DNA from: Frankiaceae bacterium
Lineage (GTDB): Bacteria > Actinomycetota > Actinomycetes > Mycobacteriales > SCTD01
DNA: 64,000 nucleotides
NCBI GenBank assembly: GCA_016650445.1
Contig: JAENVS010000042.1
Location: forward strand, 14,327-78,326
Direction: 5' to 3'
Shown: piece by piece, positions 1-64,000 of the stretch
How the letters are laid out: every line of letters starts with the position of its first letter
Position numbering within the stretch: position 1 is the first letter of the stretch
Translations under genes and position numbers: made by a program
Notes under the pieces: model-generated
Seen by the model: only the letters and a program-made list of their open reading frames with translations
What the model was told of the DNA's origin: nothing
Databases searched by the model: none

Positions 1-14
1 TCATGCGCGCCGCC

Positions 15-389
15 TCATGGAGTGCCGACGACGGCGGGCAGGACCGCGGCGTCGAAGCAGGTGCGGTCACCGGTGTGGCACGCCCCGGTGCCGACCTGGT
101 CGACCTTGACCAGCAGCGTGTCGCCGTCGCAGTCGAGTGCCACCGACTTCACCCACTGCTGCGAGCCGGAGGTCTCGCCCTTGACCCAGTACTCCTGCCG
201 ACTGCGCGACCAGTAGGTGCAGCGGCCGGTGGTCAACGTGCGGTGCAGGGCCTCGTCGTCCATCCAGCCGACCATGAGGACCTCACCGGTGTCGTGCTGC
301 TGCGCCACAGCCACGACGAGGCCGTCGTGGTCGCGCTTGAGGCGGGCAGCGATGGCGGGGTCGAGGTGGGCCCGAGCAGTGCCAGTCAT
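15..389 (-). CDS. hisI: Phosphoribosyl-AMP cyclohydrolase
   Basis: 124-aa ORF with HisI signature stretches ([31 protein letters not shown]). Confidence 0.9.
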
Positions 390-407
390 GCGATCAGTCT
401 CGCAAAG

Positions 408-1574
408 TCAGCGGGGGGCGGTGACGGGTCGTCGCAGCACAAGCGGACCGGCGACGGCGAGGAGCAGCCCGAACAGCCCGAGGGAGGCGAGGGCCGTCGG
501 CAGCGACGTGGCCGCGCTGACCGCACCCACGAGCGGCGGGCCGGCCAGGAACCCGACGTAGCCCAGGCCGGAGGCGGTGGACAGGTCGGCGCCTTCTCGG
601 CCGGGAGCGCTCCGTGCCCCGATCGCCGAGAACAGCACCGGCGCCAACACCGACGTGCCCGCGCCGGCGAGGGTCAGCGCGGCCAGTCCCCACACCGGTC
701 CGGGCGCGACCGCCAGCAGGACCGCACCCACTCCGGTGGCGAGCCCGCCGGCAGCGACCACCATGTGCTCCCGGCCCGGTCGCGACGCGACGTGACCCAG
801 CAGCCGCCCCACGGCCATCGACGCCGCGAACAACCCCGGACCAAGACCGCTGACCGCCGGCGACGCGCCGAGTCCCCGCTCGAGGTGCAGCGCGCTCCAG
901 GACTGCAGCGCGTCTTCGAGCAGGAAGGCGGCCGCCACCAGGACGCCCAGCGCCAGCAGGATGCCGGCCGGGCCACGGCGGGTCCGCGGCGCCGGCGGCG
1001 CATCGGTCGTCGAGCGGTACGACGGCTGCCGCCACGCGACGACCGCCACGACCAGCGCAATGACCAGCAGCACGGGGAACGGGCCCGAGCCCTGCTGCCG
1101 AGCCAGCCCGGAACTCACGCTGCCGACGACAACGCCGGCAGAGAAAGCGGCGTGCCCGGCGGACATCAGCCGGGCGGTCTCCCATCGCTCCCAGCTGGCG
1201 GTCGCGGCGTTGACGGCGATGTCGAGCAGCCCGCTGGCGATGCCGAGCAGGACGAAGACGGGCAGCAACGTCGCCAGCCCGTGCGAGAGGCCCGGGAGCG
1301 GCGCGCAGATCGCGAACGCCAGCAGCGTTGCGGGAAGCATGCGCGTGGCGCCGATCCGGTCGACGACGCGCCCACCGACCAACGTCGCGGGCACGGCCGC
1401 CACCGCGATCACCGCCAGTGCGAGGCCGAGCCGGCCGTCGCTCACACCCGTCTGCGCCTTGACCGCAGGCAGCAGCGCGGCCCACGCACCCCAGAAGCTG
1501 CCGAAGACCCCGAAGGCCAGCAGCAGCCCGCGCTTCTCGGCGGCCCTGGCACTCACCGGCTCTGCGACATCCAC
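408..1574 (-). CDS. MFS transporter, substrate unknown
   Basis: 388-aa hydrophobic ORF with about 12 predicted TM segments. MFS loop motif GGRVVDRIG follows TM2. Its 5' end overlaps the 3' end of the upstream ABC gene. Confidence 0.75.
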   Translation of the reverse strand: MDVAEPVSARAAEKRGLLLAFGVFGSFWGAWAALLPAVKAQTGVSDGRLGLALAVIAVAAVPATLVGGRVVDRIGATRMLPATLLAFAICAPLPGLSHGLATLLPVFVLLGIASGLLDIAVNAATASWERWETARLMSAGHAAFSAGVVVGSVSSGLARQQGSGPFPVLLVIALVVAVVAWRQPSYRSTTDAPPAPRTRRGPAGILLALGVLVAAAFLLEDALQSWSALHLERGLGASPAVSGLGPGLFAASMAVGRLLGHVASRPGREHMVVAAGGLATGVGAVLLAVAPGPVWGLAALTLAGAGTSVLAPVLFSAIGARSAPGREGADLSTASGLGYVGFLAGPPLVGAVSAATSLPTALASLGLFGLLLAVAGPLVLRRPVTAPR

Positions 1575-3337
1575 GACGCATGCAGTCGCGCGTAGACGCC
1601 ATCGGTACCGACCAGGTCGGCGTGGGAGCCGCGCTGCACGACGACGCCTGCGTCGACGACGAGGACCTCGTCCGCGGCCTCGGCGGTCGACAGCCGGTGC
1701 GCGATCGCGATCGTCGTACGCCCCCGGGTGAGGGAGTCCAGGGCGCGGTTGAGCCGCACCTCGGTCGCGGGGTCGACGGCCGACGTCGCCTCGTCGAGGA
1801 CGAGCAGGTCGGGGTCGGCGATGTAGGCACGCGCCACCGCCACCAGCTGGCGCTCGCCCACCGACAGCGACTCGCCGCGTTCCCCGACCTTCGTCTGCAG
1901 GCCCTCGGGGAGCTGCTCGAGCCAGTCGGCCAGCCCGAGCTCGGCGAAGGCAAGAGTGATCTCGTCGTTGGTGCTGTCGGGGCGCCCGTAGCGGACGTTG
2001 GCGACCACGGTGCTGTCGAACAGGAACCCGTCCTGCGGCACCATCACGACGCGGGTGCGCAGCGACGAGAACCGGATGGTGTCCAGGGGCACGCCGGACA
2101 GCAGCACCCGCCCGCGCGTCGGGTCCATCAGGCGGGTGAGCAGCTTCGCGAACGTCGTCTTGCCGCTGCCTGTCTCACCCACGATCGCCACCCGGCTCTG
2201 CGGAGCGATCTCGAGGTCCACGTCGTGCAGCACCACCGGCCCGCCGGGATAGGCGAACGACACGTGCTCGAAGCGCACGCCGATCGGGCCCGACGGGAGC
2301 ACCGCACCGTCATCGCCGGGGTCAGCGACATCGGTCGGAGTGTCCAGGATGCCCAGGACGCGGCGCATCCCCGCCACAGCGTTCTGGGCCTCGTTGAGGA
2401 CCTCGGTGGCGACCTGGACCGGCTGCACGAACAGGGTGACGAGGAACAGGAACCCGACCAGCTCGCCGGTGGTGATGTGCCCGTCGACGCCGAGCAGGAC
2501 GCCGACGACGATGACCGCGCCGTTGGCGACGGCTGCGGTGAGCTCGCCGAAGGAGAACGTCGTCGCCGCGATCTTCTGCGCCTGCGTCTGTGCCTGCATC
2601 GTGCGCGCCACGGCGCCGTCGATGCGCTCGGCCGTGCGGGCCTGCACGCCGTACGCCCGGATGACCGGAGCCCCGACGACGGACTCGGCCACCGCGCCGA
2701 GCAGCTCACCGATGCGCTCCCGGACGATCTTGTACGCCGACTGCAAGGCGCGTTGGAAGACGCGGATCGCCAGCACCAGCGGGAGGAAGCAGATGTAGAC
2801 GAGCAGCGTCAGCTGCCACGACCAGGCCAGCATCACCAGAGTGGTCAGCAGCACCTGGGCGACCGAGACCAGGACGAGCAACCCGCCCCACTGCATGAAG
2901 GTGCTCATGGTGTCGACGTCGCTCGTGACACGCGAGACGAGCGAGCCGCGGCGCTCCGCCGCCTGGTGCAGCACCGACAGGTCGTGGACGCGTCGGAAAG
3001 CACGGACGCGCAGCGCGGCGAGCCCGCTCTCCGTCGTGCGGTAGAGCCGGACGTTCATCAGGTAGTTCGCGCCGGCCGTGACGAACACGGCGAGCGCGGC
3101 CAGGCCACAGGCCAGCCGGACCAGGCCGAGGTCGGGTGAGCCCGGCCGGTTGAGCCCGTGGTCGATCGTCTGCTGGACGGCCACGGGCACGACGATGCGG
3201 CCGCCCGTGGCCACGAGCGCGAGCAGCAGCGTCACCACGAGGCCTTCGCGGAACTCCGGCGTCATCCGCACGCCGTGGACGAGGGTGGCGATCGCGCCGC
3301 GCTCGACGGCTCGCCCGTCCATCGTCTGACTGCTCAT
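1553..3337 (-). CDS. ABC exporter, fused permease/ATPase subunit (half transporter)
   Basis: 594 aa. N-terminal 6-TM domain, then Walker A GETGSGKT, signature LSVGERQ and Walker B LLVLDEATS. 4-nt ATGA overlap with the upstream paralogue. Confidence 0.9.
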   Translation of the reverse strand: MSSQTMDGRAVERGAIATLVHGVRMTPEFREGLVVTLLLALVATGGRIVVPVAVQQTIDHGLNRPGSPDLGLVRLACGLAALAVFVTAGANYLMNVRLYRTTESGLAALRVRAFRRVHDLSVLHQAAERRGSLVSRVTSDVDTMSTFMQWGGLLVLVSVAQVLLTTLVMLAWSWQLTLLVYICFLPLVLAIRVFQRALQSAYKIVRERIGELLGAVAESVVGAPVIRAYGVQARTAERIDGAVARTMQAQTQAQKIAATTFSFGELTAAVANGAVIVVGVLLGVDGHITTGELVGFLFLVTLFVQPVQVATEVLNEAQNAVAGMRRVLGILDTPTDVADPGDDGAVLPSGPIGVRFEHVSFAYPGGPVVLHDVDLEIAPQSRVAIVGETGSGKTTFAKLLTRLMDPTRGRVLLSGVPLDTIRFSSLRTRVVMVPQDGFLFDSTVVANVRYGRPDSTNDEITLAFAELGLADWLEQLPEGLQTKVGERGESLSVGERQLVAVARAYIADPDLLVLDEATSAVDPATEVRLNRALDSLTRGRTTIAIAHRLSTAEAADEVLVVDAGVVVQRGSHADLVGTDGVYARLHASWMSQSR

Positions 3338-5145
3338 GCCACGACGTCCTCGACGTCGTCCTCGACCTGGACGGCCGCACGTTCGGCCTCGGCCCGCTCG
3401 TATGCCGTCACGAGGTCGCGGTAGCCGTCGGAGGTCTGCAGCAGCTCGGCGTGCGTCCCGCGCGCGGTGACGCGACCGTCGTCGAGGAAGACGACCTCGT
3501 CGGCGAGGGCGATCGTCGCGCGCCGGTAGGCGACGACGACGACCGTGCTCGCCATGTCGCTGTCGCGAAGGCCGGCCAGGATGCGTTGCTCGACACTCGG
3601 GTCGACGCTGCTCGTGGCGTCGTCGAGGACGAGCAGGCGCGGGCGGCGTACGACGGCACGGGCCAGAGCGAGTCGCTGCCGCTGGCCGCCGGACAGCGTC
3701 GTACCTCTCTCCCCCACGACGGTGTCGAGCCCGTCGGGCAGGGCCGTGACGAACCGCTCGGCCTGGGCGATCCGCAGCGCGGCCCAGACGTCGTCGTCCG
3801 CGAATTCGGCGCCGAGCGTGACGTTGCCCCGCACTGTGTCGTCGAACAGGAAGGTCTGCTGCGGCACCAGCGACGCGACCTCGGCAAGGGCGCCCGGAGC
3901 GAGCTCGCGCACATCGAGGTCGTCGTAGTGCACGGCGCCTGTGCTCGGGTCGATGAGGCGCACGAGCAGCGATGCCAGCGTCGACTTGCCGGATCCGGTG
4001 GGCCCGACGAGCGCGACGGTGCGGCCCGGCGTCACGTCGAAGGCGACCTCGTGCAGGACGCGCGCCTCGCCGTACGTGAAGCAGACGGCCTCGACGCTCA
4101 GGCCGGTGGGACCACCGTCGGTGATCCTGCTGTCCCCGAAGGTGTGCGCACCCGTCGCGGTCAGCACGCGCTGCACGCGATCCCAGCCGACGACGCTGCG
4201 GGGCAGCTCGTTCAGCACCCAGCCGAGTGCCCGCACCGGGAACGCGAGCAGCGTGAACAGGTAGGCGACGCGCACGAGCTGGCCGCTGTCGATGTCACCG
4301 CTGCCGACGCGGGAGGTGCCGACGAGGAGCACGACGAGGACGCCGAGGACAGGCAGCGCCTCCATCAGCGGGTCGAACAGGCCGCGCACCCGTCCGACCG
4401 CCACCATCGTGTCGCGCAGCTCGAGGCTCTTGGCGCGGAAGCGGGCGGTCTCGTCACCCTCGCGGCCGAGGGTCTTGACGACGAGAGCGCCGTCGAACGA
4501 CTCGTGCGCGATCGCGCTGACCTCGCCGCGCAGCTCCTGCGCCTCCGTCATCAGCGGCGACATGCGCCGGGAGTAGTAGACGGTCAGCACCGCGATGGCC
4601 GGGAAGACGATGGAGCCGACGAACGCAAGCACCGGGTCGGTGACGAACAGCAGGCCCAGCGTCACCACCAGCATGAACAGCACGCCGACGGCGAACGGGA
4701 ACGGCGCGATCGGGTACCACGTCGCCTCGACGTCGCTGTTGGCGTTGGACAGCAGCTCGCCCGTGGGGTGCTCCTGGTGCCACGCCAGGGGCAGCTCGAG
4801 GTAGCGGCGGGTCACCCGGCGGCGGTAGGTCGCCTGCAGGCGGTACTGCATCACGCCCGCGCCGAGCCGCCGGGCGATGATGCCGACCACCTTGAGGATC
4901 GCGACGATCAGCACCGCGCAGAACGCCGCGACGAGGTAACCGGTCCGGGCGTGCCCGTCGCGGATGCTCGGGACGATCACCCGCTCAGTGATGCGCCCGA
5001 AGACGTACGCCTGGGCGATGGTCATCAGCCCGAACAGGGCGCTGCCCACCGCCGACACGGCGAAGACCTTCGGCTGCTCCTTGACGGCGATCCAGAGGAT
5101 GCCCATCCCGCGGCGGATGACGCCGGCGGTCACGGGCGCGGTCAC
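3334..5145 (-). CDS. ABC exporter, fused permease/ATPase subunit (partner half transporter)
   Basis: 603 aa. TM domain, then Walker A GPTGSGKST, signature LSGGQRQR and Walker B LLVLDDATS. GTG start at 5145. Confidence 0.9.
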   Translation of the reverse strand: MTAPVTAGVIRRGMGILWIAVKEQPKVFAVSAVGSALFGLMTIAQAYVFGRITERVIVPSIRDGHARTGYLVAAFCAVLIVAILKVVGIIARRLGAGVMQYRLQATYRRRVTRRYLELPLAWHQEHPTGELLSNANSDVEATWYPIAPFPFAVGVLFMLVVTLGLLFVTDPVLAFVGSIVFPAIAVLTVYYSRRMSPLMTEAQELRGEVSAIAHESFDGALVVKTLGREGDETARFRAKSLELRDTMVAVGRVRGLFDPLMEALPVLGVLVVLLVGTSRVGSGDIDSGQLVRVAYLFTLLAFPVRALGWVLNELPRSVVGWDRVQRVLTATGAHTFGDSRITDGGPTGLSVEAVCFTYGEARVLHEVAFDVTPGRTVALVGPTGSGKSTLASLLVRLIDPSTGAVHYDDLDVRELAPGALAEVASLVPQQTFLFDDTVRGNVTLGAEFADDDVWAALRIAQAERFVTALPDGLDTVVGERGTTLSGGQRQRLALARAVVRRPRLLVLDDATSSVDPSVEQRILAGLRDSDMASTVVVVAYRRATIALADEVVFLDDGRVTARGTHAELLQTSDGYRDLVTAYERAEAERAAVQVEDDVEDVVA

Positions 5146-5229
5146 GGTGCTCCAGGTCTCAGGGGTGTGTCAGCAGTCTCCCAGGGACGACACCTGGGTG
5201 TCGCCGGGAATTCCTCAGCGGACCAGGAC

Positions 5230-5991
5230 TCAGCGGACGAGGTGCCCGCTGACGCGCAGCGCGTCCTTCACCTGGCGGATCGTGAGGGCGCCGAAGTGGA
5301 AGACGCTGGCCGCAAGCACCGCGTCGGCCCCCGCGTCGACGGCGGGAGCAAAGTCCTCGAGGCGGCCGGCTCCGCCGCTCGCGATGACCGGCAGGCGCAC
5401 CTCCCGGCGTACCGCTGTGAGCATCTCCACGTCGTACCCGGCCCTCGTGCCGTCCGCGTCCATCGAGTTGAGCAGGATCTCGCCGACCCCGAGCTCCTCG
5501 CCCTGGGCCGCCCATGCGACGGCGTCGATGCCCGTGCCGGTGCGGCCGCCGTGTGTCGTGACCTCGAAGCCGGAGGGCGTGGTGTCGCCGCGGCGGGCGT
5601 CGACGGAGAGGACGATGCACTGACTGCCGAAGCGGTGCGCGCACTCCCGCAGCAGCTCGGGGCGCTCCACGGCGGCCGTGTTGATGCCGACCTTGTCGGC
5701 TCCGGCGCGCAGCAACCGGTCGACGTCGTCGGGCTGGCGGACGCCGCCCCCCACCGTGAGCGGGATGAAGACCTGCTCAGCAGTACGCCGGACGACGTCG
5801 TACATCGTCTCGCGGTTGCCGCTCGACGCGGTGATGTCGAGGAAGACCAGCTCGTCCGCGCCCTCCGCGTCGTACACGCGGGCCATCTCAACCGGGTCGC
5901 CCGCGTCGACGAGGTCGGTGAAGTTCACGCCCTTCACCACCCGGCCCGCGTCCACGTCGAGGCACGGGATCACGCGGACGGCGACAGGCAC
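5230..5991 (-). CDS. hisF: Imidazole glycerol phosphate synthase cyclase subunit
   Basis: 253 aa. Starts [22 protein letters not shown] and continues with typical HisF (beta/alpha)8 motifs (GADKV, ASGGAG). Confidence 0.92.
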
Positions 5992-6020
5992 CTGCTCGAC
6001 GCTACCGGCGGCGACGTCGA

Positions 6021-8480
6021 TCAGCGGCAGTGCCGCCGGCGCCGCGCCTGCAGGACCAGACCGAGCCCGATCATCGTCAGCGCGGCCAGGGATGCCAGGC
6101 GCAGTGGCAGGAACGAGCCCGTGAACGGCAGGACAGCACCGCCGCCACCCCCTCCGTTCGGCGCCGGGGTCGGTGAGGCCACCGCAGGCTGCGGCTCCGG
6201 TGAGGACACGATGACGCCGGGCACGGTCGTGGTGACCGTGTTCGACGGCGTGGCCGGTGTCTGCGCCGAGCCTGCGGTCCCGGCGTTGCTGATCGTGCCG
6301 GGAGGCCAGCTTCCGTCGGCCGCCGTCGGAGGCTGGTCGATGGTCACCGCAAACAGCAACCCACCCAGCGTCTCGCCGGCCTTGAGCGATCCGATGGTCC
6401 AGGTGACGGTCCGCGTCGCCGCGGCGTACGACGCCAGTGCCGCGGGGCCGGCCGAGCCGGCCACGTAGGTCGTCCCCGTGGGGACGACGTCGGTCACGAC
6501 GAGGTTCGTCTGGTCCAGCGTCCCGGTCGCGGTGACGGTGAGCGTGTATGTCAGCGTGCTGCCCACCGATGCCTGCGCGGCGCTGACGGCCTTGACCAGA
6601 GTGAGCCCACCACTGGCGATCGGGTGGCGCGTCTCGCCGGACGGCGTCGTGCCGACGCGGGCGAGGTTCACGATCACGGTGCCCGCGGGCTGACCGCTGG
6701 CGACCGTGACGGTCCAGTGGAAGACGCGCGCGTCGCCCGGCTGCACGGTCCCGGTGTGCCAGGACGCGGTCGTCGTGGCGACGACGTACGTGCCGCCGTC
6801 GGCAATCGATGTGAAGATCGCGCCTGCCGGCAGCACGTCGGTGACCAGCTCGTCACCGAGCTCCACGTTGCCCGTGTTGCGGTACGTGACGGTGTAGATG
6901 ATGGTGCTACCCGGCTGAACGACGGTGCCGCTGACCGGCTCTGCCGTCTTCGTCAGGTCGAACGACGGGTTCTGCACCGGTGTCGGCGGTCGCACTGCCG
7001 GCACCGTCACGGTGTCCGTGGGCGAGGTGACGTTGCCAGAGTGGGCCGACGCGATGTTGACGACGCTGCCGGCGTTGAAGTCAGCCTGCGTGACGGTGTA
7101 CGTCGCGGTGCACGTCACCGTGCCCAGCGGCGCGAGGCCCGCGGCGGGCAGAGCGGGACAGGTCACCGTCGTCTTGCTGTCAGACACGGTGATCGCGGCG
7201 TGGAGCGTCGTGTTGCCGGTGTTGGTCACGAGGTAGCTGTAGTGAAGAACGGTGCCCACGACGGAGTACGACGTCTCGGCCGCGCTCTTGTCGATGCTCA
7301 GCGCCGGCGACTGCACGATCGGGATGTCGAGGGTGTCGGTGTCAGGGGGTGACTGCACGGAGTCGGCGGTGACGGTGTTGGACAGGTTCCCGCCGGTGTC
7401 GATCTCGGCCTGGGTGACCGTGCGGCTGCAGGTGTAGGTCCACGTCTCGGTCGTCTGCAGCTGGTTGTCGCCGTTGGTGTCACCACCGGTCCGCGACGGA
7501 GCGGCGTTGCAACTCGGGTCGGTCACCGTGATGCCGGTCAGGGTGACGTTTCCGGTGTTGGTCACCGCGAACGAGTACGGCACGACCTGGCCGGCGGCGG
7601 TGATCGTCGTCGTCGACGACGTCTTCACCACGGAGATGGTGGCGTTCGTGAAGGACCCGACCTTGCTCAACGGCACCGTCTGGTTGCCCGTGTTGATGCT
7701 TGCGGACAACGCTCCGGCGGTCGCGGCAGAGACCAGGTTGGTGTGGACGTTGCCGCTGGCTCCGCCGGCCGGCAAGACGCTCTTGAGGACGACCCACAGC
7801 TCGACGACGACGGTGTCGCCGTCGTCGAGTCCGCTCACGGTGACGTTGCCGAGGATCTCTTCCGTCGCCCCGCCGCCAGGGTTGGCGAGTGTCGAGGCGT
7901 AACTGTCCACCTTCGCGTCGTTTCCGGGGTCAACGGTGCCGCCGTCAGCCGTGTCGACGAAGGCGCAATACAGCATGTACGCCGGATCGAAGCCGAAGTC
8001 GTCGCCCGACGTGCTGTGGGTGTTGAACCCCGCGGTGAAGGTGATCGTCCCGTTCTCCGGCGCGGTGCTGCCCGAGACCCCGATCTCCATCTCGAACGGC
8101 ACGACCTGACCCAGCACGAGGTCGCGGGGCTGCAGCGAGGTCAGCGCGTCGAGCGCGGTCGGTCCGGGCCCGTACGCAACGGCGTTGCTCAGCGGATCGG
8201 ACGCTCGGCCGGTGCCGCCGCTCGGCGCTGTGCACGGCAGCTGGCTCGGGAGCTTCTTGTCGTAGGTCGGCGAGAACGGGGCGTGGTTCGCCTCGGGGTC
8301 GGCGCCGTACCACTTGAGGTTGTAAGAGCCGGCAGAGGCGTACGACGCCGGAGTCGGCACCAGAACCGCGCCGACCCCTGCGACCAGGGTCAGGGCGGCG
8401 ACCGCCGCAAGCCCGCGCCGAAGCCGGTGCGTGCCGCTGGTCGTCTGTCCACCTTGCCTGTTGCCGCCTGCGCCGATCAT
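6021..8480 (-). CDS. Cell-wall-anchored surface protein with DUF11-type repeats and LPXTG sorting signal
   Basis: 819 aa. N-terminal signal peptide ([21 protein letters not shown]). Four repeats carry the DUF11-like signature ([18 protein letters not shown]; [13 protein letters not shown]; [19 protein letters not shown]; [16 protein letters not shown]). C-terminus is LPFTG, then a hydrophobic stretch, then RRRRH. GGAGG lies 9 nt upstream of the ATG. Confidence 0.8.
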
Positions 8481-8620
8481 GGCCGTCGCCTCCGACTTCG
8501 TCAGTGCCCGAACACACGGACATCTGCGTTCATCGTCATCGCCGCCGGTCCCTCGCGCACCTGCCGGTCGTCACGTCATTCGGTGACCTAGGACCTGTTC
8601 TGCGGGGCGCCAGGTCAACA

Positions 8621-8797
8621 ATGCGTTCCCGGCCGTGGCCGGGCGCGAGAACCAGCGATCGTCGGTTCGCGCAGGTGCGCCGCGCCTACGCGGACCACGA
8701 CAGCGGCGCCGACAGCGACTATGCCGAGCTGACCCAGTCGTGGGACCGCCTGACAGTCGAAGACCTCGATACGGCCGAGGACATCGACGTTGCCTGA
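8621..8797 (+). CDS. Putative antitoxin partner of MazF (unclassified, acidic C-terminus)
   Basis: 58-codon ORF from an internal ATG of the listed 8504-8797 ORF. Its stop overlaps the mazF TTG start by 8 nt. Acidic tail reads DYAELTQSWDRLTVEDLDTAEDIDVA. About 84% G/C at third codon positions. No RHH or AbrB DNA-binding motif is recognisable. Confidence 0.4.
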   Translation: MRSRPWPGARTSDRRFAQVRRAYADHDSGADSDYAELTQSWDRLTVEDLDTAEDIDVA

Positions 8798-9134
8798 GGC
8801 ACTGCACCGCGGCGCTGTCGTCTGGGTGAACCTCGACCCGTCCCGCGGCCGCGAGCAAGCCGGCACCCGGCCAGCGGTCGTGATCGCCAGCGACGGTTAC
8901 CTCGCTAGTGTCCCCGAACTGGTCATCGTCATCCCGGTAACCACCCGCGATCGGAACTGGCCCCACCACGTACGGCTCAGCGGCGAGCAGCTCGCGCTCG
9001 ACCGTTCGAGCTTTGCCATGACCGAGCAACCACGCACGATCGCTCGCGCACGGATCACCGGCCCCGCGGGAATGGTTGGCCCCGACCCCATGGCCGAGAT
9101 CGACCAGTGGCTGAGGGACTTCACCGACCTGTGA
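8790..9134 (+). CDS. mazF: MazF/PemK-family endoribonuclease toxin
   Basis: 114 aa. RGAVVWVNLDPSRGREQAGTRPAVVIASD and VIVIPVTT match the MazF/PemK core. TTG start. Confidence 0.85.
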   Translation: MPEALHRGAVVWVNLDPSRGREQAGTRPAVVIASDGYLASVPELVIVIPVTTRDRNWPHHVRLSGEQLALDRSSFAMTEQPRTIARARITGPAGMVGPDPMAEIDQWLRDFTDL

Positions 9135-9154
9135 CCGCTACGAGGTCAGGCAGG

Positions 9155-9562
9155 TCAGGCAGAGGTGTAGCTGAGCTTCCAGGTCGCCCCGGCGCAGCTG
9201 CCGGCCGGATCGTGGAGCTTCACCGGGACGCTGGCCGTGGACTGGCCGTGGGCCGGCACGACGAGACGGCCGGACCAGCTGCCGATCGACAGCGCACTCG
9301 GGGCGCAACCGGGCGAAGCCCCGGTCACGCGAGCGGTGAGCGACCGCACGACGACAGCGGCGGCGGCATCGTTGCGCAAGGTCAGGGACAGCGCGGCCGC
9401 CACGTCAGGGCGGAGCCCCTGGATGCTGCCGCTGATGGACACGTGGGCCGGCTCCTCCATGGCGACGCGCACGAGCGAGACGGGGCTCCCGGGCGAGAAG
9501 AAGGGCACCGCGAGCACAGCGGCGGCGGCGAGCCACGTGAAGCCCCGACCCGCGAAGGCCAT
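9155..9562 (-). CDS. Small secreted protein, unknown function (beta-sandwich-like, two Cys)
   Basis: Trimmed from the 204-aa ORF to the ATG at 9562. That gives a signal peptide (MAFAGRGFTWLAAAAVLAVPFF) and 135 aa. The upstream part of the long ORF overlaps a structured leader. Confidence 0.55.
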   Translation of the reverse strand: MAFAGRGFTWLAAAAVLAVPFFSPGSPVSLVRVAMEEPAHVSISGSIQGLRPDVAAALSLTLRNDAAAAVVVRSLTARVTGASPGCAPSALSIGSWSGRLVVPAHGQSTASVPVKLHDPAGSCAGATWKLSYTSA

Positions 9563-9644
9563 GGGGCTCGCCCCGCGAGGTGCGTCGGACGAACGCACGA
9601 AAGCGACTGCGGCGGTCACGGCGGTCTGCCTTCCGGTCAGGACC

Positions 9645-9725
9645 GCCCGGTTTCGGCAACCCGGCTGGGTACGTGACCCCCGTGGCTTTGCGCCCCCGCC
9701 TCGCGACGGGTTTGCGGTATCGACC
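9645..9725 (-). promoter_or_regulatory. Candidate c-di-GMP-I (GEMM-I) riboswitch aptamer in the leader of the 9155-9562 gene
   Basis: Minus-strand RNA reads ACCGCAAACC-CGUC-GCGA-GGCG-GGGGCGCAAAGCCACGGGGGUCACGUACCCAGCCGGGUUGCCGAAACC. This contains GCAAAnC plus a GNRA-capped hairpin, the CGCAAAGC junction, and a 3' AGCCGGGUUnCCGA block, in the canonical order. Confidence 0.55.
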
Positions 9726-9873
9726 GGTCCGTTGATGTGGACACAGAAGGTGTCGGCGGATTCGGACACCGGGCGCAGAGCCGAACGCAGCGGGCGTATG
9801 GCCAGGACTACCCACCTAGCGGCTGCTCGGAGGGGCTACTCGACACCTGGTCAGCCCGAGATGTCCCGACTTG

Positions 9874-10263
9874 TCAGTCGGTTCCGCCCGTCCATGCGAT
9901 CGCCTCGACCTCCACGAGCATCCGCGGGTCGAGGAGCGCCGCCACCTCGACCATCGACGTCGCCGGGCGGATGTCGCCGAAGACCTCGCCGTGCGCCCGG
10001 CCGACGTCCTGCCAGCGCGTGATGTCGGTGACGTACATCCTGGTGCGGACGACATGCCGGGGTTCCGCGCCGAGCCGCGCGAGCGCATCGATGACGCCCT
10101 GCAGCGCCAGGCGCGTCTGCTCGTACGGGTCCCCCACCGCGACGACCTCGCCCTCGACGGTGGCGGTGCAGCCGCTGACATAGACCGTGTCGCCTGCCCG
10201 CACCGCGCGGCTGTAGCCGATGACCGGCTCCCAGGGCGCCCCGGACGAGACCCGCTCCGTCAT
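9874..10263 (-). CDS. RidA/YjgF-family reactive-intermediate deaminase
   Basis: 129 aa taken from the C-terminal part of the listed 322-aa ORF ([29 protein letters not shown]...SMVEV). ATGA overlap with the priA stop. Confidence 0.85.
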
Positions 10264-10979
10264 GCCGCCGCCGCCAGCGCCTCCGGCAACGTGAAGGCAC
10301 CGGCGTACAGCGCCTTGCCCACGATCGCGCCCTCGACACCGAGCGGCACCAAGGCGGCCAGCGCGCGCACATCGGCGAGCGAGCTGACGCCGCCGGAGGC
10401 CACGACGGGTCGGTCGGTGGCCCCGCACACCCTGCGCAGCAGGTCGAGGTTGGGTCCGGTCAGCGTGCCGTCGCGATGCACGTCTGTGACGACGTAGCGG
10501 GCGCAGCCGTCGGCATCGAGACGAGCGAGGACGTCGAAGAGCTCGCCGCCCTCCTTGGTCCAACCCCGCGCGGCGAGGGTGGTGCCTCGGACGTCGAGAC
10601 CGACCGCGATGCGGTCGCCGTGTGCGGCGATGGCGGAGCGCACCCAGTCCGGCGACTCGAGGGCCGCGGTGCCGAGGTTGACCCGCGCACATCCCGTCGC
10701 AAGCGCCGCCGCCAGCGTCTCGTCGTCGCGGATCCCCCCGGACAGCTCCACCCGTACGTCGAGCGCCCCGATGACCCGGGCGAGCAGCTCGCGGTTGGAG
10801 CCACGGCCGAAGGCTGCGTCCAGGTCGACGAGGTGAACCCACTGCGCGCCGTCACGCTGCCACTGCAGAGCGGCTTCGACCGGGTCGCCGTACGACGTCT
10901 CGCTGCCCGCCTCGCCCTGCACGAGCCGCACAGCCTGCCCGTCAGCGACATCGACAGCCGGGAGCAGCTGCAGCGTCAT
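10260..10979 (-). CDS. priA: Phosphoribosyl isomerase A (HisA/TrpF-type ProFAR isomerase)
   Basis: Trimmed to [22 protein letters not shown] (ATG at 10979). Carries HisA motifs (GGGIRD, ASGGV). The actinobacterial context suggests the bifunctional PriA type. Confidence 0.9.
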
Positions 10980-11296
10980 CTCTTCCCCTTCATCGGCATC
11001 AGCACGACCAGCAGCGGCAGCGCGAACAGCGACACGATCGCAAGACCCAGGCGGGTGCGAGGTTCGACGGTCACCTGCCAGAACACCCATTGCGCGACGA
11101 GCCAGCCGAAGGCCAACCCCAGCGTCACGCGCAGTGGCAGCGCACCGTAGCGCCGTCGGTGGCGCGGCAGCTCCGGCAGCGTCGGCTTCAGGGCGTCGAG
11201 CCGCTCCTGTCGGGCGCGCTTCTTCGCCGCCCGCTCGCGGGCAGCAGCCCGCTCGGCCTCACGCGCCGCCCGGGCCCTCGCCCGTTCCTTGCTCAT
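10976..11296 (-). CDS. Small membrane protein with highly basic N-terminus, unknown function
   Basis: 106 aa from the ATG at 11296. An Arg/Lys/Ala-rich helix ([33 protein letters not shown]) is followed by two TM segments. 4-nt overlap with the priA start; the gene begins 8 nt after the hisH stop. Confidence 0.55.
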
Positions 11297-11303
11297 TGAG
11301 GGC

Positions 11304-11909
11304 TCACAGCGAGCGCAGCCAGTTCTCCAGGAAGGTGGCACCCGCGTCGCCGCTCTTCTCCGGGTGGAACTGCGTTGCCGACAGCGCCCCGCGCTCGACA
11401 GCCGCCGCGAACCGCTCTCCGTGCTCGGCGTAGGTCGTGCTCGCGCCCGGCGCATCGCGTGCGGCGTACGAGTGCACGAAGTAGAACCGCTCCCCCTCCA
11501 CCCCACGGAACAGCGGTGAGCCGGCTGGAGGGACAACGGTGTTCCACCCCATGTGCGGTACGACGGGTGCCTGGAGCCGGGTCACTTCGCCCGCCAGCAC
11601 GCCGAGCCCGGTCGTCTGCTCGCCGTGCTCGACGCCCTTCTCGAACAGCACCTGCATACCGACGCAGATGCCGAGGACCGGCCGGTCGCCCTGGAGCCGC
11701 TCGTGCACGACGCGGCCGCCACCGACGGCGTCGATCCCGGCCATGCAGGCGGCGAAGGCCCCGACGCCCGGCACGACCAGACCGTCGGCCGCTGCTGCCG
11801 CGTCAGGGTCAGCGGTGACCGTGACGGAAGCGCCGGCGCGCGCGAGCGCACGCTCGGCCGACCGCAGGTTGCCGGAGCCGTAGTCGAGGACGACGACCGT
11901 CTTGCTCAC
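11304..11909 (-). CDS. hisH: Imidazole glycerol phosphate synthase glutaminase subunit
   Basis: Trimmed to the GTG at 11909 (VSKTVVVLDYGSGNLRS). Catalytic GICVGMQ and the HSY..FHPEKS motifs are present. Confidence 0.9.
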   Translation of the reverse strand: MSKTVVVLDYGSGNLRSAERALARAGASVTVTADPDAAAAADGLVVPGVGAFAACMAGIDAVGGGRVVHERLQGDRPVLGICVGMQVLFEKGVEHGEQTTGLGVLAGEVTRLQAPVVPHMGWNTVVPPAGSPLFRGVEGERFYFVHSYAARDAPGASTTYAEHGERFAAAVERGALSATQFHPEKSGDAGATFLENWLRSL

Positions 11910-11922
11910 CGACACGCGGAGC

Positions 11923-12510
11923 TCACAGACTCCCCTTGGTGCTGGGAACGCCCACGACCCGGGAGTCGAGCGCGACCGCGTCACGCATCGCGCGGGCCAC
12001 GGCCTTGAACTGCGCCTCGACGACGTGGTGCGCGTTGCGGCCGGACAGCACGCGAACGTGCAGGCAGATGTCGGCGGTGGCGACGATCGACTCCCAGATG
12101 TGCCGGGTCAGCGTCGTGTCGTAGGAGCCGATGAGCTCGACGATGTCGGGCTCGTCGTGCACGAGGTAGGGCCGTCCGGACAGGTCGACTGCCGCCTGCA
12201 CCAGGCACTCGTCGAGCGGCACGAGAGCGTCACCGAACCGGCGGATGCCGGCCTTGTCGCCGAGGGCCTCCTTCAACGCCTGCCCGATCGCGAGCGAGGT
12301 GTCCTCGACCGTGTGGTGGGCGTCGACCTCGAGGTCGCCCTTGGTCACGACGGTCAGGTCGAATCCGCCGTGCTTGCCGAGCTGACCGACCATGTGGTCG
12401 AAGAACGGCACGCCGGTGTCGGACGACGCCTGCCCGGTGCCGTCGAGCTCGAGCTCGACCCGGACGTCGCTCTCCTTCGTGGTGCGCTCGACGACGGCTC
12501 GGCGGCTCAT
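11923..12510 (-). CDS. hisB: Imidazoleglycerol-phosphate dehydratase
   Basis: 195 aa taken from the C-terminal part of the 425-aa ORF ([22 protein letters not shown]). ATGA overlap with the hisC stop. Confidence 0.92.
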
Positions 12511-13601
12511 GGGCTGACCTTCCCCAGTGCGGACAGGAACGCGGTGGTCTCGCCCTTCGTGCCGGCGTTGACCCGCAGCCAGCCTGCCAGGCCCGGCCCC
12601 GAGGACACGTCGCGCACAAGGACGCCCTGGTCGAGGAGCCGCTGCCACACGGCCGCAGGGTCGTCGAAAGGCCCGAACAGCATGAAGTTGGCGTCGGTCG
12701 GGACGACCGTGAGTCCGAGAGCCGCGATCTCGCGGACCATCCGGTCGCGCTGCGCCTTGACGAGCTCGACGGTGGCGAGCAGCTCGTTGACCCGCGCCAG
12801 CGCGATTCGCGCCACGACCTGCGTGATCGCCGACAGGTGGTAGGGCAGCCGCACCAGCCGTACGGCGTCGACGACGGCGGGCGACGCCGCGAGGTAGCCG
12901 ACGCGGGCGCCCGCGAGCGCGAAGGCCTTGCTCATGGTGCGGCTCACGATGAGCCGCGGGTAGCACTCCAGCAGGGTCACCGCGGACGGCCCGGCAGCGA
13001 ACTCCGCGTAGGCCTCGTCGACCACGACCATCCCGGGCGCCACGTCGCAGATCGCCGCGATGACCTCGAGAGAGGTGACGGTGCCGGTGGGGTTGTTCGG
13101 CGTCGTCACGAAGACGACGTCGGGACGGTGCTGCTCGACGGCCGCCACGGCGACGTCGGCCGTCAGCGTGAAGTCGCCGAGACGAGGTACACCGACCCAC
13201 GCCGTGCCCGTGCCGGCGGCGAGGATCGGGTGCATCGAGTACGACGGCTCGAACCCGAGCGCGGTGCGTCCCGGTCCGCCGAACGCCTGCAGCACCTGCT
13301 GCAGCACCTCGTTCGACCCGTTGGCCGCCCAGAGCTGCTCGCCCGTGAGCGCGACGCCGGTCCGGTCGCTGAGGTAGTACGCAAGCGAGGCGCGCAGGTG
13401 CACCGCATCGCGATCGGGGTAGCGGTTGAGCGCGAGCCCGGCCTCACCGATCGCCCGCTGCAGGTCGGCCACCAGGGCGGCCGGCGGCGGGTACGGGTTC
13501 TCGTTGACGTTGAGCTGGATCACGTCGGTGATCTGTGGCGCGCCGTACGGCGTCTTGCCTCGCAGGTCGTCGCGGACGGGCAGCTCGCCCAGCCCGGTCA
13601 C
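12507..13601 (-). CDS. hisC: Histidinol-phosphate aminotransferase
   Basis: 364 aa class-II aminotransferase ([17 protein letters not shown] with the PLP lysine). Overlaps the hisD stop. Confidence 0.92.
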
Positions 13602-14881
13602 CGGATCCTTGCCTGCACTGCCTCGACGTGCGCGGCAAGGTCCTCGGCACCGCCGAGCGCCGAGACGTGCGGTGCGACCGCGGCCAGCGCCGCGGCGGAG
13701 TACTCGATGAGGGACATCCGCTTGAGGAAGGACTGCGTGGACAGCCCGCTGCTGAACCGCGCCGTACCGCCCGTCGGAAGGACGTGGTTCGACCCCGCGA
13801 GGTAGTCGCCGAGGCTGACCGGCGTCGCGCTGCCGACGAACACGGCGCCGGCGTTGCGCACCCGCAGCGCCCGCTCGCGCGCGTCGGCAGTCATGACCTC
13901 GAGGTGCTCTGCCGCCCAGGCGTCGACCACTTCGAGGCCGTGGTCGAGGTCGTCGACCAGCACGTACGCCGACTGCCCGGCGAGCGCGGTCTCGACGCGC
14001 TCCCGGTGGCGCGTCGCGGCGACCTGCTTGTCGAGCTCGACGTCGACCCGGTCGAGCAGGTCGGTGCTCGGTGTCACGAGCAGGCAGGCCGCCAACTCAT
14101 CGTGCTCAGCCTGCGCCACCAGATCGGCAGCGACGAACGCCGGGTCCGCGGTGTCGTCCGCGAGGATGGCGATCTCCGTCGGTCCCGCTTCGGAGTCAAT
14201 CCCTACATGACCCTGAACGATCCGCTTGGCGGCAGCGACGTGCACTCGGCCGGGTCCAGTGACGATGTCCACCGGGGGGCAGCCCTCCACGCCGTACGCG
14301 AACATCGCGATCGCCTGCGCCCCGCCGACGGCGTACACCTCATCCACGCCGAGCAACGCGCACGCCGCGAGCACAACTGGGTGGGGCAGTCCGTTCTGCT
14401 TAGGCGGACTCGACACCGCCAAGCTCGTCACACCGGCAACCTGAGCGGGCACGACGTTCATGACCACACTGCTCGGATAGGCGATCAGCCAGCTGGGGAC
14501 GTAGAGCCCAACCCGCTGGACGGGAACCCACCTCTCGGTGACCGTGGCGCCGTCGACCACGTCGACGACCACGTCGGAGCGCAGCTGCGCGGTGCAGACC
14601 CGGCGTAGCCGGTCGGCCGCCTCCTCGAGCGCGGCGCGCACCGCCGGGTCGAGCTCGTCGAGCGCTGCGGTGAGCGCCGCCTGCGGCACCCGCAGCGCGT
14701 CCAGGCGCACGCCGTCGTACTTCTCCGTGGCGGCAAGGACAGCCGCGACGCCGCGGGCTCGCACGTCGTCGACGACGGGACGCACCTGCTCCACGGCCAC
14801 CGCGACGTCGAGGCGGGCGCGGGGAAGCAGGTCCCGCGGGTCGCTGTCCCTGCGACCGCGCAGGTCGATGCGGGTCAGCAC
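13598..14881 (-). CDS. hisD: Histidinol dehydrogenase
   Basis: 427 aa with HisD motifs (GPTE, AQAEHD, GDY.AG.NHVLPT). Confidence 0.93.
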
Positions 14882-14932
14882 GGGACGCTCCTCAGCGGGG
14901 ACGGCAGATGCCGAGAGCCTACCGGCGGCGGC

Positions 14933-16762
14933 TCAGCGCACGGGGAGCTCGATCCGGCTCGGAGCGGTCCGGCTTCCGATCGCCACGAGCAGGTCGCCGC
15001 TGGTGCCGTTCGCGTTGGCGACGACGGTCAACCGCAGGCGGTGGCCGGCCGGCACGGTCACGTCGACCGCGCTCAGATCGATGGCGTGGTCCACGAACGT
15101 GGTCCCGGACGACCAGCTGCCCGCCTCGAGCTGGCCGTCGGCCAGTGCGCTGCAGCTGCCCGCGGACGTGCAGTCCTCGAGCCGGATCTGCACCCGCCCG
15201 TTGCCCTTCGCGGCGGCCAGCCGGCTCCAGAGGGTCACCGACGGCACCCCCACGAGCCGAAGAGGTGCATCCAGCGAGCGGGTCAGCACCAGCCGCTCGC
15301 GGGCGGAGGTGGCGTCCAGACCGCTCTTGGTCGGCACCAGGCTGCGACCGGGGCGGCCGTCCCGGTCGGTATCGGGCGGCGGGCCGCCCTGGGTCGGCGC
15401 CGTCGTCGCCAGGGTGTTGCCAGGGCCGGCCGTGAACCAGTAGGTGCTGGCCGGTCGGGCCGCGACCCGCGTCGGGCTGCTCGACGGCCGGGGCGCCGCA
15501 GCGGTCGGGCCGGGTGCAGCAAGGGTGGATGCCGCCGCCGTCCGGAGCGCGCTGGCCGTCGGCGACGCGGCCGGTGCGGCCGACTCCGTGGGTGAGGCGG
15601 ACGACACGCCGGGAGCCGGCGTGGCCTGCACCGACGGCGCGGACGCCCCCGCGTCGACACCGGACGGTGCGGCAGTCGACGGGGCTGCCGACGCCGGCGG
15701 CGCGATCGTCCCGACGATCGCCAAACCCCCCACGCCGAGACCGGCGGCCGCCAGCCGCGCCGCCTCACCGCCCCGGCCGAGGAGCAAGGGGACCTCGGCG
15801 AACCAGGTCAGCGGACCCAGCACCCAGCGCAACTTGCCGAGCGAGATGGACAGGAAGACGCGCACGACATGCGGGTCGAACTGCGACCCCGCGCACGCCG
15901 TCAGCTCCGCCCTTGCCAACGATGCCGACCGCGTCCGGCTGTACGAGCGCGCGGACGTCATGACCTCGTAGGAGTCGGCCACGGAGAGGATGCGCGCCGA
16001 CAGCGCGATCTCCTCGCCCGCGAAGCCGTTGGGGTATCCGAGGCCGTCCCAGCGCTCATGGTGCTCACCGATGGCACGGCCCCAATCACCGAGCCACGGC
16101 ATCAGCCCGGCTGCCAGCCGGACCCCCTCGTCGGGATGGCGACGGACCGTCTCCCACTCGTCGTCATCGAGGGCGTCCGACTTGCACAGAACCGCAGCCG
16201 GCACGGACAGCTTGCCGAGGTCGTGGACGAGTGCCGCCCAGCGGGCGCGTCCCCTCTCCTCGTCGGACAGGCCCATCTCATCTGTCAGCAGGTCGACGTA
16301 GGCCCGCACCCGTTCGGAGTGTCCGCGGGTCCGCTTGTCGTGCAGTCCGAGAACGCCGACCATCGTGACGAGCGTCTCGGCCGCTTCGAGAGGCGGCGTC
16401 GTCGCGCCGTGAGCACGCAGCCGGGCCAATCGGCTCTCCAGGTCGCGGACGCTCGCAGTACGGAGCGTGCGCAGCCGCGAGGGCGCGTGATCGGGGAAGA
16501 CCAGGGACAGCTCGAGCAGGACCGCGAGCGGCAGCACCCGGCGGGCCACCCGGTCGCTGAGATACAGCACCAGGCTCGAGAGACCGAAGATCGCCAGCCA
16601 CCAGCCCAGCCTGGCGAGCCGGGTGTCGCCCGCGGGCAGCAGGCGGCCGGCAAGGATGGCGGTGAGCACCGACAGGATCAGCGGGACGAGCACGACGGCG
16701 AGACGGACCAGCCCGGCCAGGACCGGGTGGGCGGCCCATCGGTCAGTCCGGCGGTCAACCAC
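14933..16762 (-). CDS. Membrane-bound HD-GYP domain protein (putative c-di-GMP phosphodiesterase) with extra C-terminal domain
   Basis: 609 aa. About three N-terminal TM segments. HD-GYP core reads HSERV..LVHDLGK..HHERWDGLGYP. Further hydrophobic segments follow, then an Ala/Pro/Ser linker and a C-terminal domain of about 170 aa of unknown type. Confidence 0.85.
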   Translation of the reverse strand: MVDRRTDRWAAHPVLAGLVRLAVVLVPLILSVLTAILAGRLLPAGDTRLARLGWWLAIFGLSSLVLYLSDRVARRVLPLAVLLELSLVFPDHAPSRLRTLRTASVRDLESRLARLRAHGATTPPLEAAETLVTMVGVLGLHDKRTRGHSERVRAYVDLLTDEMGLSDEERGRARWAALVHDLGKLSVPAAVLCKSDALDDDEWETVRRHPDEGVRLAAGLMPWLGDWGRAIGEHHERWDGLGYPNGFAGEEIALSARILSVADSYEVMTSARSYSRTRSASLARAELTACAGSQFDPHVVRVFLSISLGKLRWVLGPLTWFAEVPLLLGRGGEAARLAAAGLGVGGLAIVGTIAPPASAAPSTAAPSGVDAGASAPSVQATPAPGVSSASPTESAAPAASPTASALRTAAASTLAAPGPTAAAPRPSSSPTRVAARPASTYWFTAGPGNTLATTAPTQGGPPPDTDRDGRPGRSLVPTKSGLDATSARERLVLTRSLDAPLRLVGVPSVTLWSRLAAAKGNGRVQIRLEDCTSAGSCSALADGQLEAGSWSSGTTFVDHAIDLSAVDVTVPAGHRLRLTVVANANGTSGDLLVAIGSRTAPSRIELPVR

Positions 16763-16791
16763 CGCGCTCCTCCCCGTGCTGCCAGCCCGAA

Positions 16792-17355
16792 TCAGCGAAG
16801 CTCGTCCACGCGGCTCGCGACCAGCGTGGTGAAGGCCGCCATCGCACCGAGCGGCCAGACGACGATGGCCGCCTTTGCCTGCAGGGCGACGTTGCCGACG
16901 TAGTCACCGTCCGCACCACCGCGGACCGCCGCGAGCAGAGCGTCCTGCCCCACTCGCAACCCGACCCGCGACGCGACGAGCGCCGCGAGTGCCCCGCCGA
17001 CGGCCAGCCCGACGACCACGAACGGCCCGGACCCGCGGGCAGCGAGCCAGCCGAGAACGCCCGTGAGGATGCCGGCCAGCAGCGTGATGCCCACGAACCA
17101 CCCGTCGCCGGCGATGAACACCTCGGTCTGCGCGTCAGCGATGAAGCCCTCCCCGCCGGCGACCACCACGCGCGCGTGCGGCGCCAGGGCCGACCAGAGC
17201 AGACCGGTGGGAGCACCGAGCAGCACGACCACGGCCGCGGTCAGCAGACCCGTGAGGGTGTCCTCCCGCCATCGGGAGGGCACCGGCGCCCAGGCACCGA
17301 ACGGCAGCACGGACACACCGGCAGTACGCCGCTCGTCGGGTGGGGACCAGGTCAC
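16792..17355 (-). CDS. Integral membrane protein, unknown function
   Basis: The C-terminal 187 aa of the 303-aa ORF are hydrophobic (about four TM segments). Start set at the GTG at 17355; the start is uncertain. Confidence 0.5.
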   Translation of the reverse strand: MTWSPPDERRTAGVSVLPFGAWAPVPSRWREDTLTGLLTAAVVVLLGAPTGLLWSALAPHARVVVAGGEGFIADAQTEVFIAGDGWFVGITLLAGILTGVLGWLAARGSGPFVVVGLAVGGALAALVASRVGLRVGQDALLAAVRGGADGDYVGNVALQAKAAIVVWPLGAMAAFTTLVASRVDELR

Positions 17356-17449
17356 CGCAACAGTCTGCCCGCTCCGCCGAGCGGCACCCCGCGGGACGCC
17401 ACGGCCGCGGTTTGCACCCGCGGACCGGCTGTCGCCGTACCCTCGCCGC

Positions 17450-18058
17450 GTGCGCGTCCTGGGGGTCCTTGTGCTGCTCGTGCTGACCGCGTGCAGCGGC
17501 GGCTCGACGCCGGGGGGCGACCCGGCCCCGTCCACCTCGGCGACGGCGAGCCCGATCGCCGTCGACATCGTCCTTCCGGCCGACCCGCTGCGCGACCTCG
17601 TTCCGCGCACGACCGACCTGCCACCGGGCCTCGTCGCTATCCTCGCCGGCTCGGGCCCTCGCGACGCCCACGCGATCGCGGCGTACTCCGCCGACCCCAC
17701 CAAGGCCGGCGTACTGCTCGAGCAGCACGGCTTCCGCAGCGCCTACGTCGCGCAGTACGCCGACCCGGCCAGCGGACGCGTGCTCTCGGTCGTCGTCAGC
17801 CGCTTCTCCACCGCCGCCGGCGCCTCCGCCGACCTCGACGCCGACCTCGGCGCCTCGACCGGAGAGCAGGTGAAGGCGGCGACGGTCGGTGAGAAGTCCG
17901 ACGTACGCCGGCAGCCGCTGCCGGGCGGCAAGGGCGAGCTCGTCACCGTGCGGTTCGGCAAGGGCGCGACCACCTGGCTGGTGGCGTACGGCGCCAACCC
18001 GGAGGCCGACGAGAAGGTCGCAATCGACCTGGCTACGACACTGGCCTCCCGCGCCTGA
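17450..18058 (+). CDS. Putative lipoprotein, unknown function
   Basis: The in-frame GTG at 17450 gives VRVLGVLVLLVLTAC with a lipobox (LTAC). The upstream part of the listed 331-aa ORF is Arg/Pro-rich antisense noise. Confidence 0.6.
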   Translation: MRVLGVLVLLVLTACSGGSTPGGDPAPSTSATASPIAVDIVLPADPLRDLVPRTTDLPPGLVAILAGSGPRDAHAIAAYSADPTKAGVLLEQHGFRSAYVAQYADPASGRVLSVVVSRFSTAAGASADLDADLGASTGEQVKAATVGEKSDVRRQPLPGGKGELVTVRFGKGATTWLVAYGANPEADEKVAIDLATTLASRA

Positions 18059-18694
18059 TCAATGCCAGGCGTCGGCAGTGCGCCAGACCAGGATGTCGAG
18101 GATGCGCAGGCGCGTCAGCAGCGCACCCGCGTCACCGGCAACGCCGATGAGCTCGTCGAAGGCCTCGGACTCGGCCTGCAGGTCGGCCCGCATCTGCTGG
18201 CACAGCAGGGCCATGAACTCGCGCCAGGACCGGTGCGTCGAGCGCTCGATCCCCCCCGGAGCCGTGTAGCTCTCGAAGATGCGCGAGTCGTAGAGCGGCA
18301 CGAGGTCGGGGCGCTTGCGGTGCAGGACCTTGCTGATGATGGTGCCGCGCACGCCCTTGCCGGCGTACGGCGCCTGGTCGAGCACCGCGAACAGGTCGGC
18401 CACCTGCTCGACGAGCGCGTCGTCGGCCGACTCGAGCGGCACCGGCGGCAGCGCGGCGATGCCGTTGAGAGCCGGGAGCATCTCGCGCAGCAGCGCGAAC
18501 CGTCCGCGGTCGACCTCTGCCCCGATCAGCGCCGGCGCCAGCAGGTCGCCGTCGACGAGCTTGGCGCTGCCGTTGGTGACGAGCCGGTCGTACGACGGGA
18601 AGGCGTAGCCGTTGCGGACGTCGACGTAGTCGCGCAGCACCTCGTCGGGGTGGTCGACGAGCAGCGTCCCCGCGCAGAGCCGCATCGGAAGCAT
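18059..18694 (-). CDS. Conserved hypothetical protein (DUF6308-like, from memory)
   Basis: 211 aa. Contains the motif SKVLHRKRPDLVPLYD. The start lies 7 nt after the dnaE stop on the same strand. No catalytic motif is recognised. Confidence 0.6.
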   Translation of the reverse strand: MLPMRLCAGTLLVDHPDEVLRDYVDVRNGYAFPSYDRLVTNGSAKLVDGDLLAPALIGAEVDRGRFALLREMLPALNGIAALPPVPLESADDALVEQVADLFAVLDQAPYAGKGVRGTIISKVLHRKRPDLVPLYDSRIFESYTAPGGIERSTHRSWREFMALLCQQMRADLQAESEAFDELIGVAGDAGALLTRLRILDILVWRTADAWH

Positions 18695-18701
18695 CAGGAC
18701 C

Positions 18702-21700
18702 TCACAGCAGGCAGCCGGTGCCGAGCAGGGCTTTGAGGTCGGCGAACAGGGCGGGGCTGGCAGCCACCCGCAGCTTGTCGTCGAGGCGCACCAGTGTCGT
18801 CTTCTCGCCGTTGACCAGCTGCAGGTGCACCTCCGTCGTACCGGGGTGGCTGGCGAGCACCTCCTTGAAGCGCTCGACGACCGGCGGGGTGCACCGCGGG
18901 GTCGGCAGCGAGACGACGACCGGACCGCGCGGCCCGATCGACAGGTCCGGGATGATCAGCTCGTTGGCGATGATCTTCGGGATGTCCTCGCGCTTGTCGA
19001 TGCGGCCACGCACCAGGACGACGGCGTCCTCGACGAGGTGCACAGCCGCGAGCTGGTACGACGCCGGGAAGAACAGCACTTCGACCGAGCCCTCGAGGTC
19101 CTCGAGCTGCACCAGCGCCCACGCGTTGCCCTGCTTGGTCATCTTGCGGGTGACGCCGGACAGGATCCCGCCGACGATGACGTTGCTGCCGTCGTCGCGG
19201 TCCTGGATGGCTGACACCGGGCAGTCGACCGCCGACGCGATGAGGTGCTCGACGCCGAACAGCGGGTGGTCGGAGACGTAGAGCCCGAGCATCTCCCGCT
19301 CGTAGGTGAGCAGGACGGTCTTCTCCCACTCCCCCATCGGGATCTTGATGTCGAAGACGCCGCCGCCCATCCCGTCGGCTGCCTCCTCCTCACCGAAGAG
19401 GTCGAACTGGCCGACCGCTTCGGCGCGCTTGGTCTCCAGGCAGGCGTCGATCGCCTCGGCGTGGATGTGCACGAGGCCCTTGCGGGTGTGGCCGAGCGAG
19501 TCGAAGGCGCCGGCCTTGCAGAGCGACTCGACCGTCTTCTTGTTGCACGCGACCGCATCGACCTTGCGCAGGAAGTCGGGGAAGTCGGCGAACCTTCCTT
19601 TGGACGTGCGGGTCGCGACGATCGACGCGACGACGTTGGTGCCGACGTTGCGGATCGCGGACAGGCCGAAGCGGATGTCGGTGCCGCGCGGGGTGAAGTC
19701 GCTGTCGGAGTCGTTGACGTCGGGCGGGAGCACCTTGATGCCCATGCGACGGCACTCGGCGAGGTAGAGAGCGCTCTTGTCCTTGTCGTCCTTGACCGAC
19801 GTGAGCAGCGCCGCCATGTACTCGGCCGGGTAGTTGGCCTTGAGGTAGCCGGTCCAGTAGCTGACCAGCCCGTAGCCGGCGGTGTGCGCGCGGTTGAAGG
19901 CGTAGTCGGAGAACGGGACGAGGATGTCCCACAGCGTCTTGATGGCGCCGTCGCTGTAGCCGTTGGCCTTCATCCCGTCACGGAACGGGATGTACTCCTT
20001 GTCGAGGATCTCCTTCTTCTTCTTGCCCATCGCGCGCCGGAGCAGGTCGGCGGCACCGAGCGTGTAGCCCGCCAGGTGCTGGGCGATCGCCATGACCTGC
20101 TCCTGGTAGACGATCAGCCCGTAGGTGTCGCCCAGGATCTCGGCCAGCGGGGCCTCGAGCTCGGGGTGGATCGCCACGACCGGCTTACGGCCGGTCTTGC
20201 GGTCGGCGTAGTCGTTGTGCGCGTTGGCGCCCATCGGACCCGGTCGGTAGAGCGCGAGCACGGCCGAGATGGACTCGAACGAGTCGGGCTGCATGGAGCG
20301 CAGCAGCGAGCGCATCGGGCCGCCGTCGAGCTGGAACACGCCGAGGGTGTCGCCGCGGGCGAGCAGCTGGTAGGTCGCCGTGTCGTCGAGCGACAGCGTC
20401 TCCAGCACCACGGTCTCGCCGCGGTTGGCCTCGATGTGCTTGAGGCAGTCGTCGAGGACGGTGAGGTTGCGCAGGCCGAGGAAGTCCATCTTCAGCAGCC
20501 CGAGCGACTCGCAGGCGCCCATGTCGAACTGCGTGATGATCGCGCCGTCCTGCTCGCGGCGGTGGATCGGGATGACGTCCATCAGCGGCTCGCGGCACAG
20601 GATCACCCCGGCCGCGTGCACACCCCACTGCCGCTTCAGGCCCTCGAGGCCGCGGGCGGTGTCGACAACGGCTTTCGCGTCGGGGTCGGACTCGTAGAGC
20701 GCGCGGAACTCGCCCGCTTCGCCGTACCTCTTGTGGGTGGGGTCGAAGATCCCCGACAGCGGGATGTCCTTGCCCATCACCGGCGCAGGCAGCGCCTTGG
20801 TGATCTTGTCGCCCATCGCGAACGGGTAGCCGAGGACGCGGCTGGAGTCCTTGATCGCCTGCTTGGCCTTGATGGTGCCGTAGGTGATGATCTGGCTGAC
20901 CCGCTCCTCGCCGTACTTCTGCGTGGCGTAGCGGATCATGTCGCCGCGCCGGCGCTCGTCGAAGTCGAGGTCGATGTCGGGCATCGAGACGCGCTCGGGG
21001 TTGAGGAAGCGCTCGAAGAGCAGCTTGTGCTCGATCGGGTCGAGGTCGGTGATGCGCAGCGCGTAGGCGACGACGGACCCGGCTGCCGAGCCGCGGCCCG
21101 GTCCGACGCGGATGCCGTTCTCCTTCGCGTGCCGGCACAGGTCGGCGGTCACCAGGAAGTAGCCCGGGAACCCCATGTTGCAGATGACGTCGACCTCGTA
21201 GTCGGCCTGCACCCGGTGCGTCTCGGGCGTACCGCCCGGGAACCGGTGCGCGAGGCCGGCATGCACCTGCTCGCGCAGGAAGGTCTCCTCCGTGTAGCCG
21301 GCCGGAACGTCGACCCGCGGCATCAGGTCGCGACCTTCCTGGAAGGTCATCTCGCACCGCTCGGCGATGCGCAGCGTGTTGTCGCAGGCCTCGGGGAACT
21401 CCGACCACAGCGTCCGCATCTCCTGCGGCGACTTGAGGTAGAAGTCGTGGGCGTCGAGCTTGAACCGACCGGGGTCGGCCATCGTCTTGCCCGACTGCAC
21501 GCACAGCAGCACCTCGTGCGCCTTGGCGTCCTCGGCGTTGGTGTAGTGCAGGTCGTTGGTCGCGACGAACGGCAGGTCGAGGTCGCGAGCGAGCCGGATC
21601 AGGTCCTTCTGGACCCGGCGCTCGATCGCGATGCCGTGGTCCATCAGCTCGCAGTAGAAGTTCTGCGCGCCGAAGATGTCGCGGAACTCGCCCGTCGAGC

Positions 21701-22214
21701 GCTTCGCCGCCTCGTAGTTGCCCATCCGCAGGTAGGTCTGGATCTCGCCGGAGGGGCAGCCGGTCGTCGCGATCATGTCGAGGTCGGGACGGACGTGCTC
21801 GGCGAGCAGCTCCTTGTCCATCCGGGGCTTGTAGTAGAAGCCCTCGAGACTCGCGAGCGACGACAGCCGGAAGAGCCGGTGCATCCCCTCGGTGCTCGTC
21901 GCGAGCATCGTCATGTGCGTGTAGGCGCCGCCGCCCGAGACGTCGTCCTCACCACCGTCGCCCCAACGCACGCGCGACTTGTCGAACCGGCTGCCGGGGG
22001 CCACGTAGGACTCAATCCCGACGATGGGCTTGACCCCGTGGGCCTGCGCCTTCTTCCAGAAGTCGTAGGCGCCGAACACGTTGCCGTGGTCGGTCATCGC
22101 CAGCGCCGGCATGCCCATCTCGGCCGTCTTGGCGAACAGGTCGTCCAGGCGCGCGGCGCCGTCGAGCATGGAGTACTCGGTGTGCACGTGCAGGTGCACG
22201 AACGAGTCGCTCAC
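18702..22214 (-). CDS. dnaE: DNA polymerase III alpha subunit
   Basis: 1170 aa. N-terminal PHP domain (FVHLHVHTEYSMLDGA), polymerase core and OB fold. GTG start with GGAGA upstream. Confidence 0.97.
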   Translation of the reverse strand: MSDSFVHLHVHTEYSMLDGAARLDDLFAKTAEMGMPALAMTDHGNVFGAYDFWKKAQAHGVKPIVGIESYVAPGSRFDKSRVRWGDGGEDDVSGGGAYTHMTMLATSTEGMHRLFRLSSLASLEGFYYKPRMDKELLAEHVRPDLDMIATTGCPSGEIQTYLRMGNYEAAKRSTGEFRDIFGAQNFYCELMDHGIAIERRVQKDLIRLARDLDLPFVATNDLHYTNAEDAKAHEVLLCVQSGKTMADPGRFKLDAHDFYLKSPQEMRTLWSEFPEACDNTLRIAERCEMTFQEGRDLMPRVDVPAGYTEETFLREQVHAGLAHRFPGGTPETHRVQADYEVDVICNMGFPGYFLVTADLCRHAKENGIRVGPGRGSAAGSVVAYALRITDLDPIEHKLLFERFLNPERVSMPDIDLDFDERRRGDMIRYATQKYGEERVSQIITYGTIKAKQAIKDSSRVLGYPFAMGDKITKALPAPVMGKDIPLSGIFDPTHKRYGEAGEFRALYESDPDAKAVVDTARGLEGLKRQWGVHAAGVILCREPLMDVIPIHRREQDGAIITQFDMGACESLGLLKMDFLGLRNLTVLDDCLKHIEANRGETVVLETLSLDDTATYQLLARGDTLGVFQLDGGPMRSLLRSMQPDSFESISAVLALYRPGPMGANAHNDYADRKTGRKPVVAIHPELEAPLAEILGDTYGLIVYQEQVMAIAQHLAGYTLGAADLLRRAMGKKKKEILDKEYIPFRDGMKANGYSDGAIKTLWDILVPFSDYAFNRAHTAGYGLVSYWTGYLKANYPAEYMAALLTSVKDDKDKSALYLAECRRMGIKVLPPDVNDSDSDFTPRGTDIRFGLSAIRNVGTNVVASIVATRTSKGRFADFPDFLRKVDAVACNKKTVESLCKAGAFDSLGHTRKGLVHIHAEAIDACLETKRAEAVGQFDLFGEEEAADGMGGGVFDIKIPMGEWEKTVLLTYEREMLGLYVSDHPLFGVEHLIASAVDCPVSAIQDRDDGSNVIVGGILSGVTRKMTKQGNAWALVQLEDLEGSVEVLFFPASYQLAAVHLVEDAVVLVRGRIDKREDIPKIIANELIIPDLSIGPRGPVVVSLPTPRCTPPVVERFKEVLASHPGTTEVHLQLVNGEKTTLVRLDDKLRVAASPALFADLKALLGTGCLL

Positions 22215-22348
22215 GAGGTGTTGTCTCCTACGGGTACGCCGGGACTGGCTGCGTACGGTCCGAGGGGAAGACGGGCCGTGCTGTGCAGGGTCTCGACTCT
22301 GCCACGAGGATCCGACATCCCGGGGCAGGACGCGCCTACGGTTGCCCG

Positions 22349-23002
22349 ATGCGTCCGTACCGGTGGCTGGGGTGGTTCGCGGTCGCGGTGATCGTCGGGC
22401 ACCACGTCGGGACGATCTTCGGGCCGCTCGGCGAGCTCGGCCTGCGCACGGAGTGGGCCGACTGGATCGACCTGCTGGTGCCGTACGTCGTGGTGGGCAC
22501 GGCCCTGGCCGCCCTGGCCGCCGCCGGCGCGGACCGGCGGGCCTGGCTGCTCGCCGCCGTCGGGGCGATCGGGTACGTCGAGGGCCACGGCATCCACCTG
22601 TCCTCGAACAGCATCGGCAACGCCCGCGGCAACGCCCAGCCGGTCCACCTCTGGGACGAGGTCGTGGGCCACTACGTCTGGTACGCCGGGCTCTTCCTGC
22701 TGGTCGCGGCCCTGGCCCGGGTCCTGGCGGCCCGGCCCCGCCCCGGCCCGCCCGGCTGGCCGCTCGCCGTGCTCTTCGGGCTGACGGCGGCGACCAACGG
22801 CATCGAGGGCGGTACGCCGTACTTCACCCTCGCGGCCTCGCTCGCCTTCCTCGGCTACGGGTGGCGGCACCGGCGGACGTGCGGCGCGCTGCTGCTCACG
22901 GCGTACGGCACCGCGGCGGTGCTCCTGCTCGGCTGGGGCCTCTACTGGGCCCTGGCCGACGGCCGCTCGTTCCCCCAGTTCAGCGAGCTCGGCTGGATCT
23001 AG
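22349..23002 (+). CDS. Integral membrane protein, unknown function
   Basis: Trimmed to the ATG at 22349 (MRPYRWLGWFAVAVIV). About six TM segments and His-rich loops (EGHGIHLSSN). Confidence 0.55.
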   Translation: MRPYRWLGWFAVAVIVGHHVGTIFGPLGELGLRTEWADWIDLLVPYVVVGTALAALAAAGADRRAWLLAAVGAIGYVEGHGIHLSSNSIGNARGNAQPVHLWDEVVGHYVWYAGLFLLVAALARVLAARPRPGPPGWPLAVLFGLTAATNGIEGGTPYFTLAASLAFLGYGWRHRRTCGALLLTAYGTAAVLLLGWGLYWALADGRSFPQFSELGWI

Positions 23003-23050
23003 AGGTATCCGGCTCGCTGCGTCGAACCCTGCGCCGACCTGGGGGGACGT

Positions 23051-24931
23051 ATGCGCACGCGCGCGCTCTGCACACTGATGGCCGTCGGCCTGCTGGCGTC
23101 GACGACCACGGCGCTCGCGCATCCCGGTGCGGCACTGCCGCGAGCCGAGGGTCGCGAGCGCACCATGGCGGCTGCAGCGGCGGACCTCGTCCGGGCCGGC
23201 GTGCCACGGGACCGCCTGATCGCGGCCGGCCTCCTCCGCGCCGACGAAAGTGGCAGCTCCTCGGTCATTGTCGTCTTCGGGCCGGACGGCGGCTCGGCGA
23301 TCGCGCCGGTCGGCGACCTCGACGGCAACCGGACGAAGGACGTCCTGGAGACGCGGTACGTCAGCGGCAGCCAGCCGACAAACCTCGGCATGTACGCCCG
23401 CGACGGCGGCACCGGCCGGCTGCTCTGGCAGCGGGCGTTCCGCATCCCCAGGAACCACTTTCTGTTCGCCCTGCCGCTGCGGACCGGCAGCGGCGGGCAG
23501 CCCGGTGTGCTGCTCTGCGACCTGGCCTTCGTTCACAAGAGCGCCGAGGACAACGCCCAAGTCACCGAGACCTCGATCCGGCTGGTCGGCCTCGACGGCC
23601 GCGGACGGCAGCTGTGGACCCACACGGAGTCGGGAACCACGTCATGGGGTGGCGGGGGCATGACGCTCAAGCACGCGCCCGGCATGGCGGGAATCTTCAC
23701 CGGCGGGGAGCGGCGTCCGGACTCCGTGCTGCTGAGCATCGCCGACGGCTATCGGCCCGGGTCCAGCGATGGGGGGGAACGTCCGCGCGGGACGGTTCAG
23801 CCGATCGCCCTGGACGCGAGAACCGGCAAGGCGAGGGCCCTGGGTGCGGCCGCCTCGAGCGATGACGCCTTCCCGAGCGTGCAGGTGGTGTCGGACGGGT
23901 CAGGCGACGGCCGCGCCGACCTCGCCCTGATCGCGCCGGGCGCGAAGCCGCGGCTGGAGATCCGCAGGGAGACCGACGCGAATCCCGTCTGGGTCACCAC
24001 CGCGGTCGCGCTCCGCGACGGGGCGTACGTGCACAGCGCCGGGCGGTTGACCGGCGCGAAGGTCGGCGGCGCCGCCGTACCCGATCTGGCGGTGGTGACC
24101 GAGCCCGCGCCGCCGACCTCGACCGACGAGATCGCGGCGGCCCTGCCGGTGAGCGTTCTCCCCGCCCCCTCGAACGAGGGCACCGTGTCACTGCTGTCGG
24201 GCGCCGACGGGGCGGTCGTGTGGTCCAAGCCGGGCGACGGCGTCTACACCGTCGAGCGCGCAGGGCCCCAGCTGGTCCCGGCGCTGGGCGTGACCACGAC
24301 CGATGCGAGATCCGACAAAGAGAAGACAACCACGACGCTGACGGTGACGACGTACGACGCCAAGGGGACCGCGGTGTACACCGTCACCCGGTCGGCCTCG
24401 ACCCCGACCTCGCCCGACGCCGCGGCCTGGGACGGCGTCGCCTGGGTGACCGAGGCAGGGCACCTCAGCGGCACCTCGGCAGTGGACGGCGTCGCCGTCC
24501 TCATCGTCATCTCGGGCGACAGCTTCGAGTTCGAGCAGGTCGTGTTCGCGGGGCGCACCGGCAAGAACCTTCCCAACGCGCACGACCAGCCGCTGTGGGC
24601 GAGCACGACCGGCCACGGCGATGACCTCGCATCGACCACCGTGAAGGACGGGATCACCGTGACCGTTCGGCGCGGCTCCGACGGTGCGCTGCGGTTCCGG
24701 CGGACGCTGCCGGGAACGGAGGGCTACGCCGCAGCGGAGGCGTACGGCGCCCTGCTGCAGCCGGGCCGCTGCGCGGACGTGCTCGTCAACGCGTCCGGCA
24801 GCGACGGGCGACGGCTCAGCGCCGTGCTTGCGAGCAACGGCCAGCTGCGCTGGATACTGACGCACACGGACAAGGACCTGCGGCCCGGCACGGTTCGACG
24901 GGCACCCGCGCCTCATCCGCGCTGCGCCTAG
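23051..24931 (+). CDS. Secreted repeat protein (FG-GAP/beta-propeller-like), unknown function
   Basis: 626 aa. Signal peptide MRTRALCTLMAVGLLASTTTALA. Recurrent Asp/Gly loops (GDLDGNRTKDV, SDGSGDGRADLAL, VPDLAVV, GHGDDLA) resemble FG-GAP blades. Confidence 0.6.
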   Translation: MRTRALCTLMAVGLLASTTTALAHPGAALPRAEGRERTMAAAAADLVRAGVPRDRLIAAGLLRADESGSSSVIVVFGPDGGSAIAPVGDLDGNRTKDVLETRYVSGSQPTNLGMYARDGGTGRLLWQRAFRIPRNHFLFALPLRTGSGGQPGVLLCDLAFVHKSAEDNAQVTETSIRLVGLDGRGRQLWTHTESGTTSWGGGGMTLKHAPGMAGIFTGGERRPDSVLLSIADGYRPGSSDGGERPRGTVQPIALDARTGKARALGAAASSDDAFPSVQVVSDGSGDGRADLALIAPGAKPRLEIRRETDANPVWVTTAVALRDGAYVHSAGRLTGAKVGGAAVPDLAVVTEPAPPTSTDEIAAALPVSVLPAPSNEGTVSLLSGADGAVVWSKPGDGVYTVERAGPQLVPALGVTTTDARSDKEKTTTTLTVTTYDAKGTAVYTVTRSASTPTSPDAAAWDGVAWVTEAGHLSGTSAVDGVAVLIVISGDSFEFEQVVFAGRTGKNLPNAHDQPLWASTTGHGDDLASTTVKDGITVTVRRGSDGALRFRRTLPGTEGYAAAEAYGALLQPGRCADVLVNASGSDGRRLSAVLASNGQLRWILTHTDKDLRPGTVRRAPAPHPRCA

Positions 24932-24941
24932 CGGAACCGGC

Positions 24942-25748
24942 CTAGCGGGCGGGTTCGTCGCCGAGGGCGGCGGGTCTGTCGGTGGCAGCCCACTGGGACC
25001 ACGAGCCGGGGTAGAGCCGCCCCGGCGGCAGGCCGAGGTGCTCGGCGACCAGCAGGGTGTGGCAGGCGGTCACGCCGGAGCCGCACATCGACACCCAGCC
25101 TGGCGCCACGCCGGCTGCCAGCAGCCGGGCCCGGAGCGCGGGGACAGGCAGCGCGATTCCGTGCTCGTCGGAGCTCTCGCGCACCGGCAGACTCCGTGCG
25201 CCGGGGATGTGGCCGGGTCGCGGGTCGAGCGTCTCGTTCCCGCCGCGGAAGCGGTCGGCGGGGCGCCCGTCGAGCAGCGGCACCCCGTCAAGGTCGTCGA
25301 TCCCGGCGAGCCGGTCGGCGGGCCAAGGGCGCGCCGTGAAGACCGCCGGCTGCCGGGTGGAAACGTTCTGCTCGCGGCGGCCGCGCCACGCCGTGATGCC
25401 GCCGTCGAGCAGCCCCGCGGCATGACCGGTCACCCGGAGCATCCAGACCAGTCGGGCAGCGATGACGCCGCTGTCGTCGTCGTAGACGACCACGACATCG
25501 TCGTCGCCGATCCCCGCCTCGCGCATGCCTTCGGCGAAGACCTCCGGATTCGGCAGCGGATGGCGGCCGTCCTCCGGGCTCGGCGGCGCGGCCAGGTGCC
25601 GGTCGAGGTCGACGAAGACGGCGCCGGGCAGGTGAGCGTTGAGGTAGACGTCGCGCCCGGACGAGCCATCGGCGTACCAGCGCACGTCGACGACGACCGC
25701 TTCGGGATGGTCCGACAGCCAGCCGGCGTCGACGATCGGTGCGACCAC
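24942..25748 (-). CDS. Rhodanese-family sulfurtransferase (thiosulfate/3-mercaptopyruvate type)
   Basis: 268 aa with two rhodanese domains. Active-site loop is CGSGVTA. Confidence 0.85.
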   Translation of the reverse strand: MVAPIVDAGWLSDHPEAVVVDVRWYADGSSGRDVYLNAHLPGAVFVDLDRHLAAPPSPEDGRHPLPNPEVFAEGMREAGIGDDDVVVVYDDDSGVIAARLVWMLRVTGHAAGLLDGGITAWRGRREQNVSTRQPAVFTARPWPADRLAGIDDLDGVPLLDGRPADRFRGGNETLDPRPGHIPGARSLPVRESSDEHGIALPVPALRARLLAAGVAPGWVSMCGSGVTACHTLLVAEHLGLPPGRLYPGSWSQWAATDRPAALGDEPAR

Positions 25749-25766
25749 CTCAGGCCTCGAGCGCGT

Positions 25767-26714
25767 TCACGCGCCGTTGTTCTGGGTCGGCTGGATCGGC
25801 TTCATGACAGTCACCTTGTGCTCGGGCAGCAGCGGCTTGATCTGCAGGGTGTCGGGCTCCCCCGCACCGATGTCGACCGCGCGCACGGCGGGCAGCGACG
25901 GCAGCGCCGCCAGGTCGCGCGCCTTGCCGCGCACGAGCGCCGCGAACAGGCACGCGCAGCTCTTCCCGTAGGCGGCGGCCTCCTTCGCTGCCGTCCGCGC
26001 GGCCTCGGTGTAGAAGGCCTTGAACTGCACCTCCTCCTTCGTCGTCCCCGTGATCGACGTGGCGAGGTTGACGAACTCCTGGCGGTCGCGCAGCTTGCGC
26101 TTGGAGATCTCGGCGAACGTCACGCCGACGTCCTCGACCAGCGCTGACGTGACCGGGATCGGGAGGACCTCGGCCGCCGGCAGCTGCACGTGCGCGAGAA
26201 CGCGCGTGACGTGCAGGTCGCCCAGCAGCCGGCGCGCCTGCTCGGCCGTCTGGTAGCTCGTGAAGCTCACCAGCGCGGTGTAGACGCCGTCGGGTGACCC
26301 GGTCGACAGCAGCACAGCCCGCTTGCGGGTCGCCGCGATGTAGGCCGCCACCTTCGTGCCGGGATCGGGACCCAGGCTCGTCGGGATGAGCGCGTCGGGA
26401 CTGCTCTCCTTGCTGGCGGCGTTGCGCTGCCCGGACCGCTCGAGGGCGATGCCGGAGCCGGCCACGAACACCGCGGCGATGAGCAGCAGCCCGAGCTGCG
26501 GGACGTCCCGCAGCAGGGCGAGCGGCCCGCGCGCGGCGTAGCGGTCGTCGAGCCGGCGAAGGGGTGACGTCGCCGACGGAGCGAGTACGCCGGCGGCGAG
26601 CTCCCGGGCCCCGTCCACCGCCCTCGACCGCCGCTCTGCCGCCGCGTCGAGGAATCTGCGAAGGCGAACAGCCATCCGCGGGACGAAGCGCTCGTCGAGC
26701 TCGTCGAGCTTCAC
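25767..26714 (-). CDS. Single-pass membrane protein, unknown function
   Basis: Start set at the GTG at 26714, which overlaps the rluD stop (GTGA). One TM segment ([18 protein letters not shown]) is followed by a soluble domain of about 220 aa. The start is uncertain. Confidence 0.5.
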
Positions 26715-27640
26715 GACATGTCCGCGATGCGGTCGAGGGCGCGCTGCAGGTCCGGCGCATAGGGACTGGCGAACTCCACCCATCTCCCGTCGGACGGGTG
26801 CGCGAAGCCCAGTCGCACGGCGTGCAGCCACTGCCGCTCGAGGCCGAGCTTCTTCGACAGCGTCGGGTCGGCGCCGTACGTCACGTCACCGACGCACGGA
26901 TGCTTCAGCGCGGCCATGTGGACGCGGATCTGATGGGTGCGGCCCGTCTCGAGGTGGATGTCGAGCAGCGTCGCGTGCCGGAACGCCTCGATCGTCTCGT
27001 AGTGCGTGACGCTGTCGCGCCCGCCGGCGACCACCGCGAACTTGTACGCCGACGTCGGGTGCCGGTCGATGGGGGCGTCGACGGTGCCGGTCATCGGGTC
27101 GGGGTGCCCCTGCACGAGCCCGTGGTAGCGCTTGTCGACCGTCCGCTGCCGGAACGCGTCCTTCAGCACGGTGTAGGCGTGCTCGCTCTTCGCGACGACC
27201 ATGACCCCGCTGGTCCCGACATCGAGGCGGTGCACCACGCCCTGTCGCTCCTCGGCGCCGCTGGTGCTGACGCGATGCCCGGCCGCGGCGAGTCCGCCGA
27301 TGACGGTCGGCCCCTCCCAGCCCGGGCTCGGGTGGGCGGCCACGCCGACCGGCTTGTCGACGACGAGGACGTCATCGTCCTCGTACAGCACGTGCAGGCC
27401 CTCGACGACCTCGACCGGGGCGCTCGGCGCCTGCTCCGGGCTGGGCAGCTCGACGTCGAGCGTCTCGCCCGCGCTGACCCGGTCGCTCTTGGCCGCCGGC
27501 CGGCCGTCCAGGCTCGCCCCGCCGCCGGTGACGATCTGCGCGGCCGCCGTACGGCTCAGGCCGAAGAGCCGGCTGATCGCAGCGTCCAGCCGCAGCCCGT
27601 CGAGCCCCTCGGGCACGGGGACGGTGCGGTGCGCGGTCAC
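26711..27640 (-). CDS. rluD: 23S rRNA pseudouridine synthase, RluD/RluA family
   Basis: 309 aa. N-terminal S4-like region and catalytic HRLDVGTSG motif. Confidence 0.88.
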
Positions 27641-27667
27641 GCCGTCACACTCATGCTCACGGGTCCA

Positions 27668-28243
27668 TCATGCGTGATCGGGCGGCGTTCCCGGATCGGT
27701 CGGCGTTCGCGGCCCGGGCGCCTTGCGCGTCCCGTCGAGCTCGATGCCGCGCATCGAGAGCAGTACGGCGAGCAGGCCGCCGACGACGATGGCGCTGTCG
27801 GCGACGTTGAAGACCGGCCAGACCCGGAAGTCAATGAAGTCGACGACGGCGCCGCGACCCGGCCCGGGTGAGCGGAAGAGGCGGTCGGCCAGGTTGCCGG
27901 TCGCGCCGCCCAGGAGCAGCCCGAGGCTCGCGGCCCACGCGGGGCTGCCCAGGCGCCTCGCCGTGCGCACGATCACGACGATGACGGCGACCGCCACCGC
28001 GGTGAACAGGACCGTCGCCCCCTGGGCGAAGGAGAACGCCGCGCCGGTGTTGCGGCTCACGGCCAGCAGCAGCACGCCGCCGAGCAGCCGGATCGGCTCG
28101 CGGTGCTCCAGGTGCTCGACCACGAGGTACTTGGTCAGCAGGTCCAGCCCGAGGACGGCGACGGCGACCGCCGCCAGGAGTCCGGTGGTGCGCCGCGGGG
28201 CTGGCGTCAGCGGCGTTCTTCGCGCTGCTTGCACGCGACGCAC
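27668..28243 (-). CDS. lspA: Lipoprotein signal peptidase (signal peptidase II)
   Basis: 191 aa with four TM segments and the motifs GNLADR and FNVADSAI. Confidence 0.88.
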   Translation of the reverse strand: MRRVQAARRTPLTPAPRRTTGLLAAVAVAVLGLDLLTKYLVVEHLEHREPIRLLGGVLLLAVSRNTGAAFSFAQGATVLFTAVAVAVIVVIVRTARRLGSPAWAASLGLLLGGATGNLADRLFRSPGPGRGAVVDFIDFRVWPVFNVADSAIVVGGLLAVLLSMRGIELDGTRKAPGPRTPTDPGTPPDHA

Positions 28244-29877
28244 AGGGTCGCCCGCGGGAACGCCTGCAGCCGTGCCTTCGGGATCGGGTCGCCGCAGTTC
28301 TCGCAGCGGCCGTAGGTGCCCGCGTCGAGCCGCGTCAGGGCGCGCTCCACCTGCAGCAGCAGGTCGCGGCTGTTGTTGGCGAGCGACATCTCGTGCTCGC
28401 GCTCGAACGTCTTGGTGCCGGCGTCGGCCTCGTCGCCCGAGCCCTCGCTGCTGGCGTCGCGCTTGAGCGTCGCCTGCACCTCCTCGGCGTCGTCGATCTC
28501 GCCGCGCAGCTCCCTCGCCTGCTCCTCGAGCTCCTTGCGGATCGCGTTGAGCTCTGCCCGGGTCCAGGCCTGCTCGACCGGGATGGAGGGCCGGGTCTTC
28601 TTCTCCGGCGCCTTGGGCGGGGCGGCTTTCATCGGCTGTACGACGGACCGCGGCTTGGGGACGACCGGCTCGGGAGCCTTGGCGGGAGCCTTGGAAGCCT
28701 TGGGAGCCTTGGAGGCCTTCGCAACGGCCGCGGCGGGAGCCGCCTTCGCCGGCGGACCGACCGTGAACGTCGGCACCGACTCGTCCGGCGCGGGCGTCGG
28801 CGCCGGAGCGGGGGTGACCGTGGCGGGCCGGCTCGTTGCGCCCGGACTGGGCGCCGCCTTGACCGAGGCCGCCTGGGGGGCGGTGCTCCTGGCGGGTGCC
28901 TTGTTGACCTTGGCCCGGTTGGCGGGGCCCTTCGTCGCGCCCTTCGCCGGCGTGCCCTTGACGGCAGGCTTGGCGGCCACCTTTGCCGGGGCCTTCTTCG
29001 CGGGAACCTTCGCGGCTGCCTTCGTGACCACCTTCGTCGCGACCGGGGCCTGCTTTGCGGGGGCCTTCGCCGCCTTCTTCGCGACCGGAGCCTTCTTGGC
29101 GGGCGCCTTCTTCGCGACCGGGACCTTCTTCGCAGGGGACTTCTTCGCGACCGGAGCCTTCTTCGCAGGGGACTTCGCGGCCTTCTTCGCGACCGGGGCC
29201 TTCTTCGCCGGAGCCTTGGCGGGAGCCTTCGCGGCCGCCTTCTTCGCAACCGGAGGCTTCGCGACCGGGGCCTTCTTCGCCGGAGCCTTGGCGAGGGCCT
29301 TCGTGGCCGCCTTCTTCGCAACCGGAGGCTTCGCGACCGGGGCCTTCGCGGGCGCCTTCTTCGCGACCGGAGCCTTCGCGGGCGCCTTCTTCGCGACCGG
29401 AGCCTTCGCGGGCGCCTTCTTCGCGACCGGGGCCTTCGCGGGCGCCTTCTTCGCGACCGGGGCCTTCGCGAGCGCCTTCTTCGCGACCGGGGCCTTCGCG
29501 GGCGCCTTCTTCGCGACCGGGGCCTTCGCGGGCGCCTTCTTCGCGACCGGGGCCTTCGCGGGCGCCTTCGCGGGCGCCTTCTTCGCGACCGGTGCCTTCG
29601 CGGACGCGCTCGTGGCCGGGGCGGGGGTCTTCACAGGGGCTGCTTTCTGTCCGGGTGCGGCGCTCGGGCCGGGAGGCGCTGCCGCTGGCCGCGGCGTCAC
29701 CGAAGGCGGGACGGTGAGCGGGCGGGCGACGGGCAAAGCGGGCAAGGCGGGCAAGGCGGGGGGCGTTGCGGCGGCAGGACCGGGCGCCTTGTCCTTGCCG
29801 ATGTGGAGCTTCTGACGCAGCTTTGCGCCGAATCGGGCGCGGTCTGCGGCCATGACAGCCCCCTGGTCTCTAGGCAT
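28207..29877 (-). CDS. Histone-H1-like Lys/Ala/Pro repeat protein fused to a DksA/TraR C4 zinc finger (DdbA-like)
   Basis: 556 aa. About 400 aa of KKAPAKAPVA-type repeats, then a coiled region, then CENCGDPIPKARLQAFPRATLCVACKQ. The start could also be the ATG at 29853. Confidence 0.8.
   Translation of the reverse strand: MPRDQGAVMAADRARFGAKLRQKLHIGKDKAPGPAAATPPALPALPALPVARPLTVPPSVTPRPAAAPPGPSAAPGQKAAPVKTPAPATSASAKAPVAKKAPAKAPAKAPVAKKAPAKAPVAKKAPAKAPVAKKALAKAPVAKKAPAKAPVAKKAPAKAPVAKKAPAKAPVAKKAPAKAPVAKPPVAKKAATKALAKAPAKKAPVAKPPVAKKAAAKAPAKAPAKKAPVAKKAAKSPAKKAPVAKKSPAKKVPVAKKAPAKKAPVAKKAAKAPAKQAPVATKVVTKAAAKVPAKKAPAKVAAKPAVKGTPAKGATKGPANRAKVNKAPARSTAPQAASVKAAPSPGATSRPATVTPAPAPTPAPDESVPTFTVGPPAKAAPAAAVAKASKAPKASKAPAKAPEPVVPKPRSVVQPMKAAPPKAPEKKTRPSIPVEQAWTRAELNAIRKELEEQARELRGEIDDAEEVQATLKRDASSEGSGDEADAGTKTFEREHEMSLANNSRDLLLQVERALTRLDAGTYGRCENCGDPIPKARLQAFPRATLCVACKQREERR
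29341..29550. repeat. Seven near-identical 30-bp in-frame tandem units inside the DdbA-like gene
   Basis: The unit rgccttcgcgrgcgccttcttcgcgaccgg repeats head-to-tail with 0-2 substitutions and encodes KKAPAKAPVA. More degenerate copies flank it (about 29040-29600). Confidence 0.9.
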
Positions 29878-30099
29878 GGTTCATCGCTTGATCACAAGCG
29901 TGCGGAGGATACGTCGCGCCGCGCGAAGCGACAAAGACACCACGCCGGGCACCCCGTCGGTGCTCGGCGAGCGGTTCAACGTTCAACCGCTGTGCCCGGT
30001 TCCGGACCGGGTTCGCAGGAAACCGCGGTGACCGGGGTGCGGGGCGCCGCTAGGGTGAGCCACGTCGCAGTGACGGGGACGAGTAGCGCCGTACGCAGC

Positions 30100-30296
30100 A
30101 CCAAGCGACCCGGGGACGGTGTGAGCCCGGGTGCGTGCACGGAGTGAAGATCACCCCCAGCACGGTCATGGCGACACGGCACAGCCAGAGCGGGAGCGCC
30201 CCCGGGGGCTCCAAGGAGGGTGGTACCGCGGGAGCACGCCTCAGGGCGGCTCTCGTCCCTCCGTCGACGAGCACCACCGCGACGGAGGACACACCG
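30100..30296 (+). promoter_or_regulatory. T-box leader (tRNA-Ile sensing) controlling ileS, SD-sequestering type
   Basis: T-box core AGGGUGGUACCGCG lies at 30217-30230. Candidate specifier AUC (30150-30152) sits in GUGAAGAUCA. CUCCGUC (30259-30265) pairs with GACGGAG (30281-30287), which covers the GGAGG SD. GGAGGG (30215-30220) can instead pair with CCCUCC (30257-30262). The 5' boundary is approximate. Confidence 0.8.
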
Positions 30297-33422
<3,126 letters not shown>

Positions 33423-33555
33423 TCCGAACGGAGCAGCGGGCGGCGCGCATTCCTGAGCAGTCAGACCAAGGTTCACCCGTTTGGCGCGAAAGCCTGAGCC
33501 CGGTTCGCCCGATGGGAAGGGAGTCAGTTCCAGCGCGCATCCCTCGGAGGACACG

Positions 33556-34059
33556 GTGACCGTCTACACCGTTGAGAGCCCCCAGCCGGTTCACAAGTCG
33601 TTCCGGCTGACGCGGCCCGGTGCCCACCTCGCCGTGCAGAGCCAGGTCCGGCCCGCGCTGGTGCTTCCCGAGCGCGAGGCGCGGCTGCTGCTGTCCGCCG
33701 CGGCGCGCGAGGACGTCTCGCGCGGCGGTGTGTTCTCCGCCGGCCCGGCCGGCATCCAGCTCTGGAGCGGGTCCTGGGACGGCCCGGGTGGCAGTCACGG
33801 CAGCGCCGCGCACCTGGGCTCGGTGGACTGGTCCTACGACACGCCCGCCCGGCACTACATCACCGTCTACCGGGTGCTGGTGACGGCCGCCGGTGCCGAG
33901 CTCGGCCTGACCACCGAGTCGGTCCTGGCCCAGGTCATGGCACTGGGCGGCCTGTCGTCCGTGGGCGCCACGCTGGCCATGGCCGTCCCGCCGCCGCGCG
34001 ACCCGTTCCGGTCCACGGAGCTGCGGGCCCGCGCGGGCATCGAGGCCGAGCGCATCTAG
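33556..34059 (+). CDS. Hypothetical protein
   Basis: 167 aa from the GTG at 33556, preceded by GGAGG (33546-33550). No recognisable motif. Confidence 0.45.
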   Translation: MTVYTVESPQPVHKSFRLTRPGAHLAVQSQVRPALVLPEREARLLLSAAAREDVSRGGVFSAGPAGIQLWSGSWDGPGGSHGSAAHLGSVDWSYDTPARHYITVYRVLVTAAGAELGLTTESVLAQVMALGGLSSVGATLAMAVPPPRDPFRSTELRARAGIEAERI

Positions 34060-34187
34060 AGCGCATCGAGACCCCCCACGTCAGCGGCCGCCGTCCCCAC
34101 CCGGGAGACGGCGGTCGCTGCGTTCTCAGCGGCGGCTGAGTACGGCTAACAAGCCGGATGCATGGGTCCCATGAAGGATGAGGAGGC

Positions 34188-34269
34188 GCGTGCGACGCGC
34201 ACACCGATCAGCGGGCGTACTCGGTGTGCGCAGCGCAGGCGTGCAACGTGAGCGTGCGACGCGCACACC
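34188..34269. repeat. Two perfect 18-bp direct repeats, each with an internal palindrome, flanking a complementary 9-mer
   Basis: gcgtgcgacgcgcacacc occurs at 34188-34205 and 34252-34269; each copy contains GTGCG-ACG-CGCAC. ggtgtgcgc at 34223-34231 is the exact complement of the gcgcacacc end of both copies. The region lies between convergent genes. Confidence 0.7.
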
Positions 34270-34354
34270 CTCCGGGAACCGGCGGCGAAGGGCGGCGATC
34301 ACCTCAGCGATGGGCTCCATCGCATCCGGCTTGTCTGCCGCATTCAGCGTCGGG

Positions 34355-35218
34355 TCAACGTCGGGTCACGGCCTTCTTGGCAGGTGCCTTCTTGGCCGGT
34401 GCCTTCGCCGCCGCCTTCTTGGCCGGTGACTTGGCCGCCGCCTTCTTGGCGGGGCCCTTCGTGGCGGGGGCCCTCGTGGCAGCGGTCCTGGCCGGTGCCT
34501 TGGTGGCCGGCGTCTTCGTCGCCGCGGTCTTGGGCGCGGCGGTCTTGGGCGCGGCGGTCTTGGCGGCCGCCTTCTTGGCCGGGGCCTTGGTGGCGGGTGC
34601 CTTCGCCGCAGCGGCCCTGGCCGGGGCCTTCGTGGCGGTGGCCCTGGCCGGGGCCTTCGTGGCGGTGGCCCTGCGTGCCGGCGCCTTCGCCGTCCCCCGG
34701 ACCGCCTCGGCCGGGTCGGCCGCGACCTGGGAGGTGGCGCTGGACGCCGGCTCCGACGCCACGGACGCGAGAGCCTCGTCGGGCTTGCAGACGCCGCAGG
34801 CGGTGTAACCGTCGGCGCGCGCGGTGCCGACCTGCACCGCCTCGGCGTCCTTGCCGGTCAGGTAGCGGCAGCCCGCGACGTGGTAGCGCGGCCGACCCGT
34901 GACGACGAGGACCGAGCCGCTCACCGACGCGTCGGACCTGCCGGCCTCGGCGGCCTGCGGTTCGGACCGCGACCGGGAGCCGGCCGGGATGATCGCGGTG
35001 ACGCCCTCCACGTCGCTCGACGTCGAGACGGCCGGAGCCGCGGTGGCCGCGTCGGGGATCTCCTCGCCGCGGCGCTGCATGATGCCGACGATGAGGAAGC
35101 CGAAGGACACCACGCTCACGGCGATCGAGGCGTAGACGAACCCGAGCGTGCTCGAGATGAGGCCGATGGCGAGCAGGACGATGGCGACGACGACGAGCGC
35201 GCCGCTGATGACGATCAC
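34355..35218 (-). CDS. Membrane-anchored protein with Ada-like zinc-ribbon motif and Lys/Ala-rich histone-like tail
   Basis: 287 aa. Two N-terminal TM segments, then the motif RYHVAGCRYL...GYTACGVCKP, then a C-terminal tail of about 110 aa of AKKAAAK/TKAPA repeats. Confidence 0.65.
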   Translation of the reverse strand: MIVISGALVVVAIVLLAIGLISSTLGFVYASIAVSVVSFGFLIVGIMQRRGEEIPDAATAAPAVSTSSDVEGVTAIIPAGSRSRSEPQAAEAGRSDASVSGSVLVVTGRPRYHVAGCRYLTGKDAEAVQVGTARADGYTACGVCKPDEALASVASEPASSATSQVAADPAEAVRGTAKAPARRATATKAPARATATKAPARAAAAKAPATKAPAKKAAAKTAAPKTAAPKTAATKTPATKAPARTAATRAPATKGPAKKAAAKSPAKKAAAKAPAKKAPAKKAVTRR

Positions 35219-35290
35219 GGGGTAAGTCCTCCGGTGGGTGAGAGCGCGGGAATCCTAGCGGCCCTCAACGTGGGGGTGGATGGGCGAGAG

Positions 35291-36295
35291 CTAACGCTCG
35301 GCCGGCGGCTCGGGGCCGTCGTCGAGCTCCTCGCTGAACGTCGTCGGGGGGACGATCGTGAACGGGCCGATCGGCTCAGGGCCGGTCGAGGACTGCAGCG
35401 GCGGTACAGCCCGTAGCGCGGGCGGCTCGGCCTCCCGCGGCGGCCCGGTCGGAGCAGGCCCCTGGGTCGACCCCGTGCCCGGTGCGATGGACGGCACAGC
35501 CGGGGCCGCAGTCGGCGGCGCGGGAGCCGGCGAGAACGCCGGGGCGGGCGGTGGCATCGGCGGCTCCGCAGGGCGGTACGACGGCGGCGCCGCGACCGGC
35601 GCCGGAGCGACAGTCGCGGGCGGCGCCGGGGCGGGTGGTGCAGACGGTGCGGCGGCTGGTGCGGACGGCGGTGCGGACGGCGCGGGGGACGGCGCGGCGA
35701 CCGGCCCGCCGGCCGGGCCGATCCCGACGGCGGCCGTGCGGGCAGCCGCCGGCACCCCTGCTCCGCCGTCGTCGGGAGCCCCCCGGGACGACAGGTCGCG
35801 CAGCTGCCCCTCGAGGTAGGCCTTGAGCCGGGTGCGGTACTCCCGCTCGAACGCCCGCAGGTTCTCGATCTGGACCTCGAGCTCGCGCTTGCGCTGGTCG
35901 AGACCGCCCATGGCGGCCGTGATGCGGGCGGCGATCTCGTTGTCGACGTTGCCGGCGCGGCCCTGCGCGTCCGAGACGATCTTCGCGGCGTCCGCGCGCG
36001 CCTCGGCCACGACCTCGTCGGCCGTGCGCTGCGCGAGCAGCAGGGTGCGCAGGGCGGCTTCCTGACCCTCGCCGGGTGCCAGCGGGGCGGTCGGCGGCGG
36101 TGCGACCTGCTGCGGCTCGGGCGCTTGGAAGACCGGCGGTACCGGACGCCCGGTCTTGAGCTCGGCGTTGTCACGCAGCAGCCGCCCGAGCTCGCCCTCG
36201 ACCTCGTCGAGGAAGGCGTCGACCTCGTCGAGCGAGTAGCCGCGGAAGGCGATCTTGAACTGCTTGTTCGCGACGTCTGCGGGGGTCAGTGGCAC
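35291..36295 (-). CDS. divIVA: DivIVA/Wag31 polar growth and division protein
   Basis: 334 aa. Starts MPLTPADVANKQFKIAFRGYSLDEVDAFLDEV and continues with coiled-coil regions and a Pro/Ala-rich insert. Confidence 0.9.
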   Translation of the reverse strand: MPLTPADVANKQFKIAFRGYSLDEVDAFLDEVEGELGRLLRDNAELKTGRPVPPVFQAPEPQQVAPPPTAPLAPGEGQEAALRTLLLAQRTADEVVAEARADAAKIVSDAQGRAGNVDNEIAARITAAMGGLDQRKRELEVQIENLRAFEREYRTRLKAYLEGQLRDLSSRGAPDDGGAGVPAAARTAAVGIGPAGGPVAAPSPAPSAPPSAPAAAPSAPPAPAPPATVAPAPVAAPPSYRPAEPPMPPPAPAFSPAPAPPTAAPAVPSIAPGTGSTQGPAPTGPPREAEPPALRAVPPLQSSTGPEPIGPFTIVPPTTFSEELDDGPEPPAER

Positions 36296-36350
36296 GGGGT
36301 CACTTCCGTCTCGGTGTGGCAGGCGGTCTGGGCAGCGGCGTACGGCGTCC

Positions 36351-36638
36351 TCATCGCAGCTCCCCGACGACTCTCATGAGGATCTGGACCACGAAGAACA
36401 GCACGATGAACGACAGGTCGATGCTCACGCGTCCGACCCGAAGGGGCGGGATCACCCGACGCAGGGCCTTCAGCGGCGGGTCCGTCACGGTGTAGCAGAC
36501 CTCGAGCGCGACCGCCACGGGCCCGGCCGGCCGGTAGGAGCGGGCGAACATGAACACGTACTCCATGATCAGCCGGAACAGCAACAGGACCAGAAAGACG
36601 AGCAGCGCGTCGAACACGATCGTCGCGACGAGAGACAC
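36351..36638 (-). CDS. yggT: YggT/YlmG family membrane protein
   Basis: 95 aa with two TM segments. Sits in the conserved position between sepF and divIVA. Confidence 0.85.
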   Translation of the reverse strand: MSLVATIVFDALLVFLVLLLFRLIMEYVFMFARSYRPAGPVAVALEVCYTVTDPPLKALRRVIPPLRVGRVSIDLSFIVLFFVVQILMRVVGELR

Positions 36639-36704
36639 GGGGTGGGGGTTCTCCTGGATCGGGGGGCCGCGTCAACCCTATCGGCGCCGCCGTGGAGCAG
36701 CCGG

Positions 36705-37277
36705 TTAGGACTGGTTGAAGAAACCGCCCTCGACGATCAGCGCCTTGTCCTCCGCCGTCACGTCGACGTGCTCGGGTGAGAGAAGGAACACCTTGTTGGT
36801 GACGCGCTCGATGCTCCCGCGCAGGCCGAAGATGAGGCCGGCGGCGAAGTCGACGAGCCGCTTGGCGTCGACGTCGTCCATCTCGGTGAGGTTCATGATC
36901 ACGGGGGTGCCCTCGCGGAAGTGCTCGCCGATGGTGCGCGCCTCGTTGTAGGTGCGCGGCGTCAGCGTCGTGATGCGGTACGGGTCGTCCGGGACGGCTG
37001 CGACGTGCGGCCGGTGGGCCGGGGCCCTCCCGAGGTCGGCCGCCGTGTCGAGCGCCATGGACCCCCGGGTCTGCGTCGTGTCGGCGAACGGCGGGCGGCC
37101 CGCGGAGCGCGGCGGCACGTCGGTGCGGTAGCTGCGCGTCGGGGCCGGCGCCTCGTGGTGGGGGGCTTCGTCATAGCCGTAGTGGTCGTCGTCCGGATAG
37201 CCGCCGTGGCGGCCGTCGTCGTCGTCGTCCTCGACGAGGCCGAGGTAGAGACCCAACTTGCGCATGGCGCCGGGCAT
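36705..37277 (-). CDS. sepF: Cell division protein SepF
   Basis: 190 aa. N-terminal membrane-targeting helix (MRKLGLYLGLVEDD) and C-terminal SepF core (PVIMNLTEMD..AKRLVDFAAG). Confidence 0.9.
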   Translation of the reverse strand: MPGAMRKLGLYLGLVEDDDDDGRHGGYPDDDHYGYDEAPHHEAPAPTRSYRTDVPPRSAGRPPFADTTQTRGSMALDTAADLGRAPAHRPHVAAVPDDPYRITTLTPRTYNEARTIGEHFREGTPVIMNLTEMDDVDAKRLVDFAAGLIFGLRGSIERVTNKVFLLSPEHVDVTAEDKALIVEGGFFNQS

Positions 37278-37339
37278 GTCGGGCTCCTCCGGGAGGCGGT
37301 CGAGATGACGATCTCAGGGCGGTTGAACGAGTCCGCAGA

Positions 37340-38029
37340 CTAGCGGAGCAGGGGCGGCCGAGTCCCGAACAACGCCGTCCCGACACGCAGGAGATTTGCA
37401 CCGGCCGCCACGGCGTCCTCGAGGTCGCCGGTCATCCCCGCACTGACGATCCGCGCCTCCGGGTGCCGGCTGCGCAGGGCTTCCGCGACGGCAGCCAGCC
37501 GGTCGAAGGCGGGTCTCGCCGCGGCCCCGAGCGGCGCCACTGCCATGACACCGGCCAGGCGCAGGCCGTCAGCGGCCGCTGCCAGGCCGGCCAGCTCCGG
37601 CACGTCGTCCGGGTCGGCGCCGCCGCGGCCCGGCGCCCCGTCGAGGCTGACCTGCACGAGCACGTCCACGAGGCGCCCGGCTCGAACCGCACCCGCCGAC
37701 AGCGCGGTCACCAGCGACGGCCGGTCGAGGGAGTGGACGACGTGGGCGTACGACGCGACGCTGCGCGCCTTGTTGGTCTGCACGCTGCCGACGAAGTGCC
37801 AGCGCACATCCGGTACGGCGGCCGCCTTCTGCGCGGCGTCCGCGTCGCGGTTCTCACCGAAGTCCCGCAGACCGAGGTCGCGCAGCAGCACGACGTCCGA
37901 CGCCGGCCAGGTCTTGCTGACCGCCACGACGCCCACCTCGCTTCGGTCCCGCCCGGCCGCACGGCACGCCGCGCCAACCCGGCTCTCCAACGCGGCGAGG
38001 TTGGCCGCCAGCTCGGCCCGCCGGGTCAT
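37340..38029 (-). CDS. ylmE: YggS/YlmE family PLP-binding protein
   Basis: Trimmed to MTRRAELAANL (ATG at 38029, ATGA overlap with the pgeF stop). The motif VAVSKT carries the PLP lysine. Confidence 0.85.
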   Translation of the reverse strand: MTRRAELAANLAALESRVGAACRAAGRDRSEVGVVAVSKTWPASDVVLLRDLGLRDFGENRDADAAQKAAAVPDVRWHFVGSVQTNKARSVASYAHVVHSLDRPSLVTALSAGAVRAGRLVDVLVQVSLDGAPGRGGADPDDVPELAGLAAAADGLRLAGVMAVAPLGAAARPAFDRLAAVAEALRSRHPEARIVSAGMTGDLEDAVAAGANLLRVGTALFGTRPPLLR

Positions 38030-38733
38030 GGGAGCCAGACGAGGCCGGCGTACCGCCCCGTGACTGTGCCGTCGCGGCGGTAGGAGAACAGCGTCGGCTC
38101 TTCCACCGAGCACTCGGGCAGCCACTCGACCGCCACCCCCGCTGCGGTCAGCTGGTCGACGACGCCCGCGGCGATCTCGAGCGACGGCGAGCCGTCACTC
38201 GCGGTGCTGTGGGCCCCCGGGACGGCTCGTGCGACCTCCTCCTGCATCTCGGCCGGCACCGGGTAGCAGCGTCCGCAGACGGAGGGTCCGACCCGGGCGA
38301 CGAGCTCAGTCGCCCCTTCGCGGGCCATGGCCGTGAGCAGCGCCGGCACGACACCGAGCGCGAGCCCCTTGCGGCCCGCATGGGCGACCCCGACGACTCC
38401 GGCCGTCGGGTCGGCGGTCAGGACCGGGGTGCAGTCGGCGACCAGGACGCCGAGAGCCAGCCGGCGGGTGCGCGTGACCAGCACATCGGCCCGCGGCGGA
38501 GCATCGAGACTCCGGTCGACGACGGCCACGCCGACGCCGTGTACCTGGTCCATCCACGCCACCGGGACGCCGAGCGCGGCGGTCAGCCGGTCGCGGTTCT
38601 CGGCGACGGCGGCCGGATCGTCGCCGACGTGCGTGGCGAGGTTCAGGCTGGCGTAGGGACCGGCGCTGACCCCGCCGTGGCGGTCGGTCACCGCGAACCG
38701 CACACCCGCCGTCTCCTCGTCGTGGCACAGCAT
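38026..38733 (-). CDS. pgeF: YfiH/PgeF family purine nucleoside phosphorylase/laccase-domain protein
   Basis: 235 aa with family motifs (DRHGGVS, NLA.HVGD, DC.PV, HAGRKG) in the conserved dcw position. Confidence 0.85.
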   Translation of the reverse strand: MLCHDEETAGVRFAVTDRHGGVSAGPYASLNLATHVGDDPAAVAENRDRLTAALGVPVAWMDQVHGVGVAVVDRSLDAPPRADVLVTRTRRLALGVLVADCTPVLTADPTAGVVGVAHAGRKGLALGVVPALLTAMAREGATELVARVGPSVCGRCYPVPAEMQEEVARAVPGAHSTASDGSPSLEIAAGVVDQLTAAGVAVEWLPECSVEEPTLFSYRRDGTVTGRYAGLVWLP

Positions 38734-38801
38734 GGCATCAGCCTGCCAGGCAGGCCGAATGGCCGCCTCGCTGCTGCGGGGCGGCTCTCGGCATGTCCGG
38801 A

Positions 38802-39959
38802 CTACTTCAGGAAGTCGGGTACGTCGAGGTCGTCCTCGAAGACGACCGTGCGCCGCGGCGGCGTCGGGGGCGCGGGACGCGGGCGATCGCCCTCGGCCGA
38901 GCTCGACGCGAACGCCGGCCGGGGGATGGACGTCGGTGAGTGCCCGGCGTCGGGAAGCGTGACCGAGTCGACGGCCGGGCGGCGGGTCTCCACCCGGCGG
39001 ACCGGCGTCGGCACACCTGCGTCGAACCCGGCGGCGATCACCGTCACCCGCACTTCGTCGCCGAGCGCGTCGTCGATGACCGCGCCGAAGATGATGTTGG
39101 CCTCGGGGTGCGCGGCGTCGGCGACGAGCTGGGCGGCCTCGTTGATCTCGAACAGGCCCAGGTCGGAGCCGCCGGAGATCGACAGCAGCACGCCGCGGGC
39201 GCCGTCCATGCTCGCCTCGAGCAGGGGGCTGGAGATGGCCATCTCGGCGGCCAGCACCGCCCGGTCCTCGCCGCGGGCGGACCCGATGCCCATCAGGGCG
39301 CTGCCGGCGTGGTTCATGACCGACTTCACGTCGGCGAAGTCGAGGTTGATCAGGCCGGGCGTCGTGATGAGGTCGGTGATGCCGGAGACGCCCGACAGCA
39401 GCACGTGGTCGGCGCTCTTGAAGGCGTCCATCACGCTGACCTGCCGGTCGCTGAGCGCGAGCAGTCGGTCGTTCGGGATGACGATGAGGGTGTCGACCTG
39501 GGCCCGCAGGGCCTCGATGCCCTCCTCCGCCTGCTCGGCGCGGCGCTTGCCCTCGAAGGAGAACGGGCGCGTCACGACGCCGATGGTCAGGGCACCGAGC
39601 GACCGGGCGATCTCCGCCACGATCGGCGCACCGCCGGTGCCGGTGCCGCCGCCTTCGCCGGCGGTGACGAAGACCATGTCGGCCCCCTTGAGGACCTCCT
39701 CGATCTCGTCCCGGTGGTCGTCCGACGCCTGCCGGCCGACCTCGGGGGCGGCGCCGGCGCCGAGGCCCCGGGTCAGCTCGCGGCCGATGTCGAGCTTGAC
39801 GTCAGCATCGCTCATCAGCAGCGCCTGGGCGTCGGTGTTGATGGCGATGAACTCGACGCCCTTGAGCCCGACCTCGATCATCCGGTTGACGGCGTTGACG
39901 CCGCCTCCGCCGATGCCGACCACCTTGATGACGGCCAGGTAGTTCTGCGGTGCTGCCAC
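38802..39959 (-). CDS. ftsZ: Cell division GTPase FtsZ
   Basis: Trimmed to the GTG at 39959 ([24 protein letters not shown]). Tubulin signature GGGTGTG and C-terminal peptide [10 protein letters not shown] are present. Confidence 0.95.
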
Positions 39960-40249
39960 GGTGTCGGAGACCTCTCGTGTGACGGGGGTGGGCGCGGGCG
40001 TGCGGGCGCGGGGGAAGGCACCGGGGGGCGGTTCGGACGGGGTCGGGCACCCGGGGCGGCGGTGGTGCGGAGAAGGCACCACCGGCGGTCCCGGTCGGGC
40101 GGTCGGAGGATTCGTTCGCGGGGAGGCTCCGGCACCCTCACTCTCAAGTAGACGCTTACAGTTATGTCAACCTGGGGAGTGAGGCCGGACGTTACGGGTC
40201 ACGCGCCCGCGCGGTCAACCGACCTGCTCGGCGTGTCGGGGTGACGCCG

Positions 40250-40536
40250 TCAGTCGGACCGGGGCGCACCGCGCCCGGCGGCCCGTTTCTCCGCCTACAT
40301 GCCCCGGTCGGCCCGCGCCAGCATGGTCGCGGGCTCCCTTCCTCCGGCCTCGCTGGCGGCCAGCCAGACACTCACCCCCACGTTGAGGTCGAGGTCCCCG
40401 ACGACCATGGGAGCGGACATCGCGGCGCCCAGCCGGTCGGTCAGCAGGCGAGCCCGTCGTGGTCGCGGCACGTCCAGGTGATCGCCGTGCGGATCGCACG
40501 CTCGCCGCGCACACGTGCGGCGCGCACGCCGATCAC
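40250..40536 (-). pseudogene. Relic of the C-terminal part of a GGDEF (diguanylate cyclase) domain
   Basis: One minus-strand frame reads LNVGVSVWLAASEAGGREPATMLARADRGM*AEKRAAGRG. This mirrors the GGDEF end consensus (V.SIG.A....LL..AD.AMY.AK..GRN). A TAG (40295-40297) sits where the conserved Tyr belongs. An upstream piece (GERAIRTAI) lies in another frame and ends at a TGA (40441-40443). Confidence 0.45.
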
Positions 40537-40555
40537 CGCGGCGTACGAGGTGCGC

Positions 40556-41302
40556 TCAGCGGCGGGTGACCACCCCTGGGCGGCTGACGTCGAAGACGGT
40601 GCCGGGCATCGTCAGCAGCGCCTCGGCGGCCTGCAGCTTGAGCGCGGTGTCCCCGACGCCACCCCAGAGCAGTCGCCGGCCGTCCCGCAGCACGAGCGTG
40701 ACGCTGGAGGGGGACGCGGCGCGCACGATCCGGACGCGGCCCCGCATCGGCTGCGGCAGGTCGGCCAGCACGTGCAGCGCGGCCCGGGTGGTCGGGTCGG
40801 CCGGGCCGGGCCGGGCGACCTGGAGCCGGACGAGCCCCGGTGGCAGCGCCGCTGCCGGCGAGAACGGCACCCCGTCGGCATCGAGCAGCGTGACCCCCGC
40901 CGAGGTCACGACGCCGACAACCGGCTCGCGCTCGACGACCTGCAGCCGCAGCGTGCTGGGCCAGCTCCGGCTCACGCGGACCTCGGCGACGGCACGCAAG
41001 GACTCGACCCGGCGGACGACGGCACCCGCGTCCACCCTGGCCAGCGGGGTGCCGCGCACGACGTCGGCCGCGGCCCGCACCTGTGCCGGTGTCAGCCGCT
41101 CCGTGCCGCTGACGGCAACGGTGCGGACCGCGAGGAGCGGCGACGCGAGCAGCAGCCAGCCCAGCAGGGCAAGCGGGGCGAGGACGGCCAGGCCCAGGCC
41201 GAGCCGCCTGCCGACGCGCTTGCGGCGGGCGGAGCGGTCGGCCTTCGCCTTCGCGGCCAGGCGGGCGGCGGCCGGGAGGACCTTGCTCGCACGCGGGCTC
41301 AT
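40556..41302 (-). CDS. ftsQ: Cell division protein FtsQ
   Basis: 248 aa. Basic N-terminus, single TM segment, POTRA-like region. Overlaps the murC stop and sits in the conserved dcw position. Confidence 0.85.
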   Translation of the reverse strand: MSPRASKVLPAAARLAAKAKADRSARRKRVGRRLGLGLAVLAPLALLGWLLLASPLLAVRTVAVSGTERLTPAQVRAAADVVRGTPLARVDAGAVVRRVESLRAVAEVRVSRSWPSTLRLQVVEREPVVGVVTSAGVTLLDADGVPFSPAAALPPGLVRLQVARPGPADPTTRAALHVLADLPQPMRGRVRIVRAASPSSVTLVLRDGRRLLWGGVGDTALKLQAAEALLTMPGTVFDVSRPGVVTRR

Positions 41303-42699
41303 GGCCCGCTCTCCCGCTCGGCGAGCAGCCGCAGCACCTCGGGGCCGATCTGCGTGATGTCGCCCGCGCCCATGGTCAGGACGAGGTCACCTGGCCGGGC
41401 CCGGTCGGCGAGCAGCCCGGGGACAGCCGACCAGGACGGCTCGAAGCGCACGTGGTCGTCCCCGAGCGGTACGGCGGCCGCGACCAGCGCTCCGGTGACG
41501 CCCGGCACGGGGTCCTCGCGGGCGCCATAGACGTCCATGACGACGACCTCGTCGGCGGCGCCGAGCGCCGCGCCGAACCGCTCCGCGAAGGCGAGCGTCC
41601 GGCTGTACATGTGCGGCTGGAACGCGACGATCAGCCGCCCGGCACCGGCCATGTCGCGGGCCGCGGTGAGCTGGACCGCGACCTCGGTGGGGTGGTGCGC
41701 GTAGTCGTCGTAGACCCGCACGTCGTCGGCCGTGCCCTTGAGCTCCATCCTGCGCCGGACCCCCGTGAAGCCGGCCAGACCCTCGACGAGCATGGCTTCG
41801 GGCAGCCCCAGGCCGACCCCGGTCAGCAGCGCCGCGGCGGAGTTCAGCGCGTGGTGACTGCCGGCGACCCCGAGGCGCACGAGCGGCAGCCGCCGTCCCC
41901 GCAGGACCGGCTCGTACAGGCTCCCCGCGGCACCCGTCGACAGCCGGTGCAGGCGCAGGTCGGCGTCCTCGTGCAGGCCGTAGGTGCGCACGTCGGCGCC
42001 CAGACCCCTGGCGTGCGCGGCCAGCCGCTGGGTGCCGGGGTCGTCGGCGCACATCACGACGAAGCCCTGCACGGTGGCGACGAACTCCTCGAACGCGCGA
42101 TCGACGGCGGCGGCATCGCCGTAGTGGTCGAGGTGATCGGCTTCGACGTTGGTCACAACGGCGGCGTGCGGGTGGTAGGCCAGGAAGGAGCCGTCGCTCT
42201 CGTCAGCCTCGACGATGAACAGGTCGCCGCTGCCGTGATGGGCGTTGCTCCCCGCCTCGTTGAGGTCGCCGCCGATCGCGAAGGACGGGTCGACGCCACA
42301 GTGGAACGCCGCGACGGTGAGCATCGAGGTCGTCGTGGTCTTGCCGTGCGTGCCCGCGACGGCGACGCCGCGCCGACCCACCATCAGCTGGGCGAGGGCG
42401 TCCGCCCGGGGCAGCACGCGCAGGCCGGTGTCGCGGGCGGCTCGCAGCTCCGGGTTGCTCTCCCGGATGGCGCTCGACACGACGACGGTGTCGGCGCCGA
42501 CGACGTGGTCGGCGGAGTGCCCGATGTGGACGGTCGCGCCGAGGGCACGCAGTGCGGCAATCGGCCGGGAGTCCTTCGCGTCGCTGCCGGTGACGGCCAC
42601 GCCCCGCGCCAGCAGGACCCGGGCGATCCCGCTCATCCCCGCCCCGCCGATGCCGATGAGGTGGACCGTCCCGAAGGCCTCGTTGCTGCCGACCGTCAT
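41299..42699 (-). CDS. murC: UDP-N-acetylmuramate--L-alanine ligase
   Basis: 466 aa from the ATG at 42699 (MTVGSNEAFGTVHLIGIGGAGMSG). Motif GTHGKTTTT. ATGA overlap with the murG stop. The longer listed ORF is an unsupported upstream extension. Confidence 0.93.
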   Translation of the reverse strand: MTVGSNEAFGTVHLIGIGGAGMSGIARVLLARGVAVTGSDAKDSRPIAALRALGATVHIGHSADHVVGADTVVVSSAIRESNPELRAARDTGLRVLPRADALAQLMVGRRGVAVAGTHGKTTTTSMLTVAAFHCGVDPSFAIGGDLNEAGSNAHHGSGDLFIVEADESDGSFLAYHPHAAVVTNVEADHLDHYGDAAAVDRAFEEFVATVQGFVVMCADDPGTQRLAAHARGLGADVRTYGLHEDADLRLHRLSTGAAGSLYEPVLRGRRLPLVRLGVAGSHHALNSAAALLTGVGLGLPEAMLVEGLAGFTGVRRRMELKGTADDVRVYDDYAHHPTEVAVQLTAARDMAGAGRLIVAFQPHMYSRTLAFAERFGAALGAADEVVVMDVYGAREDPVPGVTGALVAAAVPLGDDHVRFEPSWSAVPGLLADRARPGDLVLTMGAGDITQIGPEVLRLLAERESGP

Positions 42700-43787
42700 C
42701 GGGCCGCCGCCAGGACGAGCCGCGCGAGCGCGTCGTCGGCGTCGCGATGCCCGAGCGCCGCGGCCTTCGCGCCCATCGCGACCAGCCGGGCTGGGTCCTG
42801 CAGCAGCGGGACGAGGTGACGCCTGATCCACTCCGCATCGAGTGCCGCGTCGTCGACGAGCAGCCCACCACCGGCGTCGACGACCGGCCGCGCGTTGAGC
42901 GCCTGCTCGCCGTTGCCGATCGGCAGCGGCACGTAGACGGCGGGCAGGCCGACCGCGGCCAGCTCCGCGCAGGTGTTGGCCCCGGCGCGGCACAGCGCGA
43001 GGTCGGCTGCGGCGTAGGCGGCGTCCATCCCGTCGACGTAGTCGATGAGGTGGTGCGTCGCGGGCTTGTCGGCGCCGAGCTCGTCGCGAACCTCGTCGGC
43101 GCGGGCGGTTCCGGTGACATGGAGCACCTGCACGCCAGCAGCCGCGAGGGCGCCGGCCGCCTGCGCGACGGCGGTGTTGATCCGCCGGGCCCCGAGCGAG
43201 CCCCCGAAGACCAGCAGGACCGGGCCGGCGCCGAGGCCGAACGACGCCCGCGCCGCCGGGCGTTCGGCCGCACGGTCGAGGAAGGAGATCGCCCGCCGCA
43301 GCGGGATGCCGATGACGTGGGCGCCCTTCAGCCCGGAGCCGTCGACGGCCGCCGCCACGGTCCTGGCCCATCTGGCGCCGAGCCGGTTGGCGATGCCGGC
43401 GCGGGCGTTCTGCTCGTGCACAACGATGGGCGTGCCCCGCCGCCGGGCGGCGACGTAGGCCGGCACCGACACGTAGCCCCCGAACCCGACGACGACGGAC
43501 GCGTCGACCGCGTCGAGGTGAGCCCGCGCGGCCTTGACCGCCTTCCAGAGCCGGCCGGGGACCCGCACCAGGTCGGCACCGGGCCGCCTCGGGAGCGGGA
43601 CCTTCGGCACGATGGCGAGCGGGTAGCCGCGCAGCGGGACGAGCCTGGACTCGAGCCCCTCCGCGGTGCCGAGGGCGGAGATCCCGACGGCGGGGTCGGC
43701 CCGTCGCAGCGCGTCGGCGGTGTTCATCATGGGCTCGACGTGACCCGCCGACCCTCCCCCGGCGAGGACGACGTGCACCGGGCTCAC
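42696..43787 (-). CDS. murG: UDP-GlcNAc:lipid I N-acetylglucosaminyltransferase
   Basis: 363 aa from the GTG at 43787 (VSPVHVVLAGGGSAGHVEP). The start overlaps the ftsW stop. Confidence 0.92.
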   Translation of the reverse strand: MSPVHVVLAGGGSAGHVEPMMNTADALRRADPAVGISALGTAEGLESRLVPLRGYPLAIVPKVPLPRRPGADLVRVPGRLWKAVKAARAHLDAVDASVVVGFGGYVSVPAYVAARRRGTPIVVHEQNARAGIANRLGARWARTVAAAVDGSGLKGAHVIGIPLRRAISFLDRAAERPAARASFGLGAGPVLLVFGGSLGARRINTAVAQAAGALAAAGVQVLHVTGTARADEVRDELGADKPATHHLIDYVDGMDAAYAAADLALCRAGANTCAELAAVGLPAVYVPLPIGNGEQALNARPVVDAGGGLLVDDAALDAEWIRRHLVPLLQDPARLVAMGAKAAALGHRDADDALARLVLAAAR

Positions 43788-45136
43788 CGCGTCCGGGCGC
43801 CGGGGCGTCGGGACGGCGACCGGCCCTTGGTCCGCGGCGTGGGGCGCGCCGTGCGGGTCCTCGTGGCCGGCGTCGGCCGGCCCCGGCGGGCGGCGCGCCG
43901 GAACGGGTTGATCCGACGCGCGGCCAGCGCCTGGGCGGCACCCGGCTCGGCGCGGGCGAAGGACAGCAGCATGCCGATGGCGACGAGCGTCGGGATGAGC
44001 GCCGACCCGCCGAACGAGATCAGCGGCAGCGGGATGCCGGTGATCGGCACCAGGCCCACGACCGCGCCCATGTTGATCAGCGACTGCGCCGCGAGCCATG
44101 CGGTGACGCCGGTGGCCGCGAGCCGGGCGAACGGGTCCTTCGTGCGCTTGGCGATCCGGACGCCCGCGTAGGTCAGGGTGCCGAAGAGCAGCAGGACGGC
44201 GAACGTGCCGAGCAGACCGAGCTCCTCGCCGATGATCGCGAAGACGAAGTCGGTGTGCGCGTTGGGCAGCCCACCGGCCCACTTCTCCCGGCTGGCCCCG
44301 AGGCCGAGCCCGAACCAGCCGCCGGACGACAGCGCGTAGAGCCCTTGCACGGCTTGGTAGCCGGAGCCCTGCGGGTCCTTGAACGGGTCCAGGAACGACA
44401 GCAGCCGCTCCAGCCGGTACGGCTCGGCGACGGCGAGCACCGCGGCCAGGCTCACCAGCACGCCGAGGAACGCAGCGAAGTACCGCAGCGGCGTGCCGAC
44501 CACCCACAGCAGCGCGACGACGACCGACACCGTCGCGAGGGTGGTGCCCATGTCGGGCTCGAGCATCACCAGGAAGCAGATCAGCCCGGCCACCGGCAGC
44601 AGCGGCACGAACAGGTGCTTCCACTCCCCCAGCAGCTTCTTCTTGCGGACCAGCAGGTCGGCGCCCCACAGGACGAGCGCCAGCTTGCCGAGCTCGCTGG
44701 GCTGGATGTTGAAGCCGCCGGGCAGCGGGATCCAGCGCGTCGCACCGTCGACGTTGCGGCCGATCCCGGGCACGAGGACGAGAACCAGCCCGGAGAAGGC
44801 AGCCAGCAGCAGCGGGTAGCCGAGCATCCGCCAGACCTTCACCGGCAGCCGGGACGCCACCCACATGCAGGGGATCCCGATGGCCATGAAGATCGCCTGC
44901 TTCATGGCGATGGCATAGGACGAGTTGTACGTCGCGTAGGACCGCACGCTGGATGCGGAGAACACCATGACGAGGCCGAGGCCGAGCAGCGCGGCGGTCG
45001 ACGCGAGCACCAGGTAGTACGACGCCAGCGGCCGCTGCAGCACGGGGGTGCGGGTCGCGACTGTCGCCTTGGCGTCGGCGGTCCGGCCGTCGGTGCCCTT
45101 GAGGGCGGCGCGAAGGCTGGTCGTGGCCGAGGTCAC
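43784..45136 (-). CDS. ftsW: SEDS-family peptidoglycan polymerase FtsW
   Basis: 450 aa, about 10 TM segments, SEDS motifs (TDFVFA, LPLISFGGSA). Confidence 0.92.
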   Translation of the reverse strand: MTSATTSLRAALKGTDGRTADAKATVATRTPVLQRPLASYYLVLASTAALLGLGLVMVFSASSVRSYATYNSSYAIAMKQAIFMAIGIPCMWVASRLPVKVWRMLGYPLLLAAFSGLVLVLVPGIGRNVDGATRWIPLPGGFNIQPSELGKLALVLWGADLLVRKKKLLGEWKHLFVPLLPVAGLICFLVMLEPDMGTTLATVSVVVALLWVVGTPLRYFAAFLGVLVSLAAVLAVAEPYRLERLLSFLDPFKDPQGSGYQAVQGLYALSSGGWFGLGLGASREKWAGGLPNAHTDFVFAIIGEELGLLGTFAVLLLFGTLTYAGVRIAKRTKDPFARLAATGVTAWLAAQSLINMGAVVGLVPITGIPLPLISFGGSALIPTLVAIGMLLSFARAEPGAAQALAARRINPFRRAARRGRPTPATRTRTARPTPRTKGRSPSRRPGARTR

Positions 45137-46458
45137 GGCGCGGCCAGCGCCGCGAACAGATCGCCGCGCTCCTTGTAGTCGCGGAAGCAGTCCATCGAGG
45201 CGGCGGCCGGCGCGAGCAGCACGGTGTCGCCGGGGCGCGCAAGACGGCGCGCGGCAGCAACGACCTCGGACATGGCCTCAGTGTCGAGCCGCGCGACCTC
45301 CACGACGGGGACATCCGGCGCGTGTCGCAACAGCGCGTCACGGATCGGTTGCCGATCGGTACCGAGCAGCACGACCGCGGACAGGCGCGCAGCGGCGGTA
45401 CGCACGAGGTCGTCGACGGCAGCGCCCTTCAGCAGGCCGCCGGCGATCCAGACGACGTGGTCGTAGGCCGCGAGGCTCGCGGCGGCGGCGTGCGGGTTGG
45501 TGGCCTTGCTGTCGTCGACCCACGTGACGCCGTCGACGGTCGCGACGACGGCGTTGCGGTGCGGGTCGGCGACAAACGCGCGCAGCCCGTCGCGGACGGC
45601 GGTGGCCGGCACGCCGTGGGCCCGGGCGAGCGCCGCCGCAGCGAGGGCGTTGGCGACGTTGTGCGACCCGGAGACCGAGAGGTCGCCGAGGGTCGCGAGC
45701 TCGGTCGCCTCGCCCTCGACGTCGGCGAAGGCCCGATCGACGAGCAGATCCTCGACCAGGCCCAGCTCCCCGACCCGCGGCGGGCGCAGCGTGAACGTCA
45801 CCCGTCGACCCGGGGCGCGGCTGAGCAGGGTGCGGGTCACCTCGTCGTCGGCGTTGCCGATGCTCGTCTCGCCCGCCCAGACCCGAGCCTTGGCGTCGGC
45901 GTAGGCGGCCATCGAGCCGTGCCAGTCGAGGTGGTCCGGCGCCACGTTGAGCACCGCTCCGGCGACCGGACGCAGCGACGACGACCAGTGCAGCTGGAAG
46001 CTCGACAGCTCGACGGCGACGACGTCGTACGACGGGTCGAGCACCGCGGTGAGCAGCGGCAAGCCGACGTTGCCGGCGGCGACGGTGCGGTGCCCGGCGG
46101 CCGTCAGGATCGAGGCGAGCATCTTCACCGTCGTCGTCTTGCCGTTCGTGCCGGTGACCGCGAGCCATGGGGCGGCGTCGTCCGGCCGGAGCCGCCAGGC
46201 CAGCTCGACCTCGCCGTACACCTCGACGCCCTTCGCTGCGGCGTCGAGGAGGAGCGGGGCGTCGGGTCGCCAGCCCGGGCTGGTGACGACGAGGTCGATG
46301 CCCGCGGGGACGGTGTCGCTGACGAGGACACCCTCACCACCACGGGCGTCGACGACCGTGACCTCGGCGCCGCGGTCCCGCAGCGCTTCCGCCGCCGCCG
46401 TACCGGAGACCCCGGCGCCCGCGACGACGACGCGCACGCCGTCGTACGACTGCATCAC
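45133..46458 (-). CDS. murD: UDP-N-acetylmuramoylalanine--D-glutamate ligase
   Basis: 441 aa. Motifs GAGVSG and GTNGKTTT. GTG start at 46458 (an ATG at 46455 is also possible). Confidence 0.92.
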   Translation of the reverse strand: MMQSYDGVRVVVAGAGVSGTAAAEALRDRGAEVTVVDARGGEGVLVSDTVPAGIDLVVTSPGWRPDAPLLLDAAAKGVEVYGEVELAWRLRPDDAAPWLAVTGTNGKTTTVKMLASILTAAGHRTVAAGNVGLPLLTAVLDPSYDVVAVELSSFQLHWSSSLRPVAGAVLNVAPDHLDWHGSMAAYADAKARVWAGETSIGNADDEVTRTLLSRAPGRRVTFTLRPPRVGELGLVEDLLVDRAFADVEGEATELATLGDLSVSGSHNVANALAAAALARAHGVPATAVRDGLRAFVADPHRNAVVATVDGVTWVDDSKATNPHAAAASLAAYDHVVWIAGGLLKGAAVDDLVRTAAARLSAVVLLGTDRQPIRDALLRHAPDVPVVEVARLDTEAMSEVVAAARRLARPGDTVLLAPAAASMDCFRDYKERGDLFAALAAP

Positions 46459-46564
46459 CCCGCCATCCCGCCCGCGACCAAGCTCAGATCACCGTGCGGG
46501 CCGTACGCAGGCGAGCTGAGCTCGGGCCGCGCACGCCGATCACGGGATCGGGCGGAGCCGGGCA

Positions 46565-47659
46565 TCAGCCGAGGGGGCCGGCCGAGAGGAACTCGGCGTA
46601 GAAGACACCGAGGCCGAAGGCGACCGCGAGCCCGGCGATGATCCAGAACCGCACGATGACGGTGTTCTCGACCCAGCCGGCGAGCTCGAAGTGGTGATGG
46701 ATCGGGGCCATGTTGAACATCCGTTTGCGGGTCATCTTGAACACCCCGACCTGCAGGATCACCGACAGCGTCTCGACGACGAACAGGCCGCCCAGCACGA
46801 TCAGCAGCAGCTCGGTGCGGGTGACGATCGCGATGCCCGCGAGCAGCCCGCCGAGGGCGAGCGAGCCGGTGTCGCCCATGAAGATCTTCGCGGGGGACGC
46901 GTTCCACCACAGGAACCCGAAGCAGGCACCCATGGCGGCAGCGGCGACCAGCGCGACGTCGAGTGGATCGCGGGTGTTGTAGCAGGACGCCTCGGCGACA
47001 CCCTGGCTCACCCGGGCGCAGGCGTTGCCGAACTGCCAGAAGGCGATGACGACGTACGACGCCAGGACCATGACGCTGGTGCCGCTCGCGAGGCCGTCGA
47101 GGCCGTCGGTGAGGTTGACCGCGTTGGAGGTCGCGGTGACGACGATGTACGCGAAGATGACGAAGCCCACGGTCCCGAGCGCGATGCCGGTGTAGTCGCG
47201 GACGAAGGACAGGTGCGTCGACGCCGGCGTCAGCCCGTGCTGGTTCTTGAACTGCAGCGCGGCCAGCGCGAACCCGACGCCGGTCAGCAGCTGGCCGAAG
47301 AACTTCGCGGCCGCGGTCAGCCCGAGCGAGCGCTGCTTGCGGATCTTGATGAAGTCGTCGAGGAAGCCGACCAGGCCGAGGCCGGTCATGAGCGCGAGCA
47401 CGAGCATCGCGCTCGCCGTGGGCCCCCGGCCGCGCTGGTTGGCGACGAACAGGTGGGCGACGAAGTAGCCGATGAGGGTCGCCACGATGATGACGACGCC
47501 GCCCATGGTCGGCGTACCGCGCTTGACGGCGTGGCTCGACGGGCCGTCCTCGCGGATCTCCTGGCCGTAACCGCGGCGGCGGAACAGCCGGACCACCCAC
47601 GGGGTGCCGAGCAGGCTGAGGACGAGCGCGGTCATGGCCGCGATGAGGACCGACCTCAC
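46565..47659 (-). CDS. mraY: Phospho-N-acetylmuramoyl-pentapeptide transferase
   Basis: 364 aa polytopic protein with the motifs [13 protein letters not shown] and PIHHHFE. Confidence 0.95.
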
Positions 47660-49032
47660 GAGTCGGCTCCAGAAAGGATGGCGTCGGCGAGGCGCTCGAG
47701 GCCGACCGACCGGGATGCCTTCACGAGCACGACGTCACCGGGCTCGAGCTCGGCGCGCAACAGCGCGGCCGCCCCGTCGATGTCGTCGACGCGCGCGGCC
47801 GCCTCGGCGGGCAGTCCCTGCGACACGGCCCCAGCATGGATGCCAGCAGCCCCGGAACCGATGACCACCAGCCGCGACACGGCGAGCCGCGCCGCACAGC
47901 GCCCGACCTCGCGGTGCGCCTCGTCGCCGTCGGGACCGAGCTCGGCCATCGGGCCGAGCACCGCCCAGGTGCGCCGTGACCCGCCGCCCATCACCGCGAG
48001 AGTGCGCAGCGCGGCGAGCATCGAGTCGGGGTTCGCGTTGTACGCGTCGTTGACGACGGTGACGCCGTCCGTCCGCTCGGTCACCTCCATCCGCCACCGG
48101 CTCACGGGGCCGGCCGCGGTCAGGAGCTCGGCGACCTGCGCGACATCGGTGGTGACACCTTCCCCGAGGACGGCCGCCGCCACCGCCAGCGCGTTCGAGA
48201 CCTGGTGCTCGCCGCGCACCTGGAGCCGGACCGGCGCGCTGCCGTGCGGGGTCTCGAGGACGAACGAGGCTCGACCGTCGTCGCCGACGGAGATCACCGC
48301 GGCGCGGTAGTCGGCATTGGGGGCGGTGCCGAACCAGCTGACGCGGTGCGACGTCCGGCTCGACATCGCGGCCACCAGCGGGTCGTCGGCGTTCAGCACG
48401 ACGAGCGAGGTGGCCGCCGCGACGAGCTCTCCCTTGGCGAGCGCGATGTTGGACACGCTGCCGAACTCACCGAGATGCGCGGATCCGACGTTGAGCACGA
48501 CGCCGACGTGCGGTCGCACGATCTCGCACAGGAACGCGATGTGGCCGACGCCACGGGCGCTGTACTCGAGGGCGGCGTACGCGGTGTCGCTCGTCCGCTG
48601 CGTCGCCGTCACCGGCAGGCCGATCTCGTTGTTGAACGAACCCACTGGTGCCAGGGTCGGTCCAAACGCGGACAGGACCTGCGCGAACAGGTCCTTCGTC
48701 GAGGTCTTGCCACTGCTCCCCGTGATGCCGAACGTCAGCGGCTGGTCGACCGAGAACACCTGGCGCGCAAGGGATTGCAGTGCCTCGAGGACATCGGGCA
48801 CGACGATGTCGCGGGCAGTCGTCGGGCGGTCGACGAGGACGGCCGCGGCACCGGCGTCGACCGCGGCGGCGGCGAAGTCGTGGCCGTCGCCGTGCTCGCC
48901 GCGCAGGGCGACGAACAGGTCACCCGAACGCACCTGGCGGCTGTCGATGCGCACCTCTCCGGTCAGCACCCCCTCCGGAGACCGGGATGCACCGACCGCA
49001 CCGGCGACGTCGGCCAGGCTCATGCGGATCAC
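47656..49032 (-). CDS. murF: UDP-MurNAc-tripeptide--D-alanyl-D-alanine ligase
   Basis: 458 aa Mur ligase ([12 protein letters not shown]). Overlaps both neighbouring genes. Confidence 0.92.
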
Positions 49033-50531
49033 GACAGCGCCTCGCGCAGCACGACGCGGTCGTCGAACGGCGTCACGACCCCATCGACCTCCTGGCCGGT
49101 CTCATGGCCCTTGCCGGCAACGACGACGGTGTCGCCCTCGCGGGCGCGGGCGACGGCCAGCTCGATGGCGACGCGGCGGTCCGGCTCGACGACCGCGGCG
49201 GGGGCGTCGGCGGACATCTCGGTCAGGATGGCGAGCGGGTCCTCGCTACGGGGGTTGTCGCTGGTGAGGATCGCGATGTCGGCGCCCTCGGCGGCGGCGC
49301 GGCCCATGAGCGGGCGCTTGCCACGGTCCCTGTCGCCGCCGCAGCCGAGCACGACGATGACCCGTCCGGGCGTGACCTGGCGCACGGCGGCGAGCAGCGT
49401 CGCGACGGCCTCCGGTGTGTGCGCGTAGTCGACGACCGCGAGGAACGGCTGGCCGACGTCGACGCGCTCCATCCGGCCGGGAACGCCAGGCAGCCCGCTG
49501 ATGCCGCGGACCGCCTCGTCCAACGGCACCCCGCCGGACGCGAGGGTCGCGAGGGCACAGACCGCGTTGGCGACGTTGAAGGCACCGGGCAGCCGGATCT
49601 CGAGCCGGACGTCGGCGCCGTCCCGCCCCAGCAGTCGGAACGCGCTCCCCTCGGGTCTGAGGTCGACCTCCCGTGCGCGCCAGTCGGAGTCCTCACCGTA
49701 CGTCGTCATCGGTATCCGCGCGTCGTGCAGGATGCGCCGCCCCGCGGGGTCGTCGCAGTTGACGACGCCCCGGCGGCTGCGCTCCGGCGCGAACAGCGAG
49801 GCCTTCGCCGCCTCGTAGTCCGCCATCGTCGGGTGGAAGTCCAGGTGGTCCTGGCTCAGGTTCGTGAACGCCGCGACGTCGAAGACGAGACCGTCGACGC
49901 GGCCGAGCGCCAGGGCGTGGCTGCTCACCTCCATGGCGACCGCGGTGACGCGTCGCTCGCGCATCACGGCGAACATCGCGTGCAGGTCGGTCGCCTCGGG
50001 GGTGGTGCGGACGCTGGGCAGCACCTCGTCGCCGATGCGGGTCACGACGGTCCCGAGAAGTGCCGTCGTGTGCCCCGCCGCGCGCAGCCCGGCCTCGAGG
50101 AGGAAGGCGGTCGTGGTCTTGCCGTTCGTGCCGGTCACGCCGAGCAGGAGCAGGCCGGCCGCGGGGTCGTCGTGCACCCACCGCGCCACCTCGCCGAGGA
50201 CGCCGCGCGGATCAGCCGCGACGAGCACCGGCAGCTCCGGGAAGCGGCCCGACCCGCGCTCGTCGGTGAGCACAGCCGCGGCACCGGCCGCGACCACGGC
50301 CTCGGCGAAGTCAGCGCCGTGGGCGCGCGCGCCGGGCAGCGCGGCATACAGGTCACCGGCGCGGACGGCGCGGGAGTCGTGCGTGCAGCCGGTCACCTCG
50401 ACGCCGTCGACACTGCCTCGCACGCGCAGCCCGGGCACTGCGGTCAGCAGGGATGCGAGCGGGCGCCGCGGCGGGGACGAGGGGCGCAGCGATGCTGGCT
50501 GCGCGGTCGTCCCGTCGGGATTCGCGGGCAC
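49029..50531 (-). CDS. murE: UDP-MurNAc-L-Ala-D-Glu--2,6-diaminopimelate ligase
   Basis: 500 aa Mur ligase (GVTGTNGKTTT; DNPR motif in TSDNPRSEDP). Confidence 0.92.
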   Translation of the reverse strand: MPANPDGTTAQPASLRPSSPPRRPLASLLTAVPGLRVRGSVDGVEVTGCTHDSRAVRAGDLYAALPGARAHGADFAEAVVAAGAAAVLTDERGSGRFPELPVLVAADPRGVLGEVARWVHDDPAAGLLLLGVTGTNGKTTTAFLLEAGLRAAGHTTALLGTVVTRIGDEVLPSVRTTPEATDLHAMFAVMRERRVTAVAMEVSSHALALGRVDGLVFDVAAFTNLSQDHLDFHPTMADYEAAKASLFAPERSRRGVVNCDDPAGRRILHDARIPMTTYGEDSDWRAREVDLRPEGSAFRLLGRDGADVRLEIRLPGAFNVANAVCALATLASGGVPLDEAVRGISGLPGVPGRMERVDVGQPFLAVVDYAHTPEAVATLLAAVRQVTPGRVIVVLGCGGDRDRGKRPLMGRAAAEGADIAILTSDNPRSEDPLAILTEMSADAPAAVVEPDRRVAIELAVARAREGDTVVVAGKGHETGQEVDGVVTPFDDRVVLREALS

Positions 50532-50540
50532 GTCGGCAGG

Positions 50541-52490
50541 CTATCCGGCGGTCAGCTTGAACGGCGGCGGTGTCGTGCCGGTCGGCGGGATCTTCAAGCC
50601 GCGCAGGGCGAACGACATGACGTCCTTGAACACCGGTCCCGCGGTGGACCCGCCGTAGTAGCCGTTGCGACCGGTCCCCTGCAGGACGACCGCGGTCACG
50701 AGCCGCGGTGCGTCCGCCGGCGCGAAGCCGATGAACGAGCTCGTGTAGTTGCCGAGGGCGTACCGGCCGTTGACGACGCGCTGCGCCGTACCCGTCTTAC
50801 CCGCGATCCGGTAGCCGGGGACCGCCGCGAGCGGCGCGGTGCCCTCGGCACTGACAACGGCCTCCAGCATCAGCCGGAGCTGGGCCGCAACCTCCGCCGA
50901 GATGACGCGCCGGGTCTGCGGCTTCGCAGCCGGGACGAGATGCCCGGACGCGTCGGCGACACCCTTGACGACGGTCGGAGCGACCCGGACGCCGCCGTTG
51001 GCAACGGTCGCGTAGACGGACGCCACCTGCATGACGTTGGTCGAGACGCCTTGCCCGATCGGGATGGTGGCGATCGACGTGCCGGACCAGTCCTCCGGCT
51101 TGGGCAGCAGCCCGCGGCTCTCGCCCGGCAGACCCAGACCGGTCTTCTCGCCGTAGCCGAACCGGCGCATCGCGTCGTACAGGCCCTGCGCGCCGACCCG
51201 CTGCGCCACCATCACCGAGCCGGTGTTGGACGACTTGGCCAGTACGCCGGCGAACGTGAGGTTCCAGGTCGGGTGCGGGTGGGAGTCGTGCACGATGTGC
51301 CGGCCGACGCGATAGGTGTCGTTGACGGTGATCGGCGTCTCCGGGGTGACGACGCCCGCTTCGAGAGCCGCCGCCGCGGTGATGATCTTGTTCACCGAGC
51401 CGGGCTCGAAGACGTCGACGATCGCGACGTTCTTCAACGTCTGCGGGGCCGGCTTGGTCGTGCGGTCGTCGGGGTTGAAGGTCGGCGCGGTGGCGAGCGC
51501 GAGGACCTCGCCGGTGCGCACGTCCATCACGACGACGGTGCCGTTGACAGCCTGCGTCTCGGCGACCTTCTTCGTCAGCAGGTCCTGCGCGTACCACTGC
51601 AGGTCGCGGTCGATCGTCAGCTGCACCGCGCGGCCGGGGACCGGCTCCACCGTCGTCGTCGAGCCGGTCGGGATGACGCGACCGGCCTGGTCGACCTCTG
51701 CGGTCGCCTTGCCGTTCTTGCCGGCGAGCACAGCTTGCATACCGGACTCGACGCCGGCCAGGCCACGCCCGTCGCGGTCGGTGAACCCGGTCACGCTGAC
51801 GGCGAGGTCGCCGGCGGGGTGCGTGCGCTGCGTCTCCTGCAGCACGCCGACACCGACGAGGCCGAGCTCGCGGACCTGCCTGCCGACGGTTGCGTCAAGG
51901 CCGCGGGCGAGGTAGACGAACGCGCTCGAGCGGGCGAGCTTGGCCGCGATCTCCGCTGCCGGCAGGCGCAGCACCGGCGCCAGCGCGGCGGCAATGGTCT
52001 GCGGGGTGCACGGCTTGGTCGCGCCGGGCCGGCAGTCCGCCTTGGCGATGATGCGCGGCTCGCCGTAGACCGCGCGGGCATCGACCGACTGCGCCAGCGC
52101 CTGGCCGCTCCGGTCGGTGATCTCCCCTCTCGGCGCAATCAGCGTCGTCGTGCGCAGCCGCTGCGAGGTCGCGTCGGCGGCGTACGCCGTCGCCTGCAGC
52201 CCCTGCAGCCAGACGAGCCGGCCGGCGAGGATCACGAGGATGACCAGGACGAACGCGAACCCGCCGCGCAGCCTCAGCCCGGGCTGACCGAGCGGGGTGG
52301 TCCGCCGGACCGGGCGCCGACCGGCGGGCCGGGGGGTCGGCCGGGTCCTGGTCTGCGTCGCGCTCTTGCGGTCAGGAGCGGCCCGGCGGGCGGACGCGGA
52401 CCTGGACGCGGACGCGGACCTGGAGGCGGAGGCGGAGGCGGCGGCCGGACGCCGCTTCGGCGGGGGCGTCCCGCGGCGCGTCGTGGTCAT
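50541..52490 (-). CDS. ftsI: Class B penicillin-binding protein (division transpeptidase)
   Basis: 649 aa. Ser/Ala/Arg-rich cytoplasmic N-terminus, one TM segment, dimerisation domain, and transpeptidase motifs (SVNK-type serine motif in PGSVNK, SSN in KSSN, KTGT). Confidence 0.9.
   Translation of the reverse strand: MTTTRRGTPPPKRRPAAASASASRSASASRSASARRAAPDRKSATQTRTRPTPRPAGRRPVRRTTPLGQPGLRLRGGFAFVLVILVILAGRLVWLQGLQATAYAADATSQRLRTTTLIAPRGEITDRSGQALAQSVDARAVYGEPRIIAKADCRPGATKPCTPQTIAAALAPVLRLPAAEIAAKLARSSAFVYLARGLDATVGRQVRELGLVGVGVLQETQRTHPAGDLAVSVTGFTDRDGRGLAGVESGMQAVLAGKNGKATAEVDQAGRVIPTGSTTTVEPVPGRAVQLTIDRDLQWYAQDLLTKKVAETQAVNGTVVVMDVRTGEVLALATAPTFNPDDRTTKPAPQTLKNVAIVDVFEPGSVNKIITAAAALEAGVVTPETPITVNDTYRVGRHIVHDSHPHPTWNLTFAGVLAKSSNTGSVMVAQRVGAQGLYDAMRRFGYGEKTGLGLPGESRGLLPKPEDWSGTSIATIPIGQGVSTNVMQVASVYATVANGGVRVAPTVVKGVADASGHLVPAAKPQTRRVISAEVAAQLRLMLEAVVSAEGTAPLAAVPGYRIAGKTGTAQRVVNGRYALGNYTSSFIGFAPADAPRLVTAVVLQGTGRNGYYGGSTAGPVFKDVMSFALRGLKIPPTGTTPPPFKLTAG
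52391..52445. repeat. Short in-frame tandem repeat in the 5' end of ftsI
   Basis: gacgcggacctgga recurs at an 18-bp period (52393 and 52411), followed by ggcgga x3. The region encodes SASASRSASASRSASA. Confidence 0.6.
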
Positions 52491-53005
52491 CGGGGCGTCC
52501 CCGGGACGACGACCCAGGTGCCCTCGGCAGGAGCCGCGGGCTGGGCCTTCTTGGCCGTGGCCGGCTTCGCAGCGGGGGCCGGCTTCGAGGGAACGACGGG
52601 CGGCGGCGCCGCCTGCCCCGGGACGGCTGCACCGATGACCTTGCCGTCCGCGAGCCGCAGGAACGCGGGCGGCCCGCCCGGCACCATCCCGAGCGCGCCG
52701 GCGCGGTTGGCCAGCGATGCCGGGGACTGCAGTCGCTCGACCTCGCGCTGCAGCGCCTGCTCCTGGTCGGCGAGCTGCCGGCCCTGCACCTGGAGCGAGT
52801 GCAGCCGGAAGGCGTCCTGGGCGAGAACCGTGTTGAGCAGCAGCAGGAGCAGCAGACCGACGGCGAGGATGCCGACGACGACCGCGATGAACGGCGCCCG
52901 AGCAGCACTCGACCGCCGGGTGGCGACGAGACGCAGGTAGGCAGCGGACCGCGCAGACGGTCGCGCTGCTGGCCGGGTCAGCGACCGCGCGGTGGCCGCG
53001 CTCAC
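52487..53005 (-). CDS. ftsL: FtsL-like septum formation protein
   Basis: 172 aa. One TM segment ([19 protein letters not shown]) followed by a coiled coil. Sits in the conserved position between rsmH and ftsI and overlaps both. Confidence 0.6.
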
Positions 53006-53961
53006 GCTGCTTCGCGCATTCGCTCAGCGGCGCGCAGGCGCACCGATGCGGCGCGCGGGTTGGTCTCGACCTCGGCCACGGAGGCCTGCTCGGAGCCGCG
53101 CACGAGCAACCGCAGCTCGGGCTCCGAGCCCGCGGGGATGAACGGCAGGTCGATCGGCACGTCGCTGGTCGACCTGGCGACGAGCTCGGCCTTCACGATG
53201 CGGTCCTCGAGGGACTGGTACGACAGCACGACGAGGCGGCCGCCGACGGCGAGCGCATCGATCGCGGCAGGGATCGCGCGTCGCAGGACGCCGAGCTCGT
53301 CGTTGACCTCGATGCGCAGGGCCTGGAAGGTCCGCTTGGCGGGGTGACCGCCGGTCCGCCGCGTCGCGGCCGGGATCGCGCTGCGCACCAGCTCGGCGAG
53401 CCGGGCCGTGCTCGTGAAGGGCTCCTTGTCGCGCTCGCGCACGATCGCGTCGGCGATGCGGCCCGCGAACCGCTCGTCGCCGTACTCCCGCAGGACCCGC
53501 GCGAGGTCCTTGCCGGCGTACGTGTTGACGATGTCGGCGGCGGTGCGGCCGCGCGTCGGGTCCATCCGCATGTCGAGGGGTGCGTCCTGCGCGTAGGCGA
53601 AGCCTCGCTCGGCCTCGTCGAGCTGCAGCGAGCTGACGCCGAGGTCGAACAGCACGCCCTGGACGCGCTCGAGCCGCAGCTCGGCGAGGACCGCGGGCAG
53701 CTCGTCGTACACGGCGTGCACGAAGGTCGTGCGATCGGCGTACGACGACAGGCGGGACGTGCTGCGCCGCAGCGCCTCCGGGTCACGGTCGACACCGACC
53801 AGCCGGGCGGGCGTCGCGGCGAGCAGGGCCTCGGCGTGCCCACCCATGCCGAGCGTGCAGTCGACAACGACGGCATCTGGTCCGGTGAGGGCCGGGGCCA
53901 GCAGACCGACGCACCGGTCGAGCAGCACCGGCACGTGCGCCGGGCGGCCAGGAGAGGTCAT
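53002..53961 (-). CDS. rsmH: 16S rRNA (cytosine1402-N4)-methyltransferase
   Basis: 319 aa. [15 protein letters not shown] and DLGVSS.QLD motifs. Confidence 0.93.
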
Positions 53962-53962
53962 G

Positions 53963-54109
53963 TCAGCCGAGGAGGGTGAGGGTTGCCTGCGCGGCGACGG
54001 TCACGGCGGCGGTGACGGCCATGCAGACCCCGAGGAGGACGAGGCTCTCGCGCACCTCTTCACCGAGGCCGCCGTCGTTCTCCGGGTTGTGCGCTGTCGT
54101 GCTGTCCAT
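53963..54109 (-). CDS. Unlisted 48-codon ORF encoding a putative small membrane peptide
   Basis: Reads [48 protein letters not shown]. It is below the ORF-track cutoff. 44 of 48 third codon positions are G/C versus about half at second positions. GAGAGGG lies upstream of the ATG. The stop (53963-53965) is one base from the rsmH start codon. Confidence 0.45.
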
Positions 54110-54213
54110 CTCGACCCTCTCGGTGGTGCCTCGTGCTGCCTCCCGGGCTCGCGGACCCGGGTTCGGTGTGCGTTGGTTCTTGGGCTGGCAGCTCCCTGTC
54201 GCCAGGTCCCCGC

Positions 54214-54259
54214 CCGCTCCCCGCCTGGCGCCGGGGAAGGTGCGCCAGGAAGGGAGCGG
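54214..54259 (-). promoter_or_regulatory. Long GC-rich hairpin in the mraZ-rsmH spacer (possible mraW-type leader or attenuator)
   Basis: Minus-strand RNA reads CCGCUCCC-UU-CCUGGCGC-[ACCUUCCCCG]-GCGCCAGG-C-GGGGAGCGG, giving 8+8 bp. Two further hairpins follow (CUGGC..GCCAG; CCCGGG..CCCGGG at 54143-54162). Confidence 0.4.
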
Positions 54260-54302
54260 TCGGAGGCCTCGAGACAGGGCACTGGCCCAGGAGCCGCAGC
54301 GG

Positions 54303-54731
54303 TCAGAGCAGGCCGGGCACCCCCTCGTCCTGGTCGGCGAAGGCCTGCTCCTGCTCGGCCTCGTAGGTCGCCCACGCGGCGGCGTCCCAGATCTCGAGCC
54401 GGGTGTTGGCGCCGATGACGACGCAGTCCTTGGTCAGGCCGGCGTACTGGCGCAGCGGCGGTGGGAGCGTGACCCGGCCGGTCTTGTCCGGGATCTCGTC
54501 CGAGGCGCTGCTGAAGAACATCCGGCCGTAGTCGCGGGCGGCCTTGGAGCTCAACGACGCGCTCTGCAGCTCCTCGGCCTTGGCGGCGAAGGCGGCGCGG
54601 GTGAACACGTACAGGCATCGCTCCTGGCCTCGGGTGATCACCACACCTCCCGCCAGCTCGTCCCGGAACTTCGCCGGCAGGAACAGCCGGCCTTTGTCGT
54701 CGAGACGAGGGGTGTGCGTGCCGAGAAACAC
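54303..54731 (-). CDS. mraZ: Transcriptional regulator MraZ
   Basis: 142 aa. Starts [26 protein letters not shown] and has the duplicated SpoVT/AbrB-like DxxGR motif. GTG start with GAAGGAG upstream. Confidence 0.93.
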
Positions 54732-54761
54732 GGCCGCTCCTTCCCCGTTGCTCCGATGTCC

Positions 54762-54792
54762 ACCACGTTACTCCACTTTCCCCCATCGTCAA
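54762..54792 (-). promoter_or_regulatory. Candidate mraZ promoter overlapped by three phased MraZ-type boxes
   Basis: Minus strand reads TTGACG (54787-54792), a 16-nt spacer, then TAACGT (54765-54770). The direct repeats ATGGG, GTGGA and GTGGT are separated by 5-nt spacers; their plus-strand complements sit at 54782-54786, 54772-54776 and 54762-54766. Confidence 0.5.
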
Positions 54793-55066
54793 CGCAACAG
54801 ACCTCCTTAAGTCCCCACGTCTCCTCCCCCTTTTTCGGCGCCGGCGCCGGACACGTCGGGCAAAGCCGGACACAACGGCGTCGTACACCGACGGACGTCC
54901 GGGGAAGGGGGCGCCCCGGCGCCCGCTTCCCCGGACGCAACAGCGGGGGCGGGATCCTTTGCCGAACCGTTGTCGTCTAACGGGTGCCGACATCCCCCGC
55001 GAATGCGAGCATGCTGTGACTGCAGTCAGCCCGGCCACCAGGCCGCCGTCACAGGAGGCCCTCCCG

Positions 55067-56068
<1,002 letters not shown>

Positions 56069-56075
56069 GCCGCGC

Positions 56076-57365
56076 TTGACCGGTGCACTGGCCGCACTGA
56101 GCGGCCTGACGACGCGCGGCAGGTGTCTGCTCGCGGCGGGCATCGCCCTCGTCGCCTGCGCCGTCGCTCTCGGCCAACGCGACCTGCTGCGCGCCGGAGT
56201 GTTCCTCGCGGTGCTGCCCGTCGCTGCCGTCGCCGTCGTGGCGCGGACGCGCTACCGGCTCGCGTGCAGTCGTCGGCTCGAGCCTCCGCGCGTCGAGTCA
56301 GGACGGGTCGCGACGGTGCGGCTGCGGTTGGACAACGTGTCGCGGCTGCCCAGCGGCGTCCTGCTCATGGAGGACACGCTGCCCTACACCCTCGGCGGCC
56401 GGCCGCGGTTCGTGCTCGACAAGATCGAGCCGCGCGGGGTGCGCGACGTCACCTACCCCGTGCGGGCGGACACCCGCGGCCGCTACAGCGTGGGGCCGCT
56501 CGCCGTGCGCCTCACCGACCCCTTCGGGCTGTGCGAGCTGACGCGGTCGTTCGCCACCGTCGACGATCTGATCGTGACGCCGGTCGTGAGCTCGCTTCCG
56601 TCGGTGCGGCTCGGCGGCGACTGGGCCGGTGGCGGCGACTCGACAGCGAGGTCGGTCGCGGCGAGCGGGTCCGATGACGCAGCGACGCGCGAGTACCGCC
56701 ACGGCGACGACCTGCGCAAGGTGCATTGGCGGTCCACGGCGCGCGTCGGCGAGCTCATGGTCCGGCGCGAGGAGCAGCCGTTCCAGAGCCGGGCGACGAT
56801 GCTGCTCGACGGCCGGCTCAACGCGCACCGCGGTGACGGCCCCGGTTCGTCGTATGAGTACGCCGTCAGTGCCGTCGCCAGCATCGCCATCAGCTTGTTG
56901 CGGGCGGGTTTCCTGCTGCGGCTCCTCGGTGAGAACGGCGAGGACATCGGGCCGCCGCACGTGACACTCACCGAGAACGTGTTCCTCGACTCGCTCGCGT
57001 TGGTCGAGACGTCACGCGGGCACTCGCTGGGACCGGCGACGGCACGGCTGCGCAGCGGCACCGACGGGGTGCTGGTCGCGGTGCTCGGCGCGCTCGACGT
57101 CGAGGACGCAGAGCGACTCGCCAGACTGCGCGTCGGCGTCGGCACGTGCATCGCGGTCCTGCTCGACGTCGACAGCTGGGCACCGATCAGCGCGCGTCAG
57201 CGCACGAGCGCGCAGCAGGGAACCGAGCGCATCCGCGCGCTGCTGTCCGGCGCCGGCTGGCGCGTCCTGCCGGTCTCCTACGGCACGACACTCGCGTCGG
57301 TCTGGCCGCTCGCCGGCACCCGCACCCTGTCCGCCGAGGCGCCCGCGAAGCAGGCCCTGGCATGA
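56076..57365 (+). CDS. DUF58 domain protein (MoxR partner)
   Basis: 429 aa from the TTG at 56076, 10 nt after GGAGG. Two N-terminal TM segments. DUF58 signature TREYRHGDDLRKVHWRSTAR. Confidence 0.85.
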   Translation: MTGALAALSGLTTRGRCLLAAGIALVACAVALGQRDLLRAGVFLAVLPVAAVAVVARTRYRLACSRRLEPPRVESGRVATVRLRLDNVSRLPSGVLLMEDTLPYTLGGRPRFVLDKIEPRGVRDVTYPVRADTRGRYSVGPLAVRLTDPFGLCELTRSFATVDDLIVTPVVSSLPSVRLGGDWAGGGDSTARSVAASGSDDAATREYRHGDDLRKVHWRSTARVGELMVRREEQPFQSRATMLLDGRLNAHRGDGPGSSYEYAVSAVASIAISLLRAGFLLRLLGENGEDIGPPHVTLTENVFLDSLALVETSRGHSLGPATARLRSGTDGVLVAVLGALDVEDAERLARLRVGVGTCIAVLLDVDSWAPISARQRTSAQQGTERIRALLSGAGWRVLPVSYGTTLASVWPLAGTRTLSAEAPAKQALA

Positions 57366-57378
57366 ACGCACCCCCGAG

Positions 57379-59760
57379 ATGAGCAGCCGGGAGCGGCTGA
57401 CCCTCGCCGTCGCGCTGTCCGTCGCCCTGGGCTCGGCTGCCGTCGTACCGCTGTACGCCGACCTGCACTGGGTGCTCAAGGCTGCCGGTGGGATCGCCGC
57501 CGTCGCCGCCGCCGGGCTGCTCACCCGGCGGGCCAACGTGCCGGGCATCCTGCAGCCCCTGGCGGGTGCCGCGGCCTTGCTCGCCTACGTCGCGGTCGTC
57601 TTCGCGCGCACCACGTTGGCCTACGGCTTGCTGCCGACGGGTGAGACCGTCACGGCGCTGAACAACCTGCTGCAGGCCGGCCTCACCGACATCGAGCGGC
57701 TCGCACCACCGGTGCCGTCCAACCAGGGCCTCACGTTGATCGCGGTGCTCGGCGTCGGCGCCGTCGCGATCGTGGTCGACCTGGTCGCGGTCGTGCTCGG
57801 ACGTGCCGCCGCCGCCGGGCTTCCGCTGCTCGTGCTGTTCGCCGTGCCGTCCGCGGTGCTCCCCGGCGGGCTCGGCTGGATCCCGTTCGTCTTCGTCGCG
57901 GCCGGCTGGCTCTGGCTGATGCTCGTCGAGGGTGGTGACCGCGTCAGCCGCTGGGGGACGCCGCTGAAGACGGCGCGGCCCGATCGCACCGCCCGCTACG
58001 ACGACACCTCCCTGGGTCGCGTCGGCCGCCGGATCGGTGCGGCCGCACTCGGCGTCGCCGTCGTCGTGCCGGCGATGATCCCGGGGCTCGACGCGCGCCT
58101 GCTGGGTGGCGGTGGCGGCGGCGACGGCGAGGGCAGCGGGTCGCGGACCACGACGACGTACAACCCGATCACCAAGCTCCGCGACGACCTGCGGCTGCCG
58201 CGACCGCGCGACATCCTGGTCTACAGCCCCAGCAAGACCCCCGACTACCTGCGGATGACGACGCTCGATCGCTTCAACGACGCCGGCTGGTCGTCGTCAC
58301 GGCTGTCCGGCAACCCGAAGCGCGACGGTGTCAAGGGCACGCTGCCACGGCCCAACGGGCTGACCTCGGCCGACAGCAGCGAGATCAAGATGCAGATCCA
58401 GATCCGCAGCCTCGATGCGCAGTGGCTGCCGGTGCCCGCGGTCCCGAGCCGCGTGCGCGTCGACGGCCCGTGGCTGTACGACGAGAAGAGCGAGACGGTC
58501 TTCGGGATCCGCACCGGGACGAAGAAGCTGAAGAAGACCTACTCGGTGACGGCGATCCAGGTCCGGCCCGACCGGGCGCTGCTGGCCGAGGGGATCGACA
58601 CCGGCGGCGACAACGACATCCGCCAGTACGCGCTCGACCCGGGCGACGAGGTCACGTCGTACGTTCGAAAGCTGACCGAAGGCATCGTCAGCAAGGCCAA
58701 GAACAACTACCAGCGCGCCGCTCTGATCCAGGCCTACTTCGACCCCAAGAACGGCTTCACGTACTCCGAGACCAGCACGGTGCCGGGCATCGAGAGCTCG
58801 AGCGCGCTCGAGGACTTCCTCAAGGGCAAGCAGGGCTTCTGCGAGCAGTACGCCTCGGCGATGGCGGCGATGCTGCGGATCGCCGGGGTCCCGGCGCGCG
58901 TCGCGGTGGGCTTCACCGCGGGTCAGCCGCAGACCGACGGCACGTACAAGGTCACGACCGACGACGCGCATGCGTGGCCGGAGGCGTGGTTCCAGGGGAC
59001 CGGCTGGATCCGGTTCGAGCCGACACCGCGTCGCGACGGCCAGACGACCGTTCCGGCGTACACGCTGGCCAACGGCAGCTCGACCAGCGGACCCGAGCCG
59101 GGGCTGGGCGGACCCGACCTGCCGGACTTCGCGCCCGGCAGCGACGAGGAGTCGACGAGCGCCCTGCAGGAGAAGCTCGACCGGCTCGACAACGCATCGC
59201 CGGCGATCGCCGAGGACGAGACCGTCGCCGCTCCCGATCGCGGCCGAGGTCCCCTCGTGGCGATCGGCCTGGTGGCGCTTGCCCTTGCGACCGCGCTTCC
59301 ACGAGTCCTGCACGTGCTCCGCCGCCGCCGCCGCTGGCAGGTCGGTGGCGCACCGGCCGGCTGGGCCCAGGTGCACGACGACGCCGTCGACGTCGGCCAC
59401 GTCTGGCGACCGGCGGACTCCCCTCGGGCGGCGGCCGCCGCACTCGCGCAACGACGCGAGCTCGACGGCACGGCCCGGGCAGCTCTCGGACGGATCGCTG
59501 TCGCCGCGGAGCGCGTCCGCTACTCGCGGGACGGCAGCGCCGACACGGCGGGTCTGCACGACGATGCGGCTGTGGTGCGCGCGGCTCTGCGCGCGTCGGC
59601 CGGTCGGGCGACCCGCGTGCGCTCGTGGCTGCTGCCGACGTCGACGCTGCGATGGGCGTCGTCGCGGCTCGGCACGTTCGTCGCCGACGTCCTCGACGGC
59701 TTCGACAACGGCTGGTCGGCACTGCGGCGGATGGTCACCCGTCGCCCCCGCGAGGCCTGA
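57379..59760 (+). CDS. Transglutaminase-domain membrane protein
   Basis: 793 aa. About six N-terminal TM segments. Transglutaminase core GFCEQYASAMAAMLR...DAHAWPEAWF...RFEPT. A C-terminal TM segment and tail follow. Confidence 0.85.
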   Translation: MSSRERLTLAVALSVALGSAAVVPLYADLHWVLKAAGGIAAVAAAGLLTRRANVPGILQPLAGAAALLAYVAVVFARTTLAYGLLPTGETVTALNNLLQAGLTDIERLAPPVPSNQGLTLIAVLGVGAVAIVVDLVAVVLGRAAAAGLPLLVLFAVPSAVLPGGLGWIPFVFVAAGWLWLMLVEGGDRVSRWGTPLKTARPDRTARYDDTSLGRVGRRIGAAALGVAVVVPAMIPGLDARLLGGGGGGDGEGSGSRTTTTYNPITKLRDDLRLPRPRDILVYSPSKTPDYLRMTTLDRFNDAGWSSSRLSGNPKRDGVKGTLPRPNGLTSADSSEIKMQIQIRSLDAQWLPVPAVPSRVRVDGPWLYDEKSETVFGIRTGTKKLKKTYSVTAIQVRPDRALLAEGIDTGGDNDIRQYALDPGDEVTSYVRKLTEGIVSKAKNNYQRAALIQAYFDPKNGFTYSETSTVPGIESSSALEDFLKGKQGFCEQYASAMAAMLRIAGVPARVAVGFTAGQPQTDGTYKVTTDDAHAWPEAWFQGTGWIRFEPTPRRDGQTTVPAYTLANGSSTSGPEPGLGGPDLPDFAPGSDEESTSALQEKLDRLDNASPAIAEDETVAAPDRGRGPLVAIGLVALALATALPRVLHVLRRRRRWQVGGAPAGWAQVHDDAVDVGHVWRPADSPRAAAAALAQRRELDGTARAALGRIAVAAERVRYSRDGSADTAGLHDDAAVVRAALRASAGRATRVRSWLLPTSTLRWASSRLGTFVADVLDGFDNGWSALRRMVTRRPREA

Positions 59761-59846
59761 CGCAGTCTGGGGCTCAGGCCACCCCTTGCCAGGGACCGGC
59801 GTTGCCTGACCGACCCAGGCTGTTCAGTTCAGCCTTGTCAGGGCGG

Positions 59847-60218
59847 TCAGTGCCATACAACCGGAACCACCCCGAGAGAACGCGCGCTGGCGCGGAGCCC
59901 GTTGTCCCGCGTCCACAGCTGGGTCCCCGCAGACAGCAGGGCAGAGCCAAGCAAGTGGACGTCGACCGCGCTCAAGCCCTTGCCCCAGAGCCCCCGCGAC
60001 GACACCAGCGTCAGCACTTCGTCGTGGCTCAGAGACGGGCACTGCCGCAACCTGCCGAGAGAGGCGAGCACGACGGCACGGTTCTTGATGCTGCCCAGCG
60101 CCAGCTCCTGGATGACCAGCGGATGGCAGGCGACCTCGTCGCGGCCAAGGAGGTCTGTCAGCGTCAAGTCGGCGGTGCGCAGATGGTCGATCCACACAGA
60201 GGTGTCGACCAGGATCAC
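59847..60218 (-). CDS. vapC: VapC PIN-domain ribonuclease toxin
   Basis: 123 aa. Starts MILVDTSVWIDHLR and carries the conserved acidic PIN residues. 4-nt overlap with the upstream antitoxin gene. Confidence 0.88.
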   Translation of the reverse strand: MILVDTSVWIDHLRTADLTLTDLLGRDEVACHPLVIQELALGSIKNRAVVLASLGRLRQCPSLSHDEVLTLVSSRGLWGKGLSAVDVHLLGSALLSAGTQLWTRDNGLRASARSLGVVPVVWH

Positions 60219-60412
60219 TGCGTGCTGCCACGCCTTCGCGGGGCTGCCTCGGCCTTCGGATCGCTGCCTCCAAGGGCGGCGAGTCGCCTGGCGCTCTCCA
60301 CGCGAATGAGGGTCTCGAGGCCCTCGCGGAGGAGCGCAGTCCGCTCTGTCACCCCTGTCAACTCGGCCGCGCGGTCGAGAAGGTCGTCGTCGATCGTCAC
60401 CGTGGTCCGCAT
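60215..60412 (-). CDS. vapB: VapB-type antitoxin
   Basis: 65 aa from the ATG at 60412 (MRTTVTIDDDLLDRAAELTG), the common VapB N-terminus. Confidence 0.7.
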   Translation of the reverse strand: MRTTVTIDDDLLDRAAELTGVTERTALLREGLETLIRVESARRLAALGGSDPKAEAAPRRRGSTQ

Positions 60413-60532
60413 GCCTGCTCCCGAGTCCACATCAAGAGTAGCATCATATAGTGCGCCGATTGATGATGGCCAACGAGCCTCCGGCATGGGAGAAGAACGC
60501 CGCTTACCGACCCCGAAGATTGGCGAGGAACA

Positions 60533-60955
60533 CTAGTCGCGGCCGCGCTCGTCCCAGCGCTTCTTCCAACGCTCCTCGAGACGGTTCAGCAGGCCGCCGG
60601 AGCTGGCGGCCTTCGGCCGCGACGAGCGCTGCTCCTTGCTGGGCCGGCCCTCGCTGCCGACGACGCGCAGCCCGGGGCTTCCGGTGCCGAGTCGCTTCCA
60701 GCTCGACAGGGCCAGCGCCAGCGCACCCACCATGACGACGAAGCCGCCGATGCCGACGGCCGGCATGTTGCTGACCAGCCCGCCGAGCATGACGACGATC
60801 CCGACGACGAAGACGAAGCCGGCCCGGCGCAGGCGGCGCTTCATGTGCGTGCGCAGGTCGGTCGAGCGGACCGACGACGCGAACTTCGGGTCCTCCTGGT
60901 AGAGCGCGCGCTCGATCTGGTCGAGCAGTCGCTGCTCGTGCTCAGAGAGCGGCAC
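60533..60955 (-). CDS. DUF3040-family membrane protein
   Basis: 140 aa. Starts MPLSEHEQRLLDQIERALYQEDPKFA, followed by two TM segments. GTG start with GGAGGGAG upstream. Confidence 0.8.
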   Translation of the reverse strand: MPLSEHEQRLLDQIERALYQEDPKFASSVRSTDLRTHMKRRLRRAGFVFVVGIVVMLGGLVSNMPAVGIGGFVVMVGALALALSSWKRLGTGSPGLRVVGSEGRPSKEQRSSRPKAASSGGLLNRLEERWKKRWDERGRD

Positions 60956-61011
60956 GGCGCTCCCTCCAGGAGATGTCGAGCGATCCGGACGTCATGAAGT
61001 GCTGCCAACGC

Positions 61012-61033
61012 GGGCCGTGGCGGACCACGGCCC
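61012..61033 (-). terminator. Candidate stem-loop terminator downstream of dinB
   Basis: gggccgtgg-cgga-ccacggccc forms a perfect 9-bp GC stem with a 4-nt loop, about 70 nt after the dinB stop. There is no clear U-tract. Confidence 0.35.
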
Positions 61034-61099
61034 ACTGGTCAGGATACGAGCGCATCGCCGCTACGTCACCACGAGAAGCAGACCGGCCCTCGCCAGCGC

Positions 61100-62383
61100 T
61101 CATCGATCGCGCTTGCCGCGGCTCGACGGCGGCCGGGCTGACGGTGCCGGCGGGGCCTCCCCGCCGGGCTCCACAAGCGCCGCCGGGCGGACCGCACCGG
61201 TGCCGAACCGACGGGATGCCTTGTCGACGGCCTGCTCGGCCTCGCGCCAACCGCTCGCCTTCTCCCCCAGTTGGAGCTGGTGTGGCGCGCCGGCCGCGTC
61301 GGCGATGCCTTCGACCCGGACACCGACCAGCCGCAGGCGGGCCCGTTCCAGACCGAGCGCCTCGTAGAGCGCGACCGCGGTCTCGTAGACGGTGCGGCCG
61401 ACGTCGGTCGCCTCCGGCAGCGTGCGCGACCGGGTGATCGTCGTGAAGTCGGCGAACCGGATCTTGATGCTGACCGTGCGCCCCACCTGCCCGGACGCGC
61501 GCAGCCGGGCGGCCGTGCGCTCGGACAGGCGCAGCAGCTCGCGGGTCACCACGACCGGGTCGTCGACGTCGACGGGGAAGGTCTCCTCCGCGCCGATGCT
61601 CTTGTCGGGCTCGTGCGGCACGACCACCCGCTCGTCCCGGCCCCACGCGAGCGCGGACAGGTGGCTGCCGGCGGCCGAGCCGAGCGCCCGCCGCAACGTG
61701 CTGACCGGGGTGTTGGCGATGTCGCCGACGGTGTGCAGACCGAGGCGCCGCAGCACCTCCTCGGTCTTCTCGCCCACGCCCCACAGCGCACCGACCGGCA
61801 GCGGGTGCAGGAACGCCACGACCTGCTCGGCCGGGACGACGAGCAGGCCGTCGGGCTTGCACCGGGCGCTGGCGAGCTTGGCGACGAACTTCGTCGTCGC
61901 AACCCCGACCGAGCAGGTGATGCCCTGCTCGTCCTCGACCGTCGCCCGGATCCACTCGCCGATCTGCCGCGGCGACCCGAGCCGGCGGGCCGCGCCGCGC
62001 ACGTCGAGGAAGGCCTCGTCGAGCGAGATCGGCTCAACCAGCGGCGTGACGGAGCGGAAGACCTCCATGACGTTCGCCGACGCCTCGGCGTACACACCGG
62101 GTGTAGGTGAGATGACCACTGCCTCGGGGCACAGCCGGCGGGCCCGCATCATCGGCATCGCGCTGTGCACGCCGTACGCGCGTGCTTCGTACGTCGCGGA
62201 CAGCACCACTCCGCGGTTGCCGCTGCCGCCGACGATCATCGGCTTGCCGCGCAGCTCGGGCCGGGCGAGCAGCTCGACCGAGGCGTAGAAGGCGTCCATG
62301 TCGACGTGCAGGACGGTGCAGCCGGTGTCGTCCCCGGGCGGACCGGCCGAGGGACCGACCGGACGCAGCTGGCTCCGGCTCAT
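61100..62383 (-). CDS. dinB: DNA polymerase IV (Y-family)
   Basis: 427 aa. VLHVDMDAFYASVE, SLDEAFLDV and the little-finger region are present. Confidence 0.93.
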   Translation of the reverse strand: MSRSQLRPVGPSAGPPGDDTGCTVLHVDMDAFYASVELLARPELRGKPMIVGGSGNRGVVLSATYEARAYGVHSAMPMMRARRLCPEAVVISPTPGVYAEASANVMEVFRSVTPLVEPISLDEAFLDVRGAARRLGSPRQIGEWIRATVEDEQGITCSVGVATTKFVAKLASARCKPDGLLVVPAEQVVAFLHPLPVGALWGVGEKTEEVLRRLGLHTVGDIANTPVSTLRRALGSAAGSHLSALAWGRDERVVVPHEPDKSIGAEETFPVDVDDPVVVTRELLRLSERTAARLRASGQVGRTVSIKIRFADFTTITRSRTLPEATDVGRTVYETAVALYEALGLERARLRLVGVRVEGIADAAGAPHQLQLGEKASGWREAEQAVDKASRRFGTGAVRPAALVEPGGEAPPAPSARPPSSRGKRDR

Positions 62384-62386
62384 GGA

Positions 62387-63211
62387 CTACCGGCGTACGG
62401 CGAGGACGTGCAGCGACGTGGCGATGTCACGGAACGGCGGCCGGTCGGCGAGGGACCGCTCGAGCGCGAGCAGCGCAGCCGGTGCGCCCGGCTCGAGGTC
62501 GAGCGCCGCGCTCGGGATGAGGTCGGCCACGACACGGACGCCGTGCAGCTGCTCGACGACGAGCCCGGCGCCGGTGACGAGCTCGGCCAGCTGGTCCGGT
62601 GTCCAGCGGCGTCGCACGCCGTCGGCCTCGCCCCACCGACCGGCCGGGTCGGTGAGGGCGTGCGCCGCTTCGTCAGGGCGACCGGCGAGGGCGCGGGCGA
62701 GGACGACGGCGTTGCGGTTGCCGACGAGCAGGCTGAGCCGGCCGCCCTGCCGCAGCACTCCGGCCACGGCCCGCAGCGCGGCGGCCGGGTCGTCGACGAC
62801 GTGCAGAACGCTGTGGCACAGCACGAGGTCGGCGCTGGCGGCGTCGACCAGCTGCGGCAGGTCGTCGAGGTCACCCTGCAGGCCACGTACGCGTTCACCG
62901 AGCCCGCGTTCGTCGGCCCGCCGCGAGAGCGCAGCCAGCGAGTCGGGGCTCGGGTCGACGACGGTGACGCTGCAGCCGGCCTCGGCGAGGGGCACCGCGA
63001 ACCCGCCGGTGCCGCCACCGGCGTCAACGACCTGCAGCGGAGCCGAGCCACGCCCGGGTGCGGCCTGCGCCTCCGCGATCGCGGCAGTGAGGACCTCCCA
63101 GACCACCGCGGTCCGCGCGTTGGCGCCGGGACCGCCTGGTGCCAGAACCACCGCGCACCTCCCGACCGCCTCGATCGGCGCGACGCGGGCGTGCGACGGG
63201 CCACCGGCCAC
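62387..63211 (-). CDS. Class I SAM-dependent methyltransferase
   Basis: 274 aa. SAM-binding motif VVDAGGGTGGFAVPLAEAG. The stop lies 3 nt before the dinB start. GTG start; the start is uncertain. Confidence 0.8.
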   Translation of the reverse strand: MAGGPSHARVAPIEAVGRCAVVLAPGGPGANARTAVVWEVLTAAIAEAQAAPGRGSAPLQVVDAGGGTGGFAVPLAEAGCSVTVVDPSPDSLAALSRRADERGLGERVRGLQGDLDDLPQLVDAASADLVLCHSVLHVVDDPAAALRAVAGVLRQGGRLSLLVGNRNAVVLARALAGRPDEAAHALTDPAGRWGEADGVRRRWTPDQLAELVTGAGLVVEQLHGVRVVADLIPSAALDLEPGAPAALLALERSLADRPPFRDIATSLHVLAVRR

Positions 63212-63242
63212 GCTATCGGGCGAAGCGAGCGGGTCGGCCGGG

Positions 63243-64000
63243 TCAGTCGTTGGTGGCGGCTCCGTCGAGGGGACGGATCGTGACGTGCACCGCGCCGCTG
63301 TTGTCGTCGCGGTTGTCGTCGCGCAGCGCGAACCGCAGCGGCCCGTCGAAGCGCGGCTGCACGACGGTCGTGTAGGTGTGGGTCGCGGTGTCGCAGCCCG
63401 TGCCGTCGTCGACCATCGGCGACCACGACGTCGACCGGCCCTGGATCAGCAGGTCGAGCCCGCCGCTGCCTCCGGACCGCTCCCACTGCGTGTTGCGGTG
63501 CCACTTCTGGTCGCGCGGCCAGCGGCTGCACTCGGCGTCGGCCTGCATCGGGTTGTCGCCGTAGGAGTAGGTGCCGGTGACGGTCAGCAGGTAGTGGCGG
63601 CCGCCCTGCAGCAGGAACGGGGTCTTCACGCCGTTGTCGGCGGCCTGCACGTCGACCCCACCCTCGCCGACGGCCAGCACCGGCAGGTTGTCGGGGTTGT
63701 CGATCGGACGTGGGCTCGCCGTCGACGTACCGCCTTCGTGGCGGCCGTCCCAGGACGAGCTGTGGTCGTGGTTGTCGGGGTCGGAGACCGGGAACAGGTC
63801 GCGGGCCGGCGGCTCGATCGGGGTGGCCGGCTTCGCGGGGACCGCCGGCGAACCCGGCGCCCGCAGCACCGGCGAGACCGCACCGGTCCAGTACGACGTC
63901 TTCTTCAGCGCGCCGGCCCAGGACAGGCTGATGTGCATGTGACTGGTGTGCGGGTCGGCACCGGTGTAGGGGCGCCAGCCGGCGCCGGCGTTGTACGAGC
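63243..64000 (-). CDS. Secreted protein, 5' end outside the window; possible zinc peptidase HxH motif plus C-terminal beta-rich domain
   Basis: The frame stays open upstream of the listed ATG to the window edge (..YNAGAGWRPYTGADPHTSHMHISLSW..). A Pro-rich linker is followed by a domain of about 140 aa. The functional assignment is weak. Confidence 0.5.
   Translation of the reverse strand, partial: SYNAGAGWRPYTGADPHTSHMHISLSWAGALKKTSYWTGAVSPVLRAPGSPAVPAKPATPIEPPARDLFPVSDPDNHDHSSSWDGRHEGGTSTASPRPIDNPDNLPVLAVGEGGVDVQAADNGVKTPFLLQGGRHYLLTVTGTYSYGDNPMQADAECSRWPRDQKWHRNTQWERSGGSGGLDLLIQGRSTSWSPMVDDGTGCDTATHTYTTVVQPRFDGPLRFALRDDNRDDNSGAVHVTIRPLDGAATND

Follow-up and report, generated by a model that had tools for sequence, protein, structure and literature searches.

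A GEMM-I riboswitch with cytosine at position 20 in the histidine operon of a Frankiaceae bacterium

Genes at the locus and identity of the aptamer

The window, that is, the whole 64-kb stretch of Frankiaceae DNA analysed here, carries a histidine operon on its minus strand, and the locus described below lies inside this operon. The genes are as follows:

14933-16762, minus strand: HD-GYP gene
13598-14881, minus strand: hisD, then hisC, hisB and hisH
10260-11090, minus strand: hisA, in the his operon before the RidA-family gene
9874-10275, minus strand: RidA-family gene, preceding the riboswitch and its gene
9155-9619, minus strand: regulated gene, with a 154-aa product (N-terminal hydrophobic signal or anchor, C-terminal Ig-like beta-sandwich)
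8790-9134, plus strand: PemK/MazF-type toxin gene, convergent to the riboswitch gene
8504-8797: possible antitoxin ORF upstream of the mazF/pemK-type gene, without Pfam hit
6021-8480, minus strand: 819-aa DUF7507/DUF11/DUF7927 repeat wall protein with LPFTG, a hydrophobic segment and a basic tail
5230-5991, minus strand: hisF, last in the listed order of the his locus

An earlier sequence-only reading of the window had proposed a c-di-GMP-I (GEMM-I) riboswitch here. The minus-strand sequence that it quoted from 9563-9725 is present letter for letter, and the three conserved GEMM-I blocks were all found in the order claimed. The call was borne out by the covariance models of Rfam. When the entire 64-kb window was compared with all 4227 Rfam families by cmscan, RF01051 (c-di-GMP-I) matched at 9726-9652 on the minus strand over model positions 1-87 of 87, with 54.1 bits (E = 8.6e-8) against a gathering score of 35. 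Given this score and E-value, the aptamer is real, far beyond chance. There were two Rfam matches in the window, RF01051 being the sole riboswitch and the other an mraW RNA at 54285-54184. The latter motif (RF01746, 54184-54285, minus strand), which scored 65.1 bits (E = 1.2e-11; gathering score 50), is what one expects in an actinobacterium as the leader of the dcw/mraW cluster. A permissive local scan added just RF03167 (c-di-GMP-I-GGC), with 52.7 bits and under its cutoff of 59. The c-di-GMP-II model (RF01786), suggested alongside c-di-GMP-I, gave no match in either of these scans, whole-window or permissive local; the c-di-GMP-I half of that suggestion stood. The RF01051 label is routine and expected from any Rfam-based annotation. 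The window RNA is a genuine riboswitch of the GEMM-I type, and the gene whose leader contains it encodes a small protein that is secreted or anchored.

The HD-GYP enzyme that had been noted 5 kb away was recovered as PF13487 (HD_5) with its HD and HHERWDGLGYP motifs. The mechanical ORF of 609 aa contains an HD-GYP domain (residues 137-299) together with a PepX_C-like region (488-583), and may represent two genes or a fusion.

In two relatives, L001 and L002, the gene order is RidA, riboswitch and small gene, with hisF directly after. It follows that, in the window, mazF and the adhesin gene were inserted locally and stand outside the conserved unit; the 6021-9134 stretch (toxin, ORF and LPFTG protein) looks like an insertion into the his operon. 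An LPXTG adhesin gene had been named as a neighbour on the same strand. This is the gene for the LPFTG protein; it does not belong to the conserved unit, and the mazF-like gene stands between it and the small gene. Co-regulation with the adhesin was rejected, since adhesin and mazF are missing from the syntenic L001 and L002 and mazF is convergent.

Architecture and conservation of the aptamer

All parts of the aptamer lie on the minus strand:

9728-9742: 15-nt block GUCCACAUCAACGGA just 5' of P1, nearly invariant in the five relatives including it
9727-9647: full aptamer, P1 to P1, 82 nt
9721-9727: 5' strand of P1 (P1a), CCGGUCG, invariant in the relatives
9716-9720: P1a-P1b linker AUACC, 5 nt (Rfam model alignments, numbered via published pairs)
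9690-9715: P1b (Rfam alignment), with GC/GC junction pairs, AAA, a 6-bp stem CCCGUC/GGCGGG, a GCGA tetraloop and C44
9687-9689: AAA after C46, the A at 9689 being A47; CGCAAAG is conserved
9658-9686: P2 hairpin GCCACGGGGGUCACGUACCCAGCCGGGUU (Rfam alignment), with an A bulge, an AG bulge and a distal stem GGG/CCC
9656: equivalent of C92 in its UUG-C-CGA (UUGCCGA) context, invariant
9647-9655: 3' strand of P1, CGAAACCGG, invariant in 6/6 relatives

The features of GEMM-I membership are present, namely P1, P1b with its GNRA loop, P2 with its AG bulge, C44/G83, A47 and C92. In a manner typical of the family, the 5' strand of P1 is paired to CG-AA-ACCGG (9655-9647), and the helix has a CG/CG top and a 2-nt A bulge. 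The last G of the 3' strand (9647) has two possible partners, one within P1 and one with which it would open the stem of the platform hairpin described below. In P1b, the GCGA loop is a GNRA tetraloop, and the equivalents of the closing pairs G21-C46 and C22-G45 are found. C44 of the inter-helix pair is the C in GCGC within the P1b segment; its partner G83 sits in the AG bulge of P2 in a CAGCC context, and the pairs of P2 are intact. From this arrangement, we infer the C44-G83 tertiary pair itself.

P2 lacks the tetraloop receptor, a feature of 'type 1' members only, and its distal part comprises 3 bp and a 7-nt loop. The model insert of 16 nt is reduced to 4 nt in the window aptamer. The second hairpin had been described as very short and as possibly marking a minimal variant. 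Its shortness holds (3 bp plus the 7-nt loop); the form is nothing special and is common, with P2 inserts of 16-18 nt occurring in about 20 of about 124 other GEMM-I aptamers among the matches listed.

With Vc2, the Vibrio cholerae prototype of RF01051, the window RNA shares P1a, P1b and P2, the GNRA loop, the GC/GC junction, A47, C92, C44-G83 and the AG bulge, as well as location in a 5' leader ahead of a gene of the 'environment/membrane' type. It differs from Vc2 in having C20 for G20 and a 5-nt linker for one of 6 nt, in its short P2 that lacks a tetraloop receptor, a form often seen in other family members, and in its platform, which is a hairpin abutting the start codon and not an intrinsic terminator.

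The aptamer stands upstream of four homologues of the downstream gene (L001, L002, L005 and L007) and is also present in L147, which came from a DNA scan. Across these lineages, identity is 96-100% in the aptamer, 68-77% in the coding sequence and 57-64% in upstream DNA. In L007, the distal part of P2 has GAC/GUC instead of GGG/CCC, a double compensatory change. High aptamer identity together with this compensatory change is the signature of a functional RNA, and the comparison between lineages shows the window aptamer, at the level of sequence, to be under strong purifying selection. The two remotest homologues (56-59% identity), those of L003 and L004, sit in another genomic context and have no aptamer upstream; thus, the protein family is not always controlled by the riboswitch.

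The GUCCACAUCAACGGA block deviates by a one-base insertion in L147 and by one extra A in L005, and the DNA further upstream has only the 57-64% identity given above. The block could be a promoter or transcription start region, or a 5' element of the RNA. It could form a small GUCC/GGAC hairpin. A scan for a sigma-70 consensus promoter found none, and no promoter or transcription start was placed. Within P1b, the window copy alone among the relatives has G at 9693 (minus strand), where the relatives and the family consensus have A43 (GGGG-G-CGCAAAG in the window versus GGGG-A-CGCAAAG); L146 and L148 share this G.

Position 20 and the ligand

In Vc2, the pairs G21-C46 and C22-G45 close P1b, while G14-C93 and C13-G94 top P1a (PMC11705072). 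These published pairs anchor the numbering, so that G20 is the base immediately 5' of the 'GC' in GCAAA. In the window, the G20 equivalent at 9716 (minus strand) is C, and the AUACC linker holds no G at all. At the two other ligand contacts, A47 (9689) and C92 (9656), the family base is kept, and the A47 equivalent is invariant in the relatives. C20 is common to the window, L001, L002, L005 and L147; three of these four relatives were found via the protein, independently of base 20.

The contact is a central one. G20 uses its Watson-Crick edge to read the Hoogsteen edge of ligand G-alpha (PMC5888326, PMC6140456, PMC4744006), C92 is Watson-Crick paired to ligand G-beta (PMC5888326, PMC6140456), and A47 intercalates between the two ligand bases (PMC4744006, PMC5888326). 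Mutation of G20 in Vc2 costs about 30,000-fold in affinity (PMC4744006). Natural aptamers with G20 bind c-di-GMP, while those with A20 constitute the c-AMP-GMP class or are bispecific, and still bind c-di-GMP only by means of an adenine that is protonated (PMC6140456). Adenine is the only characterised natural substitution at this position, and with it specificity changes to c-AMP-GMP (PMC6140456). In the literature searched, with primary papers incompletely covered, no report on the ligand of a C20 aptamer was found, and G20C appears in only one MD paper, as a single mention without binding data. Judged by its bases, the window aptamer thus agrees with the defined c-di-GMP-I class at two of its ligand contacts and deviates at the third. 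The sequence-only reading had spoken of a c-di-GMP switch; its GEMM-I fold stands, while the replacement of G20 by C, which it overlooked, means that c-di-GMP as the ligand has to be argued for and is not a given.

Two kinds of natural GEMM-I variants can be compared with the window. GEMM-Ib (c-AMP-GMP, Geobacter Gs1761) has the same fold, and both deviate at position 20 alone, where the Watson-Crick edges of C and A share their order of donor and acceptor. The window base is, however, the pyrimidine C and not the A20 by which GEMM-Ib is recognised, and its host is an actinobacterium and not Geobacter, without a link to cytochrome or exoelectrogenesis genes. RF03167 (GGC) and RF03168 (UAU) are, like the window with its 'CAC' pocket, variants at positions 20/47/92. 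The window falls below the cutoff of RF03167 (52.7 versus 59) and has A47 (CGCAAAG) rather than G47 (CGCGAAG); it differs from RF03168 in having C, not U, at positions 20 and 92. No family in Rfam corresponds to a CAC pocket. The ligands of RF03167 and RF03168 are not known to have been established when these families were defined.

The occurrence of C20 was surveyed. In a collection with each species represented by one genome, a core pattern that allowed any base at position 20 matched at least 120 loci. Among the matches listed, position 20 of about 124 core-matched aptamers was G in 111, A in 12 and U in 1, and C was found in 0 of the approximately 124 genome aptamers outside the window clade. 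The U20 aptamer, from the actinobacterium Pengzhenrongella frigida (L019, 1379-1441), has canonical A47 and C92 and is another uncharacterised pocket variant. In a metagenome collection, the same core with C20 required was found in 43 stretches. Leaving out four false or doubtful matches (L137, L154, L158 and L159) gave 39, L147 included, a set picked by pattern whose counts give no frequency of C20.

These C20 aptamers fall into about 25 sequence clusters at 12% divergence, and many of them are nearer to some G20 aptamer than to other C20 aptamers. All of those tested (20/20) reached Rfam gathering scores, with 57-70 bits. In 33 distinct C20 P1b sequences, 98.9% of cells were paired, with compensatory changes at 6/6 stem pairs and a covariation score that was equalled in 0/500 shuffles; the distal P2 stems of other C20 aptamers also close with differing sequences, and so covary. 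The linker takes one of two forms, either the 6-nt A-N-A-A-A-C of the consensus with G20 alone changed, or the 5-nt A(U/A)ACC of the window. Hence, C20 is no error but a natural state of the GEMM-I fold that recurs and is selected. Several C20 aptamers pass the score of RF03167 while keeping A47; therefore, that score reflects GC-rich stems and not the variant bases.

The genes behind the C20 aptamers are typical GEMM cargo. They encode a GGDEF cyclase, response regulators, a chemoreceptor (MCP), prepilin-type proteins, a polysaccharide lyase, a metalloprotease and a giant surface protein (1693 aa, Ig/fn3). Such cargo argues for a cyclic-dinucleotide ligand, and the HD-GYP phosphodiesterase gene 5 kb from the window aptamer counts toward the same reading; cargo and nearby HD-GYP gene together fit a cyclic dinucleotide. 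Neither the cargo genes nor the HD-GYP gene separate c-di-GMP from c-AMP-GMP.

Tandem GEMM-I aptamers were seen in L166 (2055-2235, minus strand) and L130 (7569-7750, minus strand), and in L166 one copy has G20 while the adjoining copy has C20. In L129 and L139, C20 aptamers with the AUACC linker are followed by an intrinsic terminator (stem and U-run) and a prepilin-type (N_methyl) gene, and thus the same type of aptamer is coupled to transcriptional platforms in other phyla.

A loss of the ligand contact might also signify decay. If the window RNA were a non-functional relic of a GEMM-I riboswitch, the missing G20, the 5-nt linker and the change of A43 to G in the window copy only among its relatives would all be accounted for. 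Yet the aptamer is 96-100% identical where the coding sequence is 68-77% identical, compensatory changes keep P2 and P1b paired, three different 3' strands maintain the platform hairpin (see below), and C20 recurs widely with intact helices. Decay is therefore strongly disfavoured, and we regard it as very improbable.

The Watson-Crick edge of cytosine presents an amino donor beside a protonatable ring nitrogen, in the same order as that of adenine. From this chemistry follow two ways in which a pocket with C20 could work. A protonated C could read the Hoogsteen edge of guanine, as in C+.G-C triples, with c-di-GMP kept as the ligand. Alternatively, a neutral C could read the Hoogsteen edge of adenine, as A20 does, which would favour c-AMP-GMP.

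We favour the first of these and consider c-di-GMP the probable ligand, with modest confidence. In such a complex, C92 would pair with one guanine of the ligand and C20, probably protonated, would read the other in a C+.G Hoogsteen pair; affinity for c-di-GMP would likely be lower than in G20 aptamers. Two published results count against c-di-GMP: G20 is a defining contact, as the approximately 30,000-fold loss in Vc2 illustrates (PMC4744006), and A20 brings a change of specificity (PMC6140456).

The rival reading is a different ligand in the same fold. Here C20 would re-tune the pocket toward 3',3'-c-AMP-GMP, both dinucleotides or some other cyclic or linear dinucleotide. Position 20 is the known specificity switch (PMC6140456), and in the window family C has replaced G20 in lineages found independently of that base. 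C20 occurs in about 25 clusters, often nearest to G20 aptamers, and a G20 and C20 tandem as in L166 would suit two inputs. Some HD-GYP enzymes are reported to degrade cGAMP (bioRxiv 10.1101/600031). A neutral C, having the amino-donor and ring-N-acceptor edge of adenine, could moreover take over its role in reading an adenine Hoogsteen edge. On the other hand, the C20 cargo is indistinguishable from ordinary c-di-GMP cargo, the window holds no known cGAMP synthase, C+.G Hoogsteen pairing is a simple route by which guanine recognition would be kept, and A20 aptamers still bind c-di-GMP through a protonated base (PMC6140456). Tandem GEMM-I aptamers for a single ligand are also known (PMC4759541). 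Taken together, a different ligand appears possible, though distinctly less likely than c-di-GMP. We hold with similar reserve that the C20 ('CAC' pocket) aptamers of many lineages, among them the conserved Frankiaceae clade of the window, may form an undescribed specificity class, whether for c-AMP-GMP, for both dinucleotides or for c-di-GMP gated by pH.

In the GEMM-I fold, no base other than that at position 20 is known to determine which ligand is chosen, and here it is a conserved cytosine. Some 39 more C20 aptamers, in sequence contexts that are unrelated, show that this natural solution recurs. If c-di-GMP is bound, the tolerance of the c-di-GMP pocket extends to a pyrimidine, possibly protonated, as reader base. 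If another ligand is the true one, a further ligand class is hidden inside RF01051, as was earlier the case with c-AMP-GMP.

Start codon, expression platform and product

The leader downstream of the aptamer contains the following elements, all on the minus strand:

9620-9647: platform hairpin GGCGGUC-CUG-A-CC GGAA GG-CAG-GACCGCC, predicted at about -20 kcal/mol
9617-9619: proposed start codon GUG, 0 nt past the hairpin, in frame in 6/6 relatives
9580-9598: hairpin GUGCGU...ACGCAC of the sequence-only reading, within the coding sequence and absent from relatives

The mechanical ORF runs through the aptamer, and the NCBI gene call starts at ATG 9561, giving 135 aa. This ATG, which the earlier reading had also used, is not conserved and was discarded, whereas the GUG at 9619 lies 35-36 nt past the aptamer core and in frame with the ORF in 6/6 relatives. 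The next 19-29 codons after the GUG vary in length and sequence among the relatives. The N-terminal extension is conserved at the protein level between the window and P0002, and for P0002 and P0005 gene callers chose a start equivalent to GUG 9619. The conserved in-frame GUG, the extension shared with P0002 and the gene-caller starts all point to translation from 9619-9617; the start is most likely GUG 9619, with a coding sequence at 9619-9155 of 154 aa.

Two leader hairpins had been described between aptamer and start codon, and both exist (9646-9620 and 9598-9580). With the start at GUG 9619, only the first belongs to the leader and the second is inside the coding sequence, so that its role as a leader or switch element falls away. 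The first, the platform hairpin, is predicted in 6/6 relatives with -19.8 to -22.4 kcal/mol. Its 5' strand, GGGCGGUCCUGACC, is invariant, while its 3' strand comes in three versions (the window; L002 and L005; L147, L001 and L007), all of them complementary to the 5' strand, though in different registers. The hairpin begins right where the 3' strand of P1 ends, an SD-like purine run (GGAAGG, CGAAGG or AGAGG) occupies its loop and upper 3' stem, and the GUG follows 0-1 nt past the stem. In L147, L001 and L007, a free P1 3' strand lengthens the platform stem over the GUG.

The absence of a U-tract, and hence of an intrinsic terminator between aptamer and gene, had been noted before and was confirmed. 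The sole terminator-like match, at 9524-9506, was rejected as such because it lies within the coding sequence, over PFF codons. The lack of a terminator and a conserved hairpin with three different 3' strands that abuts an in-frame GUG favour translational control, as does the position of hisF downstream in L001 and L002, since early termination would there exert a polar effect on a gene that is essential. Judging from these features of the leader, control is probably exerted on the initiation of translation.

The hairpin could instead act on transcription, either as a U-tract-less, 'I-shaped' actinobacterial terminator or through access for Rho, the latter having been raised in the sequence-only reading too. 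It is GC-rich, at about -20 kcal/mol, its start adjoins the aptamer, and in L147, L001 and L007 it shares nucleotides with the P1 3' strand; moreover, a canonical SD is not conserved (L001 has UUGG or AGG only). However, a U-run after the hairpin is lacking in 5/6 relatives, the start codon stands at the foot of the stem in 6/6, which has the look of a translational operator, and attenuation would starve the essential hisF in L001 and L002. We thus think a transcriptional mechanism unlikely. As a whole, the evidence leads us to put forward, as the reading that we hold somewhat probable, a functional cis-acting riboswitch of the GEMM-I fold with a cyclic-dinucleotide ligand, most likely c-di-GMP, and translational control.

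In translational control of this kind, ligand-dependent closure of P1 would change how far the initiation region is occluded by the hairpin and the free P1 3' strand. Closure would have such an effect because the end of P1 is the start of the hairpin, the SD-like run is in its loop and the GUG at its foot. By nearest-neighbour energies, P1 and the platform hairpin coexist (-44.0 versus -42.3 kcal/mol without P1). The SD-like run has a partition-function accessibility of about 0.5 in every modelled state. When the aptamer was enforced, the GUG and codons 2-4 became more accessible in 4/5 relatives with 30 nt of downstream context, a shift of the start region that is inconsistent between relatives and varies with context length. 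Because the competing strands are invariant, covariation is uninformative on alternative pairing. The stem extension over the GUG of the L147 type and the accessibility shift in 4/5 relatives give a weak preference, in these models, for a switch in which ligand binding would raise initiation (ON switch).

Two other folds were considered and rejected. An extended P1 that opens the hairpin (5' GGACCG with CGGUCC) is worse by 12.5 kcal/mol (-31.5 versus -44.0). A long-range RNAalifold structure in which the platform and start region are paired to the 5' strand of P2 has no covarying pair, and L007 breaks this fold while keeping P2. A 7-bp GGUCACG/CGUGACC complementarity is specific to the window.

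The product had been described as an uncharacterised small secreted protein, and it does have a hydrophobic N-terminal signal or anchor and no family match. With a hypothetical protein from a Frankiaceae MAG it shares 100% identity; it has no match in Pfam or NCBIfam, and belongs to only nine 90%-identity clusters among 5.8 billion proteins. AlphaFold2, run on a 9-sequence alignment, predicts a seven-strand beta-sandwich at residues 58-154 (pLDDT of about 90) that holds two invariant Cys; the N-terminal 57 residues, which include the hydrophobic segment WLAAAAVLAVPFF, are unstructured in the model. Foldseek against the PDB gave generic Ig-like matches only (E >= 3e-3), of the macroglobulin, PapD/MSP, CBM and transglutaminase-barrel types. 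On the predicted structure, the product is an orphan Ig-like beta-sandwich protein, predicted to be exported or at the surface, which is in keeping with GEMM cargo. An orphan family of exported Ig-like proteins in Frankiaceae is thereby tied to cyclic-dinucleotide signalling, and its start codon corrected.

A further motif, PFFSPGSPVSLV, lies just after the hydrophobic segment (window 9470-9505, codons 39-50) and is invariant or nearly so in 9/9 homologues. Since it is more conserved than the usual c-region of a signal peptide, it may serve in processing, in sorting or as a strand donor.

Follow-up and report, generated by a model that had tools for sequence, protein, structure and literature searches.

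The DNA that separates ileS from divIVA in the window analysed here (the whole stretch of 64,000 nt) raises the question of how two further open reading frames came to lie between these genes, and of what a protein that joins a predicted membrane hairpin to a putative zinc module and a lysine-rich tail could do beside divIVA. The ileS gene (30297..33422, plus strand; TIGR00392, 882 bits against a cutoff of 621) probably starts at the ATG at 30297 and not at the GTG at 30135, its homologues being 1048-1051 aa long, and divIVA (35291..36295, minus strand) is recognised by the Pfam DivIVA (4.2e-19) and NCBIfam DivIVA domain (1.8e-13) models. Between them we found orf167 (33556..34059, plus strand), whose hypothetical product of 167 aa is soluble and conserved, and a gene for a 287-aa protein (34355..35218, minus strand; GTG start at 35218, stop codon at 34355-34357). 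Both are real genes at these coordinates. High-GC genomes yield many long spurious ORFs, several of which overlap here, and the two frames could thus be taken for annotation artefacts or decaying remnants in high-GC intergenic DNA. However, third-position GC reaches 0.94-0.95 in the called frames only (codon-position composition gave 0.941 for the 287-aa ORF and 0.946 for orf167), hundreds of homologues are conserved in length, synteny is kept and the domain model is confident, which together rule out such an explanation for practical purposes.

An earlier sequence-only reading of this DNA had seen a two-gene insertion between ileS and divIVA. This did not survive comparison, since about 70 related genomes (70 loci), nearly all of them uncultured Frankiales/Mycobacteriales MAGs, share the order sepF-yggT-divIVA-[287-aa gene], facing [orf167]-ileS; a recent strain-specific insertion is ruled out by this synteny. 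What stands of the placement originally proposed is that the 287-aa gene follows divIVA immediately, in the same orientation, and that both ORFs are real; the 167-aa gene, in correction, lies downstream of ileS on the plus strand and is convergent with the 287-aa gene. The architecture is neither strain-specific nor decaying, as we recovered 184 homologues of the 287-aa protein at E<=1e-3, all 215-307 aa long, together with the roughly 70 syntenic loci. In every locus with flanking sequence (50/50), divIVA was found immediately upstream of the 287-aa homologue and on the same strand, at a median gap of 91 nt, and the divIVA-upstream, ileS-facing arrangement also holds in loci L072 and L073. 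The cultured Jatrophihabitans endophyticus carries a version with seven zinc modules in the slot between divIVA and ileS, and another assembly has 10 matched module stretches, again between divIVA and ileS. Alignments place the 287-aa protein within a family defined by the N-terminal hairpin MIVISGAL...QRR followed by at least one H-C-C-C module. On this distribution, the 287-aa gene and orf167 date back to the ancestor of an entire Frankiales-like clade, and the zinc-module gene reaches further. The 287-aa gene is best described as an accessory gene of the cell-division (dcw) cluster, at whose tail it stands immediately after divIVA throughout a Frankiales-like actinobacterial lineage. When we searched with a hairpin-only profile for cultured or characterised relatives (for example mycobacterial Rv2144c-type proteins), only fragments of the same family were returned. 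The exact 287-aa sequence was absent from the assembly index searched, and our literature search found no work on a divIVA-linked hairpin/zinc-module family.

The start of the 287-aa gene is backed by the N-terminus MIVISGAL, which is kept among the aligned homologues. A Shine-Dalgarno sequence, GGAGGA (35227..35232, minus strand), lies 8 nt before the GTG, and both are kept across the divIVA-linked loci. Further upstream, a -10-like hexamer of the form TANNNT (TAGGAT, 35252..35257, minus strand) begins 39 nt from the GTG; its T, A and T are invariant in an alignment of 16 intergenic sequences, and 47 of 53 loci have a TANNNT no more than 70 nt upstream of the gene, the background rate being 0.0004 per position. 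The 287-aa gene thus possesses a private conserved -10-like element in addition to a strong ribosome site, so that co-transcription with divIVA in an operon is not required. A scan of the spacers for consensus promoters and terminators returned nothing, intrinsic terminators included, and Rfam gave only sub-threshold miRNA noise on the same spacers, with no known RNA.

On the opposite strand, orf167 has 1012 homologues of 162-169 aa (best identity 90%), with 65 invariant columns; their common N-terminus, MTVYTVE, speaks for a start of the gene at the GTG at 33556. Neither its sequence nor its profile matched anything in Pfam, NCBIfam or the PDB. The gene is syntenic with ileS, and a TANNNT was found within 60 nt upstream of it in none of 38 loci; orf167 encodes a separate conserved soluble protein and is probably co-transcribed with ileS. 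The convergent intergenic region that follows (34060..34354, 295 nt) contains a hairpin at 34082-34120 and a 214-nt element at 34135-34348 bounded by inverted repeats. It exceeds the corresponding region of the nearest relatives by about 220 nt, has an RNA fold z-score of -6.0 and showed no codon-position signal. We considered the inverted-repeat element as a MITE and rejected the idea, no second copy being present within the window or in 73 loci; its sole metagenome match (L074) is an unrelated palindromic contig.

The anatomy already read from the sequence, consisting of a transmembrane hairpin, an Ada-like metal site and a lysine-rich tail, was borne out by the AlphaFold2 model, the motif and the composition of the 287-aa protein. 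The model places two helices at residues 2-21 and 25-50 (pLDDT 71-80) and folds residues 101-155 into a compact domain (pLDDT about 95), whereas residues 51-100 and 160-287 are disordered in it. Residues 1-50 (35069..35218, minus strand) form the predicted two-helix transmembrane hairpin, which ends in QRR and is the best-conserved part of the family: in an alignment of 121 sequences I2, V3, S5, L8, G19, L42 and R49 are invariant, and some 20 further positions are at least 90% conserved, including G6, A12, L15, V28, Y29, I32, S35, F41, G45, Q48 and R50. By the positive-inside rule, the RR after helix 2 would place the C-terminal part in the cytoplasm. The model therefore describes a product anchored in the cytoplasmic membrane by its conserved hairpin, with a long disordered chain bearing the zinc module predicted to face the cytoplasm. 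Residues 51-100 (34919..35068, minus strand) are an acidic disordered linker by composition and pLDDT (43-60), with a net charge of -5, and the linker is acidic family-wide, at a mean charge of -4.6 in the close-homologue set.

The far end of the chain is of the opposite character. Residues 176-287 (34358..34693, minus strand) make up a polycationic Ala/Lys/Thr/Pro tail, delimited by composition, by pLDDT below 53 and by DNA repeats, whose 112 residues include 48 Ala, 23 Lys, 16 Thr, 14 Pro and 8 Arg. Asp and Glu are absent, and the net charge amounts to +31. Five PAKKA, three AKKAAAK and four TKAPA motifs recur along the tail, and the DNA coding for it is an imperfect tandem repeat of 15/27/42 nt. 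Lysine accounts for 20.5% of the tail, against 0.6-2.7% of neighbouring proteins, and every lysine codon in it is AAG in a genome of about 73% GC. This composition argues that the lysine content of the tail is selected against mutational bias. Short Lys/Ala/Pro repeats, disorder and strong basicity are all present, as in H1/HC2-like or HU-tail-like segments; Pfam HC2 (PF07382) had no match to the 287-aa protein at E<=1, and one homologue (P0103) carries PF07382.

Residues 101-150 (34769..34918, minus strand) constitute the zinc module, with the motif RYH113-x3-C117 ... C141-x2-C144-KP. The presumed ligands are H113, C117, C141 and C144, the first two and C144 being invariant in 121 homologues and C141 nearly so (at least 90%). 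Modelled alone, the module reached a pLDDT of 95.7; its net charge of +1 makes it nearly neutral. The resemblance to Ada noticed at the outset gained support from fold-level matches, an in-register profile alignment and sub-threshold Pfam matches. Indeed, the top two Foldseek matches among 350,542 PDB chains were both N-Ada, 1u8b (TMq 0.70) and 1wpk (TMq 0.59), at an E-value of 0.93 for a 49-residue query that is by itself not significant. Against BFVD, the top matches were labelled 'Metal binding domain of Ada' (TMq 0.80-0.87, rmsd 0.8-2.0 A, probability 1.00, best E 4.7e-4). With hhalign, the module aligned in register with Ada 1-96, pairing its H with C38 and its three cysteines with C42, C69 and C72. 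At the sequence level Pfam Ada_Zn_binding (PF02805) scored 13.3 bits on the 287-aa protein, under the gathering cutoff of 23, which a seven-module positional orthologue (P0246) exceeds as a whole protein with 43.3 bits. The best Pfam sequence match to the module is DUF6233 (PF19746), matched by 27 of 32 module sequences (best E 8e-5); it gave 16.5-17 bits on the 287-aa protein, under its cutoff of 27.6, and 54 bits on P0246. DUF6233 is an uncharacterised family without an assigned function, and the match explains nothing about the 287-aa protein. A PDB sequence search with the module profile produced only chance LOV/PAS matches, with E above 0.4. From the models and alignments, then, the module is assigned to the Ada N-terminal-type fold with H-C-C-C as presumed ligands.

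The N-terminal domain of E. coli Ada (PF02805; PDB 1u8b, 1wpk, 1adn) has the same small fold with its metal ligands in register, a common ligand spacing (x3, about 24-27 residues, x2) and the shared pattern A..G[FY]..C..C.P. The Ada ligands are C38, C42, C69 and C72, of which Cys38 is the nucleophile (PMC10814553). In the 287-aa family, however, an invariant His takes the place of Cys38 as first ligand, the other three being Cys. The module moreover sits on a membrane hairpin, in 1 to about 10 copies in relatives, and Pfam and NCBIfam detected neither an AraC-type HTH nor an MGMT domain in the 287-aa protein. A membrane-tethered Ada-like sensor or repair protein for alkylation damage would account for the fold and for the in-register alignment with N-Ada, but the His at the methyl-acceptor position, the missing domains and the fact that the gene belongs to the dcw cluster instead of an ada/alk regulon make it very improbable.

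A comparison of C-termini showed which parts of this architecture are general. The hairpin with its zinc module and the linkage to divIVA are conserved; the tail, which had been counted as part of the same architecture, is not, as a second zinc module closes the chain in 82 of the 121 close homologues. The linkers of these 82 span net charges from -7 to +18, most of them lying between +2 and +13. A single module occurs in about 35 of the 121, whose tails carry +11 to +29 and for the most part +17 to +29. The 287-aa protein is without the second C-terminal module of the majority form and has its lysine-rich tail in that place. In a neighbour-joining tree of 101 columns, built without support values, the one-module forms fall into at least two clades nested among two-module forms. 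We also considered that a frameshifted or decayed second module might lie in the 295-nt spacer; three-frame translation of 34060-34360 contained no H...C...C..C remnant, and with no codon signal there either this was rejected. In a wider search with the zinc domain (136 representatives), linker charge ran from -59 to +33, and in arrays of 3-9 modules both the linkers and the module surfaces (motif QAVEDGF) are acidic. Since charge varies so widely and these arrays are acidic, DNA binding cannot be a universal function of the family. On the alignments, the family invariants are the hairpin and the zinc module, the histone-like tail being a sub-lineage trait. In the sub-lineage of the window, the second module seems to have been lost and a much more lysine-rich tail is found instead, which suggests, as indirect support, binding of a polyanion such as DNA.

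The lysine-rich tails of Streptomyces DdbA (SCO2075) and of the HupS/HupB and TopA C-termini resemble that of the 287-aa protein in their PAKKA/AKKAAAK-type repeats, disorder and strong positive charge, and those of HU and TopA bind DNA. In the 287-aa protein such a tail follows a membrane anchor and a zinc module, where the known proteins have a DksA, HU or topoisomerase core; it is sub-lineage-specific and lacks a Pfam HC2 match. For DdbA itself, DNA binding and condensation were examined by EMSA or AFM (PMC3643593). A DdbA-like gene with a sub-threshold HC2 match lies 4.5 kb away in the window (28207-29877). We infer that in the sub-lineage of the window the distal zinc module was replaced by a 112-residue polycationic tail resembling those of H1, HU and DdbA. 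The exchange would mean that module and tail serve one purpose, non-specific binding of a polyanion, most likely DNA; in that case the 287-aa protein would keep the nucleoid's DNA close to the membrane, and its fixed place beside divIVA suggests action at poles or septa. Bacillus subtilis Noc, RacA-DivIVA and the actinobacterial ParB/ParA-DivIVA (Wag31) systems couple DNA binding to an association with the membrane or with DivIVA in the vicinity of poles or septa. The likeness to them would be a functional analogy confined to this proposed logic: sequence homology was not detected, Pfam and NCBIfam found no ParB-like or HTH domain in the 287-aa protein, and anchoring would be by an integral hairpin without an amphipathic helix. 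The idea of a nucleoid-membrane tether is plausible, if unproven. As a whole, we regard a divIVA-linked, membrane-anchored zinc protein whose tail binds DNA and tethers the nucleoid to the membrane near poles or septa as the best explanation, with a probability of about 40%.

The conserved parts of the protein could also be read without any DNA contact. In a DivIVA- or divisome-associated membrane scaffold, the hairpin would dock to a membrane protein, the modules would be protein-protein or zinc/redox-responsive units and the disordered segments entropic spacers with drifting charge. Hairpin and zinc module are indeed the invariant parts, linker charge runs from strongly acidic to strongly basic with the multi-module positional orthologues acidic throughout, copy number varies as expected of a valency-tuned scaffold, and synteny with divIVA is strict. 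However, this leaves unexplained why the tail carries +17 to +29 where module 2 was lost, as happened in at least two clades of the tree, and why 20% lysine is kept up in a high-GC genome; we consider it possible, though somewhat doubtful. The tail could equally well bind anionic lipids of the inner leaflet (cardiolipin, PG or PIMs, which are enriched at poles) or else RNA or polyphosphate, making the protein a membrane-surface organiser and not a nucleoid tether. A net charge of +31 on a membrane-anchored chain, the predicted disorder and the failure of Pfam and NCBIfam to detect a sequence-specific DNA-binding domain all fit such a role, but the nearest compositional precedents, the tails of DdbA, HU or TopA, bind DNA, and the Ada-type module that was replaced derives from a DNA-backbone-binding fold, so that we judge it unlikely.

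In actinobacteria DivIVA/Wag31 is the organiser of polar growth and also of chromosome anchoring; to our knowledge few integral-membrane partners of it are known. Returning to the tether, one concrete candidate for a partner of this kind is a gene that stays beside divIVA lineage-wide and whose product would join a very conserved hairpin to modules of a fold that binds the DNA backbone. More speculatively, and with distinctly less confidence, the divIVA-linked genes may represent an unrecognised family of membrane-anchored Ada-type zinc-module arrays (1 to about 10 modules, with acidic to histone-like linkers) that works in the machinery of poles or septa in Frankiales-type actinobacteria and would link either the nucleoid or a zinc/redox signal to membrane sites marked by DivIVA, the version in the window having exchanged its distal module for a polycationic DNA-binding tail. 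The family would also be an example of the Ada-type zinc fold in a setting other than DNA repair, the reactive cysteine being replaced by His. Its natural series of one, two and 3-10 modules, with acidic and histone-like linkers, offers ready variants for the roles of module and tail, and the cultured carrier Jatrophihabitans endophyticus makes the question open to experiment.

This region, of about 73% GC, covers the distal part of a dcw cluster of actinobacterial type, in which ftsZ (38802-40082), a yfiH-like gene, a YggS-like gene, sepF (36705-37277), yggT (36351-36638) and divIVA (35291-36295; Pfam DivIVA, 4e-19) all lie on the minus strand, with the 287-aa ORF (34355-35218) next after divIVA. 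On the plus strand, ileS (TIGR00392, 882 bits) ends at 33422 and is followed by orf167, a 167-aa ORF at 33556-34059. Third-position GC is nearly the same in the 287-aa gene (0.941), orf167 (0.946) and ileS (0.943), and no codon-position signal was found in the 295-nt spacer between the two stop codons (34060-34354) or in overlapping alternative ORFs. Both ORFs are therefore genuine, convergent genes, and an annotation artefact is excluded. The longest ileS ORF opens with a GTG at 30135 and encodes 1095 aa, an extra stretch (30135-30296) relative to homologues of 1048-1051 aa; since the ileS model match also begins near the ATG at 30297, this is probably the true start.

The sequence-only reading had taken the two genes for an insertion between ileS and divIVA, which was not borne out. 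With residues 1-175 of the 287-aa protein as query, we found 184 homologous clusters, all of 215-307 aa (best identity 74%), and scanning a single genome for each species gave 70 loci, all in MAGs labelled mostly as Frankiales, Frankiaceae, Mycobacteriales or Actinomycetota. The family is thus clade-wide and, in tblastn searches with the window's proteins, the order sepF, yggT, divIVA and 287-aa-type gene on one strand is kept nearly everywhere, facing orf167 and ileS, then a DksA-like gene and lspA, in the relatives' loci; a strain-specific insertion is rejected on these grounds. The linkage to divIVA, for which the same reading had proposed a phyletic survey, proved strict: divIVA is the immediate neighbour in all 50 loci having upstream sequence (median gap 91 nt). 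In nearly all of these the gene starts with GTG, and in most GGAGGA stands about 9 nt upstream. The contig of one family member (L004, JAYVLQ010000144.1) was assigned to Kofleriaceae (Myxococcota), but is most likely actinobacterial and mis-binned. MAG CAVXHI01 carries the full sepF-yggT-divIVA-gene-orf167-ileS block on two separate contigs (L051 and L053), which means either that several strains were binned together or that the dcw tail is duplicated.

The spacer between divIVA and the gene is poorly conserved except for the ribosome-binding site (GGAGGA, 35232-35227, minus strand) and a TANNNT hexamer (TAGGAT at 35257-35252, minus strand, in the window; TAGGAT, TAGGCT or TACGAT among relatives). 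Actinobacterial -10 elements usually conform to TANNNT. Of 53 loci, 47 have this hexamer no more than 70 nt ahead of the start, and in 35 of the 53 it begins at -48 to -30, about 0.8% being expected for that 19-nt interval at a background of 0.0004 per position. Because a conserved element matching this consensus is placed so far above background, the gene is probably transcribed from a promoter of its own; transcripts may also read through from divIVA, but need not.

In the AlphaFold2 model, built with a 121-sequence alignment, two helices (residues 2-21 and 25-50, pLDDT 71-80) form a hairpin closed by QRR, and a compact domain (101-155, pLDDT about 95) stands between disordered stretches at 51-100 and from 160 to the C-terminus. 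By the positive-inside rule, the QRR would leave everything that follows it on the cytoplasmic side. Net charge is -5 in the acidic first linker and +1 in the nearly neutral module. The tail (176-287), whose residues include 48 Ala, 23 Lys, 16 Thr, 14 Pro and 8 Arg but neither Asp nor Glu, carries a net +31 and contains five PAKKA, three AKKAAAK and four TKAPA repeats. Lysine makes up 20.5% of the tail, always encoded by AAG, vs 0.6-2.7% of IleS, FtsZ, DivIVA and Orf167, and the DNA that encodes it repeats imperfectly in tandem, with units of 15/27/42 nt. The model and these counts uphold the anatomy first read from the DNA, namely transmembrane helices, a metal-binding motif and a Lys-rich tail.

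The likeness of that motif to Ada also gained support. The 49-residue module, folded by itself (pLDDT 95.7), had as its best two Foldseek matches among 350,542 PDB chains the N-terminal domain of E. coli Ada (1u8b and 1wpk; for 1u8b, TMq 0.70 and rmsd 2.3 Å, the E-value of 0.93 not being significant for so short a query), the lower-ranked matches being noise. Predicted viral structures annotated as "Metal binding domain of Ada" or "DNA methyl phosphotriester repair domain" matched more closely (TMq 0.80-0.87, rmsd 0.8-2.0 Å, identity 28-40%, probability 1.00, best E 4.7e-4). A profile of 32 modules aligned in register with Ada residues 31-75 (P=3.5e-4; sequence identical to 1wpk_A), pairing the predicted ligands H113, C117, C141 and C144 with C38, C42, C69 and C72. 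Pfam Ada_Zn_binding matched 28 and DUF6233 27 of the 32 modules, every match below threshold, and a seven-module relative clears the whole-protein cutoffs of both. As structure, profile and Pfam matches agree, the predicted Ada-type fold stands. The protein itself is not Ada: the position of Cys38, the methyl acceptor in Ada (PMC10814553), is here an invariant His, and Pfam and NCBIfam revealed no AraC-type HTH or MGMT domain, which makes an Ada-like repair role very unlikely.

The hairpin is the most conserved segment of the family, and P110, R111, H113, C117, R118, A133, C144 and P146 form the invariant core of the module. Among 121 close homologues, 82 carry a second module at the C-terminal end (consensus VVVIPDRGKFH...CR.V...A..QGY.ACGVC.P), while the 287-aa protein and about 35 others have one. 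The net charge between modules in two-module proteins is -7 to +18 (mostly +2 to +13), and that of the tail in one-module proteins +11 to +29 (mostly +17 to +29). In a neighbour-joining tree of hairpin and first module, the highly charged one-module forms make up at least two clades that branch from within the two-module proteins, a tentative placement given 101 columns and no support values. No remnant of a second module was found downstream of the stop codon in the window. Searched exhaustively with HMMER, the module profile matched 4889 representative proteins (E<=1e-3), some with up to 10 modules. Two are positional orthologues between divIVA and ileS: P0246, with the hairpin and seven modules, in assembly FQVU01 of the cultured Jatrophihabitans endophyticus (PMC6735867), and P0241, with 10 matched stretches, in a second assembly; orf167 is missing from both loci. 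Over 136 representatives of this wider search, the charge of the linkers spans -59 to +33, and in arrays of 3-9 modules linkers and modules are both acidic; the histone-like tail is therefore a sub-lineage trait and not a family-defining property.

The analysis thus supports an integral-membrane hairpin, a disordered chain that is probably cytoplasmic, one Ada-fold H-C-C-C module, a polycationic tail, strict divIVA linkage and a promoter-like element belonging to the gene itself. The mechanism that we propose is inferred, and we give it a probability of about 0.4. A tail of this kind in Streptomyces DdbA binds and condenses DNA (PMC3643593). Since the distal Ada-type module would have been exchanged for such a tail, both may bind the same polyanion, most likely DNA, and the protein could tether the nucleoid to the membrane; the fixed position beside divIVA suggests action at a polar or septal site. 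The main rival, which we hold to be somewhat less probable than the tether, is a scaffold that works independently of DNA, its modules serving for protein contacts or for zinc/redox sensing while linker charge drifts; the acidity of the multi-module orthologues speaks for it. It is improbable that the tail instead binds anionic lipids, RNA or polyphosphate.

orf167, found together with one- and two-module forms, encodes a well-conserved soluble protein (1012 homologues, identity up to 90%; 65 invariant columns in a 22-sequence alignment, including GSVDWSYDTP.RHYIT.YR) without matches in Pfam, NCBIfam or PDB. Over 38 loci, the 60 nt preceding the gene never contain a TANNNT, and it is separated from ileS by a median of 132 nt, both of which fit co-transcription with ileS. 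In most relatives (loci L008-L057, e.g. L018 and L031) this gap holds, 25-45 nt ahead of orf167, a conserved stem-loop (CTGCTCC-N4-5-GGAGCAG) that follows GGTGACAC; in the window and in the relatives closest to it (L001, L002 and L006) the stem-loop is either missing or degenerate. A GC-rich hairpin at 34082-34120 (17-nt arms, 5-nt loop, no T-run), 23 nt past the orf167 stop, may be the ileS-orf167 terminator. The window's spacer between the convergent genes exceeds that of the nearest relatives (63-85 nt) by about 220 nt and contains a 214-nt element (34135-34348; RNA fold z-score -6.0). Inverted repeats of 27 nt (34135-34161 and 34322-34348, 85% complementary) form the ends of this element and enclose an exact 18-nt direct repeat, GCGTGCGACGCGCACACC, at 34188 and 34252 plus an inverted copy. 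The element has no Rfam match and no second copy in the window, 73 loci or a metagenome scan; the sole metagenome match to the inverted-repeat pattern (L074, 2650-3020) is a long perfect palindrome unrelated to the window, which looks like a fold-back assembly artefact.

Elsewhere in the window, a 556-aa DdbA-like protein (28207-29877, minus strand) carries about 300 aa of AKKAP-type repeats ahead of a C-terminal DksA/TraR zinc finger (2e-14), so that two polycationic-tail proteins lie within 5 kb, one on each side of ileS; the repeat stretch is far longer than the 93-aa H1-like extension of S. coelicolor DdbA. A c-di-GMP-I riboswitch (9652-9726, minus strand, 54 bits) and an mraW RNA leader (54184-54285, minus strand, 65 bits) score above their Rfam gathering scores.

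The transmembrane hairpin, Ada-type zinc fold and Lys-rich tail are each of a known kind; in the literature we found no description of their combination, of the position adjoining divIVA or of the series from one to 10 modules. The gene family, largely confined to uncultured lineages, offers actinobacterial cell biology a solid lead that can be tested, with a function that is so far putative.

Follow-up and report, generated by a model that had tools for sequence, protein, structure and literature searches.

The window considered here, meaning the whole stretch of DNA that was analysed (64,000 nucleotides), carries on its minus strand the head of a dcw cluster, in the order mraZ, a leader containing an mraW RNA, a small open reading frame (sORF), rsmH, an ftsL-like gene and ftsI. 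The dcw cluster is among the best studied and most conserved of bacterial gene clusters, and its mraZ–rsmH end is still functionally puzzling. The features that concern us are as follows.

54303..54731, minus strand: mraZ, the dcw cluster gene upstream of the sORF (Pfam MraZ, 2e-39)
54184..54285, minus strand: mraW RNA motif (RF01746), a long hairpin (Rfam 65.1 bits, gathering score 50, E 2.7e-13)
54142..54161, minus strand: small G+C hairpin CCCGGG-TCCGCGAG-CCCGGG (CCCGGGTCCGCGAGCCCGGG), conserved in five orthologues, with indels in its flanks
54110..54129, minus strand: initiation region of the sORF, GCACCACCGAGAGGGTCGAG, including the Shine–Dalgarno (SD)-like GAGAGGG at 54115..54121; invariant in five orthologues
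53963..54109, minus strand: the sORF, a coding sequence of 48 codons plus TGA (recognized from sequence, codon signature, homologues and predicted helix)
53959..53965, minus strand: junction TGA-c-ATG, made up of the sORF stop, one base and the rsmH start; the frames of the two genes differ
53002..53961, minus strand: rsmH, encoding the 16S rRNA m4C1402 methyltransferase (Pfam Methyltransf_5, 3.9e-109)

The sORF runs from an ATG at 54109..54107 to a TGA at 53965..53963. It had been picked out in a sequence-only reading of the same DNA, and its coordinates and 48-residue translation proved to match exactly, as did the purine-rich GAGAGGG (54121..54115, ending 5 nt before the ATG), the single base (C, 53962) between the TGA and the rsmH ATG at 53961..53959, and the statement that 44 of the 48 codons end in G or C with second positions near 50% (GC3 0.917, GC2 0.479). 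The description of the sORF as unannotated holds for the ORF track then available, from which it was absent, but not for GenBank, where the identical protein had already been called in a metagenome-assembled genome (MAG) as 'hypothetical protein JJD92_15355 [Frankiaceae bacterium]'. It had also been said that no gene was known between mraZ and rsmH, and this was borne out by the lack of a matching paper and of a Pfam or NCBIfam model: a full-text literature search (most subscription journals lie outside its coverage) gave no account of a gene intervening between mraZ and rsmH in Actinomycetota, a Pfam scan at E ≤ 1 assigned the product to no family, that of CrgA included, and nothing meaningful came from NCBIfam for 20 members of the family described below. 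A sequence profile of this family had 0 matches in the PDB at E ≤ 1, and the precomputed Pfam column was blank ('-') for all listed homologues.

Is the sORF a gene at all? Open frames of this length are not unusual in a genome of 72% G+C, and the window contains dozens of spurious ones, of 40–390 codons. Because such frames are so abundant, codon usage was scored instead of ORF length. Their abundance also lends some weight to the idea that the sORF is a chance frame in a high-G+C spacer, its database entries being artefactual and its conservation reflecting an RNA element, as do the tendency of GC-rich DNA to give 'TM-like' peptides rich in Ala, Val, Leu, Gly and Thr, and the fact that all the annotations are of 'hypothetical protein' and come from automatic pipelines. 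The codon usage argues otherwise. The G+C content at the first, second and third positions of the sORF (0.73/0.48/0.92) resembles that of rsmH (0.77/0.51/0.93) and mraZ (0.68/0.49/0.94), a profile shared by ftsI, and the 193-nt leader on the 5′ side of the sORF has no such codon-position periodicity. Scored by a codon log-odds table derived from 31 long genes in the window, the sORF reached 32.7 bits, about the median for true genes (31.8 ± 12.5 for in-frame segments of 48 codons) and a level that off-frame or antisense segments attained in only 0.036% of 5510 cases. Among the five remaining frames of the sORF and the neighbouring leaders, one antisense frame gave 8.3 bits and the rest were negative.

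Comparisons with relatives point the same way. Selection was assessed by pooled Nei–Gojobori counts on five distinct orthologues with 71–77% amino-acid identity. All five are 147 nt long and free of indels, whereas in the adjoining leader there are indels whose lengths cannot be divided by three. Variable columns were distributed 17/9/28 over the three codon positions (p = 0.006), an excess at third positions, and the pooled dN/dS, a test proposed in the sequence-only reading, was 0.30 in the sense frame, compared with 0.6–3.4 in the other five. The synonymous divergence of the sORF (pS 0.36) is about that of rsmH (0.33–0.43). Its dN/dS is two to three times that of rsmH (0.10–0.14; mraZ, 0.11–0.24), indicating moderate constraint, with the N-terminal third nearly free and codons 17–48 at 0.24. 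Among wider relatives, differences in length are restricted to the N-terminal tail and always keep the frame, and both the frame and a C-terminal motif are retained across lineages whose nucleotide sequences can no longer be aligned. This is the opposite of loss of the frame with retention of nucleotide structure, which the earlier reading had given as grounds for abandoning its proposal. The sORF is thus a genuine protein-coding gene under purifying selection; the claim that it is a real gene for a small membrane peptide is backed, as regards coding status, by its codon signature, by selection, by where indels fall and by the size and synteny of its family, and the idea of a chance frame, to which we attach almost no probability, is effectively refuted by the comparative data.

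Two plus-strand ORFs antisense to this region (53729..54418 and 53976..54980) were also considered and set aside: their frames gave dN/dS values of 0.6–3.2, and their G+C profile is atypical, with GC1 lower than GC2.

How widespread is the gene? When 5.8 billion proteins were searched with the peptide, the matches other than the identical protein were seven homologues at 70–77% identity, six of them of exactly 48 residues. The DNA of four of the seven showed each to lie between mraZ and rsmH, with its stop codon either overlapping the rsmH start by 1 nt or preceding it by 1–2 nt, and the order mraZ–sORF–rsmH was found in 11 of the 12 contexts fetched. (The twelfth, locus L092, does not qualify as an exception to synteny, being a frameshifted assembly with only a fragment of rsmH some 700 nt downstream.) Among 80 rsmH loci surveyed in GTDB representative genomes, an ORF with a TM tail and ending at the rsmH start was present in 13 (L001–L003, L006–L009, L024, L028, L033, L034, L044 and L071), which belong to Nocardioides and to uncultured Actinomycetota; it was absent from the Streptomyces, Nocardia, Rhodococcus, Mycobacterium, Gordonia, Kribbella, Amycolatopsis, Arthrobacter and other representatives in the same survey.

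These proteins are of two types. The one to which the window's sORF belongs (the window type) comprises at least 265 clusters at 90% identity, matching at E values of 1e-12 to 1e-23; all its members are metagenomic or from MAGs, and are labelled Frankiaceae, Frankiales, Mycobacteriales or Actinomycetota. Their N-terminal tail is variable, has 13 to more than 40 residues with Pro, Thr and Asp abundant, and is followed by a shared, near-invariant core of 33 residues, GLGAE[LV]RESL[LV]LLG[FVLC][AS].[GA]VT[VA][GA][LV]T[TV][AV]AQAAL..L[GAS]-stop. The Nocardioides type, annotated as hypothetical protein in many cultured Nocardioides species, has the pattern MS.TP...RRVRHQAR[DE]A..[LV]MAFSA..S...LLLL..LGR-stop. 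A mixed profile of both types (A1) gave at least 1226 clusters, those listed being almost all of the Nocardioides type. A Nocardioides-only HMM misses the window peptide (2.5–4.8 bits, not significant, when run on the peptide and on pieces of the window from all six frames), so the 1226 clusters cannot be credited to the window type, which was counted separately. When 1.84 billion representatives were scanned exhaustively with HMMER, 324 clusters at 50% identity emerged, 63 of them at E ≤ 1e-10; practically all members were of 34–120 residues, the longer ones being mis-started calls or frameshifted assemblies.

The Nocardioides proteins (such as NODU109028_21385 of N. dubius and the WP entries of N. 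dongkuii, N. koreensis and N. litoris) have the same mraZ–rsmH position as the window sORF. They also resemble it in size (44–60 residues), in their M[SD][ST]T start, variable linker and R-[DE]-[AS] juxtamembrane motif, in a C-terminal TM segment ending ..LG(R), and in the GGGTCGAR SD context of the start. They differ in core (RRVRHQAR[DE]A..[LV]MAFSA..S, basic on its N-terminal side, compared with the N-terminally acidic GLGAE[LV]RESLLLLG..VT..T.AAQAAL), pairwise identity between the types is only 13–27%, and the mraW RNA attains the Rfam gathering score in window-type loci but not in Nocardioides-type loci. When the two alignments were compared by hhalign they matched end to end over 49 columns (probability 94.8%, E 5.4e-8); the score of 37.5 was attained in none of 200 shuffles (14.0 ± 2.8, maximum 24.3), which were made block-wise by column with the compositions of the N-terminal and TM parts kept apart. 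Because of this match, the identical synteny and the common initiation motif, we treat the two types as one family, whose homology thus seems probable from profile–profile comparison and gene order. The features by which the family can be defined (44–65 residues, variable N-terminal tail, R-[ED]-[SA] juxtamembrane motif, and a C-terminal TM helix that ends the protein) all fit the sORF. Small TM proteins and coupled genes in operons are familiar things; what the searched literature lacks is this family and its location. Nocardioides and the uncultured Frankia-like soil lineages, both large actinobacterial groups, bear an extra gene at the 5′ end of dcw, and the family definition supplied here, which is missing from Pfam and NCBIfam, could stop such genes from being missed or mis-extended.

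The leader that precedes the sORF has features of its own. The mraW RNA motif is a candidate cis-regulatory leader of actinobacterial mraW (rsmH), and was detected within the mraW 5′ UTR by RNA-seq of C. glutamicum (PMC3890552). It shares the mraZ–rsmH spacer with the sORF, but it is a hairpin and not an ORF, and here the sORF, not rsmH, is the first ORF on its 3′ side. Its end lies 74 nt short of the sORF ATG; the two do not overlap, and the sORF falls outside the RF01746 match. Across the five orthologous leaders the mraW hairpin is conserved at nearly 100%, and the linker after it shows indels of lengths not divisible by three; the small hairpin at 54142..54161 is placed between the mraW RNA and the SD. 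The motif also occurs in loci L001, L002, L081 and L083–L085, and in lineages that carry the sORF it is best read as the leader of the sORF–rsmH pair. The sequence-only reading made no mention of it. On the coding strand there was no site resembling an intrinsic terminator between 53900 and 55000, and a sigma-70 scan of the spacer, which is uninformative for high-G+C actinobacterial promoters, gave nothing on that strand. Folding of the whole leader displayed the mraW hairpin clearly and no convincing structure joining the sORF to the rsmH start, so a model in which that start is sequestered was dropped.

How is rsmH itself translated? No SD for rsmH was found inside the 3′ end of the sORF, and the energies calculated for pairing with the anti-SD sequence are −8.8 kcal/mol for the sORF and −1.7 kcal/mol for rsmH. 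The same disparity was seen more widely: in 22 loci with the sORF the means were −8.4 kcal/mol for the sORF versus −3.6 for rsmH (paired p = 7e-5, kinship ignored), compared with a mean of −9.9 for rsmH in 62 loci without the sORF (Mann–Whitney p = 1.4e-7, kinship again ignored). In the window-type orthologues and in L001, L002 and L091 the values for rsmH were from −2.2 to +1.2 kcal/mol. The distance from the sORF stop to the rsmH start ranged over the 22 loci from a 1-nt overlap (TGATG) to a gap of 16 nt; within the window clade the variants TGAcATG, TGAcGTG, TGAccATG and TGATG were found, but adjacency was never lost. Further down the operon there are 4-nt overlaps between rsmH and the ftsL-like gene (GTGA) and between the latter and ftsI (ATGA).

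The sORF start has a counterpart in lineages without the gene. Across the two types, RGGGTCGAR stands 0–5 nt before the sORF ATG in most of 21 loci, and the GGGTCGAG-ATG core is common to the rsmH starts of lineages that have no sORF: the motif stands directly before rsmH in Kribbella (gaagggtcgagATGgac), Nocardia (gggaggtcgagGTG) and also Acidothermaceae, and rsmH of Streptomyces is preceded by the related ctgagagggccccTTG, a relative of GAGAGGG. The simplest reading would be that the sORF occupies the ancestral initiation region of rsmH.

From the SD-less rsmH and the abutting stop and start, we infer that synthesis of RsmH depends on ribosomes that terminate at the sORF, and thus that rsmH is probably translated by reinitiation. 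Actinobacteria start translation efficiently without an SD at many genes, so the weak SD of rsmH is no proof of such dependence. Translational coupling, as the earlier reading had supposed, is nevertheless favoured by the stop–start geometry in 22 loci and by the apparent move of the SD from rsmH to the sORF. The arrangement is like that of well-known coupled pairs (ATGA or TGATG termination–reinitiation) in the closeness of stop and start, in the want of an SD belonging to the downstream gene, and in the conservation of junction geometry despite sequence change. It differs from coupled pairs in general in that the sORF appears to have captured the ancestral ribosome-binding site of the gene downstream, and the case for coupling is drawn here from sequence comparison. 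If this is right, nature has performed an experiment in which a new ORF was wedged between a gene and its initiation region, apparently creating an obligate coupling.

Such a capture raises the question of whether the sORF might be no more than a remnant that a frameshift cut loose from rsmH, either from an N-terminal extension of the protein or from a duplicated 5′ end of the gene, and that is now decaying without a function of its own. Besides using what seems to be rsmH's ancestral SD and ATG context, the sORF product bears a weak N-terminal resemblance to RsmH (AHNPE and AHVPV here, MSTTHVTS and MSQPRHVPV in L006); extensions of 20–29 codons occur at the N-terminus in some rsmH genes of actinobacteria, and Mumia (L078) keeps only a 12-codon ORF after the same initiation motif. 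A decaying remnant would, however, hardly have kept an unbroken frame and so well conserved a core in two subfamilies that span hundreds of diverged lineages, and although the junction varies (1-nt overlap, 1- or 2-nt gap) the frames are never fused. The sole protein that looked like a natural sORF–RsmH fusion (P0231, 420 residues) is the product of a frameshift-ridden assembly. We therefore regard a remnant as highly improbable. The scenario could explain how the gene originated, even if it is a poor fit to the gene's present state, and an origin by duplication of the rsmH 5′ end may be offered as a speculation prompted by these short resemblances.

If the sORF is coupled to rsmH, might the act of translation be all that matters, the ribosomes being delivered to rsmH or the leader RNA remodelled, and the peptide itself being functionless and degraded? 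The sequence-only reading had allowed for either coupling or a regulatory upstream ORF of this kind. Several observations would suit the latter: the sORF sits in a long structured 5′ leader, on the 3′ side of the mraW RNA; its junction with the SD-less rsmH is tight; its N-terminal third, which can be of 13 to more than 40 residues, evolves almost freely; and Kribbella and Streptomyces, which have no sORF, translate rsmH from the same initiation region. Delivery of ribosomes, on the other hand, requires neither a particular sequence nor a length of 48 codons, and the C-terminal core of 33 residues is near-invariant in at least 265 clusters, including E18, R20, E21, S22 and Q41 and a periodicity of small residues, the low dN/dS of codons 17–48 being reached at a synonymous saturation equal to that of rsmH. 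Nor does the sORF resemble an attenuation-type leader peptide: the conserved hairpins are upstream of it and do not overlap it, selection on the core is at the amino-acid level, and no terminator/antiterminator alternative was found in the leader. Thus, the coupling part of the earlier proposal stands, and conservation of the peptide itself tells against the purely regulatory part. We think a functionless peptide unlikely, while accepting that translation of the sORF may deliver ribosomes as well.

What, then, is the product? AlphaFold2, supplied with the family alignment, predicted a disordered N-terminal tail (residues 1–14) and a single helix (15–47), with pLDDT above 90 for residues 21–48. 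The earlier reading had noted a polar N-terminus and one TM-length hydrophobic C-terminus. The C-terminal 25 or so residues of the helix, which closes the protein, would span the membrane. The juxtamembrane segment GLGEEVRES is followed by the TM segment, which has a helix face of the small-xxx-small kind (G27/A31/A35/A39; most relatives have G-xxx-G-xxx-G). An E-[VL]-R-E-S collar is conserved, the intramembrane Gln (Q41) is invariant, and R20 and L47 are nearly invariant in family alignments. Stripes of small residues, together with a Gln in the membrane and a collar, mark helices that pack tightly on another TM helix, either of the same protein or of a partner, so the sORF helix has features of one that packs against its own copies or a partner. 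As the helix ends the protein, the TM segment would leave the ribosome only at termination, in tail-anchored style, and insertion is presumably post-translational. Given the strongly basic collar of the Nocardioides type, an N-in/C-out topology is probable; for the window type, whose N-terminal tail is acidic (net charge about −5), the orientation does not follow from the positive-inside rule alone and is uncertain to that extent.

Taking these points together, we consider it likely that the sORF, a conserved gene at the head of dcw, encodes a tiny single-helix membrane protein, and that rsmH is coupled to its translation. The product would be one long helix behind a short N-terminal tail, acidic and variable; it would be anchored in a tail-like manner and dock on another TM helix, be it of its own copies or of a partner. 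The gene would hold the GGGTCGAG-ATG initiation region that elsewhere serves rsmH directly, ribosomes ending on it would reinitiate at rsmH, and the coupling would be carried on through the overlaps of rsmH with the ftsL-like gene and of the latter with ftsI.

With regard to function, we suggest very tentatively that the membrane partner might be a component of the divisome or of septal peptidoglycan synthesis, a speculative idea. That the product itself is a lineage-specific component or regulator of the divisome or septal cell wall, or a membrane partner of RsmH or MraZ, is a doubtful proposition that we put forward because of genomic association and helix-packing features only. On the divisome reading, the Gly/Ala-zipper helix with its invariant Gln would dock on a TM helix of FtsL, FtsQ, FtsW or FtsI. 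Several small membrane proteins associate with the divisome or regulate it, among them Blr of E. coli, SidA and DidA of Caulobacter and CrgA of actinobacteria (the last with two TM helices). The sORF product is like these small proteins in its tiny size and single TM segment, but it has no sequence similarity to any family in the Pfam scan (E ≤ 1), that of CrgA included, and its link to cell division is one of guilt by association. To our knowledge, none of blr, sidA/didA and crgA is located between mraZ and rsmH. If the divisome reading were true, expression of the whole proximal dcw operon would be stoichiometrically tied to the sORF, and Nocardioides, being cultivable, provides a test case for the roles of small proteins in cell division.

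In the window's lineage, the leader known as the mraW RNA (the Rfam RF01746 motif of actinobacterial mraW/rsmH genes) precedes not rsmH directly but the sORF, the 48-codon small membrane protein gene between mraZ and rsmH. The relevant features of the mraZ–rsmH spacer are:

54184..54285 (-), mraW RNA motif (RF01746; 65.1 bits, Rfam gathering score 50)
54142..54161 (-), conserved small G+C hairpin, CCCGGG-TCCGCGAG-CCCGGG

The ATG of the sORF lies 74 nt downstream of the motif, which was conserved to nearly 100% in a comparison of five orthologous leaders. The hairpin is placed between the motif and the Shine-Dalgarno sequence of the sORF, in a linker rich in indels, and its stem is shorter (CCGG..CCGG) in the related rsmH locus L083. 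In scans for the motif, the gathering score was reached or exceeded in 7 of 7 loci from the window clade and the close relatives L001 and L002, and was reached neither in L003 and L034 nor in any of the scanned loci with the Nocardioides type of sORF (L006-L009, L024, L028, L033, L034, L044, L071), where either the motif has diverged or been lost, or the model is biased.

How might the sORF have come to stand in front of rsmH? In Kribbella, Nocardia and Acidothermaceae, which have no sORF, rsmH directly follows the GGGTCGAG-ATG context that is elsewhere found before the sORF, and in Streptomyces, likewise without the sORF, a related form of this context, GAGAGGG, precedes rsmH (rsmH starts examined in sORF-less lineages: L029:~2465-2485, L053, L032, L038, L012/L023). 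These sequences suggest that the sORF was either inserted after the ancestral ribosome-binding site of rsmH or deleted from behind it. Mumia xiangluensis, a genome of the Nocardioidaceae without a full sORF, has, shortly before rsmH, a GGGGTCGAG-ATG motif and after it a 12-codon ORF (MVVGRPGGRTHE; L078:~2455-2493), which may be a remnant of the sORF gene.

Short resemblances were also seen between the N-termini of the sORF product and RsmH of the same genome: ..TAHNPE.. and ..PAHVPV.. in the window (DNA GCGCACAACCCGG and GCGCACGTGCCGG, at 54080..54109 and 53925..53961, minus strand), and MSTTHVTS and MSQPRHVPV in Nocardioides abyssi (L006). The 5' end of the sORF could have been born by duplication of that of rsmH, or the resemblance could be due to chance.

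Two apparent exceptions, the 420-aa protein match P0231 (as an sORF–RsmH fusion) and L092:1131-3700 (as a broken mraZ/rsmH context), were rejected as frameshift-ridden assemblies, probably from error-prone long reads; they are a warning to anyone tallying 'fusions' or absences of the sORF family.

Further along the operon, rsmH overlaps the ftsL-like ORF by 4 nt (GTGA, 53002..53005, minus strand), as does the latter ftsI (ATGA, 52487..52490, minus strand). With 4-nt overlaps at both downstream junctions, the whole chain of sORF, rsmH, ftsL-like ORF and ftsI is, as judged from the sequence, linked by junctions of the coupling type. A Pfam search with the 172-aa ftsL-like protein gave no match.

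On the other side of mraZ, the features are:

54758..54794 (-), conserved block CGTTGACGATGGGGGAAAGTGGAGTAACGTGGTGGAC, upstream of mraZ
54959..56068 (+), MoxR-type AAA+ ATPase (AAA_3, 9.7e-64)
55677..57365 (+), DUF58 protein

Just two base changes were found in the block even in the distant relatives L001 and L091, while the flanking sequence diverges. Within the block, a -35-like TTGACG comes first, and three TGGGG/GTGG repeats spaced c. 10 nt apart come after it. Operator repeats for MraZ have been described in other bacteria, and those in the block look similar. The MoxR-type ATPase and DUF58 genes are transcribed divergently from mraZ, an order kept in all the well-assembled related loci fetched (Nocardioides and Frankia-like MAGs).
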